In this document: positions 1-64,000 of the stretch, in pieces | Layout of the letters: each line of letters starts with the position of its first letter | Position numbering within the stretch: the stretch's first letter is position 1 | Assembly: GCA_000004985.1 (NCBI GenBank) | Contig: GG738888.1 | Origin: Naegleria gruberi | Lineage: Eukaryota | Direction: 5' to 3' (one strand) | Length of the DNA stretch: 64,000 nucleotides | The notes under the pieces: model-generated | What the model was told of the DNA's origin: nothing | Databases searched by the model: none | What the model saw: only the letters and a program-made list of their open reading frames with translations | Program-made: the position numbers and the translations under genes

Positions 1-301
1 TATTATGATCACCCCACCAAAACAGTCTGCATTACCAAAACAATTTAACAAAACTAAAATTTCAAAGAGAAAAAATTAAAGACAATTCAAACAGCGAAAC
101 ATCCCCAGAGAATTGCTGTAGTTTTCTCTACATCATTTTGTTCCATTACACATAAACGCAGCGATTACGAGTTTTTGTTATCCTAGGATATTAGCCTTCT
201 TTTTCATCATCACATTACTAATTTTATTTATTATTTAAATCAACAACAATTAAAACAACAACAAAACTCGAATACATATTCAAAATATATAGAAAACTAC
301 T

Positions 302-913
302 ATGATTTCTAACAAGGTACTCACATCAACGCCTCTGATTCTGGATACAGACAGAAAACCAACAAGGCGTAATGTTTCCTTTGCTGAGGAAGCTATTGCT
401 ACCACTACAACAACTACACCTTCGAATGGTGTTGCATCAGCTACTATAACATCTACATCAACAATTATGAAACCAAAACCTAAAAAGAAGACTAAAAAGG
501 AGGAATTATCATCCATGTCACACAGTTCATCAGTTTCTAGCGTAGATACCATGTCTGTGTTAACATTGTTGAGAGAAGCCTCTGGAGTCGAGAATAGAAT
601 TAGAAAGAACCATCGTATTCTTGAGAGGACGTCTACCTTTGGTAGTTTTTCACAAATGGAATTTGTTTGGACCTTTTTAACTGTACTGGGGATTATTGGT
701 GGAATTATTGGTTTTTATATTGATATTGTTGTGGAATATATTGTTATTGGAAGAGATACAATTTTGGCTGGAATGGTTGAATCAACTCCTGGACTTCAAA
801 TGTTTGTCTGGGTACTTTTCAATTTGGCATTTGTTGTTTTGGCATTATTATTAACACTTTGGGTTGCTCCTATTGCTGAAGGAAGTGGTATTCCTCCAGT
901 TAAAGCTATTTTG
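302..913 (+). CDS. CLC-type chloride channel/transporter, exon 1
   Basis: ATG at 302. The ORF ends in the CLC motif GSGIPPVKAIL, immediately followed by a GTATGT donor at 914. Hydrophobic TM segments are present. Confidence 0.8.
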
Positions 914-1048
914 GTATGTTTTTGTGTTATAGTAAGATTAGTTTTCTTACCTTTTCTAATATGACTATATTTTATCATTTTCAAAATTGGAATATTTCAC
1001 AAAATAATATTAAAATGCATAATCACATGATAATTGGAATCTAATTAG

Positions 1049-3268
1049 ACTGGTGTTGACAGTTTGAAAGAACCTTTGAGTTTGAAAACTTTAATTGTCA
1101 AGGTTCTTGGTGTACCTTGTGTTGTGGGAGCGGGAATGTTTGTGGGTAAAGTTGGTGGCATGATTCACATTGGTGCTGCCCTTGCTGACAATCTTATGAA
1201 ATTGAAACCTTTCCGTCCTTTGAGAAATAACAAGACACTCAGAGTTCAATTGATTGGTTGTGGATGTGCTTTGGGAGTTGGTGCAGTTTTTGGTGCACCT
1301 GCAGGTGGTGTTCTTTTTGCTCTCGAAGCTGTCGGTACATATTACAGTTTGAGAAACTATTTGAAGAACTTTTATGTTGCCTTGTTGGCTGCTTTTGTTT
1401 CTCGTCTCTTGCACAGTTTGCATGATCAGTCGATTTTACTTGTACCAGTCTATCATGTCACTCTCGATGTTCCTTCATTCACAATCATTGACTTTGTCAC
1501 TCTTGGTTTCCTTGGTGTTGTTATGGGTCTTTTGGGTGTCTTGTTTGCTTTCCTCAATGAAAAATTATTGTGGCTCAGAAATAAGGTCGGTAGAAGATTC
1601 TTCCTCTTCCTTAGAAGAAAGCACTTTAAGATTGATGATCCAAAAAGCAAATTTAGATTCCTCAAGTATCCACTCACATTTGTACAAACTCAATTTTTGT
1701 GGACTGTTCTCATTTGTGTAATTACTTCAATTCTTTGTTTCCCAACAGTGATTGGTAATTTCATGTCACTCTCTCCCAATGCTCTCATTGAAGATTTAAT
1801 GCTTAACAAGCCACTTTTGAAGGAATATGGCGCTAAGGGAGATTGGATTCCTGCTCAACTTTCTGAATACATTTCCGAAACATTCCATAGTAATGGAATG
1901 CCATCAGAATATTACACTGCAGTATTCTCAAGTCTTGGTTTGTTCATTTTGGTACGTGTCATTATTACTCCACTTTCTGTTTCCTTGCCAATTCCAAGTT
2001 GTATCTACGTTACCTTGCTCATTATGGGTGCTGGTTTTGGTAGATTCTGGGGAGAACTCTGGGCTTATATCTTACCTGATGGTTGGTCCATGCTTTTTGG
2101 TAATGAGAGAGCTTACTCTTTAATTAGACCAGGAGCTTATGCTATTGTTGGTGGTCTAGCTCTTTCAGCTAGTGCTACTCAAGCCTTTAGTACAGTTTTA
2201 ATCTTTTTGGAAATTGCTGGTATGGGTATTTATTGGCCTGCCATGTTGGCATCCATGATTGCTGTCAAAATTTCAAGACTTTTATATTATTCTGCCTATG
2301 ATGCTCAAATCAAGTTGCGTGGTTGGCCTGCTCTCCTTGAAACCAAGACTGACTCTGAAGATATCAAAGTTAGAGACATTATGGTCTATGTGGATGAACT
2401 TTCAGTGGTTGAGGAAACTGTTACTTTCAATGAGTTGCAAAGCATCTTTGAAAGTACAAAGATTATTCCAAAGACTTTCCCAGTTGTCAATTCAAAGAAG
2501 GACTTGGTTTTGGTCGGTGTAGTCAGTGTTAAACAATTACAAACCCTTTATCTAACTCTTAAAGACTCTGTTGGCAAAGTTCAATCAGAATATGAAAGAG
2601 AACAAGCTGAATTAAGAGCTAAAGTACCAATTACAACAACCAATTTGAATGCAAGAAAGGGTATTGAAAGAGTTAATATTGTCACTGAACCTAGACCAGA
2701 ACAAAATAATCTCTTATTGGATTTTGATGATTTCTTTATTGGAAATGATTGGATTGCTGAAGGTGACAAGATTGAAAAGGAAGAGGAAGAAAGTGACGAT
2801 GACGATGATTTCATTTCCAACTTGATTAACAATCCATTCTCTGTACTTCCGGGTGCTATTAACTTGAATAACATTCTTGGAGGTGGATCCTCATCTGATA
2901 ATAATACCACCAATAACCAAACAGCAACATCCACAAGCAATGTTTCTCCAGCAGTTACCACTACTACTCCACCTATTGTTGCCTCAAATGAAATTGAACT
3001 CGAGGAAAGTATCAAGTTGGAAGAACCAAAAGAAGAGACCATTGTAGACAAGAAGAAGAATGAGTTAATCAGACTTGACTATGATACTTGTCAAATTGCC
3101 ATTGCTGATGATACACCAGCAGTTCTTGCTCACTTGTTGTTCTCTCAATTGAGATTGGATGATGTTTTCGTTCTATGGATGGGTCGTCTCATTGGTCAAC
3201 TTCACAGAGAAGTTTTGATTAAGAAGATTTCAGACAGAAAGGTCTTGTTAGAACAAAAAATTGTTTAA
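1049..3268 (+). CDS. CLC-type chloride channel/transporter, exon 2 (135-bp intron 914..1048, phase 0)
   Basis: The TAG acceptor ends at 1048. The spliced product reads ...GSGIPPVKAIL|TGVDSLKEPLSLKTLIVKVLGVPCVVGAGMFVGKVGG, matching CLC consensus GSGIPE.K..L.G......L.KT...K......G...GKEGP. The next motif is GVLFALE. The C-terminal region is long and consistent with CBS domains. Both ORFs are in the same frame and the intron length is a multiple of 3. Confidence 0.8.
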   Translation, partial: TGVDSLKEPLSLKTLIVKVLGVPCVVGAGMFVGKVGGMIHIGAALADNLMKLKPFRPLRNNKTLRVQLIGCGCALGVGAVFGAPAGGVLFALEAVGTYYSLRNYLKNFYVALLAAFVSRLLHSLHDQSILLVPVYHVTLDVPSFTIIDFVTLGFLGVVMGLLGVLFAFLNEKLLWLRNKVGRRFFLFLRRKHFKIDDPKSKFRFLKYPLTFVQTQFLWTVLICVITSILCFPTVIGNFMSLSPNALIEDLMLNKPLLKEYGAKGDWIPAQLSEYISETFHSNGMPSEYYTAVFSSLGLFILVRVIITPLSVSLPIPSCIYVTLLIMGAGFGRFWGELWAYILPDGWSMLFGNERAYSLIRPGAYAIVGGLALSASATQAFSTVLIFLEIAGMGIYWPAMLASMIAVKISRLLYYSAYDAQIKLRGWPALLETKTDSEDIKVRDIMVYVDELSVVEETVTFNELQSIFESTKIIPKTFPVVNSKKDLVLVGVVSVKQLQTLYLTLKDSVGKVQSEYEREQAELRAKVPITTTNLNARKGIERVNIVTEPRPEQNNLLLDFDDFFIGNDWIAEGDKIEKEEEESDDDDDFISNLINNPFSVLPGAINLNNILGGGSSSDNNTTNNQTATSTSNVSPAVTTTTPPIVASNEIELEESIKLEEPKEETIVDKKKNELIRLDYDTCQIAIADDTPAVLAHLLFSQLRLDDVFVLWMGRLIGQLHREVLIKKISDRKVLLEQKIV

Positions 3269-3421
3269 AAAATAAATTTTTCAATTTTTAAATCAACAAG
3301 CCATTGGAAATATTATACAAATTCAACTATTTATCAGTAACTATTTAAAAATTTCTTAATTATGAAAAAAATTTTAAAAATTAATAATTAAAATAAATTT
3401 AAATTTGATGAATTAAAAAAA

Positions 3422-4183
3422 ATGACTTTTTCTCACTTCATCTCCACCTTTGCGTTGTCCTTCATCTCACCCTACATTGTCTATTTTTCCAAACAATCAT
3501 CATCAAAAGGTGAAAAGGAAAATTCATCGATCGGAACGGAAAGAAGATTTAGTAATGTCGTGTTGGGAATTATGGCTTTTGGCTTGACCATGTTCTGTAA
3601 AATGTTTTTGATTGCCATTGTTATTAGAGGAAATGAAAATCAACAATTACAAAGTGGTGCCATTAATTTTGATGATAACAAACAAATTGCAACATTAGGC
3701 TTTGGCTTCTTTATTACAGAAATTTTAAAAACCTTGATAGGATCATTGGATTTAATCGGAATGTTCTTTATTCTTTCTTCTAAATGGTTATTAGGTGACC
3801 AAACTTCTCAATTATATGGATGTGCTATTGGATGGACTATGGGTGATAATTTATTCAACAGATTACTTCCATTGTGGTTCAGTACTCGTGGATTACAATT
3901 TGAACTTAAATCTCTTCAAATGGGTGTTTATAGTAATATTGTAATGCTTGAATGGATTGCTGTGGCAACATTTGTCTTTCTCTATTCAAAGAAAAAGTTT
4001 GAACAAAAGAACTATGTCAGAACCATGTTAATTATTCTCACAGTTTTCCCATTCGTTTTTGAAATTGTCAAGGTTCTTATTGGAGTGCAATGTGTTTGGT
4101 GTTTGATGGGAATTAAGGCATGTTTCTATGGAGTTTTCTGTTTATTAGCAAACTCTACCTTGTCTCAATACGAAAAGGAGTAA
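3422..4183 (+). CDS. TMEM147: TMEM147-like multi-pass ER membrane protein
   Basis: The N-terminus MTFSHFISTFALSFISPYIVYF and the internal stretch IGWTMGDNLFNRLLPLWFSTRGLQFELKSLQMGVYSNI closely parallel TMEM147 ([21 protein letters not shown] ... [38 protein letters not shown]). The length is about 250 aa with multiple TM helices. Confidence 0.6.
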   Translation: MTFSHFISTFALSFISPYIVYFSKQSSSKGEKENSSIGTERRFSNVVLGIMAFGLTMFCKMFLIAIVIRGNENQQLQSGAINFDDNKQIATLGFGFFITEILKTLIGSLDLIGMFFILSSKWLLGDQTSQLYGCAIGWTMGDNLFNRLLPLWFSTRGLQFELKSLQMGVYSNIVMLEWIAVATFVFLYSKKKFEQKNYVRTMLIILTVFPFVFEIVKVLIGVQCVWCLMGIKACFYGVFCLLANSTLSQYEKE

Positions 4184-4668
4184 TTTGAACAAGCAGAAAG
4201 AATAAAACCAATTAAAATAATTTCAATCAATTAAAACTTGTAACTAATGGGAATGATGTTCATTATTGTAATGCTATAATTATTTGGAACTTGAGAGACA
4301 GTGTTCAAAATTCATTCTTACCCCTGTTGGAATGCCTTTCCAAAACAACAATTCAGTTAAACATCATGGCATAGTAATGGTAGTAATAGAATTGTAAGAC
4401 ACGTTTTTCCAAGCACTTGTCAGTGAAATTCACAATATGTCGTGTTATCGAACTATTCGAATCTCCAATGACCCGAAGTTGAATAGGTGAATGCACCTTG
4501 TCTTGGATCCAACTTCCATTTCTCAGCCAACCTAAAATTGTGGTTCTTCCGCTCTAAATACTCTCAGAAGCATCAGTGATAGTTTTATTCGAAAAAAAGA
4601 GACTATTCGAAACAAGCACACTTCAGCCATTTTCTTAAAAAATAGCCAATCTCTTATTTCAAGTAAAC

Positions 4669-5425
4669 TTGATGAATCAAACATTATCAACTTCAACATC
4701 AAGAAACATGTATTCGAATGAGAAGATAAATTGTTCGAATTGTTGCAGTGAATTATGTCGGAAGAATCGAATAGAAAGTCATAATTCAATGGTGCCCTGT
4801 ACGATTGGAGAGTTTAGATGCATGTATGGGACTGATAGTTTAGTTGAATTATTTAGTAGAATTGCTAATAATATAGTACAAGGACAGAGTAAGACTAATC
4901 TAGACGAAAGTGAGGCTAAACAACTTGAAGTTGATCAAATTGTGATGAAGGTTATGAAAATCGTTGCAGAGCCTTCATCAAGTGCTCTTGGAATAGTTTT
5001 CAGCTCACGACTTGAACATGCACTTCATAAACTTCATCTCACACTTATTGGATTCGGAACTAATGATACAACAGCTTTAGGATTCGACAATAATTCATGG
5101 TCAGATTTCAAGAGTGGCAAGGAAATATCCACCTTCATCAAGGATGCATCCAAAAGTCAACCACAATCTTTCATTACCGAGGATTTCATCGAGAAGGAAA
5201 CAACACTTGTGGATTTGGGACATAAAATCTACTCAACAGTTGGAATTAATTCAAATATCGAAATGGTTGCATTGGGATATGATTTCAGTTATTTTATCTA
5301 TGCATGTGGATGTATTGGATTGGCAGGAACGTGGTCAGAGAGTTTTGCTCGACTCTTCAAGTATCAATGGTCGAGAGAGTTGTCCTCTGTGCATCCGTCC
5401 ATGTTTTGCACTGCAATGATAAGTA
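4669..5425 (+). CDS. RCC1-repeat protein, exon 1 (N-terminal region of unknown function)
   Basis: The ORF ends ...MISS. A donor GTAGGT lies at 5426, with an alternative GTAGTA at 5423 in the same phase 1. A pyrimidine tract plus AG acceptor ends at 5507. The frame continues into the 5492 ORF. Confidence 0.5.
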
Positions 5426-5507
5426 GTAGGTTTTAATGTTGTGACATGTTGGGATTAATTTGGAATTTTTACAAAAATGGAAATTTGACACTTGTTGACT
5501 TTTTTAG

Positions 5508-6655
5508 AGGATAGAAAAACATTGTTTTCATTTGGATATAATTCTATGGGACAAGCTTCTGGGAAACTATCAGATGCTTATTTATTTCCAAAAGCTGTTG
5601 ATCCACAATTACACAATCATGAAACTATTCGATTTGTTTCGGTTGGATTTGAAGCAATTTATCTAGTGACTGAGGAAAACAACATGTATGTCTCTGGAGG
5701 TAATCACAATCACGAGCTGGGTATTGAGTGGATTAGGAAGAGTAAAATCAATGATTCCAATAGAATTGTGTTGAATTATGAAGTTGCTGAGGAAATTTTG
5801 GAAAAAGTTCAGGAACGAAAAATTATTCCAACTCTGCAATTGGTTCCAAATCTACCAAAACATGAGAAAATTATTCAGGTTGCAGCTGGTGAGAAGCATT
5901 CTTTTGTCTTAACAGAGGCAGGTAATATGTACTGCACTGGATCTAATCAAGTTGGTCAATTGGGATTGGGAAGTTCTGTTTCAGGTTTGGATAAATTCGA
6001 GAAACATCCATTTTCGAATATTGAAAAGGTAACACTCATTCATTGCTTTCAAAGTTCAACGATTTGGGTGACTGAGAGTGATACTGTCTATGTATGTGGT
6101 GAAAATTCCAATTCTGAGCTAGGAAATCTGTCATCTAATGATATTCTAATTGATGAGGAAAATCAAAATTTCATGGAACCTGTCACTCATCCAATATTAT
6201 GTGGAAAGGGAATTGTAAAAATTTATGGAATTTACAATTTATTTGCCATTACACGAAATGGTGAATATTTATGTTGGGGATCTAATGAGGAAAATGAACT
6301 TGGATTGGATGAAAATACTTTACTATCTTATAATTCTGGAGAAATTGTTAGAAACTTGGTATTTGAAAGGTATTCCAATTTGGTAAAAACTCGTGGATAT
6401 AAAATGGTATTAGCAGCAGGTTTCAATCATACCGTTCTATATTTCAAGGTAGATAATAAGAGAATTGTTTTCATGTTCCAACAATTACAGAATTTTGTGG
6501 AAAACTCACAAACTATTTCACCATTTTCAGATATTTCAATTATTCATGAAGAAGATATTCATGTTGATAATATCCTGAAAAGAAAATACAATGAAGCTAA
6601 TAACTCTCAAATAGAATCAAAAAAACAAAAAATAATCAAGGAAAAAATTAATTAA
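5508..6655 (+). CDS. RCC1-repeat protein, exon 2 (regulator of chromosome condensation-like beta-propeller repeats)
   Basis: Repeated motifs of the RCC1 type: GQLGLG, ELGIEWI, SELGNLSSN, NELGLDEN, and spaced Gly/hydrophobic blades. The acceptor TTTTTTAG|AG lies at 5501-5507. Confidence 0.6.
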
Positions 6656-6836
6656 AAAATCTTTTTTGGTATTTTTTATATAATATTAACATATTAAATG
6701 GAAGAAAATTAACCTTCCCTATATGAAATCTCTTCTCAATATATTTGACTTGTTCCCAATTTAGACAATTTAAAATTTTTCTTTTAAAATTGAAAATTTG
6801 CAATTTTTAAAATTTTTTGAAAAACCGCTTAAAAAA

Positions 6837-6979
6837 ATGTTGAGAGGAAGTTTGCGTAGCGTTGCCGCTATCAGAAGAGGAGCATCAATGATTTCAAATA
6901 GGAATAATATTCGTATGATTTCATCTAGTTGTATGGCTAATAACGGGCTGAGTGCATTCAATGCTGTTGCTAGTCAAAG
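6837..6979 (+). CDS. Putative first exon of an unresolved multi-exon gene; N-terminal mitochondrial-presequence-like peptide
   Basis: ATG at 6837 encodes MLRGSLRSVAAIRRGAS (Arg/Ser-rich, amphipathic). The exon ends at AG|GTAGGA. Possible short exons follow downstream (6837-7600) but are not resolved. Confidence 0.2.
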
Positions 6980-7851
6980 GTAGGAATTTTTTGATGTTTT
7001 TTATTAATTCGTGATGATGTTGATGAATATTGTTGTTCTATATTGTTGTTATTGTTTTTGTATTAATATTATATATGAATATTATTTAATGATGAAATAG
7101 TACTTCCGGTAATAGAAATAACTTTTGTGTTAAAGTGGTGAATCCAAGTGGAGTGTTTGCTCAAGGTTATATTACTTTTGGAAATACAGATGATGATGGT
7201 TAGTATGGTTAGTAGAGATTAATTCGATTAATAATTCTTAATTATTCAAAATAGATGGATAGGTGTGTATTATTTAAATTTAATGGAATTTACTAACATG
7301 TTGTTGCTTCCGATAATATCTAATAGTAGAAACTTGATAATCCTTTTTGTTTTGGAGAATTTAGGTGTTTGACAAAAACTATGTATGTCTCAAATATTCA
7401 ATATGCGTGTTTGCTCATATATTTCATTCTGTATTCAGAATTCCCAAGTGTGAATATTTAACTTTTCCCAATATATTTGTTGTTGGATATATTTAAAAAA
7501 AACTAAGATTAAAAATTGAAACATTATATATTCTTCTCCATCATCTTTTCATCCACACTTCTCTATCAATAATTTCACAAAGGAACGTAAAGATAAATTT
7601 TGTTATTGAAATTCAATAATTAAATTGATAAAAAATGCCAGCATCAAGTAAGTTGATGAAAACACAACGATTTGTGTGATGACCATTAAAAATTGATGAT
7701 TATTTGAATGTTTATAAATTGGCGTCGGATTTAAAAAGAAAAGAAAATTAAACAAAAGTTAAAGCAAAAGGAAAAGAAACAAGGAGAAACATCGACTGAA
7801 ATTGATGTCGATCGTCACGTTCCTCAAAATGCTAATGATTTTCAACAAGCT

Positions 7852-8130
7852 TTGGATTCTATTGCCAATCAATTGGATTCAATGAGCTCTCTTGGAACTC
7901 ATCTTGATGACGATGATGATGATAACGTTAGCTGTGTGACAAGTCAATTGTCTAAAAAGAAGGGTATCACAAAACCACAATCCAAGAAACAAAAATCAAA
8001 ACAAAAGAAGAATTTGGAAAAAGCTCTTTCATATCAAGATCGTTTGGAAACAACTGAAGTTAAAACTATTCATGATAAAATAAGGAAATTGCCAGAAGAA
8101 AAACAAAGAAGACACAATAAGAAGAAATAA
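7852..8130 (+). CDS. Lys-rich small hypothetical protein (possible upstream micro-exon MPASS at 7634 with a GTAAGT donor)
   Basis: 92-aa ORF with an acidic stretch followed by a K-rich tail. The region contains ATGCCAGCATCAAG|GTAAGT at 7634-7653. Confidence 0.3.
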   Translation: MDSIANQLDSMSSLGTHLDDDDDDNVSCVTSQLSKKKGITKPQSKKQKSKQKKNLEKALSYQDRLETTEVKTIHDKIRKLPEEKQRRHNKKK

Positions 8131-8143
8131 TGAACTAGTTCTT

Positions 8144-9424
8144 TTAATCATTACATTCTGCAAATTCTTCATCGGATGAACTGTCGCTATCTGCACTAAT
8201 TTGATCTCTCATATCAATGTGAAAATTATCAATGTCAATACTTTCAGTTTTACCAACAGCTCTCCTAATGAAATGTCTCATATCTGAATTATTCTTAAAT
8301 CGATGGCTTAGATGCTTTCTTGGTCTTTCTTCTCTGGTGGGAGTTGTTGCTGATGGTGAATCGGTTGTATTCAACTTTATGGATTGAGGTGAAACTATAC
8401 CATCTTCACTTGGAGTTACAGCAATGGCTGGAATTTCATTGTTTCTTTTGGGCGTACTAACTTCTGTTGGTTCATCTTTTTCAACAACATTCGTATTACT
8501 GGACACTGTTGCTGGTGTAGTATTAGGAACTGCACTTGCAGCAACATTCTTCTCTGTATTGTTCACAATAGTTTGTGCTGGCATGGCATTAAGGTTTTCA
8601 CCACTTGTACCCATCAAATTGACTATCGAGTTGGTTCTTTCCTTTGATCCAACTTGAGCTTGTTCCTGTTCTTGTATCACTGTTGCAGTTGAAACAGTGT
8701 TGACTATTGAGCTGGCTCTTTCCTTTGTTGTTACTATGGATGATATCTGCACATCCCTCTTTGAATCTTGTACAATACTTGTTGTTGATGTTGATACGAT
8801 CGATTTAATCGAATCTTGCGTTGTTTGTTCCATAGTACTATTTGGTGAATCATGCAATTGATGATTTACATGATGATGAAACTCTTCATCAATTGAAGAT
8901 CTAAATGCACTATAAGACACACCAGTACCACCACCATTTGTGGAAATGGTTGCAGCAGTTCTAGGTGTTTCCAAAGTGTCAATATCACAATCAACAGTAC
9001 CACACAAGGATTCAGCACCATCCATTACACTGATAGATGGTGTTTCTTCCATGAATAATTCCTTCCTCGTGAGTGAATCCAATTGAGGAGTGACTGTGAA
9101 ATCTGTCATGTCCTTAAAGTCCAATTCTTGGAAAACTTGAACACAAAAGTGAGCCGATGCAAATACATGAATGCAAGAGAGTGTTACATTGAGCGAATTC
9201 TCTGGATGCATTGTTGTGAAGGTGATGGTTTCTGTTGATCCAGATTTGATTATTCTCTCAGTGTAAACATTGTAGATAATCTCAGAGTTAATTGCTTCTT
9301 GTTCTTTTAAACTATTGGTGGAGATGAATGTTTGCTTTTTACATACTTTAATTTGGACTGAGAGTTTTGAGGCCTTTTTGGAGGATTTGTTATCTATTCG
9401 GAGGTAGAATTTGCCTTGAGGGAT
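8144..9424 (-). CDS. Hypothetical Ser/Thr-rich protein, exon 2
   Basis: The open frame extends upstream of the annotated Met to a CATAG acceptor at 9425-9426. The C-terminal half is S/T/N-rich with an acidic end, SDSSSDEEFAECND. Confidence 0.5.
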   Translation of the reverse strand: MPQGKFYLRIDNKSSKKASKLSVQIKVCKKQTFISTNSLKEQEAINSEIIYNVYTERIIKSGSTETITFTTMHPENSLNVTLSCIHVFASAHFCVQVFQELDFKDMTDFTVTPQLDSLTRKELFMEETPSISVMDGAESLCGTVDCDIDTLETPRTAATISTNGGGTGVSYSAFRSSIDEEFHHHVNHQLHDSPNSTMEQTTQDSIKSIVSTSTTSIVQDSKRDVQISSIVTTKERASSIVNTVSTATVIQEQEQAQVGSKERTNSIVNLMGTSGENLNAMPAQTIVNNTEKNVAASAVPNTTPATVSSNTNVVEKDEPTEVSTPKRNNEIPAIAVTPSEDGIVSPQSIKLNTTDSPSATTPTREERPRKHLSHRFKNNSDMRHFIRRAVGKTESIDIDNFHIDMRDQISADSDSSSDEEFAECND

Positions 9425-9610
9425 CTATGAGATGATGATATTAAGGAAGAATGACGATGATGATAATTTGTTGTTGATGATGTCATTAAATGATGAATTG
9501 GAAATAATTGGTTGGTGGTTATTAAGAAAATTTTGAATTGTGTTCAATTTTTCATCAAGTGTTGAATATATAAAGGTAAAATGCATAGAAATATTCCAAA
9601 CGCTACTTAC

Positions 9611-9805
9611 ACTATATGAAACAGATGCAGGGTTGAGATGATCCAATGTTCCTTCCTTACACAGAATGGAAATGGAATTAGAGTTGAGGAATACACTCCC
9701 ACGTTTAATTCTCGAGTTTTTCTTCTTGATGCTTCTATCGAGGTGGGTCTCTGATGAATTGTGTGAATCCGAACCACAACAAGCCAAAAACAGTTTCCTT
9801 AACAT
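9611..9805 (-). CDS. Hypothetical Ser/Thr-rich protein, exon 1 (186-bp intron 9425..9610, phase 0/0)
   Basis: The Met at 9805 encodes MLRKLFLACCGSDS... The exon ends ...SVSYS|GTAAGTAGCG. The downstream part of ORF 9425..9805 is intron read-through that ends in the acceptor TAG. Confidence 0.45.
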
Positions 9806-10030
9806 TTTTATTTACATGAAACTCTTCCTGTAACGGTATTTTTTTTGAGGGTCTTTAATAATGGAGGTTGATTTTGTTCTGTAATTTCATCCATTACCTA
9901 AACTCAGCAGTGAGTTGTATTGTCGTTTGAATCTTCAATGGTTGAGCGACGCATTGCGAAAATTATCAACATTCACATGGTTTGTTCGTGACGAGTCGAA
10001 CAGACCATGGGAATATTATTGAGATGAGAT

Positions 10031-11713
10031 TTAAGGACTCCAACCCTTACTGGATATTTGTCGTTGATTCTTGCTTGGATCATCCATTAATTCAAGCAAT
10101 TCTTCATCGATTTCCTCCTCCAAAACTTCTGGATTTGCTTCCTTGTATTCTAGATTGGTTGTTGCCATCTTGAACGGTTGTCTTCTTTGATTTCCCTTTC
10201 TCTTCTCCAACCATTTGGAGGTAATTTCAGCAGATGGAAGCATAATCTTGGCAGCAGATTTTGCCTTGGTAATTACTCGTTCTCCTGTTTTTGGAGCTGA
10301 TCCAGCTCTAGTACTTGTCACTGACTTGGATCTTCTTTCAGTGTCATTTGTAGTTTTTATCCTCTCTTGGCCAGCAACACAAGTTGGTGATTTTGATCTA
10401 AGGGTAGGAGTTTTCGAGGTTCCAAACGAGACTTGCTTAGCCGACGATGAGGCAGTATTAAAATGAGATTGTGCAGCCATAAACTCTGCTGTAGCCTTTT
10501 CAATAAACTTGGAGTATTTTTCCATCTTGTTATCACTGCTTGGATAGATTCTCTTGTACTTTCCTTGTGACATAATGTCATCTTCTTTTTTTGTGTGGAA
10601 ATCTACTAGCTCTTCTCTACTTGCCATGGATTTGAGGATTTGATCAACTTCTTCATTAGCATTTCCTGTGATTCTTTCCTTTGAAAGAGCCTTTTCAAGT
10701 TTCATCCCAACAATTCTGTCATTAGGATCAATGGCAAGCATTTTCATTGTTTCAGTTAAAAGGTTAAACTTGACATGTCTATCAAGAGGAGTATCAGTGT
10801 TGAAAGATGGTGAATGATTCACTTCCAATAACCATGGATTCATCTTTTCATCTAACAAGACATCAAAGCCCAAAATTTCAAAACAAACAAAGTCACCATG
10901 TTTTTGGGAGAGTGAAGTTTTGTACTGACTGACCAATTGAGGATAGATTGAGAGAACAGTCTTGTTGATAATATCTCCAACATCACCCCAAACTTTTTCT
11001 GGTGAGTATCCCTTTCCTTCGAGGTAATCATTTAAGAATGCAAAATTTCTCTTACTTCCCACCGAAAAGTTATTTGGATCATATTCAAATCCGTCACTCT
11101 TCTTATTGACACTGTAATTGGTCAAGTGCATACATTCTGTTTTGATATTGGTTTGGGTTGGGGCCTTATACTTTTCTGTACAAATTCTAACGAGACCATC
11201 TTGATACATGAAAATTTTAAGTGGATCAATGCACAGCACGAGGGCATATACTCTCAAATCGAACTTGTATCCATCAATCAGGAAAGGTCTATCAACATAT
11301 AACTGAACTACACAATCACCATATCTTTCAGCATCTGTTGGATCTTGAGTAATTACAATGCCTTTACCTTGACATCCGGCTGTTGGTTTGATAATATAGG
11401 TCTTTCCAATAATTTTCTTACTGGACTTGAATTTGCAATATTCTTGAGGGAGAACCCAAGATGATGGAAGAAATGAAAATTCATCAGGGAATGATTTCTT
11501 TAGTCTTTTCATATTTCTTGCGAGTGGAATCTTTCTGCAAATACCTCCCATAGCTGGAAAGTGATTGATTTTTTGAAAGGTTCTCAATTTCATGACTCTG
11601 TCTGGAGCACTGGATTGATCCATCCAAAAGACAGTGAAATCCTTTGCATTACTGGTTGGTTTTCTGATTTTCCAACCACTTGCCAAACAAGCATCTCTGA
11701 CTACATTATATTT
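10031..11713 (-). CDS. Tubulin-tyrosine ligase-like (TTLL) protein, exon 2
   Basis: TTL-domain hallmarks are present: INHFP, YIIKP..G.QGKGI, LYVDRPFLIDGYKFDLRVYALV, YQDGLVR, HLTNYSVNK, FEILGFDVLLDEKMNPWLLEVNHSPS. The frame is open upstream to a TTATTAG acceptor. Confidence 0.8.
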   Translation of the reverse strand, partial: KYNVVRDACLASGWKIRKPTSNAKDFTVFWMDQSSAPDRVMKLRTFQKINHFPAMGGICRKIPLARNMKRLKKSFPDEFSFLPSSWVLPQEYCKFKSSKKIIGKTYIIKPTAGCQGKGIVITQDPTDAERYGDCVVQLYVDRPFLIDGYKFDLRVYALVLCIDPLKIFMYQDGLVRICTEKYKAPTQTNIKTECMHLTNYSVNKKSDGFEYDPNNFSVGSKRNFAFLNDYLEGKGYSPEKVWGDVGDIINKTVLSIYPQLVSQYKTSLSQKHGDFVCFEILGFDVLLDEKMNPWLLEVNHSPSFNTDTPLDRHVKFNLLTETMKMLAIDPNDRIVGMKLEKALSKERITGNANEEVDQILKSMASREELVDFHTKKEDDIMSQGKYKRIYPSSDNKMEKYSKFIEKATAEFMAAQSHFNTASSSAKQVSFGTSKTPTLRSKSPTCVAGQERIKTTNDTERRSKSVTSTRAGSAPKTGERVITKAKSAAKIMLPSAEITSKWLEKRKGNQRRQPFKMATTNLEYKEANPEVLEEEIDEELLELMDDPSKNQRQISSKGWSP

Positions 11714-11759
11714 CTAATAAGGTCAAGTGATTAAGCATAATTTTGAAGAAAATACATAC

Positions 11760-11993
11760 ACAATTAGTTAAATCTACAATAATTGGAGGATTTGAGGAGG
11801 ATTCCCTGCCCGTTGATGGTGATTCAGAACGTGTGTCGGTCGGAGAGGCAGGTGATGATGGTGTTGATGCATTTTGCACATCTTCCTCTTCTTCCTTCTC
11901 TATTCTAGGAGTATCCTCCATCTCTGATGAAGCCGATAGTGAATTGGTATCAATATCATTTGTGTTGTATTCCATTGTATCAATGTTTTCCAT
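11760..11993 (-). CDS. TTLL protein, putative exon 1 (46-bp intron 11714..11759)
   Basis: The ORF from Met 11993 is acidic and S/P-rich and ends ...IIVDLTNC|GTATGTATTTT. Both junctions are phase 0. An alternative is that translation starts inside exon 2. Confidence 0.35.
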
Positions 11994-12408
11994 CCTGTAA
12001 ATATTTTGAAGATAAAATGTCGATTCGGATTGGTTTCGATATTATTAAAGAGTTGAGTCCTGTTGTTCTATTTCCTACAATATAAAACCATCTAGGCAAA
12101 AGTGCAGTTATCTGTTTGGTTGTTTTTTTCGTTTTGAAATATTGTATGGTGAATGGCGCCAATTCCAACTTACCGCCAAAATTCAAAAAAAATGTAACTG
12201 AAAAAATAGCGGATCCTAAAAAGGGTGTCTTTTGTGTCTTCTCAAGAAACTGTGATTCTCTACATTGTAGAGATTTGAACTTAATTGTTCTTCAATCTCT
12301 CTAAGGACGTAGGAACCGACAAAGTGATAATAATGCAAGAGTAAAACTCAAAATAGTTTGTTCAAGTAAAAAGGCTAAAAATTAGCGCAATCATCACCAG
12401 CTAAAAAA

Positions 12409-13656
12409 ATGGCAGAAAGAAACTCTTGTCCTTATCTTAAAGCTCTTTCGAAGGCTTCAAGCCTTCAAGAAGGAGAGAAATGTATTCATTGTAATAGTAC
12501 TGGTTGCATCAGTGATTGTAATAGTAATAGTGCTCAGAGGATGTTGGGTAAATTGGATCAAAAAGAGACAATGGAAATATTAGACAATGTTATAATACAT
12601 TTCGGAAAGAATAGTAGAGTAGTAACATCTTCATCATCGTCATCATTACTTTCGAATCAAGTGGACGGAAAGGATAATTGTAATTGTTTTTCTTCGTGGT
12701 TCAAGAATAATAACAAGACCTTTTTGTGGGATTCTGATTTGAAAAAGGCATTTGTAGCCGATTCAAATGTACCTTTTCAAACAGCACCAAGCACAAGTTG
12801 TAAAATTGATACCTCCTCGAGTTTGTTTAATTCTTTCAAGGAATTTGTAAGCAATTCTGGGAGCTCTCCTCAAACCAAGCAGCTGGGATCTGACAACAGT
12901 GAAAGAAGAGGCGATAAGGAATTGCTACTCAATCATCATTCGAAAATCATTGAGGATTTGAAAAGCTGTTGGAAAAGGAGGCATCAAATAAGGCCATTCC
13001 CAGATAACATCTCATGGTTGCTGGCACTTCTCCGAGAGTGGAAGATTCCATTTAAAAATCTATTTGAAAATCAGGAGATTGAATGTAGTAAGGAAGAAGC
13101 TAATCCCAAGATTTTCATTGGGTTCAAGAGGCATGACGTTAGAGCATACTTTAGAAATTGTATAATGACAGCTCTTCATGCAATTACTCAATTCAAATTA
13201 CCATCAGTTACTTGCATTTTAGGAGATGAGCACCATGTGTACATATTCAAAATTGATTACAAGAGGAGTTTGAAGAAGACTATCCTTTCCATTTTCAAGT
13301 ATGCAATGTACAACCATTGGAATCATCAATGCTCCCTCTATCTCCATTTGTACAAGTTGTTTGATAGTTATCTGCCCACGGAGTGTTCTGTTTCTGCATT
13401 TGATGTAAAATCAGAGGAGGAAAATGAATCCCTCAATGTTACATCTACCAGTAACAACAGTGGAGATCAGGAGTCTTTATCAGACAAGCAATTACCAACA
13501 GTGAATTCATCCCTAGTTGAGGATTCATCAACAACAGCACTCGATAGTATCTCATCACAACATGAAATATCCTCCCCAAAAATCCAAGCAATCAAACAAC
13601 GAACTGAAGAAATACTGAGAACCATCTCTTCTCAACATCGTTCCCAAAGTCGTTAA
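12409..13656 (+). CDS. Hypothetical protein (Cys-rich N-terminus, Ser-rich)
   Basis: 415-aa ORF starting at an ATG. No motif recognised. Confidence 0.4.
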   Translation: MAERNSCPYLKALSKASSLQEGEKCIHCNSTGCISDCNSNSAQRMLGKLDQKETMEILDNVIIHFGKNSRVVTSSSSSSLLSNQVDGKDNCNCFSSWFKNNNKTFLWDSDLKKAFVADSNVPFQTAPSTSCKIDTSSSLFNSFKEFVSNSGSSPQTKQLGSDNSERRGDKELLLNHHSKIIEDLKSCWKRRHQIRPFPDNISWLLALLREWKIPFKNLFENQEIECSKEEANPKIFIGFKRHDVRAYFRNCIMTALHAITQFKLPSVTCILGDEHHVYIFKIDYKRSLKKTILSIFKYAMYNHWNHQCSLYLHLYKLFDSYLPTECSVSAFDVKSEEENESLNVTSTSNNSGDQESLSDKQLPTVNSSLVEDSSTTALDSISSQHEISSPKIQAIKQRTEEILRTISSQHRSQSR

Positions 13657-14496
13657 CTTTGCAATCAAACAGTTCAACAGTTTCTCTTTTCATTAATAAA
13701 TTGAATTGAACAATATTACTTGTTACTCCATCATTGTACTAACATTTTGAGAATCCTTATAATCTTCAATAATAAACCATTCAAAATAGCCAAATCTCAC
13801 TTACCTGAACATTAGCTTACAACAACCATGAAACTATTCAATTCTGACTTCCAGGGGAGAACAATGTTGATGTCCGCGTGTGATTGAAAAAATAAATAAA
13901 TAAAATTATGGTTCAAAAAACAACCAAAAGCCAGCCAATTTTTTAAAAATATTCCTTCAGTCTATTTTCGCAGTAAAACAAGGTCATTGGGTACTTTAGC
14001 AATTTTTTCAATACTTGTTATGTTTCAATTAACAAAATCATCTATTATGATACATTACATTAACTCAGATCTAATTATGTGTTTTTGTTTTGATTGGATA
14101 TATATCACAGTAGTATAAAAGAGTGGAATATCAGTATCAGGTTTTAGAGAAGAATTTTGACTTAATGTTACAATAACAACATTCAACACGTTCTTTGTTA
14201 TCAAATATATCACTTGAGAAAATAAAAATTTATAGATATGGCCATAGACATTATAGGATTGAAATATAAAAAGATCTACGATTGATAATGGATGCATAAC
14301 AAGCTATAAGGTGTGGTTCCAATTATATATACTAGTTGTCAATACAACAAAAAACAATTTTTACAATTTTAAAAATTTTTAACTTTTTTGTTAACTTTTA
14401 GATTACTCTTTCGTCATCTTTAAACAAAATCAATATGGTAATAAACCATTTGATGTTTCTTCAGTGGTTACTATATCATCTAAATGTTCTATTCAA

Positions 14497-14910
14497 GAAA
14501 GATGGATCTGTGAAACACTTGTGCTGCATCTTGTTTTGTTGCAGGGAGTATGTGCAAATTTTATCGCAACATAATTTGAGCGGAAAATTATGTCTATGAA
14601 GTCTTCATCTTTATTCATGTTGAAAATAATGTTAAACCTCCTAATATTTTTACAGATGCTAGTAAAGTATTCAGATATTGTAACTTGAAAAGATGAAGTT
14701 CTGAAACATTTGTGCTGCCTGTTAATTTGTTGTATGAAATAGTATCAAATTTTTATCATCACAAAATTTGATGAAAAATCTTGTCAACAATTTCTGCGTT
14801 CTAATTCTCGAAACCTGTATTCACAACCCACACGATATTTTCACAGTTAGTAGTATGTCATACAAATGCCAGATTATGAAAAGATGAGGTTTTGTCTCGG
14901 GCGTGCTAAG
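14497..14910. repeat. Degenerate tandem repeat, about 190-bp period, three copies, each beginning AAAAGATGRRNTYTG...TTGTGCTGC
   Basis: Copies start near 14497, 14688 and 14879. The conserved heads are aagatggatctgtgaaacacttgtgctgc, aagatgaagttctgaaacatttgtgctgc and aagatgaggttttgtctcgggcgtgctaag. The tails tacagatgctagtaaagtattcagatattgtaacttg and cacagttagtagtatgtcatacaaatgccagattatg are also related. Confidence 0.5.
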
Positions 14911-15210
14911 TATGAATTTATTGTTGGAAAGTTTGATACTATTTTTCTTAATAGTAACAGAACCCTACACCGATAAATTTCATCAGTTAGTTGCTCGGGT
15001 CGTAATTGATAACATCTCCACTGATGATGATCTAAAACCATATATTCATTGTTTCCGAGTGTTGAGTTGTGGAATTTTGGTCAGTAACACGATTTTCAGG
15101 CCATTTTTGATCACTATGTTCCCCCCTGCTGACTTCTCTTCTTTCTTGTTGAAAAATAGAAACATTGTCTTTTTCGCTGATTTAAGGGCTTTTTTTCAAA
15201 GGAGAAAAAA

Positions 15211-16920
15211 ATGACGTTCCACAAACTTCTCTCATCGCATCTTTACTCAGTGCTGAGGAATTGTCAAAGTCTGCTTTTAAGACCATTCGATGGTTCATTG
15301 TCAACAACAACAGCAACAACTTCTACTCTTGATACTGCTGCCTCTACTATTTTAAATAATGGTAATAGTAATTATAATAATAATAATGGATCACCGTCTT
15401 CGTCGTTGAGTAGATTTTTATTAGGTTTAATAATAGGAGGAAAAGAGCAACAACAACAATATTTGCCATCACCAGCATCATCATTTAATTATCACTCGGA
15501 GATGGTCTATGGGCAATCGTTATGGAATTCAACAGATCACTACTCTTTGCATCAGGAACCACCAGCATCACTGCCAAGTTTAATACTTGCTGAACAAATT
15601 GCCAACATTCTCAGTATTTGTGTTATTGTCTTTAGTTTTTTATGTAGTCTTTTCGTTTTGATTAATTTATGCAAGAAGAATATGAAAGCAGAGAGGGAAG
15701 AAAAAAGTCTTATTGACAGATATGAATATACAAATCCATCATTGGTTGAACCATTAACAACCAAGAAACATTTATATACCAAGTTGATTTCATTTTGCAT
15801 CTTGTGTATGATCATTTCAGATTTATTATTTACAACATTCTATTTTCCAACTAATACTCTTAGATTAATAAGAGGTTTCTTATTTGAGGATCTTCCTAAA
15901 TCAGAAGCTAGCAAAATAGATCCATACTTTACCATTCCAATTTATATAACAGCTGAAATTACTGAAATGTTTGTGATTAGTAGTGGTTTCTTTTCAATGC
16001 TCTTGACTCTTTGCATTTACAAGACAATCAAGAGTATTAAACCAAGTGTAGGAAATGATAATGATTCCAATTATTCACAATCAACAAGATCACCAATAGC
16101 ATCTTACAATAATAATCAAAACAATTCTTATGGAACTTCGGATAATTACTATGCCAATAATAATAATCAGGATCAAGACGATTATTATGCAAACAGTGGA
16201 AATGACAGATTAATAACTGCCTCTCCTCAATCTGAAACCTCTGTAAATACTCCTCCACACGATGATTATGACATGCAAAATAATGAAAACATTCAACAAA
16301 CATCTCTGAAAGGAAGATATGAAAAGTTGCAAAAGAAAAAGGGGTGGTATCAATTGGGTTTTTGTTTGATTTCTTGGGGATTACCAGGAGTTTTAGCCAT
16401 TGTTTGGATTGTTGTTGAAGAATTATATTTGGGAGGACAGAGTGCACCAAGAGATGTCTTTTTTGCAAATATCATTCCTGATGTTGTAAAGAATATGATC
16501 TATATTGCAATTGAGGTTGCCTCACTAGCATTGAGAATAATGATCTACTGGGTAACAAAGAAGCTCTTCCGTGACACAACCATTGTTCATAATACACCAA
16601 GTGCCAAGAAGAAGAGAGAGAAGGAACGTAATCTTTTCAAGCAATTGCTCTTCTATGCCTTACCATTCTTCTTGTTTGGTGTTTGGGTTATTGTGTACAG
16701 ATTGGCCACTGATATCATTTACGTAGTTCGTGTCGCAGAGCATGGATTGGATTCCTTCTCTGATGATTTGGATTTGCCTGGATTAATTGTTTTGAGTATT
16801 CACCACATTTTGAGCCCTCTGAGAGCTTTTGCCAATAGTGTTGTCTATTGCTTGTTATCAAAGTGGTTCAGTGATAGAGTGAAAGGATCTTTCCGTAGGT
16901 GTTGTGGTCAAAGAAATTAA
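15211..16920 (+). CDS. Multi-pass (7TM-like) membrane protein with S/T/N-rich N-terminus and N/Q-rich loop
   Basis: Seven hydrophobic helices, for example ILSICVIVFSFLCSLFVLINL, LISFCILCMIISDLLFTTFYF, LGFCLISWGLPGVLAIVWIVV, LLFYALPFFLFGVWVIVYRL and LIVLSIHHILSPLRAFANSVVYCLL. A low-complexity insert lies between the helices. Confidence 0.5.
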   Translation: MTFHKLLSSHLYSVLRNCQSLLLRPFDGSLSTTTATTSTLDTAASTILNNGNSNYNNNNGSPSSSLSRFLLGLIIGGKEQQQQYLPSPASSFNYHSEMVYGQSLWNSTDHYSLHQEPPASLPSLILAEQIANILSICVIVFSFLCSLFVLINLCKKNMKAEREEKSLIDRYEYTNPSLVEPLTTKKHLYTKLISFCILCMIISDLLFTTFYFPTNTLRLIRGFLFEDLPKSEASKIDPYFTIPIYITAEITEMFVISSGFFSMLLTLCIYKTIKSIKPSVGNDNDSNYSQSTRSPIASYNNNQNNSYGTSDNYYANNNNQDQDDYYANSGNDRLITASPQSETSVNTPPHDDYDMQNNENIQQTSLKGRYEKLQKKKGWYQLGFCLISWGLPGVLAIVWIVVEELYLGGQSAPRDVFFANIIPDVVKNMIYIAIEVASLALRIMIYWVTKKLFRDTTIVHNTPSAKKKREKERNLFKQLLFYALPFFLFGVWVIVYRLATDIIYVVRVAEHGLDSFSDDLDLPGLIVLSIHHILSPLRAFANSVVYCLLSKWFSDRVKGSFRRCCGQRN

Positions 16921-17124
16921 AACTATTTATTATTTAAATAACAATTCAATTTGTTTTTACTAGCTATTATTGGGAAGAAGAATATGAGGTGGAATATCAA
17001 CAAGTGGAAGAAGCAAGTTGCTAATCATCAACTGTTGTTGTGTGAAAAAGAAAAGGGTGTGGAATATATCATCGGAATCAATGAAAACTCTGATCATCAA
17101 TATAATTGAAACTAGCTACAAAAT

Positions 17125-17664
17125 TTAGAACATGGAAGAGCTATCTTCATCTCTCAAATATTGACCAACATCAGCTTGGTGGAAACATACGATATCTGTT
17201 GGTTTAACATATCTACATTCATCCGTCGACTTTGCAGCTACACCAAAACCTAATGGAACATCATTCATATTCATAACAACAACACCTTGATATTGTGGAC
17301 AATCTTCAGTCATTCTACCCAAACCAGTCTTCAAAATGTGATTACCATAGAGGAATGAAAGTTCTGCTTGAGGTTTAACCCAAACTTTATACTCGGCATA
17401 TTGAGCAATATAATCCAAACAAGTTACTTCAAGTTTAAACTTTTTAGATTTGGAAAATCTACCAAAGCAAACTCCCACAGTTTTCAGCCTTTCAAATGTA
17501 ATGTTTTCAGCAAATTGTAATACTTGATTACTCATGTAGAAAACCTTATCTTTATGAAATCGGAAAGAGTATTTATCGTTAATTAATTGCTTGACATTCT
17601 TGCCAATATACTTGGTAAGTTTATCAAAGAAAGTTTCCATCTCCTCATCAGTTAGTGGACGCAT
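17125..17664 (-). CDS. NIP7: 60S ribosome subunit biogenesis protein NIP7 (PUA domain)
   Basis: From the internal Met: MRPLTDEEMETFFDKLTKYIGKNVKQL...GVCFGRFSKSKKFKLEVTCLDYIAQYAEYKVWVKPQAELSFLYGNHILKTGLGRMTEDCPQYQGVVVMNMNDVPLGFGVAAKST. It is collinear with NIP7 at about 180 aa. The ORF-track start at 17712 is 16 codons further upstream and is probably not used. Confidence 0.8.
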   Translation of the reverse strand: MRPLTDEEMETFFDKLTKYIGKNVKQLINDKYSFRFHKDKVFYMSNQVLQFAENITFERLKTVGVCFGRFSKSKKFKLEVTCLDYIAQYAEYKVWVKPQAELSFLYGNHILKTGLGRMTEDCPQYQGVVVMNMNDVPLGFGVAAKSTDECRYVKPTDIVCFHQADVGQYLRDEDSSSMF

Positions 17665-18063
17665 TTTTTTTATGAGTGTTGTTGGTGAGAGTTTCAACTT
17701 TTTGGTGAACAAAAATAATTTTCATCAGCAAATTGTATTTATTGATGAAGATGAGAGAATTTATTGAATAGAAATTTGAAGGAGTGAGAGAAAAAATTGA
17801 ACGGCAATGATTTGGAGAGAGGATGGTGGTGGGAGTGAGATGGACTCTTTTCCGATTTGAGGGAAGAATTGGGAAGATGATTTTATTCAATTTTTCTTGA
17901 ATTATTTCATCATTGAAAATAACTTGAAAATATGAGGGCAACTGGTTTCTGTCAAGATAAAGATCAGAATATTAGTGAAATACCAAACATATCAAAGCAT
18001 TATTGGTTCTGTTTGTTTCAAATCTCTTTATAATTTTATTTTAATTTTCAAAATTAAAAAAAA

Positions 18064-19506
18064 ATGCAAAACAACAAGAGGAATATTGTTATTGCAGTCA
18101 TCATGATGATGATGTTTGCAACAACATTTATTTGCGGATCATCAGAAACTGCCTCTAAAATTAAGGAATATTTAAATCAACACAAATCAGATGTTAAAAA
18201 CTTGGAAACATTCCAAAGATGGGTCAGATATCCATCACTTCCTGAACAAGAACATGATGTTCAAATTGATATTGCTAAATACTTGAAGGAAGAATTAAAG
18301 TTTAACAAGGTTGATATTTGGACTATGGATGAACAAACAGCTGAATTGGAAAATAACAAATTCTTTAATACTCCACGTAGTTTTGATTCCTTGGCTAAAT
18401 CACCAATTGTTGTTGGTGTTTTGGATGGAAGTGCTCCAGAAGAAGTTGAAACATCAACTGAAGGACAAGTTACTGCATTCAAGAAGCATAAATCCCTGAT
18501 TATCAATGGACATATTGATGTCGTTCCTGTCGGTAATCCAAAGGCTTGGTATTTGGAAAACCCTTTCAGTGGTCACATTAACAATTCCAATATTTATGGT
18601 AGAGGTACTACTGATATGAAGGGTGGTTTGTATGCTGGTTTGTTGGCTATTGAAGCTGTTCAAAGAGCTCTCAATGTCACTAACATGAAGGGTAAGATTA
18701 TTGTTCACAGTGTTGTTGAAGAAGAAAGTGGTGGTGCTGGTACTGTCAGTGCTGTTTTGAGAGGATATGGTCATGCTGATGCTGGTATTTTCCCAGAACC
18801 TTCTAATTTCTTAATTTTCCCACAACAACAAGGTTCTTTGTGGTTCAGAATTACTGTCCATGGTAAGAGTGCTCATGGTGGTACTAGATATGACGGTATT
18901 AGTGCTATTGAAAAGTCTCAAATTGTCTTGAATGCTATCAAGAAATTGGAATTTGAAAGAACTCATCTCATTAGAAATGTTCTCAAGCAAAAACTCTTTG
19001 AAAATATTACCATTCCAGTTCCAATCAATGTTGGTGTTATTAAGGGTGGTGAATGGCCAAGTAGTGTTCCAGATTTTACTGTCATTGAAGGTCGTTTTGG
19101 TATTATTCCAAATTATGAAACTGTTGAAGATGCCAAGAAGGTTTTGAATGATTTGGTTTTCAAGATTATTGTAGAAGAAGATCCAGAACATTTCAATGCT
19201 TACCCATCTAAATTGGAATTTATTGGTGCCAGTTGGGTTCCAGGTTATGTCCCATTAGAACATGAATTTGTTAGTCAGCTTACTAAATCCTTCAGTCAAG
19301 TCACTGGACAAGATCCAATTATTGCCTCAAGTCCTTGGGCTACTGATGCTGGTTACGTTAATGCTTTGGGTAATACACCTAGTGTTGTGTTTGGACCTGG
19401 TGTCACTCATATGGCTCACCAAACTAATGAATATATTCCAATTGAAAATATTTACAAGGCTGCTGAAGTTATTGCTAATACCATTGTTGATTGGTGTGGT
19501 GTTTAA
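18064..19506 (+). CDS. Secreted peptidase M20 family (ArgE/DapE/ acetylornithine deacetylase-like)
   Basis: A hydrophobic signal peptide, IVIAVIMMMMFATTFICGSS. M20 motifs HIDVVPVG, GRGTTDMKGG, EEESGG and a C-terminal MAHQTNEYI. Confidence 0.8.
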   Translation: MQNNKRNIVIAVIMMMMFATTFICGSSETASKIKEYLNQHKSDVKNLETFQRWVRYPSLPEQEHDVQIDIAKYLKEELKFNKVDIWTMDEQTAELENNKFFNTPRSFDSLAKSPIVVGVLDGSAPEEVETSTEGQVTAFKKHKSLIINGHIDVVPVGNPKAWYLENPFSGHINNSNIYGRGTTDMKGGLYAGLLAIEAVQRALNVTNMKGKIIVHSVVEEESGGAGTVSAVLRGYGHADAGIFPEPSNFLIFPQQQGSLWFRITVHGKSAHGGTRYDGISAIEKSQIVLNAIKKLEFERTHLIRNVLKQKLFENITIPVPINVGVIKGGEWPSSVPDFTVIEGRFGIIPNYETVEDAKKVLNDLVFKIIVEEDPEHFNAYPSKLEFIGASWVPGYVPLEHEFVSQLTKSFSQVTGQDPIIASSPWATDAGYVNALGNTPSVVFGPGVTHMAHQTNEYIPIENIYKAAEVIANTIVDWCGV

Positions 19507-19646
19507 TTTATTTAAATTTTTATTAAATTATTATTTATTAATACATATTAATTGATTTTCTTATTTATTTAAAAATTGGAAAATACTCTAAAAATAAATT
19601 CCAAATAAAAAATATTTAAATTTCCATCTTCCTTTGGAACCAACAA

Positions 19647-20423
19647 ATGACTGATCATATCAAAGTTAGAACAGTTTTGGATGGTATTGTCAAGGTACCA
19701 AAATCCACTACTCTACAAACCATCACCGATCTCAAGAAGGGAATTTACAATTTACGAGGATGGGAAGCATCCACACAACATTTGTATCAGAATGGTACTG
19801 AGTTGAAGGATGATCAAACTCTTTCCGATTCACTTCTTTCCAAAGGCTTTGTATTATTAATTCCAATTAATCATCAACAGAGAAGATATAAGAGTAAGAT
19901 AGAGATTGAATCGGAGGCTCAACAATCAACAGCTAGTAGTGGTTCTAATTTATTGCCAACAACTCCAACATCATCAGGATCAACCGGATCAGTCTCTGAT
20001 CAATTGGCACAAATTATGCATGAATTTACATCAACTCATCCTTCAGGAAATACCACTACAACCACCACTGCAACAAGACCTCCAACACAACCTGTACAAA
20101 ATACTACACAACCAAGAACAACTGCACCACCAACGACAACTCAACCACCAAGACCAACCCAACCAAGTATTAGTGATATTCAAAGACAATTATTAATTGA
20201 TAATTTCCCTGTAGATGATGGTTTGGTAGGCATGGTTATGGAGTTGGGTTTTTCAAAGAGAATTGCAAAGAAGGCTCTCATTCTTCATAATCTCGACCCA
20301 GAAGCTGCAGTGGAATGGATATTTTCAAACGTTGATAATCCATACATATTGGAAAGTGAATTTAGTGTAGAAGAACTCATGCAATTAGCTCAAAAATACC
20401 AAAATGCAATGAGAGACGAATAG
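19647..20423 (+). CDS. Ubiquitin-like / UBA-domain protein with Thr/Pro-rich linker
   Basis: The N-terminal ~75 aa have a ubiquitin-like pattern. The C-terminus, VDDGLVGMVMELGFSKRIAKKALILHNLDPEAAVEWIFSN, is a classic UBA three-helix signature. Confidence 0.55.
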   Translation: MTDHIKVRTVLDGIVKVPKSTTLQTITDLKKGIYNLRGWEASTQHLYQNGTELKDDQTLSDSLLSKGFVLLIPINHQQRRYKSKIEIESEAQQSTASSGSNLLPTTPTSSGSTGSVSDQLAQIMHEFTSTHPSGNTTTTTTATRPPTQPVQNTTQPRTTAPPTTTQPPRPTQPSISDIQRQLLIDNFPVDDGLVGMVMELGFSKRIAKKALILHNLDPEAAVEWIFSNVDNPYILESEFSVEELMQLAQKYQNAMRDE

Positions 20424-20836
20424 AAGAGGAAACAATTACTGAGCAAATTATCTCTGTATTATTATCTCTTTTCAACAAAATGCAAAATGCATTACTGAAT
20501 ACAATTTTCTCCAATTAGGACTTGTTTTATTTCAATAACAATTATTTTAATGACGGAAAAGGAGGAACTGATGTACGAAACTGAACTCGCTTCTTAGCCA
20601 TTAATGAGTTTGGTTCATCTATAATAATCTGTGATTGCTCCATGATAATGCATGATCCTTACTTGATGGATTCTATTCTTCCATTAATGCCAACCACATT
20701 TTACAAAACAGGATCCTAAGAACCACAACTTATAAATGGTGATATCGGTATACAGAAATGTTATCAGCACAAGTCACCTTTCAATGTTTATCCTTACTCA
20801 ACAATGCGGATACAAGGCATTTGATTATATAATAGG

Positions 20837-22342
20837 ATGCAACCAACACACCACGACAATCCAAAACAACGACTGTCTTACAATTTAAAACGACATTATT
20901 GCCCCACAACTTCTAAAAAACAACACAACAATATGCAATCCAAATCCACATCCAAATTACCAACCACCAAGAGGTTATCTTTGCAAACAACCAATTCCAC
21001 ATCTCGCCTCAACAATGAACATAATAGACGCTCTCTCAATTCATCCACGACTAATTGTGATACATGTTCCACTACATCTAGTAGCACATCCTCAACCAAT
21101 ACTGATTCATTCTACTCAACTACAGAAGCAAGTATGCTGAGTGTGAGTATGGAATTGTTGGACACAATGATTGTTTATCCAGGTGGTAAACACTCAGTGT
21201 TACAACTCAGTGAAAAGCATCGTATATTGTTAGTATTTATCAAATGGTTTGGTTGTCCAATTTGTCAGAATGTCATTGATGACTTACAGAGATATCTGTC
21301 AAGCTTTTTATTGTTAAATATTGTTCCAGTAGTTTGTCATCAAGAAGATATTTCCAAGTTTTCAGAATACCTTTCGAATACTCAATTATTGCATTGTAGG
21401 ATAACCAAGGAAATGAAGAAGGAATTCTCTGTCAAGAAAGCTTCCCTCCTAAAACATGCCAAAGTAATGCCAAGCATGATCAAGTTAATGGTACAGAAAA
21501 AGAAGAAATTCTTCTTGCCTTCAGCTCATGAAATCAAAGGTATGGACATGCTTTCATCATTTGGCATGTATATTGTACATAAGGGACAAGTAACAAGCAG
21601 CTATTCATCTGATATTTTGAATGCAAGACCAGATTATGGTGTTTTCTTGTTCCACTTGAAAGAAGATCATTTATATTCAGATAGTTCATCTCCAGAAGAC
21701 TTTCTTCCAAGACTTTTAAAGCTATTCCCAAACATGAAGATGGTATTTGAGGAATTGAGAGAGAAGAGAAAACAACAACCTGAATTATCATCCCTTCCAC
21801 TCACACCTAGAGGATCTAATTTCAGTACTAGTTTTAAAAACAATGAAGAGGATGAATTCTCATTGAAAAATGTCTTGGAAAATGCAACCATGAGAACATT
21901 CTTCAAGGCCTTCCTATCCAATCAATATTGTTTGGAGCCAGTTATCTTTTATGAGCAAGTTAAAATGTTCAGAATGTTGTGTCAGAGAAGATCACCTGCC
22001 AGCCCATCATTCGAATATCAAATGGAGAATATTCTTGCACACAATTCACCTAGCTCAGCATTGGATTTGAAAATTCAAGAATGCAAACAGAAGGCCGAAT
22101 ACATAATTGATAACTTTTTGAAAGATACCTCCATGTTTCAAATCAATACAAGTGGAAAGTTATTAAGGAAATTATTCTCAGCCATTGAAGAGAAATGCTC
22201 TGATGAAACACTTTTTGATGATATTTTACAAGATATCATATCTAGCATGTTAGTGTTTCGTTTCGAAAATTTTATAGATTCACCTTTTTTCCAAGACATG
22301 ATTCATAGAGTACAATCGAATAAAGTTGTGACATCAAATTGA
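20837..22342 (+). CDS. Thioredoxin-like (PRXL2/AhpC-TSA-like, FGCPIC) + RGS domain protein
   Basis: LLVFIKWFGCPICQNVIDDL resembles the PRXL2/FAM213 redox motif R.FGC..C. The C-terminal half has an RGS signature: FSLKNVLENATMRTFFKAFLSNQYCLEPVIFYEQVKMF ... IIDNFLKDTSMFQIN... Confidence 0.5.
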   Translation: MQPTHHDNPKQRLSYNLKRHYCPTTSKKQHNNMQSKSTSKLPTTKRLSLQTTNSTSRLNNEHNRRSLNSSTTNCDTCSTTSSSTSSTNTDSFYSTTEASMLSVSMELLDTMIVYPGGKHSVLQLSEKHRILLVFIKWFGCPICQNVIDDLQRYLSSFLLLNIVPVVCHQEDISKFSEYLSNTQLLHCRITKEMKKEFSVKKASLLKHAKVMPSMIKLMVQKKKKFFLPSAHEIKGMDMLSSFGMYIVHKGQVTSSYSSDILNARPDYGVFLFHLKEDHLYSDSSSPEDFLPRLLKLFPNMKMVFEELREKRKQQPELSSLPLTPRGSNFSTSFKNNEEDEFSLKNVLENATMRTFFKAFLSNQYCLEPVIFYEQVKMFRMLCQRRSPASPSFEYQMENILAHNSPSSALDLKIQECKQKAEYIIDNFLKDTSMFQINTSGKLLRKLFSAIEEKCSDETLFDDILQDIISSMLVFRFENFIDSPFFQDMIHRVQSNKVVTSN

Positions 22343-22450
22343 TCATCATTTGAACACCTTTCAAATCTTCTGTCATTTGGAACAATACCAATATAATGAA
22401 TAAAGGAACCACTTATTATTTAATAATTTTATTCTTAAACATGATATCAA

Positions 22451-22531
22451 GTTGAGGTGGCCGAGTGGTTAAGGCGCCAGCCTGCTAAGTTGGTGGAGAA
22501 ATCCGCGTGGGTTCGAATCCCATCCTCAACG
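22451..22531 (+). tRNA. tRNA-Ser(GCT): tRNA-Ser (anticodon GCT), type II with long variable arm
   Basis: The acceptor GTTGAGG pairs with CCTCAAC. D-arm GCC-GAGTGGTTAAG-GGC. Anticodon stem CCAGC/GTTGG with loop CTGCTAA. T-arm GTGGG-TTCGAAT-CCCAT. Discriminator G. A T6 run follows at 22532-22537. Confidence 0.9.
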
Positions 22532-22752
22532 TTTTTTCATGCTTGCATTTTTATCTCCAATCAACTTTCAAGTAGCTGCGGGTCAAGTCATCACTCTAAA
22601 TAATGGCACAATTTACAAAAAAACAAAAGAACTCACAACAACAGACCTTCCACCTCATCACTTCTTTAATCTTTTTCACATTAACTTCTCAACACATCAC
22701 AATTAAAATTTAATAATTAATTTATTCGAAACTATTCGTCATCAGCATAATT

Positions 22753-24589
22753 ATGGATATTTTCTGTGTGTGTATAGCAGAATTTGATTTACTCAAAGGA
22801 AACACACTTTCACATGTGTATCCACCCGAACGAAGAACTATCCTAAACACTTTCACATCTCATTTGGGAGATTATTGTCTTCCGGATGGTGCTCACTATT
22901 TTGAAGAGGATGCTACCTATCTGGTAATTCCTTCAAATGTTGTGAGTTCTTCTCTGTATAGTTATTTGAAATCGGGTGCTTCTTCTAACAATGTTTCTAG
23001 TGTTTCGAATAGTGAGAATAGTTCAGTTGTTAATAATACACAACAAGTAATGGAATTTATTGAACCCTATGTGGATAAACCAATGTATGCTCATTGTTTA
23101 TTTAGAAATAAGAAGGATGAACGTGTCAAGAGAGGCGCCATTCAAAAGTCAATTATTTTATTTTCATCAAAACCATTATTTACTGTTTATGAGAATTTAT
23201 TGAGATTGGCATTGAATAGAATTTTGGATTTGGATAATATTCACTTACAGGTTAATGCTACAGCTACTAAGAAACAACCAGGTGAAGAATTAAACGAAAC
23301 GGATTTAAATCTTTTGAATCAAGTTCATGATCAGATTAATGATACTTTGAAAGAGTTTTATAACGAGTGCAGAAATTGTAACATGTTACAATTGAAATTA
23401 TTCCCAAATACTGATACTATTACTTTGAATATTCCACGTCAGATTGATCCATTCACACCAATTGCATTTACACATGGAACTTCTCTTGTACAATTAGTTC
23501 AATATTTTGGATTGGAAACAATGCTTGTTTGTTGGAATGCTCTATTATTGGATAAGAGAATTATGGTAATTGGTTCACCTGCCAAGTTGGTTTCACAGAT
23601 CTGTCTCACTCTTCCTCTCTTGATTTATCCATTCCAATATAATGTCAATCGTGTACATCCATATGTGCCACTCTCAGAGATGGATGATGTGTTATCTGCA
23701 ACTTCTAAAATTCCAGAATATATCATTGGTACGACGAATGCTCTCTTTGAAACTCAAGGAAAAAATCAGAGAACTCAATGGTGGGATGTTTGTTTGAGTG
23801 TCAATTCTAGAAAAGTTCAACTTGCTGAAAAGATGCCACCTCATTTCGGTGGCTCTGATTTGGCATTCCTCAATACAAATGATAGCGAAGACGTTCAAAT
23901 TGAAAAGCTCAATGCCTATCAGAAAGTATTCATGTTAAATGTCATTAGTGGAGTGAGAGATGGAAAGAGTGAACAATGGGTTCGTGATCAGTTCAAAACT
24001 CACAATCTCAAGTTTATTACCGAATTATTGACAAAGGGAAAGCTTACTGATATAGTTGAGAATGTTCCGTCTGATGTAGGTGTCGATCCACAAAAACAAC
24101 AAGTGGCTTTGAAGAATATTTCAGGAGGTCAATTGAAAAAGATTCAAAGACAGTTCATTGCTGAATCCTCCAAGTTTAGAACCTATGCTTTCAAACAATA
24201 TTCAACATTTAGAAGTTCACACTGTAGTGGAGATAAGAGTGATGACAAACAATCGGAATCTGTTCTCCAATTATTGCAATATTTACAGGTCGATAGGATT
24301 ATCAAGAAGCAAAAGCTTAAATACTTGTTTGATTTGGATAAGATGTTGTGTAATGTTGATCAAATTGACTTGTTATTGTCAGTTAGTGATAATTCAAGTA
24401 TTTTTACAACTATTAAGAATAACAAGTGGTTAATTGATGATAATAATCAGTGGAGAAAGTACAGTGCCAGTATTTTATCCCAATTGGCAATTAGTGTTAA
24501 AGGTCAAATTCAATTATTGTCTCTTCTTCCATCTATCAAACTCTTGACCGAAGATTCAATGCCAAATGTCAAGAGAATTGGTTATTACT
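22753..24589 (+). CDS. DENN-domain protein (AVL9/DENND6-like), 3'-truncated by assembly gap
   Basis: Core DENN signature LVCWNALLLDKRIMVIGSPAKLVSQICLTLPLLIYPFQYNVNRVHPYVPLSEMDDVLSATSKIPEYIIGTTNALF. The uDENN-like N-terminus is IFCVCIAEFDLLKGNTLSHVYPPE. The ORF runs into N's at 24590. Confidence 0.6.
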
Positions 24590-25984
24590 NNNNNNNNNNN
24601 NNNNNNNNNNNNNNNNNNNNNNNNNNNNNNNNNNNNNNNNNNNNNNNNNNNNNNNNNNNNNNNNNNNNNNNNNNNNNNNNNNNNNNNNNNNNNNNNNNNN
24701 NNNNNNNNNNNNNNNNNNNNNNNNNNNNNNNNNNNNNNNNNNNNNNNNNNNNNNNNNNNNNNNNNNNNNNNNNNNNNNNNNNNNNNNNNNNNNNNNNNNN
24801 NNNNNNNNNNNNNNNNNNNNNNNNNNNNNNNNNNNNNNNNNNNNNNNNNNNNNNNNNNNNNNNNNNNNNNNNNNNNNNNNNNNNNNNNNNNNNNNNNNNN
24901 NNNNNNNNNNNNNNNNNNNNNNNNNNNNNNNNNNNNNNNNNNNNNNNNNNNNNNNNNNNNNNNNNNNNNNNNNNNNNNNNNNNNNNNNNNNNNNNNNNNN
25001 NNNNNNNNNNNNNNNNNNNNNNNNNNNNNNNNNNNNNNNNNNNNNNNNNNNNNNNNNNNNNNNNNNNNNNNNNNNNNNNNNNNNNNNNNNNNNNNNNNNN
25101 NNNNNNNNNNNNNNNNNNNNNNNNNNNNNNNNNNNNNNNNNNNNNNNNNNNNNNNNNNNNNNNNNNNNNNNNNNNNNNNNNNNNNNNNNNNNNNNNNNNN
25201 NNNNNNNNNNNNNNNNNNNNNNNNNNNNNNNNNNNNNNNNNNNNNNNNNNNNNNNNNNNNNNNNNNNNNNNNNNNNNNNNNNNNNNNNNNNNNNNNNNNN
25301 NNNNNNNNNNNNNNNNNNNNNNNNNNNNNNNNNNNNNNNNNNNNNNNNNNNNNNNNNNNNNNNNNNNNNNNNNNNNNNNNNNNNNNNNNNNNNNNNNNNN
25401 NNNNNNNNNNNNNNNNNNNNNNNNNNNNNNNNNNNNNNNNNNNNNNNNNNNNNNNNNNNNNNNNNNNNNNNNNNNNNNNNNNNNNNNNNNNNNNNNNNNN
25501 NNNNNNNNNNNNNNNNNNNNNNNNNNNNNNNNNNNNNNNNNNNNNNNNNNNNNNNNNNNNNNNNNNNNNNNNNNNNNNNNNNNNNNNNNNNNNNNNNNNN
25601 NNNNNNNNNNNNNNNNNNNNNNNNNNNNNNNNNNNNNNNNNNNNNNNNNNNNNNNNNNNNNNNNNNNNNNNNNNNNNNNNNNNNNNNNNNNNNNNNNNNN
25701 NNNNNNNNNNNNNNNNNNNNNNNNNNNNNNNNNNNNNNNNNNNNNNNNNNNNNNNNNNNNNNNNNNNNNNNNNNNNNNNNNNNNNNNNNNNNNNNNNNNN
25801 NNNNNNNNNNNNNNNNNNNNNNNNNNNNNNNNNNNNNNNNNNNNNNNNNNNNNNNNNNNNNNNNNNNNNNNNNNNNNNNNNNNNNNNNNNNNNNNNNNNN
25901 NNNNNNNNNNNNNNNNNNNNNNNNNNNNNNNNNNNNNNNNNNNNNNNNNNNNNNNNNNNNNNNNNNNNNNNNNNNNNNNNNNNN
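24590..25984. other. Assembly gap (1395 N)
   Basis: Contiguous run of n. ORFs composed of X across it are artefacts. Confidence 1.
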
Positions 25985-26454
25985 TGACAATCTGTTATTT
26001 GTGTGGAATTTGATCGCATGTCAGTAGCATTAGAATTACTTAGAGGAAAGTGGACGAAATGGCAATAATCTGATGGCGTGATTGTTGACGCATGCATGTC
26101 ATTTTCCATTTGCTGATTTTTCGCTTTGTTCAATTCTTCCAAAATCGAATATTCACTATCAACATGCATATTAGGATTACTGACATGTGTCTCGACATGC
26201 ATCTTGACAGGTAAGCTCATTACACTAGCTAAACTATCCTTCTTAGATAAAACTCTAAATTGTGATGTTGGCTCTTGATGTTTCTCCACATGAAATACGA
26301 AATAATTATCCAAAAATCTTTCGTTTAATAAAGTCTTTCTTAAACGTTGAGTTTTCAGTTTGTTTTCACGTTTGGCTATTCGCATGGAAGTTCTCAATGT
26401 TTCGTCTATGAAGGAAACATCTCTTTGATTGAGTTTCGAATAAGGTTGTGGCAT
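25985..26454 (-). CDS. Divergent, longer member of the DET-KT-NRI / LFLLQLCCAL small-protein family (5' part only; 3' end lost in gap)
   Basis: The N-terminus, SFIDETLRTSMRIAKRENKLKTQRLRKTLLNERFLDNYFVFHVEKHQEPTSQFRVL, shares the family core motif with the downstream tandem copies. Confidence 0.5.
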
Positions 26455-26767
26455 GTTTTTTTTTAGTTGGAAAGTTTCAAACTTTCTTCATGCACAAGGG
26501 TAATATCGAACAAGTCTGGTTGTGAGCACATTCAAAATGGTCAATGGAAAGATTTTTTAAAGTACATGGTTATGGCATTATCCAAAAAGGGAACATTGAT
26601 GGTCAATTAAGGTTTTTGCACATCAATTCAAAGTTGCCTTGTATAGTGCAATGAGTTCTTCCACAATAATTGTTGGTTAATACTAGCAATCAAAAGTTAA
26701 AAGTTCCATTTTTGAACATTAACTTTAATACTGTTCTGTTGTCTGTTGTAAAAGTCAATTTTTATTA

Positions 26768-27049
26768 TTACAATGTCGCATGAATGAAATTATGCGTTTT
26801 ATTGTTCTGATAATGGCACTCTTCTAAAATAGAAGTTTGATACTTGCTAATTATTGAGGCACATGATTCGTTTCGTTTCTTATCGGTCTGTATGTGCTTA
26901 ATGAAGTTGAGAAAACTTTCGAAAGTACACGTTTCGGTTTCACCACTTTCATCATCTAATAAGAATGTGGAAAGTAGTGGTTTTTCTGCAATAATTCTTG
27001 TATAAATTTCAAGGTTTCCATTCAATTTGTTTGTGAACATTAACATCAT
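26768..27049 (-). CDS. Small hypothetical ORF (93 aa)
   Basis: ORF only. It lies between family members and has no recognised motif. Confidence 0.2.
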   Translation of the reverse strand: MMLMFTNKLNGNLEIYTRIIAEKPLLSTFLLDDESGETETCTFESFLNFIKHIQTDKKRNESCASIISKYQTSILEECHYQNNKTHNFIHATL

Positions 27050-27478
27050 TTTCTGGAAGAAAGGATTTAAAATCGTTCAGCCAAGTTACCATATCAAACA
27101 AATGTGTTCATAAATGCTTCAAACTAATAATGTTCTGCTAATCATTAAGCATTACCGGATAGATTATCATTTTTCTTCTGAAAGATAATCAAATTCAAAC
27201 TTATTAGAGATTGGAAAATAGTGGTATTGTTTCTGCCTCATTTCAGTGTCACTTTGCCAGCATGGAATTGTCACAACAGGATATGGAACTGTGTGCTTAA
27301 TGAAGTTTCCAATGAATGTTGATGAGAATCCTTTCGAATACAATCTGTTTCAGTTTCACTTAAAGTAGCGAGATGGGTAAAACAGAGATATTACTCAAAA
27401 GATTAGTTCTCAAAACACAAGATCCCATTCTAAATCGCAGATATGAAAATCATGAGAGTTGCGACTCAACTGAGATTT

Positions 27479-27937
27479 TTATTGGAAGAAGTTTCTGTTT
27501 TGTCCTTGATCCATAAGAGCACAACACAATTGCAGTAGAAATAAATCGAATTGTTGCTGATGGTTGTGGATAGTGTTTGTAGTTTCTTCTGGTTGTTGTG
27601 TTTCATTTCGAATGATATTTGTTTCGAATAATTGATTTTGCTCGTGGTTATAGTTTGCTGATTGCAAGTTGTTGATCTTTGGTGGAGAAGTGCTAACGTG
27701 TTTAGTCACAATTAATTGTTCACTTTCGAATGATTTGGATCCATCAATTCGAAAGACAACAGTTTCGTCCTTTTCAGGGTTCAAAACAAAGTAATTCTTC
27801 AATAAATCATCATTACACAATTGTTTTCTCAACTCGTGTTTGGCAGATATCTTTACCTTCTTTTGAATTCTATTCAAAGTTTTACAAGTTTCGTCCTTGA
27901 ACATTATTTGTTTCGTCTTCTTATTCGAATTATTCAT
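27479..27937 (-). CDS. Family member A: small basic protein (152 aa), novel tandem family
   Basis: MFKDETCKTLNRIQKKVKISAKHELRKQLCNDDLLKNYFVLNPEKDETVVFRI ... FDLFLLQLCCALMDQGQNRNFFQ. The N- and C-termini are conserved and the middle is variable and Q/H/P-rich. Confidence 0.65.
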   Translation of the reverse strand: MNNSNKKTKQIMFKDETCKTLNRIQKKVKISAKHELRKQLCNDDLLKNYFVLNPEKDETVVFRIDGSKSFESEQLIVTKHVSTSPPKINNLQSANYNHEQNQLFETNIIRNETQQPEETTNTIHNHQQQFDLFLLQLCCALMDQGQNRNFFQ

Positions 27938-28815
27938 CTTTGAGTTATTTTATTTAATATTAATTCAATGTCCAGCACACATGTTTCCATGATCAAAAGT
28001 TTGCCTTTATCAACTGAACCTGCCAAATTGTCCTTTTTGATATTGACAATCAGATGTGCTGCATTCAAACAATCACATTTACAAACTTAAAACGAAAGGA
28101 GATATTCGATATGGAAAATTGCAATTTCATTATGGAATTACGAGACAATTGAGGCTCTTTCAAATTTTGGCTTCATGACCTCGAGGGAAAACACTTTAAA
28201 AGGAATTATCTTTATTTGTCAAATTTTCATGGAAATGAGATTGTGGGAGCTCAATATCACAACATTTAAATAATTACAAATGTGAGAATGGGAAGAACAA
28301 GCAGATTCGACGAAAGGAACACTGAGGTAGTTTGATAGAGTTGATATTCTTTCGTGTGATGATGAACTAAACCAAGTAGCCCACAAGCTATGAGAGTCTT
28401 GGATGGTTTGCTGGTTGTGTTGTTTTAAAAAGAAAGAAAACAATTCATCTATGATATTAATCCACACTTCATATAAAATATCTAAAAATTATTGCTATTT
28501 TCTTAAAGTATCTAAAAATTATTAAAGTAATTTGCCTTGTAATTAAACAAATTTACTATATTGGTTATCATTTTACTTGCTCGTTAGATATCTAAGTTTC
28601 TTGTGATGCGTCCATTATTCGAAAGCCAAATCCTCCATGCATGTAAGCCAAAAAACTGTCATCCTTTCGAATGAACACACTTCAATTTTGCTAAAGCAGA
28701 TCAATAGTGCTTCAACTGATAATTGATTTAATGTTGGGTCTCTTCAATAATAATACGACATACCTAATCAACAAGTGCATTAACTGATGAGTGGGAGAAA
28801 TCTCAATTTACAGAT

Positions 28816-29262
28816 TTATTGAAAATTATTTCTGTTTTCTCCTTGATCTAATTGTGCACAACATAACTGCAGAAGGAATAGATTTAATTGTTGATGGTTG
28901 TGGAGAGAGTTTGAAGTTTCGTCTAGTTGGGGATCATTTCGAATGGTTTCTAATGATTGAACAAGTGGAATTGGCTCTTGGTTTTGATATGATACGTTGC
29001 TGATCTTTGGTGGAGAGGAGCTGACTTGTTTAGTTACAATTAATTGCTCATTTTCGAATGATTTAATGTCATCAATGCGAAAGACTGAAGTTTCGTCTTT
29101 TTCTCTATCCAAAACAAAGTAATTCTTCAATAATTCATCATTGCATAATTGTTTCCTGAGTTCGTGCTTGGCAGACTTTACTTTCTTCTTGTTTATTCTA
29201 TTCAATGTTTTACTAGTTTCGTCTGTGAACATTAGTTTCGGATTCTTTCCATTATTCATCAT
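28816..29262 (-). CDS. Family member B (148 aa)
   Basis: LMFTDETSKTLNRINKKKVKSAKHELRKQLCNDELLKNYFVLDREKDETSVFRI ... LNLFLLQLCCAQLDQGENRNNFQ. Most similar to member A. Confidence 0.65.
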   Translation of the reverse strand: MMNNGKNPKLMFTDETSKTLNRINKKKVKSAKHELRKQLCNDELLKNYFVLDREKDETSVFRIDDIKSFENEQLIVTKQVSSSPPKISNVSYQNQEPIPLVQSLETIRNDPQLDETSNSLHNHQQLNLFLLQLCCAQLDQGENRNNFQ

Positions 29263-30496
29263 GGAATCTTTTTGGTATTTTATTTGATCACGTAATTTGA
29301 GATTTTTGCTTCTGAACCTGTCAACAATTCAGCAAGGACTTTAGCACCACTTTCTATCAAGAAATTTCCAACAGAAAGAGTTGTATAGTTGACAGATATC
29401 AAAATTAAGGCACCTGACATGTGTCATGAGAGGAAGATAAGGTTGAATAAAAACGAAACATGTTAAATTTAGTTTATTTCTTTTTTGTTTATTTCTCGTA
29501 GAAGCTCCTCTTCTTTGCAGACCTCTATTTTCTCCATTACTCTTTAAGGAAATAATTAGTGACTTTCTTTTTAGAAACAAGAGTTTCGGATATCAAAATA
29601 TTAATAATAATACCTTTTCATTAAATAGGCAATCCACATTTTCCAAAAACACTTTAATCATGTAGAAAAGGGAGAATTCATTTATAGACTTTTCAGTCGA
29701 AATTTACCATTTGTTGATTTGTAATTATTCGAAAATGATTTATTTCAGAAATGATGAGTATCCTTTGTTATATTTCACTGAATAGTTTTTCAGAAAAAGT
29801 TTTCCACTATCACTCACTACATGTGTTGAAACACATTGTTGAACAAAGTTCTGAGTTATTTTTAATACTCTTCAATTCCACTTAATAATGCTTTCATTTA
29901 CAATTATTGTACATTAAAATTGTGTTTGTTGATGAATTGATGTAAATTCTTGCCAGGTTTGATGTGACAGACTGATTCGGTCTGGTTGACAATACATGAA
30001 CACACTACTAGCTGTTGATTGTTGATCCTCTAGATTCAATCTATTTGATTGTGGTATTAAAATGTTACATGACCACACCTTTTTTTGACACACATGTACA
30101 TGTAGCTGTTGTGTGCATGTTCAGCAATTTAACAAATATGATAACAATTGAAGCATGCTATATCTCTTTCGAAACCTCCACTATTAACTTTCTTCTAACA
30201 ACATTATTCCGGTGCTACATGTAAGCACACATGGTCAGCATGTTATTTCTTTTTTGTTTGAACGTATTGGAAGTCTACATGTTGTAACCTCAACAACATG
30301 ATGACTTTCTAATATTTCAATTTCACCAAAAGCAGTGAAATGACTCATTTTAAGCAGGCAAATTGCTTTTAAACGATCTAATGAATTTGTAACAGTGGTA
30401 TTATTCAAGATTAGTTTGCCTAAATCTGCCTTCTTCGCGTAATTGACTGGCCGAAAGTCATGGATGAGAAAATTTACAAATCTCCAACTTGCAGAT

Positions 30497-30946
30497 TTAT
30501 TGAAAGCAACTTCTTTTTTGCCCTTCTTGTTGGTGAATGAGTGCACAACACAATTGTAGAAGGAATTGGTTCATTTCTTGTTGGTTGTGGATGGTGTTTA
30601 TAATTTCGTCTGGTTGTGGATCATTTCGAATGGTTTCAGATACTTGTACTGGTGGATTTGGTTCATGGTGATGAGTTGATTGGACGTTAGTGACCATTGA
30701 GTGTTTAGTCACAATTACTTGCTCATTTTCTAATGGTGTGTTTTCAATTCGAAAGACAACAGTTTCGTCCTTTTCAGGGTTCAAAACAAAGTAATTCTTT
30801 AATAAATCATCATTACACAACTGTTTTCTCAATTCATGTTTGGCAGATATCTTTTCCTTCTTCTTATGTATTCTATTCAATGTTTTACAAGTTTCGTCCA
30901 TAAACTTTATAACTTTCTCCTTCTTTCTAATATTCGAATTTTTCAT
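30497..30946 (-). CDS. Family member C (149 aa)
   Basis: KFMDETCKTLNRIHKKKEKISAKHELRKQLCNDDLLKNYFVLNPEKDETVVFRIENTPLENEQ ... MNQFLLQLCCALIHQQEGQKRSCFQ. About 90 percent identical to member E, including flanking DNA. Confidence 0.65.
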   Translation of the reverse strand: MKNSNIRKKEKVIKFMDETCKTLNRIHKKKEKISAKHELRKQLCNDDLLKNYFVLNPEKDETVVFRIENTPLENEQVIVTKHSMVTNVQSTHHHEPNPPVQVSETIRNDPQPDEIINTIHNQQEMNQFLLQLCCALIHQQEGQKRSCFQ

Positions 30947-31379
30947 TGGTTTGAGAGTTTTTTATTTTAATTTGTACAGACCTGTCATCATCAGTACGTA
31001 TGTGAAGCATGAACAATTATAATTTGTAACTTCTAATCTGAGAATTTGAGATTATAGAGTTGAATTTGGCAATTAATTTTGTCCTTTTCAGAGCATCAAA
31101 TTGAAGTGTTTACATGGGTGATACAATGACATCTAACTGAAGTGTTTGACGTGTTTGTGAAATGAAGTTTATTCGAAATTAAACGTAATTTTCTAATTGT
31201 TCCATTCAGGATCAAGTCAAATTTGATTCTTGTTCATTGACTACGGTCCTTTTCATTGATGTTCACTAATCTTAATTTAGATGCCAATTTGAAAAGGCAA
31301 GTAAATGTTCTAAAACTATTGTTTATTGGATGGAGATGATAGCTCTTGGCCAGTTTCGTAAACTCGTCTTGGAAACGAA

Positions 31380-31810
31380 AAATCTTAAAGATTCAGAGAA
31401 ATTATTTCTGTTTTCTCCTTGCTCTAATTGTGCACAACATAACTGTGGAAGGAATAGATTGAATTGTTGGTTGTGGAGAGAGAGTTTGAAGTTTTGTCGA
31501 GTTGGGGATCATTTCTAAGTTGCCGATCTTTGGTGGAGAAATCGATAAAATAATAGAGAAACAATAAAGAGATTGAATAAATTGAGAGTTTATTGAAAGC
31601 ATAAATATGTGGGTGCCGTAGCTTTGTTGGCAGACAACATCTCATGTTGCAGTCCGGATGGCAATTGCCTTAATGATCATCTCCTTATTGTCCTATACCA
31701 AAAATGATTGTTGTTTAATGAAATATCGAAGTTAGTATATTGCTTTGAGTGTGCAATATTAGTTTCGTCTGTTATTCGAATTATTCATTGTGGAATCATT
31801 TTGATACGTA
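31380..31810 (-). pseudogene. Decayed B-type family copy (member D) with internal deletions
   Basis: 31390-31518 aligns to the 3' coding part of member B (attatttctgttttctccttg.tctaattgtgcacaacataactg..gaaggaatagatt.aattgttg...gttgtggagagag.tttgaagttt.gtc.agttggggatcatttc). 31740-31830 aligns to the B start region and 5' flank (gtttcgtctgt...cattgtggaatcattttgatacgtaatttgagatttttacttct). The middle is deleted and no intact ORF remains. Confidence 0.55.
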
Positions 31811-32501
31811 ATTTGAGATTTTTACTTCTTACCCTATCAACAAGCCACCAACTATCCAAAACAAAAGAAGAGCATGTGACCTATTGCATGTGTTGTTGCT
31901 TGATTTCACTGAATAGTTGTCTATATGTTGATCAGTTGATGTGTAATTTGTGCCAATCATCTTGATCCAAAAATGTGAAAGTTGTGTTTTTGAGATAATA
32001 ATTTAGAACTATAACATCTAGATGGGTTACATGTTGATATTCTAGATTCAATCACTATTCAATAATTCTTGGTATGATGTTAAGTGACTGGTTCATCTTT
32101 TTTGAGGCGTATTTGTTGCTGCTGTGCATGTTCAGCTGATATCCATAGCGATGAGGCAACATGCTATCTCATTCGAAACTAGACTTTTTACCAACATTAT
32201 TCGAAAGCTACATGTCAGTCAGTGAAAGGTCAGTCAGCTTGCTGTTGTTATTTCTTTTTTTTGTTAACGAATATTAATCCATCCACATGTTGTAATTTCC
32301 ACGCTCAACTTAACAGCATTCTAATATTTCAATTTCACCAAAAGCAATCATCTGACTCAATTTGAACAATCAATTGTTGCTTTTAAACGATCTAATCTAA
32401 TTAATACATGTGGTATTATTCAAGATTAGTTTGCCTAAATCTGCTAAATTGACTAGCCGAAAGTCGTTGGATTTATGGGAGAAATCTCCAAACTTGCAGA
32501 T

Positions 32502-32954
32502 TTATTGAAAGCAATTTCTGTTTTGCCCTTCTTGTTGGTGAATGAGAGCACAATACAATTGTAGAAGGAATAGGTTCATTTCTTGTTGGTTGTGGATGGT
32601 GTTTATAATTTCGTCTGGTTGTGGATCATTTCGAATGGTTTCAGATGCTTGTACTGGTGGAAGTGGTTCATGGTGGGCGTTATTGACTATTGAATGAGAA
32701 GTGCTGACATGTTTAGTCACAATTAATTGCTCATTTTCTAATGGTGTGTTTTCAATTCGAAAGACAACAGTTTCGTCCTTTTCTGGGTTCAAAACAAAGT
32801 AATTCTTTAATAATTCATCATGACACAACTGTTTTCTCAGTTCATGTTTGACAGACATCTTTACCTTCTTCTTTTGTATTCTATTCAATGTTTTACAAGT
32901 TTCGTCCATAAACTTTAGACCTTTCTCCTTCTTTCTAATATTCGAATTTTTCAT
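32502..32954 (-). CDS. Family member E (150 aa)
   Basis: KFMDETCKTLNRIQKKKVKMSVKHELRKQLCHDELLKNYFVLNPEKDETVVFRIENTPLENEQ ... MNLFLLQLYCALIHQQEGQNRNCFQ. Confidence 0.65.
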   Translation of the reverse strand: MKNSNIRKKEKGLKFMDETCKTLNRIQKKKVKMSVKHELRKQLCHDELLKNYFVLNPEKDETVVFRIENTPLENEQLIVTKHVSTSHSIVNNAHHEPLPPVQASETIRNDPQPDEIINTIHNQQEMNLFLLQLYCALIHQQEGQNRNCFQ

Positions 32955-33243
32955 TGGTTTGAGAGTTTTTTTATTTTAATTTGTATAGACCTGTCATCAT
33001 CAGTTACAAGACCTCCAATATGTAAGCGACGCATGAACCAGATTGTTTTCATTCCTTGTAACGACACATATCTGATGAATTTGAGATTTTTGTTTTGAAT
33101 TGAGTAATTAATTTTGTCCTTTTCAGAGTAGAGACATCAAAGTGTTTCTAAAACAATACCAATAAAATTCCTTATTTGATTCTTGTTTGGTTTTAAGCAG
33201 TTTTTGAAAAATGTTGTATAATAGAAAGTAGACGAAAGTTTGT

Positions 33244-33648
33244 TCAGTTTAATAATTCTTTTATTGATATTGAAGTTCTGACTACTCGTGTAATGTTTCT
33301 ATTAAAATTTGACTTATTCATTAATTGCGAGCTATTTTGATTAGTTTGCCATGTTTCAGGTTTAGTTTCTAATAGTTTCTTTTCTTTTTTTCGTTTTGGA
33401 GGTTTCTTTGTTATTCCCTTCTTGTTGCAGACCTTCCACTTTTCAAGAGTCTCAGTCTTGGTCACTATCATTCTATTAGAAGAATAATTATTGGACGAAT
33501 CCCCTTTCTTTGGTCTTCCTCTTCTTCTTTTCATTGTTTCTTCTACGCCATTACTGTTTTTTGGTGGTGGCGAGAATTCCACCATAGAGAATGTGTGATA
33601 ATTATTAATCTTGTAGGAAGATGCAGATGCTGTATTGATTAGTGTCAT
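33244..33648 (-). CDS. AT-hook (RGRP) basic protein, hypothetical
   Basis: MKRRRGRPKKGDSS is a canonical AT-hook core, R-G-R-P flanked by K/R. A Lys-rich tail, KKPPKRKKEKK, follows. The gene lies inside the tandem family array. Confidence 0.4.
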   Translation of the reverse strand: MTLINTASASSYKINNYHTFSMVEFSPPPKNSNGVEETMKRRRGRPKKGDSSNNYSSNRMIVTKTETLEKWKVCNKKGITKKPPKRKKEKKLLETKPETWQTNQNSSQLMNKSNFNRNITRVVRTSISIKELLN

Positions 33649-34038
33649 TTTTGTTTTTTGAAAAAGAAAATTACATGAAACAGGTTTTCATTAAAAAGGC
33701 AATCCATAAAGTTTCTTTTTAATGGGAGATTAGGTGCATTTCAGTCATGTCCACTTTAAGATATCAACACACATTCTTTGAAATGCTTTCTCGAAGGAGC
33801 ATTTCATGTAATGCAGCTATTTAATACCGTTACATTACAATACGATTGAAAAGGCAAGTAATTGTTCCAAAAACAGTTGGAAATGAAATCTAAATGGAGT
33901 GTTTTAAAGGAGATGATAGCTCTTGGCCAGATTGGTATTTTTATGCCTATGGTTAAACACCCGACCCGGTTATTCAAGATTGAGAAAAATTGAGTGTGGG
34001 TGGAAACTTGGTTTCGAATAATTGTTTATTGGTGAATG

Positions 34039-34485
34039 TTAGTATTCTTGTTGGTATTGTAAGAGTAAGCTGTACAGTTGAAGGAGAAAGATCATTTCTT
34101 GTTGATAGGTAGAATTATCCATTTGTTGATTTGTATTCGAAACTGTGAAATGCTGATGATCCACAGCATGTGTATTCATTTCATCTTGTCTATTTTCTTG
34201 ATTTCTCTCCTCAATACTATTCGATTCTCCAACTAGTCTAACATGTTGAGTTACCACACTATTTCCGATTTTAAACTCTTTATCTATTCGAAAGGTTGTC
34301 AATTGATCCTTCCTATTATCAAAAACAAAGTAATTCTTTAAAATTTCATCATTCTGTAATTGCTTTCTCAATCCTGGATATTTACTTTTTGGTTTCCTCT
34401 TGATAATCTTGTCTGTGGTCTTTACTGTTTCGTCTATTATCGAAAATTGTTTCGAACCTTTCTTCTGGTTTTGACCACTTGGCAT
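34039..34485 (-). CDS. Family member F (148 aa), divergent
   Basis: FSIIDETVKTTDKIIKRKPKSKYPGLRKQLQNDEILKNYFVFDNRKDQLTTFRID ... MIFLLQLYSLLLQYQQEY. It keeps the core motif and the C-terminal FLLQL. Confidence 0.55.
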   Translation of the reverse strand: MPSGQNQKKGSKQFSIIDETVKTTDKIIKRKPKSKYPGLRKQLQNDEILKNYFVFDNRKDQLTTFRIDKEFKIGNSVVTQHVRLVGESNSIEERNQENRQDEMNTHAVDHQHFTVSNTNQQMDNSTYQQEMIFLLQLYSLLLQYQQEY

Positions 34486-34858
34486 TGTTGTTTAATTTTT
34501 TATTGAATTACATCTCCTCACAGCGCTTTAGTTGAGGATTAGTTTCGTGAAAATATTATTTATTTGCAGACCGAAACCATGAAACCTCAAATTTGGTCAT
34601 TGATTTCCAAACTGTTATGAAATTGTAAAGATTATTTTTAATCTTACCCGTTTCTCTTGAGGATATTGCCTTTAAAAGTCGTTATAATGCAGTTTTATTC
34701 TATATGGAGTCCACATTGTCTTCAATCTTTCGAATATAGACTGTTCAGCATGATGATGAAATAGAAGTGTTTCAATAAACATTTAGCTAATCTTCAGCAT
34801 GTTGTGATGATTCTAGTTGGTTGTGGTGTAATTATGCAATTGAATACAATCAGCTCTA

Positions 34859-35269
34859 TTATCCGTCTTCTTCAATGTGATGGAGAAATAGTAATTTTAG
34901 GAGAGCTTTTCGTTGTTCGTTGTNNNNNNNNNNNNNNNNNNNNNNNNNNNNNNNNNNNNNNNNNNNNNNNNNNATTGAAACTCTTCTGTTTCTTAAAGTT
35001 TCGGATGATTTAGTTGCGACTGCATGCTGTTGATCCTGTCCATCGGCAGCTTGGTGTTGCTTAAGATGATATTGGTTCATTATTTTTGGTTGTTGATTGG
35101 TTTCGGCAAGATTACACTGGAAAGTTTGCATGGTTTCGGATTGTTGTGTTGGTGAAGGAAGTCGAAAGTGAACTTCATTTCTCTGAATCCCACTTTGAGG
35201 GTCTAAATTATTGTCTTCCAGACATGCACTAGAATCTAATGAGAAACTAGACGAAAGTTCATCATCCAT
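34859..35269 (-). CDS. Gln-rich hypothetical protein interrupted by a 50-N gap
   Basis: The ORF spans the N-run at 34924..34973. The C-terminus, KALLKLLFLHH, weakly resembles the family Leu-rich tail. The model is unreliable. Confidence 0.25.
   Translation of the reverse strand: MDDELSSSFSLDSSACLEDNNLDPQSGIQRNEVHFRLPSPTQQSETMQTFQCNLAETNQQPKIMNQYHLKQHQAADGQDQQHAVATKSSETLRNRRVSXXXXXXXXXXXXXXXXXXNEQRKALLKLLFLHHIEEDG
34924..34973. other. Assembly gap (50 N)
   Basis: Run of n. Confidence 1.
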
Positions 35270-35641
35270 TCTCTAAGAAAACCTCTTGGGAAGAATTTAC
35301 TTTTAATGTGTTGATTTGTTTTTTTCAAAGTGTTTTTATTGTAATACGAAAGGAACTTTGCGTTGCCAAACACCTAAACAATTTATGAAACCTGCCAAAC
35401 TGAAATTCTTGACCGAAGAATAGAATAATTTTATCTGAATGTGCTGAATAATGAAGTTAATGTTTGGCAGCCCCATTCCAATGTATTATGACAGGTTCGG
35501 TAACTTTGACAACTTCATTAGAATGTATTTAGTTTTCATAACCTCTCTATCCTAAATTGGTAATAGACAAATACGTTGAACAATAGCAATTGGTATAATA
35601 ATAACAACATTAAGAAGTTAACGAATTCGTTAGAAACAATT

Positions 35642-36196
35642 TTATTGATTATTCTTTGGGGGAATAAATTGACCAAACAAAGTTTCACTTAGAGAAAAAC
35701 CAGATTTCTGATAGAGAGCTTGAGCTTTCAGATTTTCATTCCTTACCAATAGACGAACACCTGCCATGTTTAAATTCTTTGCAATTTTCTTAGTTTCGTC
35801 CAGTAGAATACTAGCAATTCCACATCTCCTGAATTTTTCCCTCACAAACAATTCGTCCACATAGAGATAACCATTTTTCTTATTCAATTTTGGAAGAAAA
35901 CATAAACAAATAAATCCACACGCTTCTCTCTCATCATTTTCCACAATTAAGACCCAAAATGTATTGGAAATCATTCCAGTATTTTTCATGTTGTCGAGAA
36001 AGGATTCCAAATGAAGATTTGCATCTTCTTCCATTCGATTTTCCGACTCGAATTGTTCCTTTAATAATACAAGTAGATTTTCATGTAATTTGTTTTGGGT
36101 TGAGTGAATATTTTCATGGTTTGGATTAAGTGGTTGTAATTGATGTATTGTAAAGCTGTTTGATGACATTTTTTTTTGAAGAATTTTGTTGAACAA
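35642..36196 (-). CDS. GNAT family N-acetyltransferase
   Basis: Motif A region LYVDELFVREKFRRCGIASILLDETKKIA (R..G.A acetyl-CoA loop), then NENLKAQALYQKSGF. Confidence 0.65.
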   Translation of the reverse strand: MFNKILQKKMSSNSFTIHQLQPLNPNHENIHSTQNKLHENLLVLLKEQFESENRMEEDANLHLESFLDNMKNTGMISNTFWVLIVENDEREACGFICLCFLPKLNKKNGYLYVDELFVREKFRRCGIASILLDETKKIAKNLNMAGVRLLVRNENLKAQALYQKSGFSLSETLFGQFIPPKNNQ

Positions 36197-36430
36197 ATTT
36201 GTTGAATCTCATTTGCAATTATCATAATCAATTTGTACAATTTGCATTACTGTCGATATCACACAATGTATTTTTAATAAATATCATCAGATTCAGAGAA
36301 AAATTGAAACAAGTTGGCTTAATTTATTAAGGAATAGTTCTATGCTTAGTATTACTTAACAGCTCAACTATCAATTAAGCAGTATCGTTAATATGATTTC
36401 CGAAATTGAAAATAAAGTTAGAAAATTAAT

Positions 36431-38005
36431 TTATCTATTTGGTATGTGAGGTGTAAAGTCCAAATCTTGAACGTTATATTCAATCTTATGGATGGTTGTT
36501 TCATATCTATCACCATTCTTTGAAAAGAATGAATTATCCTTTACTCCAGAATAAGATGAATAGTCCACAATGGTGCTTCCCTCAGCATCTCCTGCAATAC
36601 AGAATGATCTGTCGAATGCTTTCAATAATTTATAATCTCCTTCACCTGCATCAGTTTCAAAATATCCTATCGAATTCAACCAGTGACAAAATTCATCCAA
36701 TGTTTTTCTATTCTCAAATATCATTGTATCCAATTTGGTAAATTCATTCTCGTAATCCAAATTTTGAATGAATGCCTTTAAAGTTTCAGTATAGTAGAAT
36801 TTTCTACTCGTGTTACCCTTCTTTAAATCGGAAAAGTAATTGTCAAAGGTCTTTCCACTTGGTCTACTCAATGAGAGAGCATCCAAAACTTGAGAGACAA
36901 AGTGTTGACAATTACAATCGAGTTGGCTATATGTCTTTTTAGCATTAAATGTACAACAAATATCTGTAATTTTCAAGAAGGCATCCATAATTTGATTCTT
37001 GGTTCTCAAAAAACCAAGATCAATAACAGCAATTGAATTGGATGATTCAATATTCTTATCAGTTCTAACACTAATCAGAGAGTTATTGTACCAATCAAAT
37101 TTCCACTCTCCAATCATGATTCCTGTATGGAGAATACCAAATTCAGTAGTAACAATCTTGGACAATACGCTTCTAATAAAATTATTTCCTTGCAATTCTG
37201 AAATGACCAATTTAACAGCAACATAAGGAGGCTTTTCCATCTTTCTTCTATTTGGATTTGCCAAAATTCTACTGCAAAATGTATTGTACAAGAATCTATC
37301 CTTGCATGTTAAATTTTGGGCATCCAAATCCAAATCACCAGTAAGATTAGCACTCTTGAATGATTTTCCTCTCTCATTGAGAGTCTTGTAATATTCAGAG
37401 AGATTCTTTTTACAATGTTCAATTCCTTGTTTCTCCCAATCATTAAGTTTTTCCTCATCAAATGGAGTTCTCGAATCAAAATCACTATCATCCGATGGTA
37501 AATGTACATTATTTGAATTAGTGCCAATATCACTCTGAGTTCCAGTCGTTGGAACAGAATCAAATTGATAAGCTGGATTATATCTCTGTTCCATTGCAGC
37601 AAAAGTATTCTTCCTACCAGAGCCATTCTCAATATCCTTTCTAATCTTGGCCTCAACCACTGAATCCACAAACGAACTCATACTTCCCTGATCAACATCA
37701 TATAATTTAGAAAGCCTTGCAATAATATATTGTTTTTCATCATCAATTGTTGAACGATCTCCGGTAACAATAGCCTTGGCCAAATCCTTAAAAACATGAC
37801 CATGAAACATTGTATTATTGATCAATAACTTCTCAATCAAGGAATTTTGATATTTAAATTCTCTCATCAGATTTATCAAATCATTATTATCACAATTATT
37901 AATTGGCTTATCAGTAATTGCTCGGGTTGGTACAGAATTTGCAGAATCGGAACCCTTTCCTACATTGAATGATTCGAGGGAATCTTGAGAAAAGTAATTG
38001 CCCAT
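36431..38005 (-). CDS. N-myristoylated (MGNYFSQ) LRAT/PLAAT-like (NlpC/P60 superfamily) domain protein, paralog 1
   Basis: Starts MG..(S). The central region FGILHTGIMIGEWKFDWYNNSLISV ... LDCNCQHFVSQVLDAL parallels PLAAT/LRAT H-box (HWAIYVGDGYVVHL) and the catalytic NCEHFV motif. Collinear with the 38853..40367 paralog. Confidence 0.5.
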   Translation of the reverse strand: MGNYFSQDSLESFNVGKGSDSANSVPTRAITDKPINNCDNNDLINLMREFKYQNSLIEKLLINNTMFHGHVFKDLAKAIVTGDRSTIDDEKQYIIARLSKLYDVDQGSMSSFVDSVVEAKIRKDIENGSGRKNTFAAMEQRYNPAYQFDSVPTTGTQSDIGTNSNNVHLPSDDSDFDSRTPFDEEKLNDWEKQGIEHCKKNLSEYYKTLNERGKSFKSANLTGDLDLDAQNLTCKDRFLYNTFCSRILANPNRRKMEKPPYVAVKLVISELQGNNFIRSVLSKIVTTEFGILHTGIMIGEWKFDWYNNSLISVRTDKNIESSNSIAVIDLGFLRTKNQIMDAFLKITDICCTFNAKKTYSQLDCNCQHFVSQVLDALSLSRPSGKTFDNYFSDLKKGNTSRKFYYTETLKAFIQNLDYENEFTKLDTMIFENRKTLDEFCHWLNSIGYFETDAGEGDYKLLKAFDRSFCIAGDAEGSTIVDYSSYSGVKDNSFFSKNGDRYETTIHKIEYNVQDLDFTPHIPNR

Positions 38006-38526
38006 CTCCGATGCTTGTTTTAAATATATTTAAATAAATAATAATAATTATAATATTATAATGTTGTTTGTGCTCTCTTGTTAGGAACAATGAATCGGTT
38101 GGTGCAGAGTTTGTGATTTTTTGTGTTTTTTCTTATTGATTTGATCTAATTAGAAGAGGAAGTAAACACGTGTTGGTTTTTTATGAGTTTTAATGAAAGA
38201 ATATTATCTTGACAAAAAAGTATCGATGTTCACGTTCTTTGAAACGTGATTCAAAGCTGTAGTTTGTTGTTTGACAGAAATGAAATGTGAATGCAGGATT
38301 GAAAATCATAAAATTACTCTTGTGCAATTTCTAGATATCCTCTACTTTGAACAAATTTTGGAAGATTTACAGAAGCAATAATTTTGGCTTGTTAATTTCA
38401 ATTCAAAAACCAAACAAAATTAATCTGAGGCTATTTTAAGAATAAATATAGAAGATAAGAGATTGATTTTACACCTCCTTATAGTAAAGACAAAATGGTA
38501 GCAGGAAATATACTAAAATAAAAAGT

Positions 38527-38607
38527 TGCAGAAGGTGGGATTTGAACCCACGAAGCTTGCGCAGTAGAACTTGAGTCTACCCCCTTTGACCACTCGGGAA
38601 CCCCTGC
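38527..38607 (-). tRNA. tRNA-Leu(CAA): tRNA-Leu (anticodon CAA), type II, no intron
   Basis: Minus strand: GCAGGGG-TT-CCC-GAGTGGTCAAA-GGG-G-GTAGA-CTCAAGT-TCTAC-(variable arm)-GTGGG-TTCAAAT-CCCAC-CTTCTGC-A. Acceptor, anticodon and T stems all pair. A T5 run lies 2 nt downstream at 38520-38524. Confidence 0.9.
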
Positions 38608-38852
38608 TTCACATTTATTATCTTTAAATATGTTCTTCGTAAGTATGATCATTGTAAAATGGAAAAAGATGAAGAAAAGAACAGCGAATGGTGAGTGTGG
38701 AAGATTGTGAATATTAATTTGAAGAAATTGAGATCATACTGATGCATTGAAATACAGAGTTTAAATGGTGACAGTCAAACTTATTAATATCAAAGGGGAA
38801 TGACAGATTGAACATGAATAATATTTTGGCAGTTTTTCATCTTTATTGATGT

Positions 38853-40367
38853 CTATCTTTTGAGGAAATATTTTGACAAGTCCAAATCCTTTACATTGTA
38901 CTTGATATTGGTAATACTGGTATCATCATGAAGACCAGATTGAGAAAAGAATGCATTCTCCTTCTTGAATCCTTCCACAGAATAGTCAACCACGACCAAT
39001 CCATCTCTTCCCTTACCAGCAATTACAAACGATCTATCAAATGATTTAAGCAATTGATAATCTTCCTTTCCTTCTTCTGTTGTAAAATGACCTAAATCCT
39101 TGATAAAGAAACAGAATTCATCAAGATCTTTTCTACTTTCGAATTTGATTGACTTCTTTTTCTTGTAAATTGAATCTTGAGCTTTTTGAATCTTGTCAAT
39201 TAAAGCTGGGCTAAAGTAGAATTTTCTTGCCATATCTCCCTTCTTTAAATTTTTAAAATACTTTTCAAAGCACTTGGATTTTGGAGTGACAAGAGAAAGT
39301 GCATCCAAAAGTTCCGAAACAAAGTGTTGGCAATTACAATTCAATTGACCGTACTCCATAGTGGCATTGTATTTACAAACAATGTCTGAAATTTTGAAGA
39401 ATGCACTCAAAATTAAATTTTGATCAATCAGAGATCCCAAATCAATAACAGCAATTGCATTTCCAGAGCCAATATTCTTTTCCTTTCTAACACTGACCAT
39501 TGAATTGTCGTACCAATCGAATTTCCACTCACCAATCAATAATCCAGTGTGGAGGAGGCCAAATTCTGTATTCACTACTTTTGAGACAATGGATCTATAA
39601 ATTTCATTTCCCTCAATTTCTGAAATGATCAACTTAACTTGCATATATGGCTCAGAAGTCAAAACTCTCCTGCTTGAATTACTCAAAATTGGAGCACAGA
39701 ATGTGTTGAACATGAAACGATCTTTGCAGACCATATTTTGAGCATCCACTTCCAAGTCACCTATCAATCCACAAGTTTCGAATTTCTTCTTCTTCTCCTT
39801 CAAAAATTCATAATATTTTACCAAATTCTTCTTGACCTTTTCAATTCCTCTCTTCTCCCACTCGTTCAATTTATCTTGATCGTATGCAGTTGAAATGTTA
39901 TAAAAAGTTTGAGGAGTGACACCTGGATCCTGAGTCTCTGAATGCAAACTTGCTGTTGTTGTTGGAATGGATGAAATATTAATTTTCTTACTTGATGCAT
40001 TCGACACATCCCTTTTAATCTTTGTAATAACCACATTCTCAATAAAACGTGATAGCAAACTTTCCGTGATGGCATAACGAGTGGCATATCTGCTAGCCAA
40101 TCGGTCCCTTTCGTCTTCAATTTTTGATTGATTCTCCTCCAGTATTGGTGCAACAAGTGCAGAGAATATACTTCCAGACATGTCTTTTTCCTTGATGACA
40201 CTGGCCAATTTATTGCTCTTATCCTCGAATTTATAGTGTCTCAGAAGGACGAGCAAATCTTCAGCATCACATTCAGTGATTGGTTTGTTTACTACTTGGC
40301 TAATATCCACAGTAGAGGATTCAAATGATGCAGGCTTGGAGTCAAAAGATGAAGGTTTGCCACCCAT
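38853..40367 (-). CDS. N-myristoylated (MGGKPSS) LRAT/PLAAT-like domain protein, paralog 2
   Basis: FGLLHTGLLIGEWKFDWYDNSMVSV ... LNCNCQHFVSELLDAL. Long blocks are shared with paralog 1: DLD.DAQN..CKDRF..NTFC, VKL.ISE..GN...RS..SK...TEFG.LHTG, CNCQHFVS..LDALSL, DEFC and YNV.DLD. Confidence 0.5.
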   Translation of the reverse strand: MGGKPSSFDSKPASFESSTVDISQVVNKPITECDAEDLLVLLRHYKFEDKSNKLASVIKEKDMSGSIFSALVAPILEENQSKIEDERDRLASRYATRYAITESLLSRFIENVVITKIKRDVSNASSKKINISSIPTTTASLHSETQDPGVTPQTFYNISTAYDQDKLNEWEKRGIEKVKKNLVKYYEFLKEKKKKFETCGLIGDLEVDAQNMVCKDRFMFNTFCAPILSNSSRRVLTSEPYMQVKLIISEIEGNEIYRSIVSKVVNTEFGLLHTGLLIGEWKFDWYDNSMVSVRKEKNIGSGNAIAVIDLGSLIDQNLILSAFFKISDIVCKYNATMEYGQLNCNCQHFVSELLDALSLVTPKSKCFEKYFKNLKKGDMARKFYFSPALIDKIQKAQDSIYKKKKSIKFESRKDLDEFCFFIKDLGHFTTEEGKEDYQLLKSFDRSFVIAGKGRDGLVVVDYSVEGFKKENAFFSQSGLHDDTSITNIKYNVKDLDLSKYFLKR

Positions 40368-40789
40368 TTCTAATAGTGTGTGTGATGGAAGTTTGACAGT
40401 TGGACGATTTTTTTGTTGATGAATTGTTTAGGTAAGCTGTTAGTTTGACGTATGAATCGTGATAACGAGTGTGAATTGTTATTTTTGCAGTTGAATGTGA
40501 AAGTGTATAGCTATTCGAAGAGGTTGTTCGGTTAGGTTCACGTTCATGAGATTGTTGTTGTCCTGAGCAGGCAGGAGCACAATTTATTGTTTCCTCTCTA
40601 AGAAAGACAATCCTTCATTGTTTCCAACACAAGATGAAACGGTTGTTATTGATATTGTTGATACACATTAACACAAGTTGTTAACAAATAACAATAATAA
40701 TAGTAGTACATAGTAAAGCAAAGCAATTAACACACATCAACATCTTGTTGTTAATTGTTGGCAAAATAGTTCAGCTTCTGATGAAGATG

Positions 40790-41536
40790 TTAATTCTTGG
40801 CAGCAGTAGCAGAAGATGTAGCTTGTTCTGCTTCTTCTGGCTTACCCATCATACCTCTGAGTGAATCAATCATATCTAATTGTCTTCTGATGGTATTATT
40901 GTGTTGTCTTCTCAACTTTCTAGCAGAAATCCAAGCCTTTCTAAACTTTCTCAAATTACCAACTTCCTTCTCCAAAATAGCTTGATATTCCTTCAACTTG
41001 GCTGTAGCAGTCTCATAGGTTGTTTGTTGTTCTGTTGTTGTTGTGGATGATCTCTTCTCATATCGGGCCACATACTTTTTATAAATTCTTTGTGCCTTCT
41101 TGTAAGCCTTCTTCTTCTCAACAACCTTCTTATGAGTCTCCTTAACACGTCTGTTCAATTTTTTGTAGCGTTTTTCCAAGCGCGCCAAAGTCTTTCTCAA
41201 ACGTTCCTCAACACGAGTCAAGTGCATGTGCAAGGATTTGCTCTCCTCCGTTGCCAAATATTTGGATGATGAACCTGATGATGAGAATTTCTTCAATAAT
41301 TTAATGAGGGTCTTTTTCATGCGTTTTTGAGAGCGGATGGTTCGTTTCTTGTGGACCACACGAATATTTTCCTTTTTTGCCTCCACAAAATTTATTGTTG
41401 CTGTTGTAGAGAGAAGCACGACCATCAGGAAGAGAGCAATGGTGAGGAAGGTCAAGATGAAAAACTTGTTGCTTCTCATTGTGATGCTCTGACTGCCGTT
41501 GGATGAGATGTGATGTGGCAGCGAGGTGATAATCAT
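40790..41536 (-). CDS. Hypothetical signal-anchored basic coiled-coil protein
   Basis: The internal start MRSNKFFILTFLTIALFLMVVLL (alternative start at 41479) is followed by a K/R-rich heptad-like region. Confidence 0.4.
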   Translation of the reverse strand: MIITSLPHHISSNGSQSITMRSNKFFILTFLTIALFLMVVLLSTTATINFVEAKKENIRVVHKKRTIRSQKRMKKTLIKLLKKFSSSGSSSKYLATEESKSLHMHLTRVEERLRKTLARLEKRYKKLNRRVKETHKKVVEKKKAYKKAQRIYKKYVARYEKRSSTTTTEQQTTYETATAKLKEYQAILEKEVGNLRKFRKAWISARKLRRQHNNTIRRQLDMIDSLRGMMGKPEEAEQATSSATAAKN

Positions 41537-41984
41537 TTTTTTTTACGGATGAAATTTGTAGATGATAGGTGACTGATAGGATTGACTTGAGTTGTTTGGC
41601 GCGGAGGGAAAATTACTGGCTATGTGATGTATTTTTGGGTTATTTAGTTTCTAAGGAATGAATACTAATTGAGTTAAAGCAATTTCTTGTATATTAGGTT
41701 TGTACTTGGTTTTTAGTTTTATTTGTTTTATTTCGTTGGAAATTGAATGTGTTTCGTTCAACCTATTTTCAAATATCTGTTCTTAGCTCAGAATCAAATC
41801 TGAGATTTTTAACAGTTACAATAGATCTTGTCATGAATCAAAAGTTGACAAGTTACAACCTAATTGTAACCACGACTTGATACACTGATTCATCTGGCCC
41901 AATATTAATAAACCAAATTTATTCAAATGTAGCATATTTACAATGGTAACCTAGTGAGTGGAGAAAACAATCTTCTTATTTTTC

Positions 41985-42605
41985 TCACTTTTCAGTTTTA
42001 GAAATGTCAGTAATCTTGATTGTAACAATTTCATCCTCAGCTGCCTTCATACTACCTGTCTTTACTTCAGATTTTGATTTAACCCATTCTTCCAAATCCT
42101 TCTCTGATAAATGTTTCAATAATTCTTTAGCTTCATCCGATAATTCCACTTGATTATTCTCAGTCCCTATTGTGGAAGCATACATGTATAGTACTAAATA
42201 ATATCCAATATAGACCGCTACTAGGCCAATAATAAATAAAATATACTTTTTACTTGGGGCATCGTCACAATAGGTAATCACATACATGTCATCATCTACA
42301 GGAGTTCTACAAGCCAGTCTTACTTCATTGTCAGTAAAGATACCCAAAAATGGATTGGACTTGGTAACTCTTTCTATTAGGTTTAATTTCTTTGGTGCAT
42401 TTGCATATTTAACTTCCACAAGGCATTGAGAACAAGTATACAATGGAACCTTTTTAAAGTCACCAGTCAATCTTCCACAACAGAAAACTGTTGATTGGAG
42501 TTTTGGTAGTTGAGTGGCTTTTAAAATTCCTAATGCAAGAAATGGAAAGACTAAGACTTTGAGAGGGTATGCAAAATTAACATTATTCTTTACCAATACA
42601 TCCAT
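41985..42605 (-). CDS. Hypothetical protein with C-terminal TM helix
   Basis: 206-aa ORF. TM helix YILFIIGLVAVYIGYYLVLYMY. No known motif. Confidence 0.35.
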   Translation of the reverse strand: MDVLVKNNVNFAYPLKVLVFPFLALGILKATQLPKLQSTVFCCGRLTGDFKKVPLYTCSQCLVEVKYANAPKKLNLIERVTKSNPFLGIFTDNEVRLACRTPVDDDMYVITYCDDAPSKKYILFIIGLVAVYIGYYLVLYMYASTIGTENNQVELSDEAKELLKHLSEKDLEEWVKSKSEVKTGSMKAAEDEIVTIKITDISKTEK

Positions 42606-42930
42606 TAAATTAGTTCCTTTTGGTACATTATGAATAACTATTCCGATAGAGTTTCATTTCCGAATCAAACATTCCGAATGTAATAATGTTCATGAATAAT
42701 AATAAAAAAAAGAATATGATTTTTGGAAATTTAATGTGTGAGTGATGGTGATTTAATGACTGCTTCAACTTACTCTTCTTTGCCGTACGAACGGTAAAGT
42801 AATTCTTCTCTCTGGTGAATTTTTTCATTTTTTTTTTAAAGTTTTATTTGACTGGTTTAATTTTAGTTGATTGAAGGCTTAATTGCGTAAGGATGAACAC
42901 AAAATGATATTCTTAGTATCAATGATGTAA

Positions 42931-43001
42931 TCGGGTGTGGTATAGTGGTAGCATTCCAGACTGTCACTCTGGCGACCCGGGTTCAATTCCCGGCACTCGA
43001 G
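42931..43001 (+). tRNA. tRNA-Asp(GTC): tRNA-Asp (anticodon GTC)
   Basis: TCGGGTG-TG-GTATAGTGGTAGCAT-T-CCAGA-CTGTCAC-TCTGG-CGAC-CCGGG-TTCAATT-CCCGG-CACTCGA-G. Nearly collinear with metazoan tRNA-Asp. A T5 run lies at 43008-43012. Confidence 0.9.
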
Positions 43002-43180
43002 TATAACTTTTTAACTATTAGGATTCAATTTTAACTTTTTCAAAGAATGTAAACTATATAATATAGTCTACCAATATTTGAAAATTCAAGGTTTAATTAT
43101 CTGTTTTCATCGAAATATTTACAAAAGTTTCAGGTCCATTTTTTTGAACTCATTTTTTACCTTATTCGATCATACTAAAG

Positions 43181-43711
43181 TCAACATCTCGTATAACGAG
43201 AACCTAAAAGATATTCATAACGTTCCAATTCAGCACATGCAAACAATCTTCCATTATCAGCTTTATATACAATCTTTTTAGTATTTGGCTTTATATTTTT
43301 CATTTCATAATAACAATGACATTTCTTATCGAGAAATCTGTGAATCAATGGATCCACAACATATTTCTTTCCATCTCTCTTCACAACTAGTACTACCACA
43401 TGGAGTTGGGTAAAAACATTTAAAGACATTATTTCAGATTTACTAGTAATATTACCATCTCTAAATTGACTCTTCAAGCTTGAATTACGAAGTATATTAT
43501 TCATTTCATTTGCAGAGTAGAATGTTCTCTCGTCTTCACCACAAGGGGATTTCAGTTTTGGAATTAAATGTTTGCACGTTTCGATTAAAGTGTTAAGAAA
43601 CGGGTCGTAAATGTAGTAATACCAATATAAATAGGAAGAAAGGGAAACTATGAAGAGGGAAATCAAGATTAATAGATACATTTTTTTATCTTTCAGTTGG
43701 ATTTGTTTCAA
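43181..43711 (-). CDS. Hypothetical type-II membrane (signal-anchor) protein
   Basis: N-terminal hydrophobic helix LLILISLFIVSLSSYLYWYYYI. Several Cys. No motif. Confidence 0.35.
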   Translation of the reverse strand: MKQIQLKDKKMYLLILISLFIVSLSSYLYWYYYIYDPFLNTLIETCKHLIPKLKSPCGEDERTFYSANEMNNILRNSSLKSQFRDGNITSKSEIMSLNVFTQLHVVVLVVKRDGKKYVVDPLIHRFLDKKCHCYYEMKNIKPNTKKIVYKADNGRLFACAELERYEYLLGSRYTRC

Positions 43712-43874
43712 TGAGTTTCACTATTTGTTTTACTAATTCCTAATTTGGAATTTTTATTTTTTTAGTAGGTTCACAAATCGGAAAATCAACAGAATCAGTC
43801 TTTACAAATTTATTATACATTCAATCTTATTAAGATTTTTCATAACTTTTTATACAATTTCAAATTCAAAAAAA

Positions 43875-44303
43875 ATGTCCACATCAGGAAAGGAATTAAT
43901 TATTCAACAAATTCATCAACAACTTGGTAGACTCCTCAAACAATTAGAAGATGTAGAAGATAATCGAGAACTGCTCGATTCGGAAGAAGAATATTTAGAA
44001 ATCAAGGGAGAAACCCTCAAACAATTAGAAGAGTTTCAGAATACTCTCAACGAATTAAATCATCAAGAATTAGCCTCCGATCAATTAAGCTCCTTCAAGA
44101 TGGCTATCCAGGCAGCATGTAGTCAAGCGTTTAAAACTCCAGAAATTATTTTGTCGATGAGTGATTTTAGGGAAAAGAAGAGTGAATTGTTGAGTGCTTT
44201 GCAGAAATTGGGAGTTTCTTTGAATTCCGAACAGACTCTCTTCTTGAAACAGAATATGAGTGAACAGCTGAAGCAATTTGTGGATGAAGAATCAAAGTGG
44301 TAA
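43875..44303 (+). CDS. LZIC: LZIC-like protein (leucine zipper + ICAT-homologous domain)
   Basis: [46 protein letters not shown] ... [20 protein letters not shown] ... [12 protein letters not shown] is collinear with LZIC ([45 protein letters not shown] ... [22 protein letters not shown] ... ILTALRKLGEKL). Confidence 0.65.
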   Translation: [142 protein letters not shown]

Positions 44304-44375
44304 TGGAAATGGATGTTGTTAATATTTTTGAAGGTTTTGGAAATTAAGGAAATATTTAGTAAAGCAAGGAATAAG

Positions 44376-46527
44376 TTAATGGTAAACATCACGAATGGAT
44401 TTAATTCTTATATTGGAAATGAATTGATCCAAATTTTGAATTCTTAATTGATGATTTAAAGTGGAGAAGCGAATAGTTTCTGATCTTTCTTTCAACATCA
44501 TTAGTCCATTCCTGTCAAATCTTCCTGAATTTCCATCATTTTCTAACCAAACATAAAAGGCAACTTGATCTGAAATCAAATCAAATTGAACCACTGTTCC
44601 ATCCTCCAATAATTTTGCATTGATAATTTTAAAGTTTGTTTTTGGCAAATCAGTGACAAGTGCCAATGGTGAGAGGAAGTGAACATTTTCAGAGATAATC
44701 TCATTAGTAGAATAGTCGGTCAAGGACATGTGGACAAAGCAACGATTCGAAAGGAAGCACAAACTTTCTAGGATGAGCATTTCACTTTCCTTTGCAAAAA
44801 TCATTTGTCCAGAGAGTGGTTGAATGGAAAGGTTTGGGAAATTCAAAGTCTTTTTGATTTCACCATTCGAATATTGAATTATTTTCACAGTGACTGATGC
44901 TGTCAATTGTTTCATTCGATCAGTGGTGACAAAAATCTTAAACCATCCTCCCTGTTCGTAGGATAACACAAGACTCTCTGAGAAGAAATCCTTAACAAAG
45001 TAATGCATCATCTTCCATTTTAATCCATATTCCAAAGACGCCCAGTCCACAGTTTGCCAAATCGAATTCAATTGCCAATATAGGGCTCCATATGTTTGAA
45101 CATTTGGATCATCCCTTAGAGATCTGTAATATTCAGTTTGAGCTTTCATGCAGAGAGCTTGCGAGCATTGAGACAAGTAAATGAAATTTTCAAAATTTCC
45201 ATATAAATTATCAAATTTGAAATGATTTCCTATTTGGAAGAGTATTTGATTGGTACCGTCTGGATGGTGTTGTCTATGATTCATTAGTGTGGAATTATAG
45301 AACCAATCCTGGGCCATACTCACAGATTTGAAAGTTTGTAATGAGGCAAACGATTGATGTCCATACTCAGACATGAATCTGGCTCTTGGGAAATTATCCA
45401 CGTTGGTACAAACTGTACTGTAATCATAATAGTGAACATCTCCCAATGAGGTAGAGTAAGGATTAAGCCAATATCCAACGTATGGCTCTTCAGAAATTAC
45501 TCCCTTTGAAGGGCTTGATGGCCAGAATGGTCTTGAACTATCCACTTGAAGAAGATTTCTCCTCACCGTCTCGAAATATAATGTTCCATAATCGACAATG
45601 TATCTCATCTTGTTTGTGTTTGAATTAATCACTGGCGAGTACCAAGTATCTCCCCACAGAGAGGCCTCATTCTCATTACTTCCACTCCACATGATAATTG
45701 ATGGATGGTGCATCAATCGAGTTGCTTGTTGTTGAATTTCCTTTGAAATACTTTGTAGGAATAGTTCAGTTCTTGGATAGGTAGCACATGCAAACATGAA
45801 TTCTTGCCAAACCAATATTCCCTTCTCATCACAAAAATCATAGAAGGAATCTCTTTCAAAATTTCCACCTCCCCAAATCCTCAAAGTATTTTGATTGGAT
45901 TCTATGAAGGAATCGAGTAAATTTCTCAAATCTTGGTCGCTCACTCTTTCAACAAATGAATCTGGAGGAATGTAATTGGAACCTTTGGCAAATACTGGAA
46001 TTCCATTAATTTCAAAATAGAATGATTTGCTTGGATTGTTGATTGGATCAGTTTCTTGGATTGGCTTTTGAATTATTTTCACTTGTCTGAAAGCAATTCG
46101 TTTTTGTAAAGTGTCGTGGAATGATTGACTGGTGAGTGAGGCTTTCACTTGATAGAGAGGTTGAGACCCATAGCCAACTGGATACCATAATTGAACATTT
46201 TGGCAGGGAGTTGTTAATTCGAATTGTAAAAATCCATTCGAAATTTCACATTGATTGATGTTTACGATTTGAGAATTGGAGCAAATGGAATTTGATGAGG
46301 AATCTTCAATGTTCACTGAAATTTTGATTTGTTTTGGTAAATTAATCTCTGATACTACTTGAATGATGAAAGTGGAATTGATTTTGAACGTATTCGAAAG
46401 TGTTGGAATAATTTCTGCTCCGTTTCTTTTTGGAATAATATTAGATACTGGAAATGTTTCAATTCTCAAATCTTTCAATGTTAGAGAATTATAAACTGTT
46501 ATCAACTTGACTTGTTTCCAAATTCCT
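44376..46527 (-). CDS. Beta-mannosidase (glycoside hydrolase family 2), exon 2
   Basis: GH2/beta-mannosidase blocks: [53 protein letters not shown]. The frame is open upstream to a CAATAG acceptor at 46528-46529. Confidence 0.8.
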
Positions 46528-46571
46528 CTATTGATTTTTTATAAATTAGTGAGGAAATATTCGAAACTTAC

Positions 46572-47218
46572 ATTGGAGCAAAACAAGGACCCCAATCCCA
46601 TGAAAACGAAGATTGTGTCTTTCTTATAAAGTTTCTATTCAACTCACCATGCTGAACTTGCTCATTATCACTTGTTGGAATTGGATACAGACTTTCCTTT
46701 GCTTTCCGTTTCGAATATTCAATAGCAGATTGAAATTTCACAACCAACAAATTGGATTTTTCTCTTATCAAATCAGTTACATCAATCTCAATCTTGTGAA
46801 ACATATTCTCACTACCTCCAATCCACTGTCCATTCAATTCAATATCACAAACAGTATCCAATCCATCAAATTGTAAATAAATTCGTTTCATTTCGTTCAT
46901 TTTCATGCCACTTCCCAAATCAAATTGATTTGTAAATATCCACCCCTCCAAAGCCACCCATCTCAACAGTACATCATTAAATCGATAATACGGATCAGGA
47001 ATTACACTCCGATTATAGAGAATGGTGTGGACTGTTGCTGGAATTTGAAAATTACATTCTCTGATGGTTTGATTGTTGTTTTGGAGACACCAACCTTGAG
47101 AGAGGGGTAATTCTTGGTGTTGTTGTTGTTGTATGGATGTGTGTGCAAGGCTGGTTGAGATCAAAAGAAGGAAAGAGATGAAAAAGAGTTCGTGCATTTT
47201 TTTATGAGATTTAGCCAT
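46572..47218 (-). CDS. Beta-mannosidase, exon 1 with signal peptide (44-bp intron 46528..46571)
   Basis: Signal peptide LFFISFLLLISTSLA. The exon ends ...SFSWDWGPCFAP-AT|GTAAGTTTCG (phase 2). The TAA that ends the ORF is inside the donor. The spliced read is ...CFAP-I-GIWKQV... Confidence 0.75.
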
Positions 47219-47412
47219 TCACCCATTGAATCAAAGTTTACAATGAGAATATCATAACTATCTTTTATCAAAGTTTAAGGGTTCGAGCCATTGGTTAAAT
47301 CTGAATTTTATTGAATGGAGTACTATTGAATTAAAGCTGCGTTTATTGAAAGAAGAGCAACAATTTAAGAAACGACTGCTCAACATCTAAAGGGATTTCA
47401 TAATGAATGTAA

Positions 47413-47485
47413 GCTGGCGTAGCTCAGTCGGTAGAGCGTTGGTCTAATAAGCCATTGGTCGCCGGTTCGATCCCGTCCGTCAGCA
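47413..47485 (+). tRNA. tRNA-Ile(AAT): tRNA-Ile (anticodon AAT)
   Basis: GCTGGCG-TA-GCTC-AGTCGGTA-GAGC-G-TTGGT-CTAATAA-GCCAT-TGGTC-GCCGG-TTCGATC-CCGTC-CGTCAGC-A. Closely parallels eukaryotic tRNA-Ile(AAU). There is one T-stem mismatch. T-runs follow at 47491-94 and 47498-47502. Confidence 0.85.
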
Positions 47486-47505
47486 TGAAATTTTATATTT
47501 TTATT

Positions 47506-48871
47506 TCAGTAATTGAAAATCTTCAAGACAGAACCATAGAAACCATAAACTTTTCTTTCCTGTGAATCAATTGCCAAACATCCACAAACTGTTCCTTCAA
47601 CATACAATATTGTCACATATTCACATGTCTTTCCATTATAAATTCTCAAATAATTGGAATCGTATTCTGCCTCAAAAATAAAATTATTCTTTGCGTCCAC
47701 ATTCACCACGTACGGCTTATCAAATTGAATTTCCACTCCACACGGAACATTCTTAATAATTTTCCCTTCTTTAGAAACAAATAAGAGTTGATTTTTTTCC
47801 TTTTCACAGACAATCAAGTGAGATTGATCTGCACTGAGGCACATGTCCGTTGGGAAGGTAATTCCAATACCAGTGATGGTTCTTGATAATTTTCCATCCT
47901 TGGAAAGTACAAGAATATCGCCATTAATAGCATCACCTACAAATATTGTACCATCTGAGTCTTGGCAAGTAACACCTTTGGCTCTTCTGATTGGATATGA
48001 CCAAATTTCTTTTCCATTCTTGGAAGAGGAGAATTTAGAAACCTTTCCCATGAATGAAATTACAAAGCTATCATCAATGCTGGAATAACACATCTTGTCT
48101 GGCATATCTCCTAGATTGGTGTGAACTTCAATCTTTCTACTTGTCAAATCCAAAGATAATAAATTTGAATTTAAAAAGTTACTAATTATCAATCTGTTGT
48201 GCTTCTTTTGTAAAACCATACCGAGAGGATTTTTAAAATCCAAATATTCATCATAATTTCCAGTTGACTCTATTTTGTCGACTTCCTCCAAAAATATCAA
48301 TGCATTTTGATCTTTGGATTCTTCAGTAGTAGCATTGGGATCATCCAAGGCAAAATCCAAATCATCCAAGTTCAAATCCAAACCGTCCAAATTCAAATCC
48401 AAACTATCCAAGTTCAAATCTAAATCTTTCAAACTCAAACAAGCAACAACCATTTCAGCCGAAATTCTGTCCTTTGGATTTCTTCTCAACATGGAATAGA
48501 CAAGGTCAATAAAATCTGTAGAGAAATTTCCTCTTTCCAAAATCTTTTTGGATATAAATTTCTTGAAATCTTCTTCATCTTGACTTGTGACAAGTGTTGC
48601 CAATGATGTGACCATATCAAAAGTAGCAAGTTGATACATGGAAACACCCAAAGCAAACATATCAGATGCAAATGAAAATGGATTGGATCCCATATTACTC
48701 ACAGAATATTCGACCAATTCTGGAGCTAAATAATTCATTGTACCCGCAATAGCAACTGATTGAGTGAAATTTTCCAAAGATTTAGCCAATCCAAAATCTC
48801 CCAAAGCAACAGTAATAATTTCATGTTCAGGATCCAAATTTCTAACCAGAATATTATGTGGTTTGATATCT
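47506..48871 (-). CDS. Ser/Thr protein kinase with C-terminal NHL-like beta-propeller, exon 2
   Basis: Starts (R)DIKPHNILV ... DFGLAK ... APE. The downstream region has repeated blades: IFVGDAINGDILVLSKDGK, LIVCEKEKNQLLFVSKEGK, YVVNVDAKNNFIFEAE. Confidence 0.75.
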
Positions 48872-48919
48872 CTATAATTCAATTAAATCAAAGATTTGAA
48901 ACATTTTGAAATTACCTAC

Positions 48920-49992
48920 CTATGAATAGTTCCATCTGTTTTCTGCATCATGTCTAAAGCACTACAAACTTGTCTGGCCACTTCTTTCATCATATTTTCA
49001 TTCAATTCCAATTTTGGTTTCACAACCGATGAGTAAAGACTTCCCTTTGACATGAGCTCCATTTCAATACAAATCTTGGACATGACTCCTGGCAAAAAGA
49101 CATCCAATGTAGAAACAATGTGTTCATGAGTCAATTTGGTCATTTTCATGGCTTCTTGGAGTGCATTATTAATATCCGAAACATTCTCAATGATCATGAT
49201 CTTCAAGGCCTTTTCCTTTCCATTCTTTCTATCGACCACTTTATAGACAGCTCCAAAAGCACCAGCATCCAATCGAATAATTTCAGAATATCTCTTTTCC
49301 AAGATGGCTTCTACTGTTTCTTGAGAGAATGTTTCATTTCTAATAACTGAATTATTGGTGGCCTTATTGGAATTATTACCAGTACTACCAGGTGATGATG
49401 ATTCTCCTCCACTCATTGATTTGAAAGAAGCAATGCTATTTGACATTTCGAATGACATTGAAGGGAAATCTGAAGATGATGAATTTGATTTGTTTGGTTG
49501 ATATTTTACATTGATTGATTTGTCCTCTGGAGCTGCCGTCTTGGAAAATAACATGAAATCTTCAACTCCTTCACTATCAAAGATGGATACTTCCGTTTTT
49601 AATTTTACATCAAAATACGAAAGTTTACACAAACTTTCTTCCAGATTCGAATCTTGGAATTTAGATTGAATAATCTTGAAAAGCTCTGTTTTAGATAATG
49701 TATCGGAAGGATTTAATCTAATATATTGACATTCTTGTGAATTATTTGATAAATTTTGTAATTTTACCAAAACTCTTATAGGATCCGAGTTGGTTGTTGG
49801 GGATATAGTTGCTGTTTTAGTATTTGGTGATGGTGATGATTCTAAAGAAATTGTATTCTTATCTTCCTTTGATCCACCTCTCAACTTTTTCAAGAAGGAT
49901 GACATTTTTTTTGATGTTGTTGAACTTTTTGAAACAGTTTTGTTACATTTATTCACTGATGCAACGAAAGGGCTCAGATCGTTATTATACAA
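48920..49992 (-). CDS. Ser/Thr protein kinase, exon 1 (48-bp intron 48872..48919)
   Basis: GAFGAVYKVVDRKNGKEKALK (Gly loop and VAIK Lys) ... LTHEHIVSTLDVF. The exon ends ...DGTIH-AG|GTAGGTAATT. The acceptor TTATAG restores H-R-D-I-K-P-H-N across the junction. Confidence 0.75.
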
Positions 49993-50177
49993 GAGACGAG
50001 CTGTAAAATGTTTACAAAAACTGTAAATTCAACTACAGTTTTATTCCGAATACTTACCTTTTTCATTCAATTTTGAAACGTGATAAAGACTTTTGACATA
50101 TTGTAACTTTTTATTACTCCAAACTCAACAATTTTCACACCAACCATTTCAGAAAAAAAATACTATTCATCAAAAGC

Positions 50178-52562
50178 TTGGAAATGAAAGTTGTTTTCCT
50201 TTTATTTCTGCTCGTATTGTTGTTGTTTTTTTCTCAACCTTCAATTGCCTCTGATAATAGCAAGCTCAGGAGAACTTTTCTAAAAGTAATTACTCAATGT
50301 TCATGTCAAGAACAAGTAACAAGTACTTTGGAAGACTTCAATGCATGTAGAATGGGTTCATTTAAATATCAAGGAGCGGGTGATCATGTTCATTTCACTA
50401 CTGAACTCGACCACAAAACTTATGTACTATTGATGAAGGATAAGTATGTAGTTTTGACAGCAGGAGGTGGTGAAGGTTTTGATGGAGTGAATGGTACAGT
50501 GTGTAGAAAACCTGGTTATGCTGGAGATGGTGATTTGGCCATCAAGGCATTGATGAATAGACCACTACACAATTCTATTGATCAAGTTACAGGGGATCGC
50601 TACTTGACTGATTCGCGCAATGACTGTATTCGAAAGGTTTCGAATCAGTACATTGATACTGTGGTAGGAACTGGAAAGTTTGGTACTGGTACACTTGTAG
50701 ATGGATTGCCTGCAACTAGTGTAAGCTTGGACAATCCAGTCAGCACAGTTTTTGCTGCCAATCAGCTCTTCATTCAAGAAGCAAGAGGAATTCTTGTGGT
50801 TAAGAATGAAATCATTTCCATCTTTATTGATCCAAAAGCAACAAACTTTGAAATCACAACATTTGGGGTATCTCCTGATGGTTCAACAGTTTATGTGGCC
50901 ATGCTACAAAACGGATCTTCCTATTTGAAGCAATATCACGAAAACGGCACTTGGACAAACATTATGGGAACATCAAAAAGACAATTAGAGGTTAGTGAAT
51001 TTGGACACAATAAGATGGCTTTTAATTCTTCTCTCTACTTTGTGTCTGATATAGTGTTTACTAATTATGGTACTGTTTATATAATTGACAATTACTTTCA
51101 CAATGATTCTTCATTGATCAAAGCCCAGGATCCAAGAATTAGATACCAATACTCTGCAATACATAGATTAGAAGTTGATGGTTCCTTTACCACTTTGCAG
51201 GTGTCTGATGTCGATACAAGGTTTAGCGATTTAGATGTTCATCCAGATGGAAATAGGTTTATTTATTCCACCAGTGAAGGGAAAACCCAGTCTTTTATTG
51301 CAGAATATGAGATTTATTGCAATGAAGGAAAAGCACTTTCAATCGATAAGAGAAGATGTGTTCCCATTTGTGGACAATATTCTTCTGAGCATCCAATGGT
51401 CTGTAATGGTCACGGTTCATGTTTAGACAATGGTTTATGTAACTGCACTGATGGATGGAGCCAAATTGACTATTGTGAAACTCCAATTTGTTTTGAGGAT
51501 TCCTCAGATTTTGGAGGTTGTACAGGTCATGGAAAATGCATTGGTCCTGATGAATGTGCATGTTTTAAAGGTTATGCCAGTAGTGAAGATGAAGAGAAAA
51601 GATGTCAATTTACACTTTGCCATGGAACACTATCTAATAATCATTCACATGTATGCTCAGGAAGAGGATCATGTGTAGAAGTAGACAATTGTGAGTGTTA
51701 TACTGTGAATGGAGCTCTAGCCTATCAAGGAGATAATTGTGAGTATGCTCTCTGTCATGGAATTTGGTCATATGATACAATGGTTTGCAGTGGAAATGGA
51801 AGTTGTATAAATCTTGACGAGTGTCATTGTCATAAGGATTATTGGGGAGACAATTGCCAACACAAATATAGCAACTCAATAATTTTGGGTGTTGCTGTTG
51901 GTGGTTGCTTGCTAGTGATTGTAATAGTATTGATTGGTATTGTTTGGTTTACTATAACACGCAAGAACAACAAATTAAAAGGTTCTAATCAACTCTTGGC
52001 CAATGAAAAGGAACAATTACTGGGTGATAAGAAGCAATTAGCAGGTTCTTATCAACGCTTGGCCAATGAACAGAATCAATTATTAGGTGATTACGATCGT
52101 TTAAATAAGAAATTCCAAGACTTGGAAAACCAAAAAAATCTCGAGATCAATATAGAACAAAATGGCAAGGTTGTCATGAAACAAATTAATCTAAAAGATA
52201 TTGAAAACAATGCAAACAGGTATATATCTTTTGACTACTTAGGTAATTTCGGTATTAAGAAAATTGCCGAGATTAACATGACAAGATCATTTCTAATTCA
52301 TAGTCGTATTTTCGATTATCAAAAGAATGAACAGATGAGCAATGTTGTTGAAATAATTAGCATTTTCACTCAAAAAGATGCTAACCATCCTCGTCAATAT
52401 ATTGCTTTGAGACACTATCCAAATGATAGGTTAAGAGAAGCATCCTCGGTAGTGAAACAGGCTATATTCACTTTAGAAGGACTTAAAAAAGCCTTCTTAA
52501 GCATGTGTTTAGAAATTTCAAATTCTAAAATAAAACATATTCTGTTGTGGTATTCAAATTGA
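50178..52562 (+). CDS. Type I membrane protein with signal peptide, NHL/beta-propeller-like region, tenascin-type EGF repeats, TM helix and cytoplasmic coiled-coil repeats
   Basis: Signal peptide VVFLLFLLVLLLFFSQPSIA. EGF-like repeats C.NGHGSC...C.C..GW....C, about five of them. TM helix IILGVAVGGCLLVIVIVLIGIVWF. Repeated cytoplasmic motif QLLANEKEQLLGD / QRLANEQNQLLGD. Confidence 0.6.
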   Translation: MEMKVVFLLFLLVLLLFFSQPSIASDNSKLRRTFLKVITQCSCQEQVTSTLEDFNACRMGSFKYQGAGDHVHFTTELDHKTYVLLMKDKYVVLTAGGGEGFDGVNGTVCRKPGYAGDGDLAIKALMNRPLHNSIDQVTGDRYLTDSRNDCIRKVSNQYIDTVVGTGKFGTGTLVDGLPATSVSLDNPVSTVFAANQLFIQEARGILVVKNEIISIFIDPKATNFEITTFGVSPDGSTVYVAMLQNGSSYLKQYHENGTWTNIMGTSKRQLEVSEFGHNKMAFNSSLYFVSDIVFTNYGTVYIIDNYFHNDSSLIKAQDPRIRYQYSAIHRLEVDGSFTTLQVSDVDTRFSDLDVHPDGNRFIYSTSEGKTQSFIAEYEIYCNEGKALSIDKRRCVPICGQYSSEHPMVCNGHGSCLDNGLCNCTDGWSQIDYCETPICFEDSSDFGGCTGHGKCIGPDECACFKGYASSEDEEKRCQFTLCHGTLSNNHSHVCSGRGSCVEVDNCECYTVNGALAYQGDNCEYALCHGIWSYDTMVCSGNGSCINLDECHCHKDYWGDNCQHKYSNSIILGVAVGGCLLVIVIVLIGIVWFTITRKNNKLKGSNQLLANEKEQLLGDKKQLAGSYQRLANEQNQLLGDYDRLNKKFQDLENQKNLEINIEQNGKVVMKQINLKDIENNANRYISFDYLGNFGIKKIAEINMTRSFLIHSRIFDYQKNEQMSNVVEIISIFTQKDANHPRQYIALRHYPNDRLREASSVVKQAIFTLEGLKKAFLSMCLEISNSKIKHILLWYSN

Positions 52563-52933
52563 ATGTCCATGATAAAGTTGTGATGTGGTGATGAAATGTT
52601 GTATTTGGTCTTTAAACTCAAGATACAGTTCATGAATAATGTTGAAATTATATCTAACCTAACGTTGAATGTACAGATTTGAGTAGATATCAATTAAAAA
52701 ACTATACCTTCCTTAATAACCTTACTTCCATCCCAATTCAGGAAGTGCTATTTACTTAATTGTTTTAAGAACCTTCCTTAATAACTTAATCAGGGGCCTT
52801 TTTAGGTATCCATGACTTTCCACCCGAATAATCTCCAGCTTCTTAGAGCGAGTATTCGAGTTGCGTGTGGTCGAAATTCAAGCGAGTGTGGTCAGTTTGC
52901 CGACAAGCTACATAAAAAACCTTAGAAAAAAAA

Positions 52934-54000
52934 ATGGAGGGAAAACAACGTTCGTTGCTGCTGGTTGGAGAGAATTGTAAGGAGGTTGTTGATGATGATG
53001 ATAAAAGAGATTCCATTGTTGTTATTAGAGGAGGAGAGGAGAATGGAAAAATAATGGGAGATGATTTGAAAGGTGTTGAAATAATGGACGCTGAAAAAAA
53101 GGATTTGGCTGCATCTGAAATAATACCCTCATCATTGGCCACAAATAACAGTATTGCTGGTGATTCATTGTCGATGATGAAGAAGGAATTGAATAGTAAT
53201 GAGGGAAATACTCAACAACAACAACAACAACTACACAAGACAATAATATTAGGAGATGATGAGGATGATTCCTCTAAAGAAGATGAGTCAGAAAATTCGA
53301 GTTTGAGAAAGTCAGATAGCTTTACACTATCCACTGGAGAAGATTTAAACACATATCCTTCTAGGTTTTCATTTGAATATCTATTAATCAAGGGAATTTT
53401 ACATCCAAAGATGGTTTCAATAACCTTATTCATTCAATATCATACGATTTTATTCTATTCATTCTATTATCAAGATTTCTACTCTACCGTAGTGCTTGCG
53501 ATTTCTTTTATTGTTGGATTTCTGGTGAATACTCGTTTTGCACTCAACTCGATATGGGCAGCTGTCAAAGTTGGATCCGATAAAGCAGGAAATGCTGAAG
53601 ATGATAAGGGAAGAATGATTTGTAATTTAATATTATTTTCTCTACGATTTTACTATTTAAGATCAATGAGAATGATGCTCATGCCAATTTATTTCATGAT
53701 TATTACGAGTAACAATAATCTTAAACGAGAGGATATGATTTGGACTCTATTTCCAACCTATTATATTTCAATGCATTTCATAGGAAATCTTGGGTATAGA
53801 TTTCTTCTATTATTGATTGGACAGAGTACAGAAGATTTTGGATTTTTCTTTTCAGAGAATATTAGTACCATGATGTGTGTTGTAATGTTTAGTTTCTATA
53901 TTACAACCATCTCAATGCACTTGAAGAATAAGGTCACTTCACTGGAACATACAGGTAGCAAACTTCAATCAGCTCTCTTGACAAAACAAACATTTTTAAG
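52934..54000 (+). CDS. Hybrid sensor histidine kinase, exon 1 (N-terminal soluble region + multi-TM sensor region)
   Basis: An acidic, Q-rich N-terminus is followed by about six TM helices. The exon ends ...KQTFL-AG|GTAGGTCTTT (phase 2). Confidence 0.65.
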
Positions 54001-54045
54001 GTAGGTCTTTAATCATTCTAAATTACTATTTACTTTGAAATATAG

Positions 54046-55243
54046 ACATATAAGTCATGAATTCAGATCTCCATGCTTGAGCTCACTTGGAAGTGTGGAA
54101 CTTTTAAGAGAAACCAATTTGACACAACAACAAACAGAGCTTGTTGATACTATTGCTTCAGCTGATGGAATTTTACTCACTCTTATTGAGGATATTTTAC
54201 TCTTGGCTACACTTGAACATGAAAAGACTGTGGGAAAGAAAGGAGCCATTGACAAGTACATTCAAGTATTCAATCTTGGAAAATGCATGAAACTATTAGA
54301 AAATATCATTAGAAGTTATTGTACACAATTTAATGTGTCTTGTAAATTAATAATTGATGAGGTTTCAAAGAACGCTTGCGTGCGAGCTAACCAATCGAGA
54401 ATTCAACAAGTGATTAGTAACTTATTAACCAATGCAGTGAAGGCCTCCCACAAGGATGGAGTTGTAGAATTTATTTGCACCTGCGAAGGTGAGCCACGCT
54501 TGATCAATGGAATTAAGGAACAGAATTTTGTTTTCAAAGTTGTGGATCATGGTGTTGGAATTGAGAAGAGCAAGCAACAAAAGATTTTCGAGCCATTCTT
54601 TCAATTGCACAATGTCAATGAATCAACAATGCCATCATCTGGATTAGGATTGAACACTGTAATGCACAATGTACGTTCAATGGGAGGAAAGATTTCTGTC
54701 GAGTCAGACCTGGGTATTGGAAGTACATTTACAATTTCTTTACCTTTAGAATTGGTAGAAGAATCTCTAGCTAGGAATGGTTCAAAAGAGGATTTGGCCA
54801 ATTCTTCCATTAATAGACAATTACAAATTCAAGCTTCATATCTGAAATTGTTTGAGCATTCTGAAAAGGATTACAAGGTCTCCTCAAATCCTAAAGCAAG
54901 AATAATTCTGGCAGAGGATAATTCTATCAATAGAAAAGTGTTGGTAAAGTTGTTGGAAAATTTAGGATATTGTTGTGATACAGTTAGGGATGGCAAAGAA
55001 CTTGTGGAAAAGGTAGATTTTATGAAGCACAAGCTTGTCATTACAGATATGAATATGCCCAACTTGAATGGGTTGGAAGCAGCCACAATATTAAGACAGA
55101 GATACAAAGATGAGCTCAAGATTATTGTTCTGACAGCAGATGTTCTGTGTGATTTTCCAACCAATGTATTTGATGCGGTCATTATGAAACCTTGCAATAA
55201 GGCAACACTTCAGCCCTATCTAGAGAAATGGGCAAAAGAATAA
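54046..55243 (+). CDS. Hybrid sensor histidine kinase, exon 2: HisKA + HATPase_c + receiver (REC) domain (45-bp intron 54001..54045)
   Basis: The splice yields ...TFLR-HISHEFRSP (H-box). N/G boxes VISNLLTNAVKAS, VVDHGVGIE, SGLGLNTV. Receiver domain ILLAEDNSINRKVLV...ITDMNMPNLNGLE...IIVLTAD. Confidence 0.8.
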
Positions 55244-55321
55244 AAGATCTAGGTTTATTGAAATAAAGGTTTGGATCATTCATTCTTCTACAGAATGAAC
55301 ATCAGTTCACAAACATTACTT

Positions 55322-56359
55322 TCAGTTGGTTGAGTTTCTTCTATAGTTGTTTCTGTTTGTGTATTTCCTTGTGTTGGACTGCTTTCTGTTGGTGATTGAT
55401 TTTCTTCTGGAATCGTTGGTTTCTCCTCCTCTGAGGGTCCTCTTTGGTTTTTCATCTGTTTGAGTTGTTTGAGTTGTGGAGGAGTTTGGTGGAGGTCTGT
55501 ACAAAGTGGCAGATGGTCTATTATAAACTTTAGGTTTTTCAGATGATTCGTCAGAATCTGAATCTGAAGAGCTATCAGCACTTTCATTCTCTGGCGTTGG
55601 AGATCTATTATCACTGGTTGTAGGAGCGGTAGTGGTGGTATTTGTTGTCGAAGGAGCAGCCCTTCCTCTGAGTGTTCTTTTTGGTTTCTCAATTTCTGGT
55701 TGTTGTTCCACTGGTTGTTTTGCAGTTGTCTGGTTGAGTCTTTCTCTTTCCTCCCTTTCTCTTTCCTTCTCTGCTCCAGCTCCATAATTCTTACTGGCCT
55801 CGTATATTTTAGGTTGTATATTTGGATATTTGTTCTTGTGCATCTTTTTCAAATTTTCCTCACTTGCAAGTAAACTCAAATCCGTTGTCTCTATCGATTG
55901 GAGATGTAAATCTTCCATCAGTTTTAATCGATCCATTGCTACCTTTCTTTCCTTATTATCTTTACAGGCTCCAGCATTCACTCTCTTTAACAATTGCAGT
56001 GATGTGAGATAGTATCTCTCTGTTAATCTTTGATTTCTAATCGATAGTTTTGCCTTTTCTCTCAATTCCTCTTTCACTTGACTTCCAGTTTCAAATGATG
56101 TACGAGTAACTGGACCTTCCTTTACTATTGTTGCTGGTTTCTTTTCTACCGCATTGTTCAATGTTGTTGTATTTCCTCCCCTCGATACAGAAGCACTCGA
56201 AGGTCTTGGTTTTCTTGCAATGCTCTGTGCATTGTTACTATTCACTGAAGGTTTTGGTATTGTTCTTCCTTTTGGTAAGCTGGAAGGACGAGCTTGTCTT
56301 CCAGAGCCGATCGTCGATGATGATGACGATGTTGGCTTGTTAATTGTTGCTGAATTCAT
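55322..56359 (-). CDS. Hypothetical low-complexity protein with internal EKPKRTLRG(R/G) repeat
   Basis: 345-aa ORF, S/T/N-rich. EKPKRTLRG occurs twice. The overlapping ORF 55288..55785 is its alternative frame. Confidence 0.4.
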   Translation of the reverse strand: MNSATINKPTSSSSSTIGSGRQARPSSLPKGRTIPKPSVNSNNAQSIARKPRPSSASVSRGGNTTTLNNAVEKKPATIVKEGPVTRTSFETGSQVKEELREKAKLSIRNQRLTERYYLTSLQLLKRVNAGACKDNKERKVAMDRLKLMEDLHLQSIETTDLSLLASEENLKKMHKNKYPNIQPKIYEASKNYGAGAEKEREREERERLNQTTAKQPVEQQPEIEKPKRTLRGRAAPSTTNTTTTAPTTSDNRSPTPENESADSSSDSDSDESSEKPKVYNRPSATLYRPPPNSSTTQTTQTDEKPKRTLRGGETNDSRRKSITNRKQSNTRKYTNRNNYRRNSTN

Positions 56360-56728
56360 CTTATTCTCCTCAACTGTTAATATTCGCTCGCTTTTTAAAC
56401 AATTATCTATTAAAATACTAATACTACGGAATCAATGATCAAACAACACAAAGAATGGCAGCTTATGTTGTTGTGGCGTAATGAGGATTTTTTTTAAGGC
56501 TTTGATTTTTAAAAATTTACGCCTTAATTTTTGTGTAACGGTTAGGAAATTGAACTTTTGAACATACCTACACCTTATTCTTCTCGGAATTGAGAACGTC
56601 TTCATCTGTCCCACTCTTTTCAAATAAATATATAATGTTATGAATATCTTGGGTCTGTTTCAATTCTGTTGATCTTATTGGCTTGTTATTTCCTAATGAT
56701 ACTAGTTGGTACCAACATATAATATTGT

Positions 56729-59323
56729 CTATTTGAGAGAGGAGGTGGTATCGTTTGTTGAATTTGAATCCACACTAATGTATGGTTTGGTTTGATGGAG
56801 TGGAATGGCTGTATTTAGTATTGTCATATCTTGTTGTTGTGGTGGTACTGATGATGGTGATGGTTGTTGTTGTTGAATGGTATGCTGATGTTCAACAGTG
56901 GTATCATTAATGGATTTGTTATGAGATCCAACTCTTCCTAATACCTTGGAAACAAATTGATTTTCAAATTCCTTCATTCCAATATAGTGAGTTTTGTAAG
57001 TTGGTGTTTGTTTCAATCTGCTAAAGGCGTCAATCATTTGAAAAGTTACCAAACTAATAAATTTCTTCTTCCAATCCAATTTGCTTGTGATAATTCCTTG
57101 ATGACTGATTGGAACTTGAGTTATTGTCGATTCCTCAATCACCATTTCAAGTTTTTTCAAATTAGTTTCCAAACTGTCCTTCAATTTGAATGAAGTTGCC
57201 TCTGCATTTAGTATATTCTTCAAAACATAATTTGGGAATATATTTGTAATGTCCTGTTCGGTAAAGTTTGAATTCTTTGAGACAAAAATATAGACTTCCA
57301 ATAACTCGGCTCTGAATTCTGCGGCCAGAAATCTTTTCATAATATCTACACAGAGTACATCGTCCACTTTGTGAGCGAAAAAAAATTCCATTTCTGATTT
57401 CAATTGTTTCAGACCTTCAAACTCGAGGGCTGGCTGTCTAGATTCGTACCAATAAATGAGAATCAAATAACCTGGTTCAAAACAAACCAAACAAACTTCA
57501 AATAATGTTTTGGAAATACCATAAAGAGAATATCCAATAATATGAGTGGCCATCATATTCGTAACTGGTAAAAAGTACACTTCACTCATGTAACTTCCAT
57601 TAATCAAGCTCAGAGCAAAGTAAAGTATTCCAGCCAGTGCAGTAATAATAACAGCTAAAAACTCTGCATGATATTTAAAAGTATCGTCATAAACAAAATA
57701 CCACTTGACAACTTTGGTAAAACTTCCCAATTGTTTGATAATTCCTCTATTGGTCAGCAAGTATAATGTCGTAGAACTGAGACTGAGAAAAATCATTACA
57801 GCAAATGCACCTATGGTCAAATAATCTAAAATATCATTCTTTAAGGTAGTATCAGCAATACCAGAAACTAGGTAAATTAAAATAACCTCAAAACCAATTA
57901 AAAGAATGGAGCAAATAATGTAAGTGATTTTGGATGAAATAATTCTGAACCAGAACGTTTCCTTCCTCTCAGATTCATAATACTTCTTGTAGAACCATCT
58001 ACAAAGAAAGTATCTCACCGTTTGCAAGGTATACAATGAAAATACCAATACCAGGACAGCAGTCATGACAAGGTTCATATAATAATTGTCAAAGGATGCC
58101 ATCACAAAACCAAATCTCAATACACTCACCAGAAAGAATAGAACTGTTGAAAAGTAGGGCGAGAAGAATCTCGATTGAATATATCTATTCCTTCTAGCCT
58201 TGACCAGCATTACCAAAAGACCAATGCAAACAAGTGCCACAATGAAACAAGAAATACCCTTCCAAATATTGTAGAATGGTCTTGTTTGAAAAAAAGCTGC
58301 ATTACATTCCTTTTCCCATCCATGTGATTGAGTCAAGTTGAAAATTTGAACCACTTCGAATAGTTGCTCCTCCTTCAGAAATGGAGCCGTGTAAGACTCA
58401 TTTCTCGAAAATTTAACAAACTCTTGTAGTCCAGTATTTTTCTTGAACACTATTTGCACAATAGTTTTACCATTCAAACGTGGCAATAGGGTATTATCGA
58501 TGTTGAGTTTAGTTGTCAATTGAATAGGATAAAAGGAGTTCAATTGCAAGTCCTGATGGGTTAATTCACTCCTATTAGAATTGAAAATTAAATTCTCCAA
58601 TTTAGTAGCTGGTCGACGACACTCTTCAAAATGTGTCTGATTCCTGTAAATGATACACACTGAATACGAATATTCTCCAAACGTATCCAAATTCCTAGGT
58701 AAATAGCTAACATGATTGCAGAAAAAGTAATAGGGAACATTAACAAGCATGCCACTAGGAGTAGTTGTTAAAGTTTCTGAAGGTGTGACTGAAGTAAGAA
58801 ACGAAATTCCATGACAAATAATAGTCCTATCAATACTTGATGATTTTAGTTGAAATTTCATGTTACTCATCATTGATTGATTAACACCCCCTGAAAGAAT
58901 TAAATCCCATTCCACTCGTACAGGTCCAGTCACTAGACAATTATTAAATAAATTCGTAGAAATCCCAGCAGTAGCCTCCACCATCATCACATTTTCCAAC
59001 ATTAATAAATTAAATATCCAATAATAACAAATTATATTGACAATAATTCCAGATATTGCTCCTCCCTTTTGATGATGATTATATTTCCTGTTGTTCGTTA
59101 TCATTTCTCTCCGATAAAAATCATAAGAAAAACACAAGCAGTCTCTCTTTGATTTCAGCACAGTCGCCACACAATCCAAAATTGTTGTGGGTGGCCCTGT
59201 TTTTGCTTTTTCGTAGTGTGGAGCTTTTTTTTGTGTGTTTGATTTGTGGTTTTGCAAAGACATAATTGGCAGAATATCATACACGAATGGGCATGTTCCC
59301 AACCAGATATGATCATATCTCAC
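56729..59323 (-). CDS. 7TM receptor-like protein with large Cys-containing N-terminal ectodomain and C-terminal RGS-like domain
   Basis: Seven hydrophobic helices lie between residues about 360 and 620. The C-terminal KRFLAAEFRAELLEVYIFVSKNSN ... ITNIFPNYVLKNILNAEATSFKL ... matches RGS consensus FLKSEFSEENIEFW....FKK ... I...Y......A..EVNLD. Confidence 0.45.
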   Translation of the reverse strand: MRYDHIWLGTCPFVYDILPIMSLQNHKSNTQKKAPHYEKAKTGPPTTILDCVATVLKSKRDCLCFSYDFYRREMITNNRKYNHHQKGGAISGIIVNIICYYWIFNLLMLENVMMVEATAGISTNLFNNCLVTGPVRVEWDLILSGGVNQSMMSNMKFQLKSSSIDRTIICHGISFLTSVTPSETLTTTPSGMLVNVPYYFFCNHVSYLPRNLDTFGEYSYSVCIIYRNQTHFEECRRPATKLENLIFNSNRSELTHQDLQLNSFYPIQLTTKLNIDNTLLPRLNGKTIVQIVFKKNTGLQEFVKFSRNESYTAPFLKEEQLFEVVQIFNLTQSHGWEKECNAAFFQTRPFYNIWKGISCFIVALVCIGLLVMLVKARRNRYIQSRFFSPYFSTVLFFLVSVLRFGFVMASFDNYYMNLVMTAVLVLVFSLYTLQTVRYFLCRWFYKKYYESERKETFWFRIISSKITYIICSILLIGFEVILIYLVSGIADTTLKNDILDYLTIGAFAVMIFLSLSSTTLYLLTNRGIIKQLGSFTKVVKWYFVYDDTFKYHAEFLAVIITALAGILYFALSLINGSYMSEVYFLPVTNMMATHIIGYSLYGISKTLFEVCLVCFEPGYLILIYWYESRQPALEFEGLKQLKSEMEFFFAHKVDDVLCVDIMKRFLAAEFRAELLEVYIFVSKNSNFTEQDITNIFPNYVLKNILNAEATSFKLKDSLETNLKKLEMVIEESTITQVPISHQGIITSKLDWKKKFISLVTFQMIDAFSRLKQTPTYKTHYIGMKEFENQFVSKVLGRVGSHNKSINDTTVEHQHTIQQQQPSPSSVPPQQQDMTILNTAIPLHQTKPYISVDSNSTNDTTSSLK

Positions 59324-59390
59324 TGTTTACATGTTTAATGGAACAAACTTGAGAATCTTGAGAATGGATTTAATTGATGTTTTATTTGAG

Positions 59391-60619
59391 TTATAAGAGA
59401 GTAGCTCTTTCACCAGAGACACGTTTGTAATTCCTTACAAACATGACAACGGTCACAATGAGTAAGGCAACTGCAAAGATTAAGAAGAGAGCACATAGGG
59501 AAATAATGATACCAAAGAAGGCCTTACCAACTTTCATATCTTCTGAAATCACACAAGTATTCTTTGAGGCATTGTAATCATAACCATCATCACAAGCGAA
59601 TGGACAATTGTTGGTAGTGGATGAGTTGGTGTAGACTGCATTTTCAGCTGGCTTATTAGTACAAGCAGTACAGGAAAGTTGACCTGGGTTATATTCACCA
59701 ATGGCACATGGAATGCAGTTCTTCTTTTCAGCAGAGAAACCAAATCCAGGATTACAGCTGGTCAAGATACAGGTTGGAACATATTTACCAGTGTTGGTAT
59801 TACAATTTTGAACACCTTGTCCATTGGTCAAGTTACATGCCTTGGTTTGCCATTTAGCACAAATATCAAAGAATTTCATAGTATCAATCCAAACCTTTGA
59901 TCTATCAACAGCACTTTCCTTAGTATAACTCAATCTGAAATCAGAACCTTCAAAGAAGAATTCCAAAGGAGTTAATTCATTTTGATTCCAAGCATAAGCT
60001 TCACGAATGGCAAATCTGAATCTTGATTGAACTGGAAGTGGCTTTGGAGTAACATCTGAATTAATGTTCAAACTCTTAATATCAGCAAGTAAATCTTCAA
60101 ATTCATAAACTTGACCACCTGGAACTTGTGCAATTTGTTGTGGTTGACCACTCAAACCACCAACGACAACAGTCTTTACCTTTTGAGATTCTTGGAGGTG
60201 ACGAGTGAACAATGCACAAGTGGAGGCACATCTACCATTTGAGAGGAGAATGAAATCATCTGGTGAGTACTTTAACAAATCTTCACCAGTGAAATAGTAA
60301 TTATCAAATGATGGTTGACAATAATTTTCCTTAAGAATGGATGAATAGAATGCTGGTTTTCCATCAGTACCTCTAATGTAACTCTTTTGATTGGTATACC
60401 AAGTTTCATCTTTGAAATTCTTTCCATCAATAGTCTTCCAAGTAGCAAAATTCCAAATAGAATCAGCATCTGGTGACAATTTGGTTCCAGCAGTTGCTAA
60501 TTGTCTTCCCAATTCTGTGGCAATCATGTCAGTTCTAGCAAAGAGAGTTTCAAAATTGCTAGAGAAGGCATTAGAGTGCAAATATTTAATGAGGGCATAA
60601 CCCAAACATTCTTCACCAC
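59391..60619 (-). CDS. Peptidase S41 (tail-specific/C-terminal processing protease)-like protein, exon 3: Cys-rich region + C-terminal TM anchor
   Basis: The frame is open upstream to an AACAAATAG acceptor. It continues GG-GEECLGYALIKYL. A Cys-rich EGF/TNFR-like stretch, C.P..C..GY, and the TM helix FGIIISLCALFLIFAVALLIVTVVMF follow. Confidence 0.55.
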
Positions 60620-60698
60620 CTATTTGTTATTAAATTAATCAGAATAGTATTAGTATTTGGAAATTATTTGAATAATAATGTTAAAATAGAATACATAC

Positions 60699-61727
60699 CA
60701 CCATTGTTGGTAACATCGACAATAATACGTGGAATCTTATTGAGCTTGGCAAGATACATGGCTGTTTGGAAATCTTTAGCAAATTGAACTTCATCTTTTG
60801 GAACAAAAGATTCAACAGTAATAACACCAACCTTTCCATCAATTTGGAAATAATTAACTTGATCACCAGTGATGAGATTGACAATATTGTGAGTATCCTT
60901 GGTTGCTTTAGACAAAAGTGGAAGAGTTCTCTTTTCTTGGAGAGGATCGACCTTCTTTTCCTCATTGGTCAATCTAGCTCTATTAGCAGTAGCAAGACAT
61001 GAGGCATAGAAATCGTTTGGTGATTGATAATTAATCAATGAAGAACCAACCCAAGGAATATTAACAGTACTAGTAGTTCCATCAGTAGCCAAAATTTCAT
61101 AGGAAACAATTTCACCATTAACTGGGAATCCGAGTCTATTCAAAGATCTAGTCATGAACAAGTTAGAGATGGCAACATTGAAACGAGCTCCTTCATCCTT
61201 GTAACCACCAGCATTAGCATTAGCCCAATCGACAATATGTCTAATAGCAACCTTTCCATGAATTTTGGTAATTTCACCTCCAACAAACTTTTTCAAATCA
61301 TATCCCAAACCAGTATAATAATCAATAATTCCAGAAGCATTATTGAGAGAGGCAATTCCAATCTTTTGAACATTATCAGCATCATCGAGATAGGAAATGA
61401 TAGAGAATGGTTGTCTCAATACTAAATTTCCATAACATTGAGGAGCAAAATATAAAGTATGTCCATCATTGAGTTGTCTGAAGAGAGCAACAATTGATTG
61501 ATGGAAATCAAAATCATATTCAAAGGTTTCTTGGGAAATCTTTTCCAATTCAGCCAAAAGATCAACTCTAATATTGAAACGTGGATCGGTAGCATTCTTT
61601 ACATATTCACGAAAGACGTACATTGGAATTGTCTTTTGAATACTAGAAAGTGTTTGTTTAGAAATTTCGGAATCCAATGTAATGTTATAAACACATGATT
61701 TAATCGAGTCGTATGAAATAGGAGTAT
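60699..61727 (-). CDS. Peptidase S41-like protein, exon 2 (79-bp intron 60620..60698)
   Basis: The exon ends IIVDVTNNGG-G|GTATGTATTC (phase 1). Joined with exon 3 this gives VDVTNNGGGG, compared with S41 consensus (L)IIDLRNNGGG. The frame is open upstream to a TGAATAG acceptor at 61728-61729. Confidence 0.55.
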
Positions 61728-61926
61728 CTATTCAATCAATAGTATTATTAATGATGATGATCCATGTTTAAATTCCAAGTTGATGATGATGAAATTTACA
61801 ATATAAAATAATTCCAACGTCATCATGATGACGATTTAATAAAAACAATTTTAAATTCCAAATTTAATTAATAGGTAATGATGAGTTATCCACTTTGAAT
61901 TTTCATCAATTTTTAAGAATACCTAC

Positions 61927-62044
61927 TTGGTGTAAATTGACAAACATTTTGAGCCTCCGAGAAACCACACAGCACAAGGCAGCTAGTGGCAACGACCACA
62001 AGCATCAACGTGGACAGCAAGTGAGAGGACATTCTAGAGTTCAT
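61927..62044 (-). CDS. Peptidase S41-like protein, exon 1 = signal peptide (199-bp intron 61728..61926); not present in ORF track
   Basis: ATG at 62044 encodes MNSRMSSHLLSTLMLVVVATSCLVLCGFSEAQNVCQFTP. The exon ends CCA-A|GTAGGTATTC (phase 1). Its phase matches the exon 2 acceptor. Confidence 0.45.
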
Positions 62045-62199
62045 TATTTTTTTTAAAGTCGAAAAAAGCAATTCACACAAAATCACTGCAGTAATAACGT
62101 TTTGCAGTTTTGGGAAGTATCATGCAAAACTAAAATTGTACAACTCCGAGAAGGAGATTTTTCGGAGTTCATTGTTGAGATATTGGAAGCGCAACTAAT

Positions 62200-63546
62200 T
62201 TATTGTTGTTGACTATATCGTTCTTCCAAAGTTTCCAAAACTGAGATGATTGTCACGAGACCTTGAATAAAGTTGGTGTCGTAAACTGGTTGATGGAGGA
62301 GGTTTTGGTGAACGTGGGAAAAATCAATAATTTTCATTGAAAAGTTCTTGTTTCTATCGTAAACAATTAAAAGTGAGCTAGCATACATTCTAAATTTGTC
62401 GTTTTTCTCTGTGAATAAATGGTGAATCTTTCTTACTTCTTTCAGTAAAAGATTAGTGACGTGTCTTCCTACACTAACACGAGTTTCTTCATCAAACCCA
62501 TTACTAAATAAGAAAGTTTCCATTGCTTCAACAATAGTATCAGGGGTGACACTTCTTCCCCACTGTCTATCAAAATATTGATATTCCTTTTTTACAATGT
62601 CATAGATTTTAGCTCCACTAATTCTCATTCCTAGTTGGTGTTGATAGACGTACTTGGATTCTTCTTCCAAAATCTTTTGTGGTGAGGCATCTTCGCCATA
62701 GGTTCTTTGACCCATTTTAATGTCCATCACATTTGGATGATCCATATTAGCTGTAATATCCTCTAATACTATAAAATCGATTGGTTTGAAAGTTTGTTGT
62801 GAAGGAAGTGTTGGTGTATTGGCAGGTGACACTGATGATGAGGACACTTCCGATGAAGATTGACTATTCAAATCACTATTAGTACTAACACCTGCTTGTT
62901 GTAAATATAAAGTATCCATCACTGAGCTGTTTGATGTAATATCAGGTATTTCTCCTTCTTCCAAAGGTACAAAAGTTCTTTGCACTCCATAATATTTCGG
63001 AATGAAAGGAAGAAGATAGGCTGCCAATTTAACTTGATTCTCATAGAAATGAACCTCTGACCACGATCTCTTCTTTCCTGGTTGTATTGCCTTGTATATT
63101 TTACAATCCCTGACCATCAATGAAAGTTCCTTTTTTTTCTTTCTCGTTCCATGCCCAGCCACTTGATTCATACAAGCCTCCAAACAATTTATATCAATAG
63201 GTGTAATCTTCAACTCTCCATAATCTGTTTTTTCAATATAGTACTGTTCTTGTTGATCAGCAACTAATGATGAGGATGACTCTCCACTGACGGCGGACAT
63301 TTTTCGCTTTTTTTTTCTTCTTCGTTTTTTCAATTGTTTTGTATTGATGTTGTCTTGTTGTTGTTGTATTGTTGGTGATGATAATGATGATGGAAAAGAA
63401 TCTTCATCTGGTGTTGAGCAGTATTCTTCTTCTCCTTCATCATCATCATTCGTTGGTGCATTAAAGATATTGTTATTATTAACGATCATTTGAAGATTGA
63501 ATTGGTTGCTGTTATCGGAATACAGATGAGTTTTAAAAGTTTTCAT
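62200..63546 (-). CDS. Inositol polyphosphate kinase (IPK/IP6K/IPMK family)
   Basis: IPK signatures: QVAGHG, P.VMDIKMG (PxxxDxKxG inositol-binding), SSLLIVYD and IDFSHV (catalytic SSLL and IDF motifs). Confidence 0.8.
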   Translation of the reverse strand: MKTFKTHLYSDNSNQFNLQMIVNNNNIFNAPTNDDDEGEEEYCSTPDEDSFPSSLSSPTIQQQQDNINTKQLKKRRRKKKRKMSAVSGESSSSLVADQQEQYYIEKTDYGELKITPIDINCLEACMNQVAGHGTRKKKKELSLMVRDCKIYKAIQPGKKRSWSEVHFYENQVKLAAYLLPFIPKYYGVQRTFVPLEEGEIPDITSNSSVMDTLYLQQAGVSTNSDLNSQSSSEVSSSSVSPANTPTLPSQQTFKPIDFIVLEDITANMDHPNVMDIKMGQRTYGEDASPQKILEEESKYVYQHQLGMRISGAKIYDIVKKEYQYFDRQWGRSVTPDTIVEAMETFLFSNGFDEETRVSVGRHVTNLLLKEVRKIHHLFTEKNDKFRMYASSLLIVYDRNKNFSMKIIDFSHVHQNLLHQPVYDTNFIQGLVTIISVLETLEERYSQQQ

Positions 63547-64000
63547 CAGCCATGTGATGATGAATATCTAGATCACGAAAAACTTGGGGTGATGATGAAC
63601 TTGGTTTTTTTATTAATTTAGAATTTGGAAAAAAATTGAAATTATAAAAAAATTCAAGTTTATGAGTGAATTATTATTTACTACAAGAATGGATTGTGAT
63701 TTAGATATGAGACTTGCCATCAAGAATGATAAAAGAGTGATCATTGTAAAAATTGAAAATGTACCAATACCAGTAACAACAACGGAAGAAACCAAATGTG
63801 AAATTATTGATAACTGCACCCAAGAAGTATCTACAGAACATATCAGTAGTATCAGCAGTCCATTCGAATCTCATTTCAACTGGTGAAGTAATTGGTTGAC
63901 CAATGATTGGATATTGTGAGCTATATTGAACATTGTAATTGATTTGAGTTTTCTTATTTCTTTCTCTCAATTGAGAAGCAACTTGTGGTGGAATAACAAC

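Follow-up and report, generated by a model that had tools for sequence, protein, structure and literature searches.

A locus on contig GG738888.1 of Naegleria gruberi (NCBI GenBank assembly GCA_000004985.1) appears to join a protein kinase to a beta-propeller, an arrangement that a first-pass annotation had likened to the PknD-type sensor kinases of bacteria. This raises the question of what such a protein would do in a eukaryote and whether the fusion came from a bacterial receptor or was assembled within the lineage. Here, we analyzed the gene within a stretch of 64,000 nucleotides, referred to below as the window.

Gene model and intron

The gene lies on the minus strand and has two exons, 49905-48920 and 48871-47506, with the coding sequence starting at the ATG at 49905. 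The span given to it earlier, 47506-49992, encloses two ORFs from end to end and is wider than the coding sequence. The predicted spliced product is 783 amino acids long and is letter for letter that of XP_002673855.1 (EFC41111.1; UniProt D2VQ31). The gene is thus already in public annotation, where it is named “protein kinase [Naegleria gruberi],” and our literature search found no paper mentioning XP_002673855.1.

Exon 1 (48920..49905, minus strand) encodes the N-terminal region, a tentative PB1-like domain, a Ser/Asn-rich linker, and the N-lobe of the kinase as far as H-R, that is, aa 1–328 and two bases of Arg329; these limits follow from the ORF and ATG positions and from the identity of the spliced product with XP_002673855.1. 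Exon 2 (47506..48871, minus strand) encodes aa 329–783 and the stop codon at 47506-47508. The kinase C-lobe, an acidic linker, and the propeller all lie there in a single uninterrupted ORF of 458 codons. Between the exons is a spliceosomal intron of 48 nt with GT..AG ends (48872..48919, minus strand) that splits the Arg329 codon (AG/A) in the HRD motif, and its removal restores both the frame and the motif T-I-H-R/D-I-K-P-H-N. The first-pass annotation had called an intron here, and it is real. A metagenomic homologue (L002) has an intron of 47 nt at the identical codon. Between the window and a contig of another strain (L001), indels come in multiples of 3 throughout the exons, the one exception being a 1-nt indel inside the intron.

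No second copy of the gene was found elsewhere in the window. Assembly gaps are present elsewhere in the window. An operon-like tie to the neighbors was dropped, as the locus is eukaryotic and the neighboring genes are unrelated.

The kinase domain

The Ser/Thr protein kinase domain is of the RD type and spans aa 205–478 (48424..49293, minus strand, intron included). The Pfam Pkinase match covers aa 212–471 and, at 153.3 bits (E 1.1e-44), exceeds the cut-off of 31.7. All of the catalytic residues are present, including K235 (ALK), E251 of alpha-C, HRD at 328–330, K332, N335, DFG at 354–356, APE at 378–380, and R464 of subdomain XI. The domain had been described as canonical down to a GxGxxG loop, and this holds for everything except the loop itself, D213-A-G-A-F-G218, in which Asp replaces the first Gly. 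The loop of the metagenomic homologue, D-S-G-G-F-G, likewise lacks it. Judged by its motifs, the domain is an active-looking, catalytically competent kinase of the eukaryotic (Hanks) type.

Among solved structures, the best relatives are CAMK2 (E 2e-19), then Rad53, STK10, and ULK1, which point to no clear group, and membership of STE or AGC is not recognizable. The nearest relatives overall come from Heterolobosea and have no propeller; these kinases score 106–223 bits per domain, and bacterial kinases 58–72 bits. One such kinase-only paralogue, C9374_006567 of N. lovaniensis, has three kinase domains in tandem. In an NJ tree without bootstrap support, whose bacterial sample was of PASTA and TPR kinases, the window kinase and that of the metagenomic homologue fall inside an all-heterolobosean clade, away from these bacterial kinases.

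The C-terminal NHL propeller

Residues 524–783 (47509..48288, minus strand) are, according to structure prediction and profile comparison, an NHL-type six-bladed beta-propeller. The AF2 model has a pLDDT of 91.5 and a pTM of 0.91, and its 24 predicted strands form six blades. Foldseek places TRIM-NHL domains (Thin, TRIM2, TRIM71, and TRIM3) as the best matches with TM scores of 0.82–0.85; over the TRIM-NHL proteins as a group, Brat and Mei-P26 included, the scores are 0.80–0.85 and the sequence identity is 15–18%. A profile made from the window propeller and its counterpart in the metagenomic homologue (P0005) matched solved NHL domains at E values of 6e-16 to 1e-6, including Pizza6 (5.8e-16), TRIM3 (2.1e-11), Brat (2.2e-9), PknD (5.7e-9), and Thin (6.7e-9). 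An hhalign comparison of the C-terminal 260 residues with canonical NHL repeats gave 97.9% probability and an E value of 5e-13, so the profile check proposed in the first-pass annotation comes out in favor of NHL.

These results bear out the repeat region of about 250 residues that had been noticed in the sequence, although the repeat motif quoted for it, h-x-V-x-D-x-x-N-x-x-I-x-V, is good for blade 3 (IFVGDAINGDILVL) and loose for the others. The assignment had been to NHL and YVTN propellers jointly; the NHL half stands (TM 0.82–0.85), and YVTN fits less well (1l0q, TM 0.72). A seven-bladed WD40 or YVTN propeller was ruled out by the 24 strands and the TM score of about 0.72.

By sequence alone, the domain misses the Pfam NHL gathering score (14.9 bits versus 20), with one repeat matched at an E value of 0.027, and a direct Pfam scan of the C-terminal 255 residues gave sub-threshold matches only (NHL, SGL, Lactonase, Str_synth, and YNCE). 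A word-indexed homologue search with the propeller returned, besides the strain variant, a single weak NHL match, and an exhaustive phmmer search returned 324 matches at E <= 1e-3. Pfam was run on sixteen of these, and 14 were NHL-positive, among them each of the eight whose match was one long stretch. The two negatives were P0005 itself, which is fused to a kinase, and P0100, a PQQ/ACSF4-type propeller. Over the whole domain, the propeller is closest to kinase-free NHL proteins from N. gruberi (XP_002674020.1 and XP_002669103.1) and N. lovaniensis (XP_044547021.1 and XP_044552773.1). Of its 150 best relatives, only 3 carry a kinase, which is consistent with the first-pass remark that such fusions are rare in eukaryotes. 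The net charge of the propeller is -4, which does not favor an RNA-binding surface in the style of Brat or LIN-41, global charge being a poor proxy for this.

The N-terminal domain, linkers, and topology

The N-terminal model (aa 42–135; 49501..49782, minus strand) shows a ubiquitin-like beta-grasp fold that is closest to solved PB1 domains, with a pLDDT of 72.7 from a two-sequence alignment. We tentatively regard this moderate-confidence model as a PB1-like domain. Sequence comparison gave no PB1 signal: a phmmer search of the N-terminus against the PDB had no match, a Pfam scan of aa 1–196 had zero matches even at E <= 10, and BLASTP of the N-terminus against a similar-looking region of N. 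lovaniensis P0006 found no match. Visual inspection of YFDVKLKTEVSIFDSEGVEDF shows that it is loosely OPCA-like at most, and K48 in strand 1 is a candidate basic residue. The PB1-like domain had been overlooked in the first-pass annotation, as had the strain-variable acidic linker described below and the existing public record of the gene.

Two low-complexity linkers separate the domains. The first (aa 136–204; 49294..49500, minus strand) is rich in Ser, Asn, and Thr (46% S+N+T), and its alignment with the metagenomic homologue shows a conserved SDFPS..SF patch. The second (aa 479–523; 48289..48423, minus strand) is acidic by composition, with a net charge of -12 and (D-L-N-L-D)n repeats. The DNA that encodes it has a 21-nt tandem repeat at 48340-48439 (4.1 copies of period 21 in Tandem Repeats Finder), and the metagenomic homologue likewise has a DLDLNLDLNLDDLDL linker. 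We found no membrane segment in the protein, the top 19-residue Kyte-Doolittle mean being 1.41 and lying within beta-strands of the folded domains. The kinase and the propeller would therefore be on one side of the membrane, in the cytosol.

Strain variant and homologues

The same kinase-linker-propeller junction is present in the contig of the other strain, which has an exon 2-type continuous ORF (P0001), as does the metagenomic homologue (P0005). Outside the linker, the two strains differ by 10 synonymous and 2 non-synonymous changes, of which the propeller has 5 and 1, respectively, and these counts show purifying selection on the protein at the sequence level. The acidic linker has in-frame length differences of 15 nt and 9 nt between the strains. 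The metagenomic homologue is 39% identical by BLASTP and is collinear from the PB1-like domain through the propeller.

Among the relatives found, the kinase-then-NHL layout was met only in these three sequences, namely the window gene, its strain variant, and the one metagenomic homologue. An orthologue was absent among the annotated proteins of N. fowleri and N. lovaniensis. The two modules also occur together in P0177, an unnamed, soluble-looking protein of 1098 amino acids from Logan assembly SRR30399214 that combines NHL propellers with a kinase.

A likely function and origin

We consider it probable that the gene encodes a soluble, cytosolic PB1-like/kinase/NHL protein with a docking propeller and PB1-like assembly, and that the fusion took place within Heterolobosea. 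The predicted layout runs from the PB1-like domain through the Ser/Asn-rich linker, the RD-type kinase, and a flexible acidic (DLNLD)n linker to the NHL propeller. By analogy with TRIM-NHL proteins, the propeller would be a docking platform on the kinase's own side of the membrane, where it may recruit a partner or substrate (a protein, possibly RNA) or set the location of the kinase. The acidic tether would allow the catalytic domain to reach cargo held by the propeller. The PB1-like domain, by analogy with MEKK2/3, MEK5, and aPKC, may support front-to-back pairing or self-assembly, and PB1-driven clustering of kinase molecules could lead to phosphorylation of the activation loop. A docking role for the propeller and an assembly role for the PB1-like domain are what we infer from these analogies.

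As for origin, the kinase is nearest to heterolobosean proteins with no propeller and the propeller to Naegleria proteins with no kinase, which suggests that the domains were shuffled within the lineage. A lineage-specific kinase family would have been joined to an NHL propeller already resident in Heterolobosea, and we infer that a bacterial receptor kinase of the PknD type was not the source of the fusion, whether by inheritance or by transfer. A more specific version holds that the protein is an independent cytosolic counterpart of PknD, in which the propeller senses an intracellular ligand or binds a specific RNA or protein and the PB1-like domain polymerizes the kinase; we think this rather unlikely. 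Our literature search found neither anything relevant on a eukaryotic kinase-NHL architecture nor a combined PB1-kinase-NHL module as a signaling architecture.

Alternative explanations

A rival origin is a bacterially acquired PknD-type sensor kinase, with the propeller as a ligand sensor acting across a membrane or through ligand-induced dimerization. The kinase-then-NHL order is indeed that of M. tuberculosis PknD (PMC1262709). The PknD sensor domain 1rwi is matched significantly by the propeller profile (E 5.7e-9), and many bacterial kinases are among the weaker kinase matches. Nevertheless, TRIM-NHL and Pizza domains score at least as well as PknD, the closest propeller relatives are Naegleria NHL proteins, and the kinase clusters with heterolobosean paralogues, bacterial kinases being about three times lower in score. 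The kinase domain also holds a spliceosomal intron that is kept in the metagenomic homologue, and a PB1-like domain stands at the N-terminus; to our knowledge, PB1 domains occur only in eukaryotes. The topology, moreover, is largely refuted by the lack of a membrane segment. Therefore, the earlier comparison with PknD holds for domain content (kinase plus NHL) and fails for the receptor layout, and we regard bacterial acquisition as highly improbable. We give practically no credence to an assembly or gene-model artefact in which kinase and propeller are separate genes. Apart from the general risk signaled by gaps elsewhere in the window, nothing speaks for it, and the stop-free 458-codon ORF spans the kinase C-lobe, linker, and propeller. 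The identical junction in the strain contig and in the 39%-identical homologue makes three independent contiguous sequences, by which the artefact is already refuted.

Two further possibilities accept the fusion and concern the role of the propeller. It could be a six-bladed hydrolase (gluconolactonase/SGL, PON/arylesterase, or strictosidine-synthase-like), which would make the protein a bifunctional kinase-hydrolase. The sub-threshold Pfam matches to SGL, Lactonase, Str_synth, and Vgb_lyase are at about the same level as that to NHL, but all of them fall under the curated cut-offs and are the usual cross-matches of the six-bladed propeller clan, which bona fide NHL proteins also give. With non-enzymatic NHL domains as the best structural and profile matches, a hydrolase seems improbable. 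Alternatively, the propeller could be an intramolecular regulator that silences the kinase, by docking either on it or on the acidic linker (a pseudo-ligand in that case), and releases it on binding of a partner. Activation is usually under regulation in RD-type kinases, and an acidic tether as long and flexible as the one that joins the kinase C-lobe to the propeller would permit back-folding; however, the strain-variable length of the linker argues against a precise pseudo-ligand. We hold such autoregulation to be a minor possibility next to the docking role preferred here.

If the preferred reading is right, the pairing of kinase and NHL domain, best known from mycobacterial PknD, has also arisen within a free-living eukaryote, with a topology that differs in being wholly cytosolic and with a PB1-like assembly domain added. 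It would be a small, clear-cut case of convergent domain shuffling within the large kinome of Naegleria. This is a modest curiosity that neither opens nor settles a long-standing question. In practice, it improves annotation, as two domain annotations (an NHL propeller and a PB1-like fold) are added to a protein named only “protein kinase” in the source records used here, and it offers a candidate for learning the ligands of NHL propellers outside animals.

Comparison with known systems

M. tuberculosis PknD has a kinase followed by an NHL domain, with a transmembrane helix between them and the propeller outside the cell (PMC1262709). Like PknD, the window protein has a Hanks-type Ser/Thr kinase N-terminal to a six-bladed NHL propeller, and the propellers are detectably homologous (1rwi, E 5.7e-9). 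Unlike PknD, it has no membrane span, an acidic low-complexity linker being in that place instead, and it has an extra N-terminal PB1-like domain, a spliceosomal intron, and a kinase of a heterolobosean family. From these sequence features, its origin looks independent of PknD.

The TRIM-NHL proteins (Brat, Thin/TRIM32, TRIM2, TRIM3, TRIM71/LIN-41, and Mei-P26) share with the window protein a cytosolic, C-terminal six-bladed NHL propeller. Their propellers serve as a docking surface, their effector module is a RING/B-box/coiled-coil E3 ligase, and in several of them a basic top face of the propeller contacts RNA. In the window protein, in contrast, the effector is a kinase, and the propeller has a net charge of -4. 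MEKK2/MEKK3, MEK5, and atypical PKC iota/zeta are PB1-domain kinases in which PB1 leads to front-to-back pairing, and we know of no propeller in any of them. The window kinase differs from these in fitting no STE or AGC group, and its PB1 likeness is based on a moderate-confidence model.

The nearest relatives are the Naegleria NHL-only proteins and the heterolobosean kinase paralogues, each with just one of the two modules. In P0177, the order is the reverse of that in the window protein, with two NHL propellers followed by a TKL-like kinase. This kinase is distant from the window kinase (42 bits) and lies outside the heterolobosean clade in the NJ tree; going by sequence, P0177 is evidently an independent fusion.

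Gene model and intron

The minus strand carries two neighboring ORFs (358 and 458 codons) within positions 47506–49992 of the window. Removal of a 48-nt GT..AG intron (48919–48872, minus strand) fuses them in frame, and the splice junction recreates the catalytic-loop motif T-I-H-R/D-I-K-P-H-N (slash at the junction). Translation from the first ATG (49905) gives a 783-amino-acid protein, with the stop codon at 47506–47508. An exact-sequence look-up matched this model at every letter to EFC41111.1 / XP_002673855.1 / UniProt D2VQ31, on a scaffold of 351,708 bp. The gene is already present in the public annotation as “protein kinase [Naegleria gruberi],” and a literature search found no paper about the protein.

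Three lines of sequence evidence agree in indicating a real intron. The reading frame and the invariant kinase motif are restored only when it is spliced out. L002, a metagenomic contig (JGI sample 3300002220), has a 47-nt GT..AG intron at the identical codon (HR/DLKPQN); its protein, P0005, is 39% identical by BLASTP, the kinase domain being far better conserved. In L001 (ENA ERZ929261), a contig from a near-identical strain with ~98% column identity to the window, only one kinase-gene indel has a length not divisible by three, and it falls inside the intron. Both exonic indels (15 nt and 9 nt) are within the acidic linker described below, outside of which there are 10 synonymous and 2 non-synonymous changes (5 versus 1 in the propeller alone). 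This synonymous excess shows the whole reading frame to be under purifying selection.

Homology searches missed the annotated 783-aa protein because it is clustered beneath a shorter sequence, the 466-aa metagenomic ORF representing the 90% cluster of the L001 ORF. This cluster also contains fragments of 32–56 aa, one labelled “thiamine phosphate synthase YjbQ.”

Genomic neighborhood

Since the kinase gene and both of its neighbors match N. gruberi proteins exactly, the window (G+C ~34%) is N. gruberi nuclear DNA. A two-exon GH2 beta-mannosidase gene (XP_002673854.1, 925 aa) lies at 44376–47218 on the minus strand, where ORFs at 44376–46505 and 46568–47218 imply a short intron near 46506–46567. 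Its 63–64% identity to the N. fowleri and N. lovaniensis orthologues serves as a yardstick for divergence inside the genus. On the other side, 278 bp upstream of the kinase ATG, is the divergent gene for an EGF-repeat membrane protein (XP_002673779.1; 50184–52562, plus strand). This protein has a hydrophobic N-terminus (signal peptide-like by eye), EGF-like repeats, and one hydrophobic stretch followed by a coiled-looking tail. Its N-terminal part also looked by eye like NHL or teneurin-type repeats, but Pfam gave EGF_2 alone at E ≤ 0.001.

A tRNA-Ile gene (anticodon AAT; 47413–47485, plus strand) ends 20 nt from the kinase stop codon in a convergent arrangement also seen in L001. Further tRNA genes are scattered among the protein genes, namely Ser-GCT (22451–22531, plus), Leu-CAA (38527–38607, minus), and Asp-GTC (42931–43001, plus); besides tRNAs, no Rfam family exceeded threshold within the window. 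Assembly gaps occupy 24590–25984 and 34924–34973, the former accounting for the apparent 10% G+C in the 24001–26000 bin.

Kinase domain and acidic linker

Pfam Pkinase covers aa 212–471 (E 1.1e-44), and catalytic residues K235, E251, HRD 328–330, K332, N335, DFG 354–356, APE 378–380, and R464 are present. From these motifs, we infer an active kinase of the RD type. The first-pass annotation had called the kinase canonical, which holds for the domain and its catalytic residues but not for the “GxGxxG” motif, as the glycine loop reads D-A-G-A-F-G. The L002 homologue shows the same substitution.

The domain fits no recognizable kinase group. Its top matches among solved structures, none better than E 2e-19, span CAMK2, Rad53, CDPK, STK10/SLK, ULK1, HPK1, MEK1, and RAF. 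The closest relatives are heterolobosean, among them a Willaertia TPR-kinase, an N. gruberi paralogue, and N. lovaniensis proteins in which the kinase domain occurs one to three times; per domain, heterolobosean relatives score 106–223 bits versus 58–72 for bacterial PASTA and TPR kinases. A neighbor-joining tree without bootstrap, the kinase phylogeny proposed at first pass, placed the window and L002 kinases as sisters within a purely heterolobosean clade. The N. gruberi genome encodes many more multidomain kinases, and several Naegleria and Willaertia examples are among the kinase relatives. The closest annotated ones, N. lovaniensis C9374_006567 (P0003) and C9374_006435 (P0004), have three and two tandem kinase domains of the window kinase's family, respectively. 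By eye, some of these have degraded catalytic motifs (e.g., “HGDVNPTN” and “HRSIQPNK”), and both proteins look like pseudokinase-kinase arrays.

The acidic linker (aa 479–523, net charge −12) consists of D-L-N-L-D repeats, and the underlying DNA is a tandem repeat with a 21-nt unit. It differs in length between strains and is also found in L002. The protein has no membrane segment; the top 19-residue hydropathy mean is 1.41, inside folded domains. Neither the linker nor this topology was described at first pass.

C-terminal propeller

Searched alone, the protein stays below the Pfam cut-off for NHL (14.9 bits; cut-off, 20) and likewise for SGL, Lactonase, and others, and its phmmer matches (Thin-NHL, Pizza, and PknD) are weak. 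When the propeller was run exhaustively through phmmer against 1.84 billion representatives, 324 proteins came back at E ≤ 1e-3. Pfam found NHL in 14 of the 16 propeller matches scanned, including every long single-stretch match; the exceptions were the kinase-fused P0005 and a PQQ/ACSF4-type propeller (P0100). A profile built solely from the window and L002 domains matched solved NHL domains from Pizza6 (5.8e-16), TRIM3 (2.1e-11), Brat (2.2e-9), PknD (5.7e-9), Thin (6.7e-9), TRIM2 (8e-8), and TRIM71 (1.2e-6). With hhalign, this profile aligned to four canonical NHL propellers at 97.9% probability (E 5e-13).

An AlphaFold2 model (14-row alignment) has a pLDDT of 91.5, a pTM of 0.91, and 24 strands, predicted to form six four-stranded blades. 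Judging by the strand count, the N-terminal strand (aa 524–530) probably completes the last blade as its fourth strand. Foldseek ranked the NHL domains of Thin, TRIM2, TRIM71, TRIM3, and Mei-P26 at the top (TM 0.80–0.85), with seven-bladed WD40 and YVTN propellers at TM ~0.72. The exhaustive search and the profile, hhalign, model, and fold matches concur with the NHL-type propeller of the first-pass annotation and speak against a disordered or non-propeller C-terminus. The NHL assignment stands on solid evidence.

The nearest full-domain propeller relatives, all without a kinase, are N. gruberi XP_002674020.1 and XP_002669103.1 and N. lovaniensis XP_044547021.1 and XP_044552773.1; the closest kinase relatives carry no propeller. 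Of the best 150 propeller relatives, only three bear a kinase: the strain variant, P0005, and P0177, a protein on L003 (Logan assembly SRR30399214). In P0177, a TKL-like kinase comes after two NHL propellers; the protein is unrelated to the window protein and looks eukaryotic. It is encoded at 3441–6737 of L003, where the next ORF (6796–8103) is likewise NHL-positive. The P0177 protein ends in an odd hydrophobic tail, suggestive of an unrecognized intron.

Proposed function and origin

Every module of the protein would reside in the cytosol. By analogy with TRIM-NHL proteins, the propeller is best interpreted as a surface on which a partner or substrate would dock, with the acidic tether extending the reach of the kinase. 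The tentative PB1-like domain (aa 42–135) would drive pairing or self-assembly in the manner of MEKK2/3-MEK5 and aPKC-Par6. In an RD kinase, such assembly would favor trans-phosphorylation of the activation loop (aa 354–380), which includes T366, S368, and T374. Alternatively, the propeller might autoinhibit the kinase or itself be an enzyme.

As for origin, the first-pass annotation likened the protein to bacterial PknD, a parallel confined to domain content, and a PknD-like origin is an unlikely alternative. The kinase falls inside a heterolobosean clade, and the nearest propellers belong to Naegleria NHL proteins without a kinase. With moderate confidence, we conclude that domain shuffling inside Heterolobosea produced the fusion, which is thus not orthologous to PknD. 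The hallmark of PknD is a membrane helix between its kinase and extracellular NHL sensor (PMC1262709), whereas the window protein has no such helix, and its PB1-like-kinase-NHL architecture represents a lineage-specific variant.
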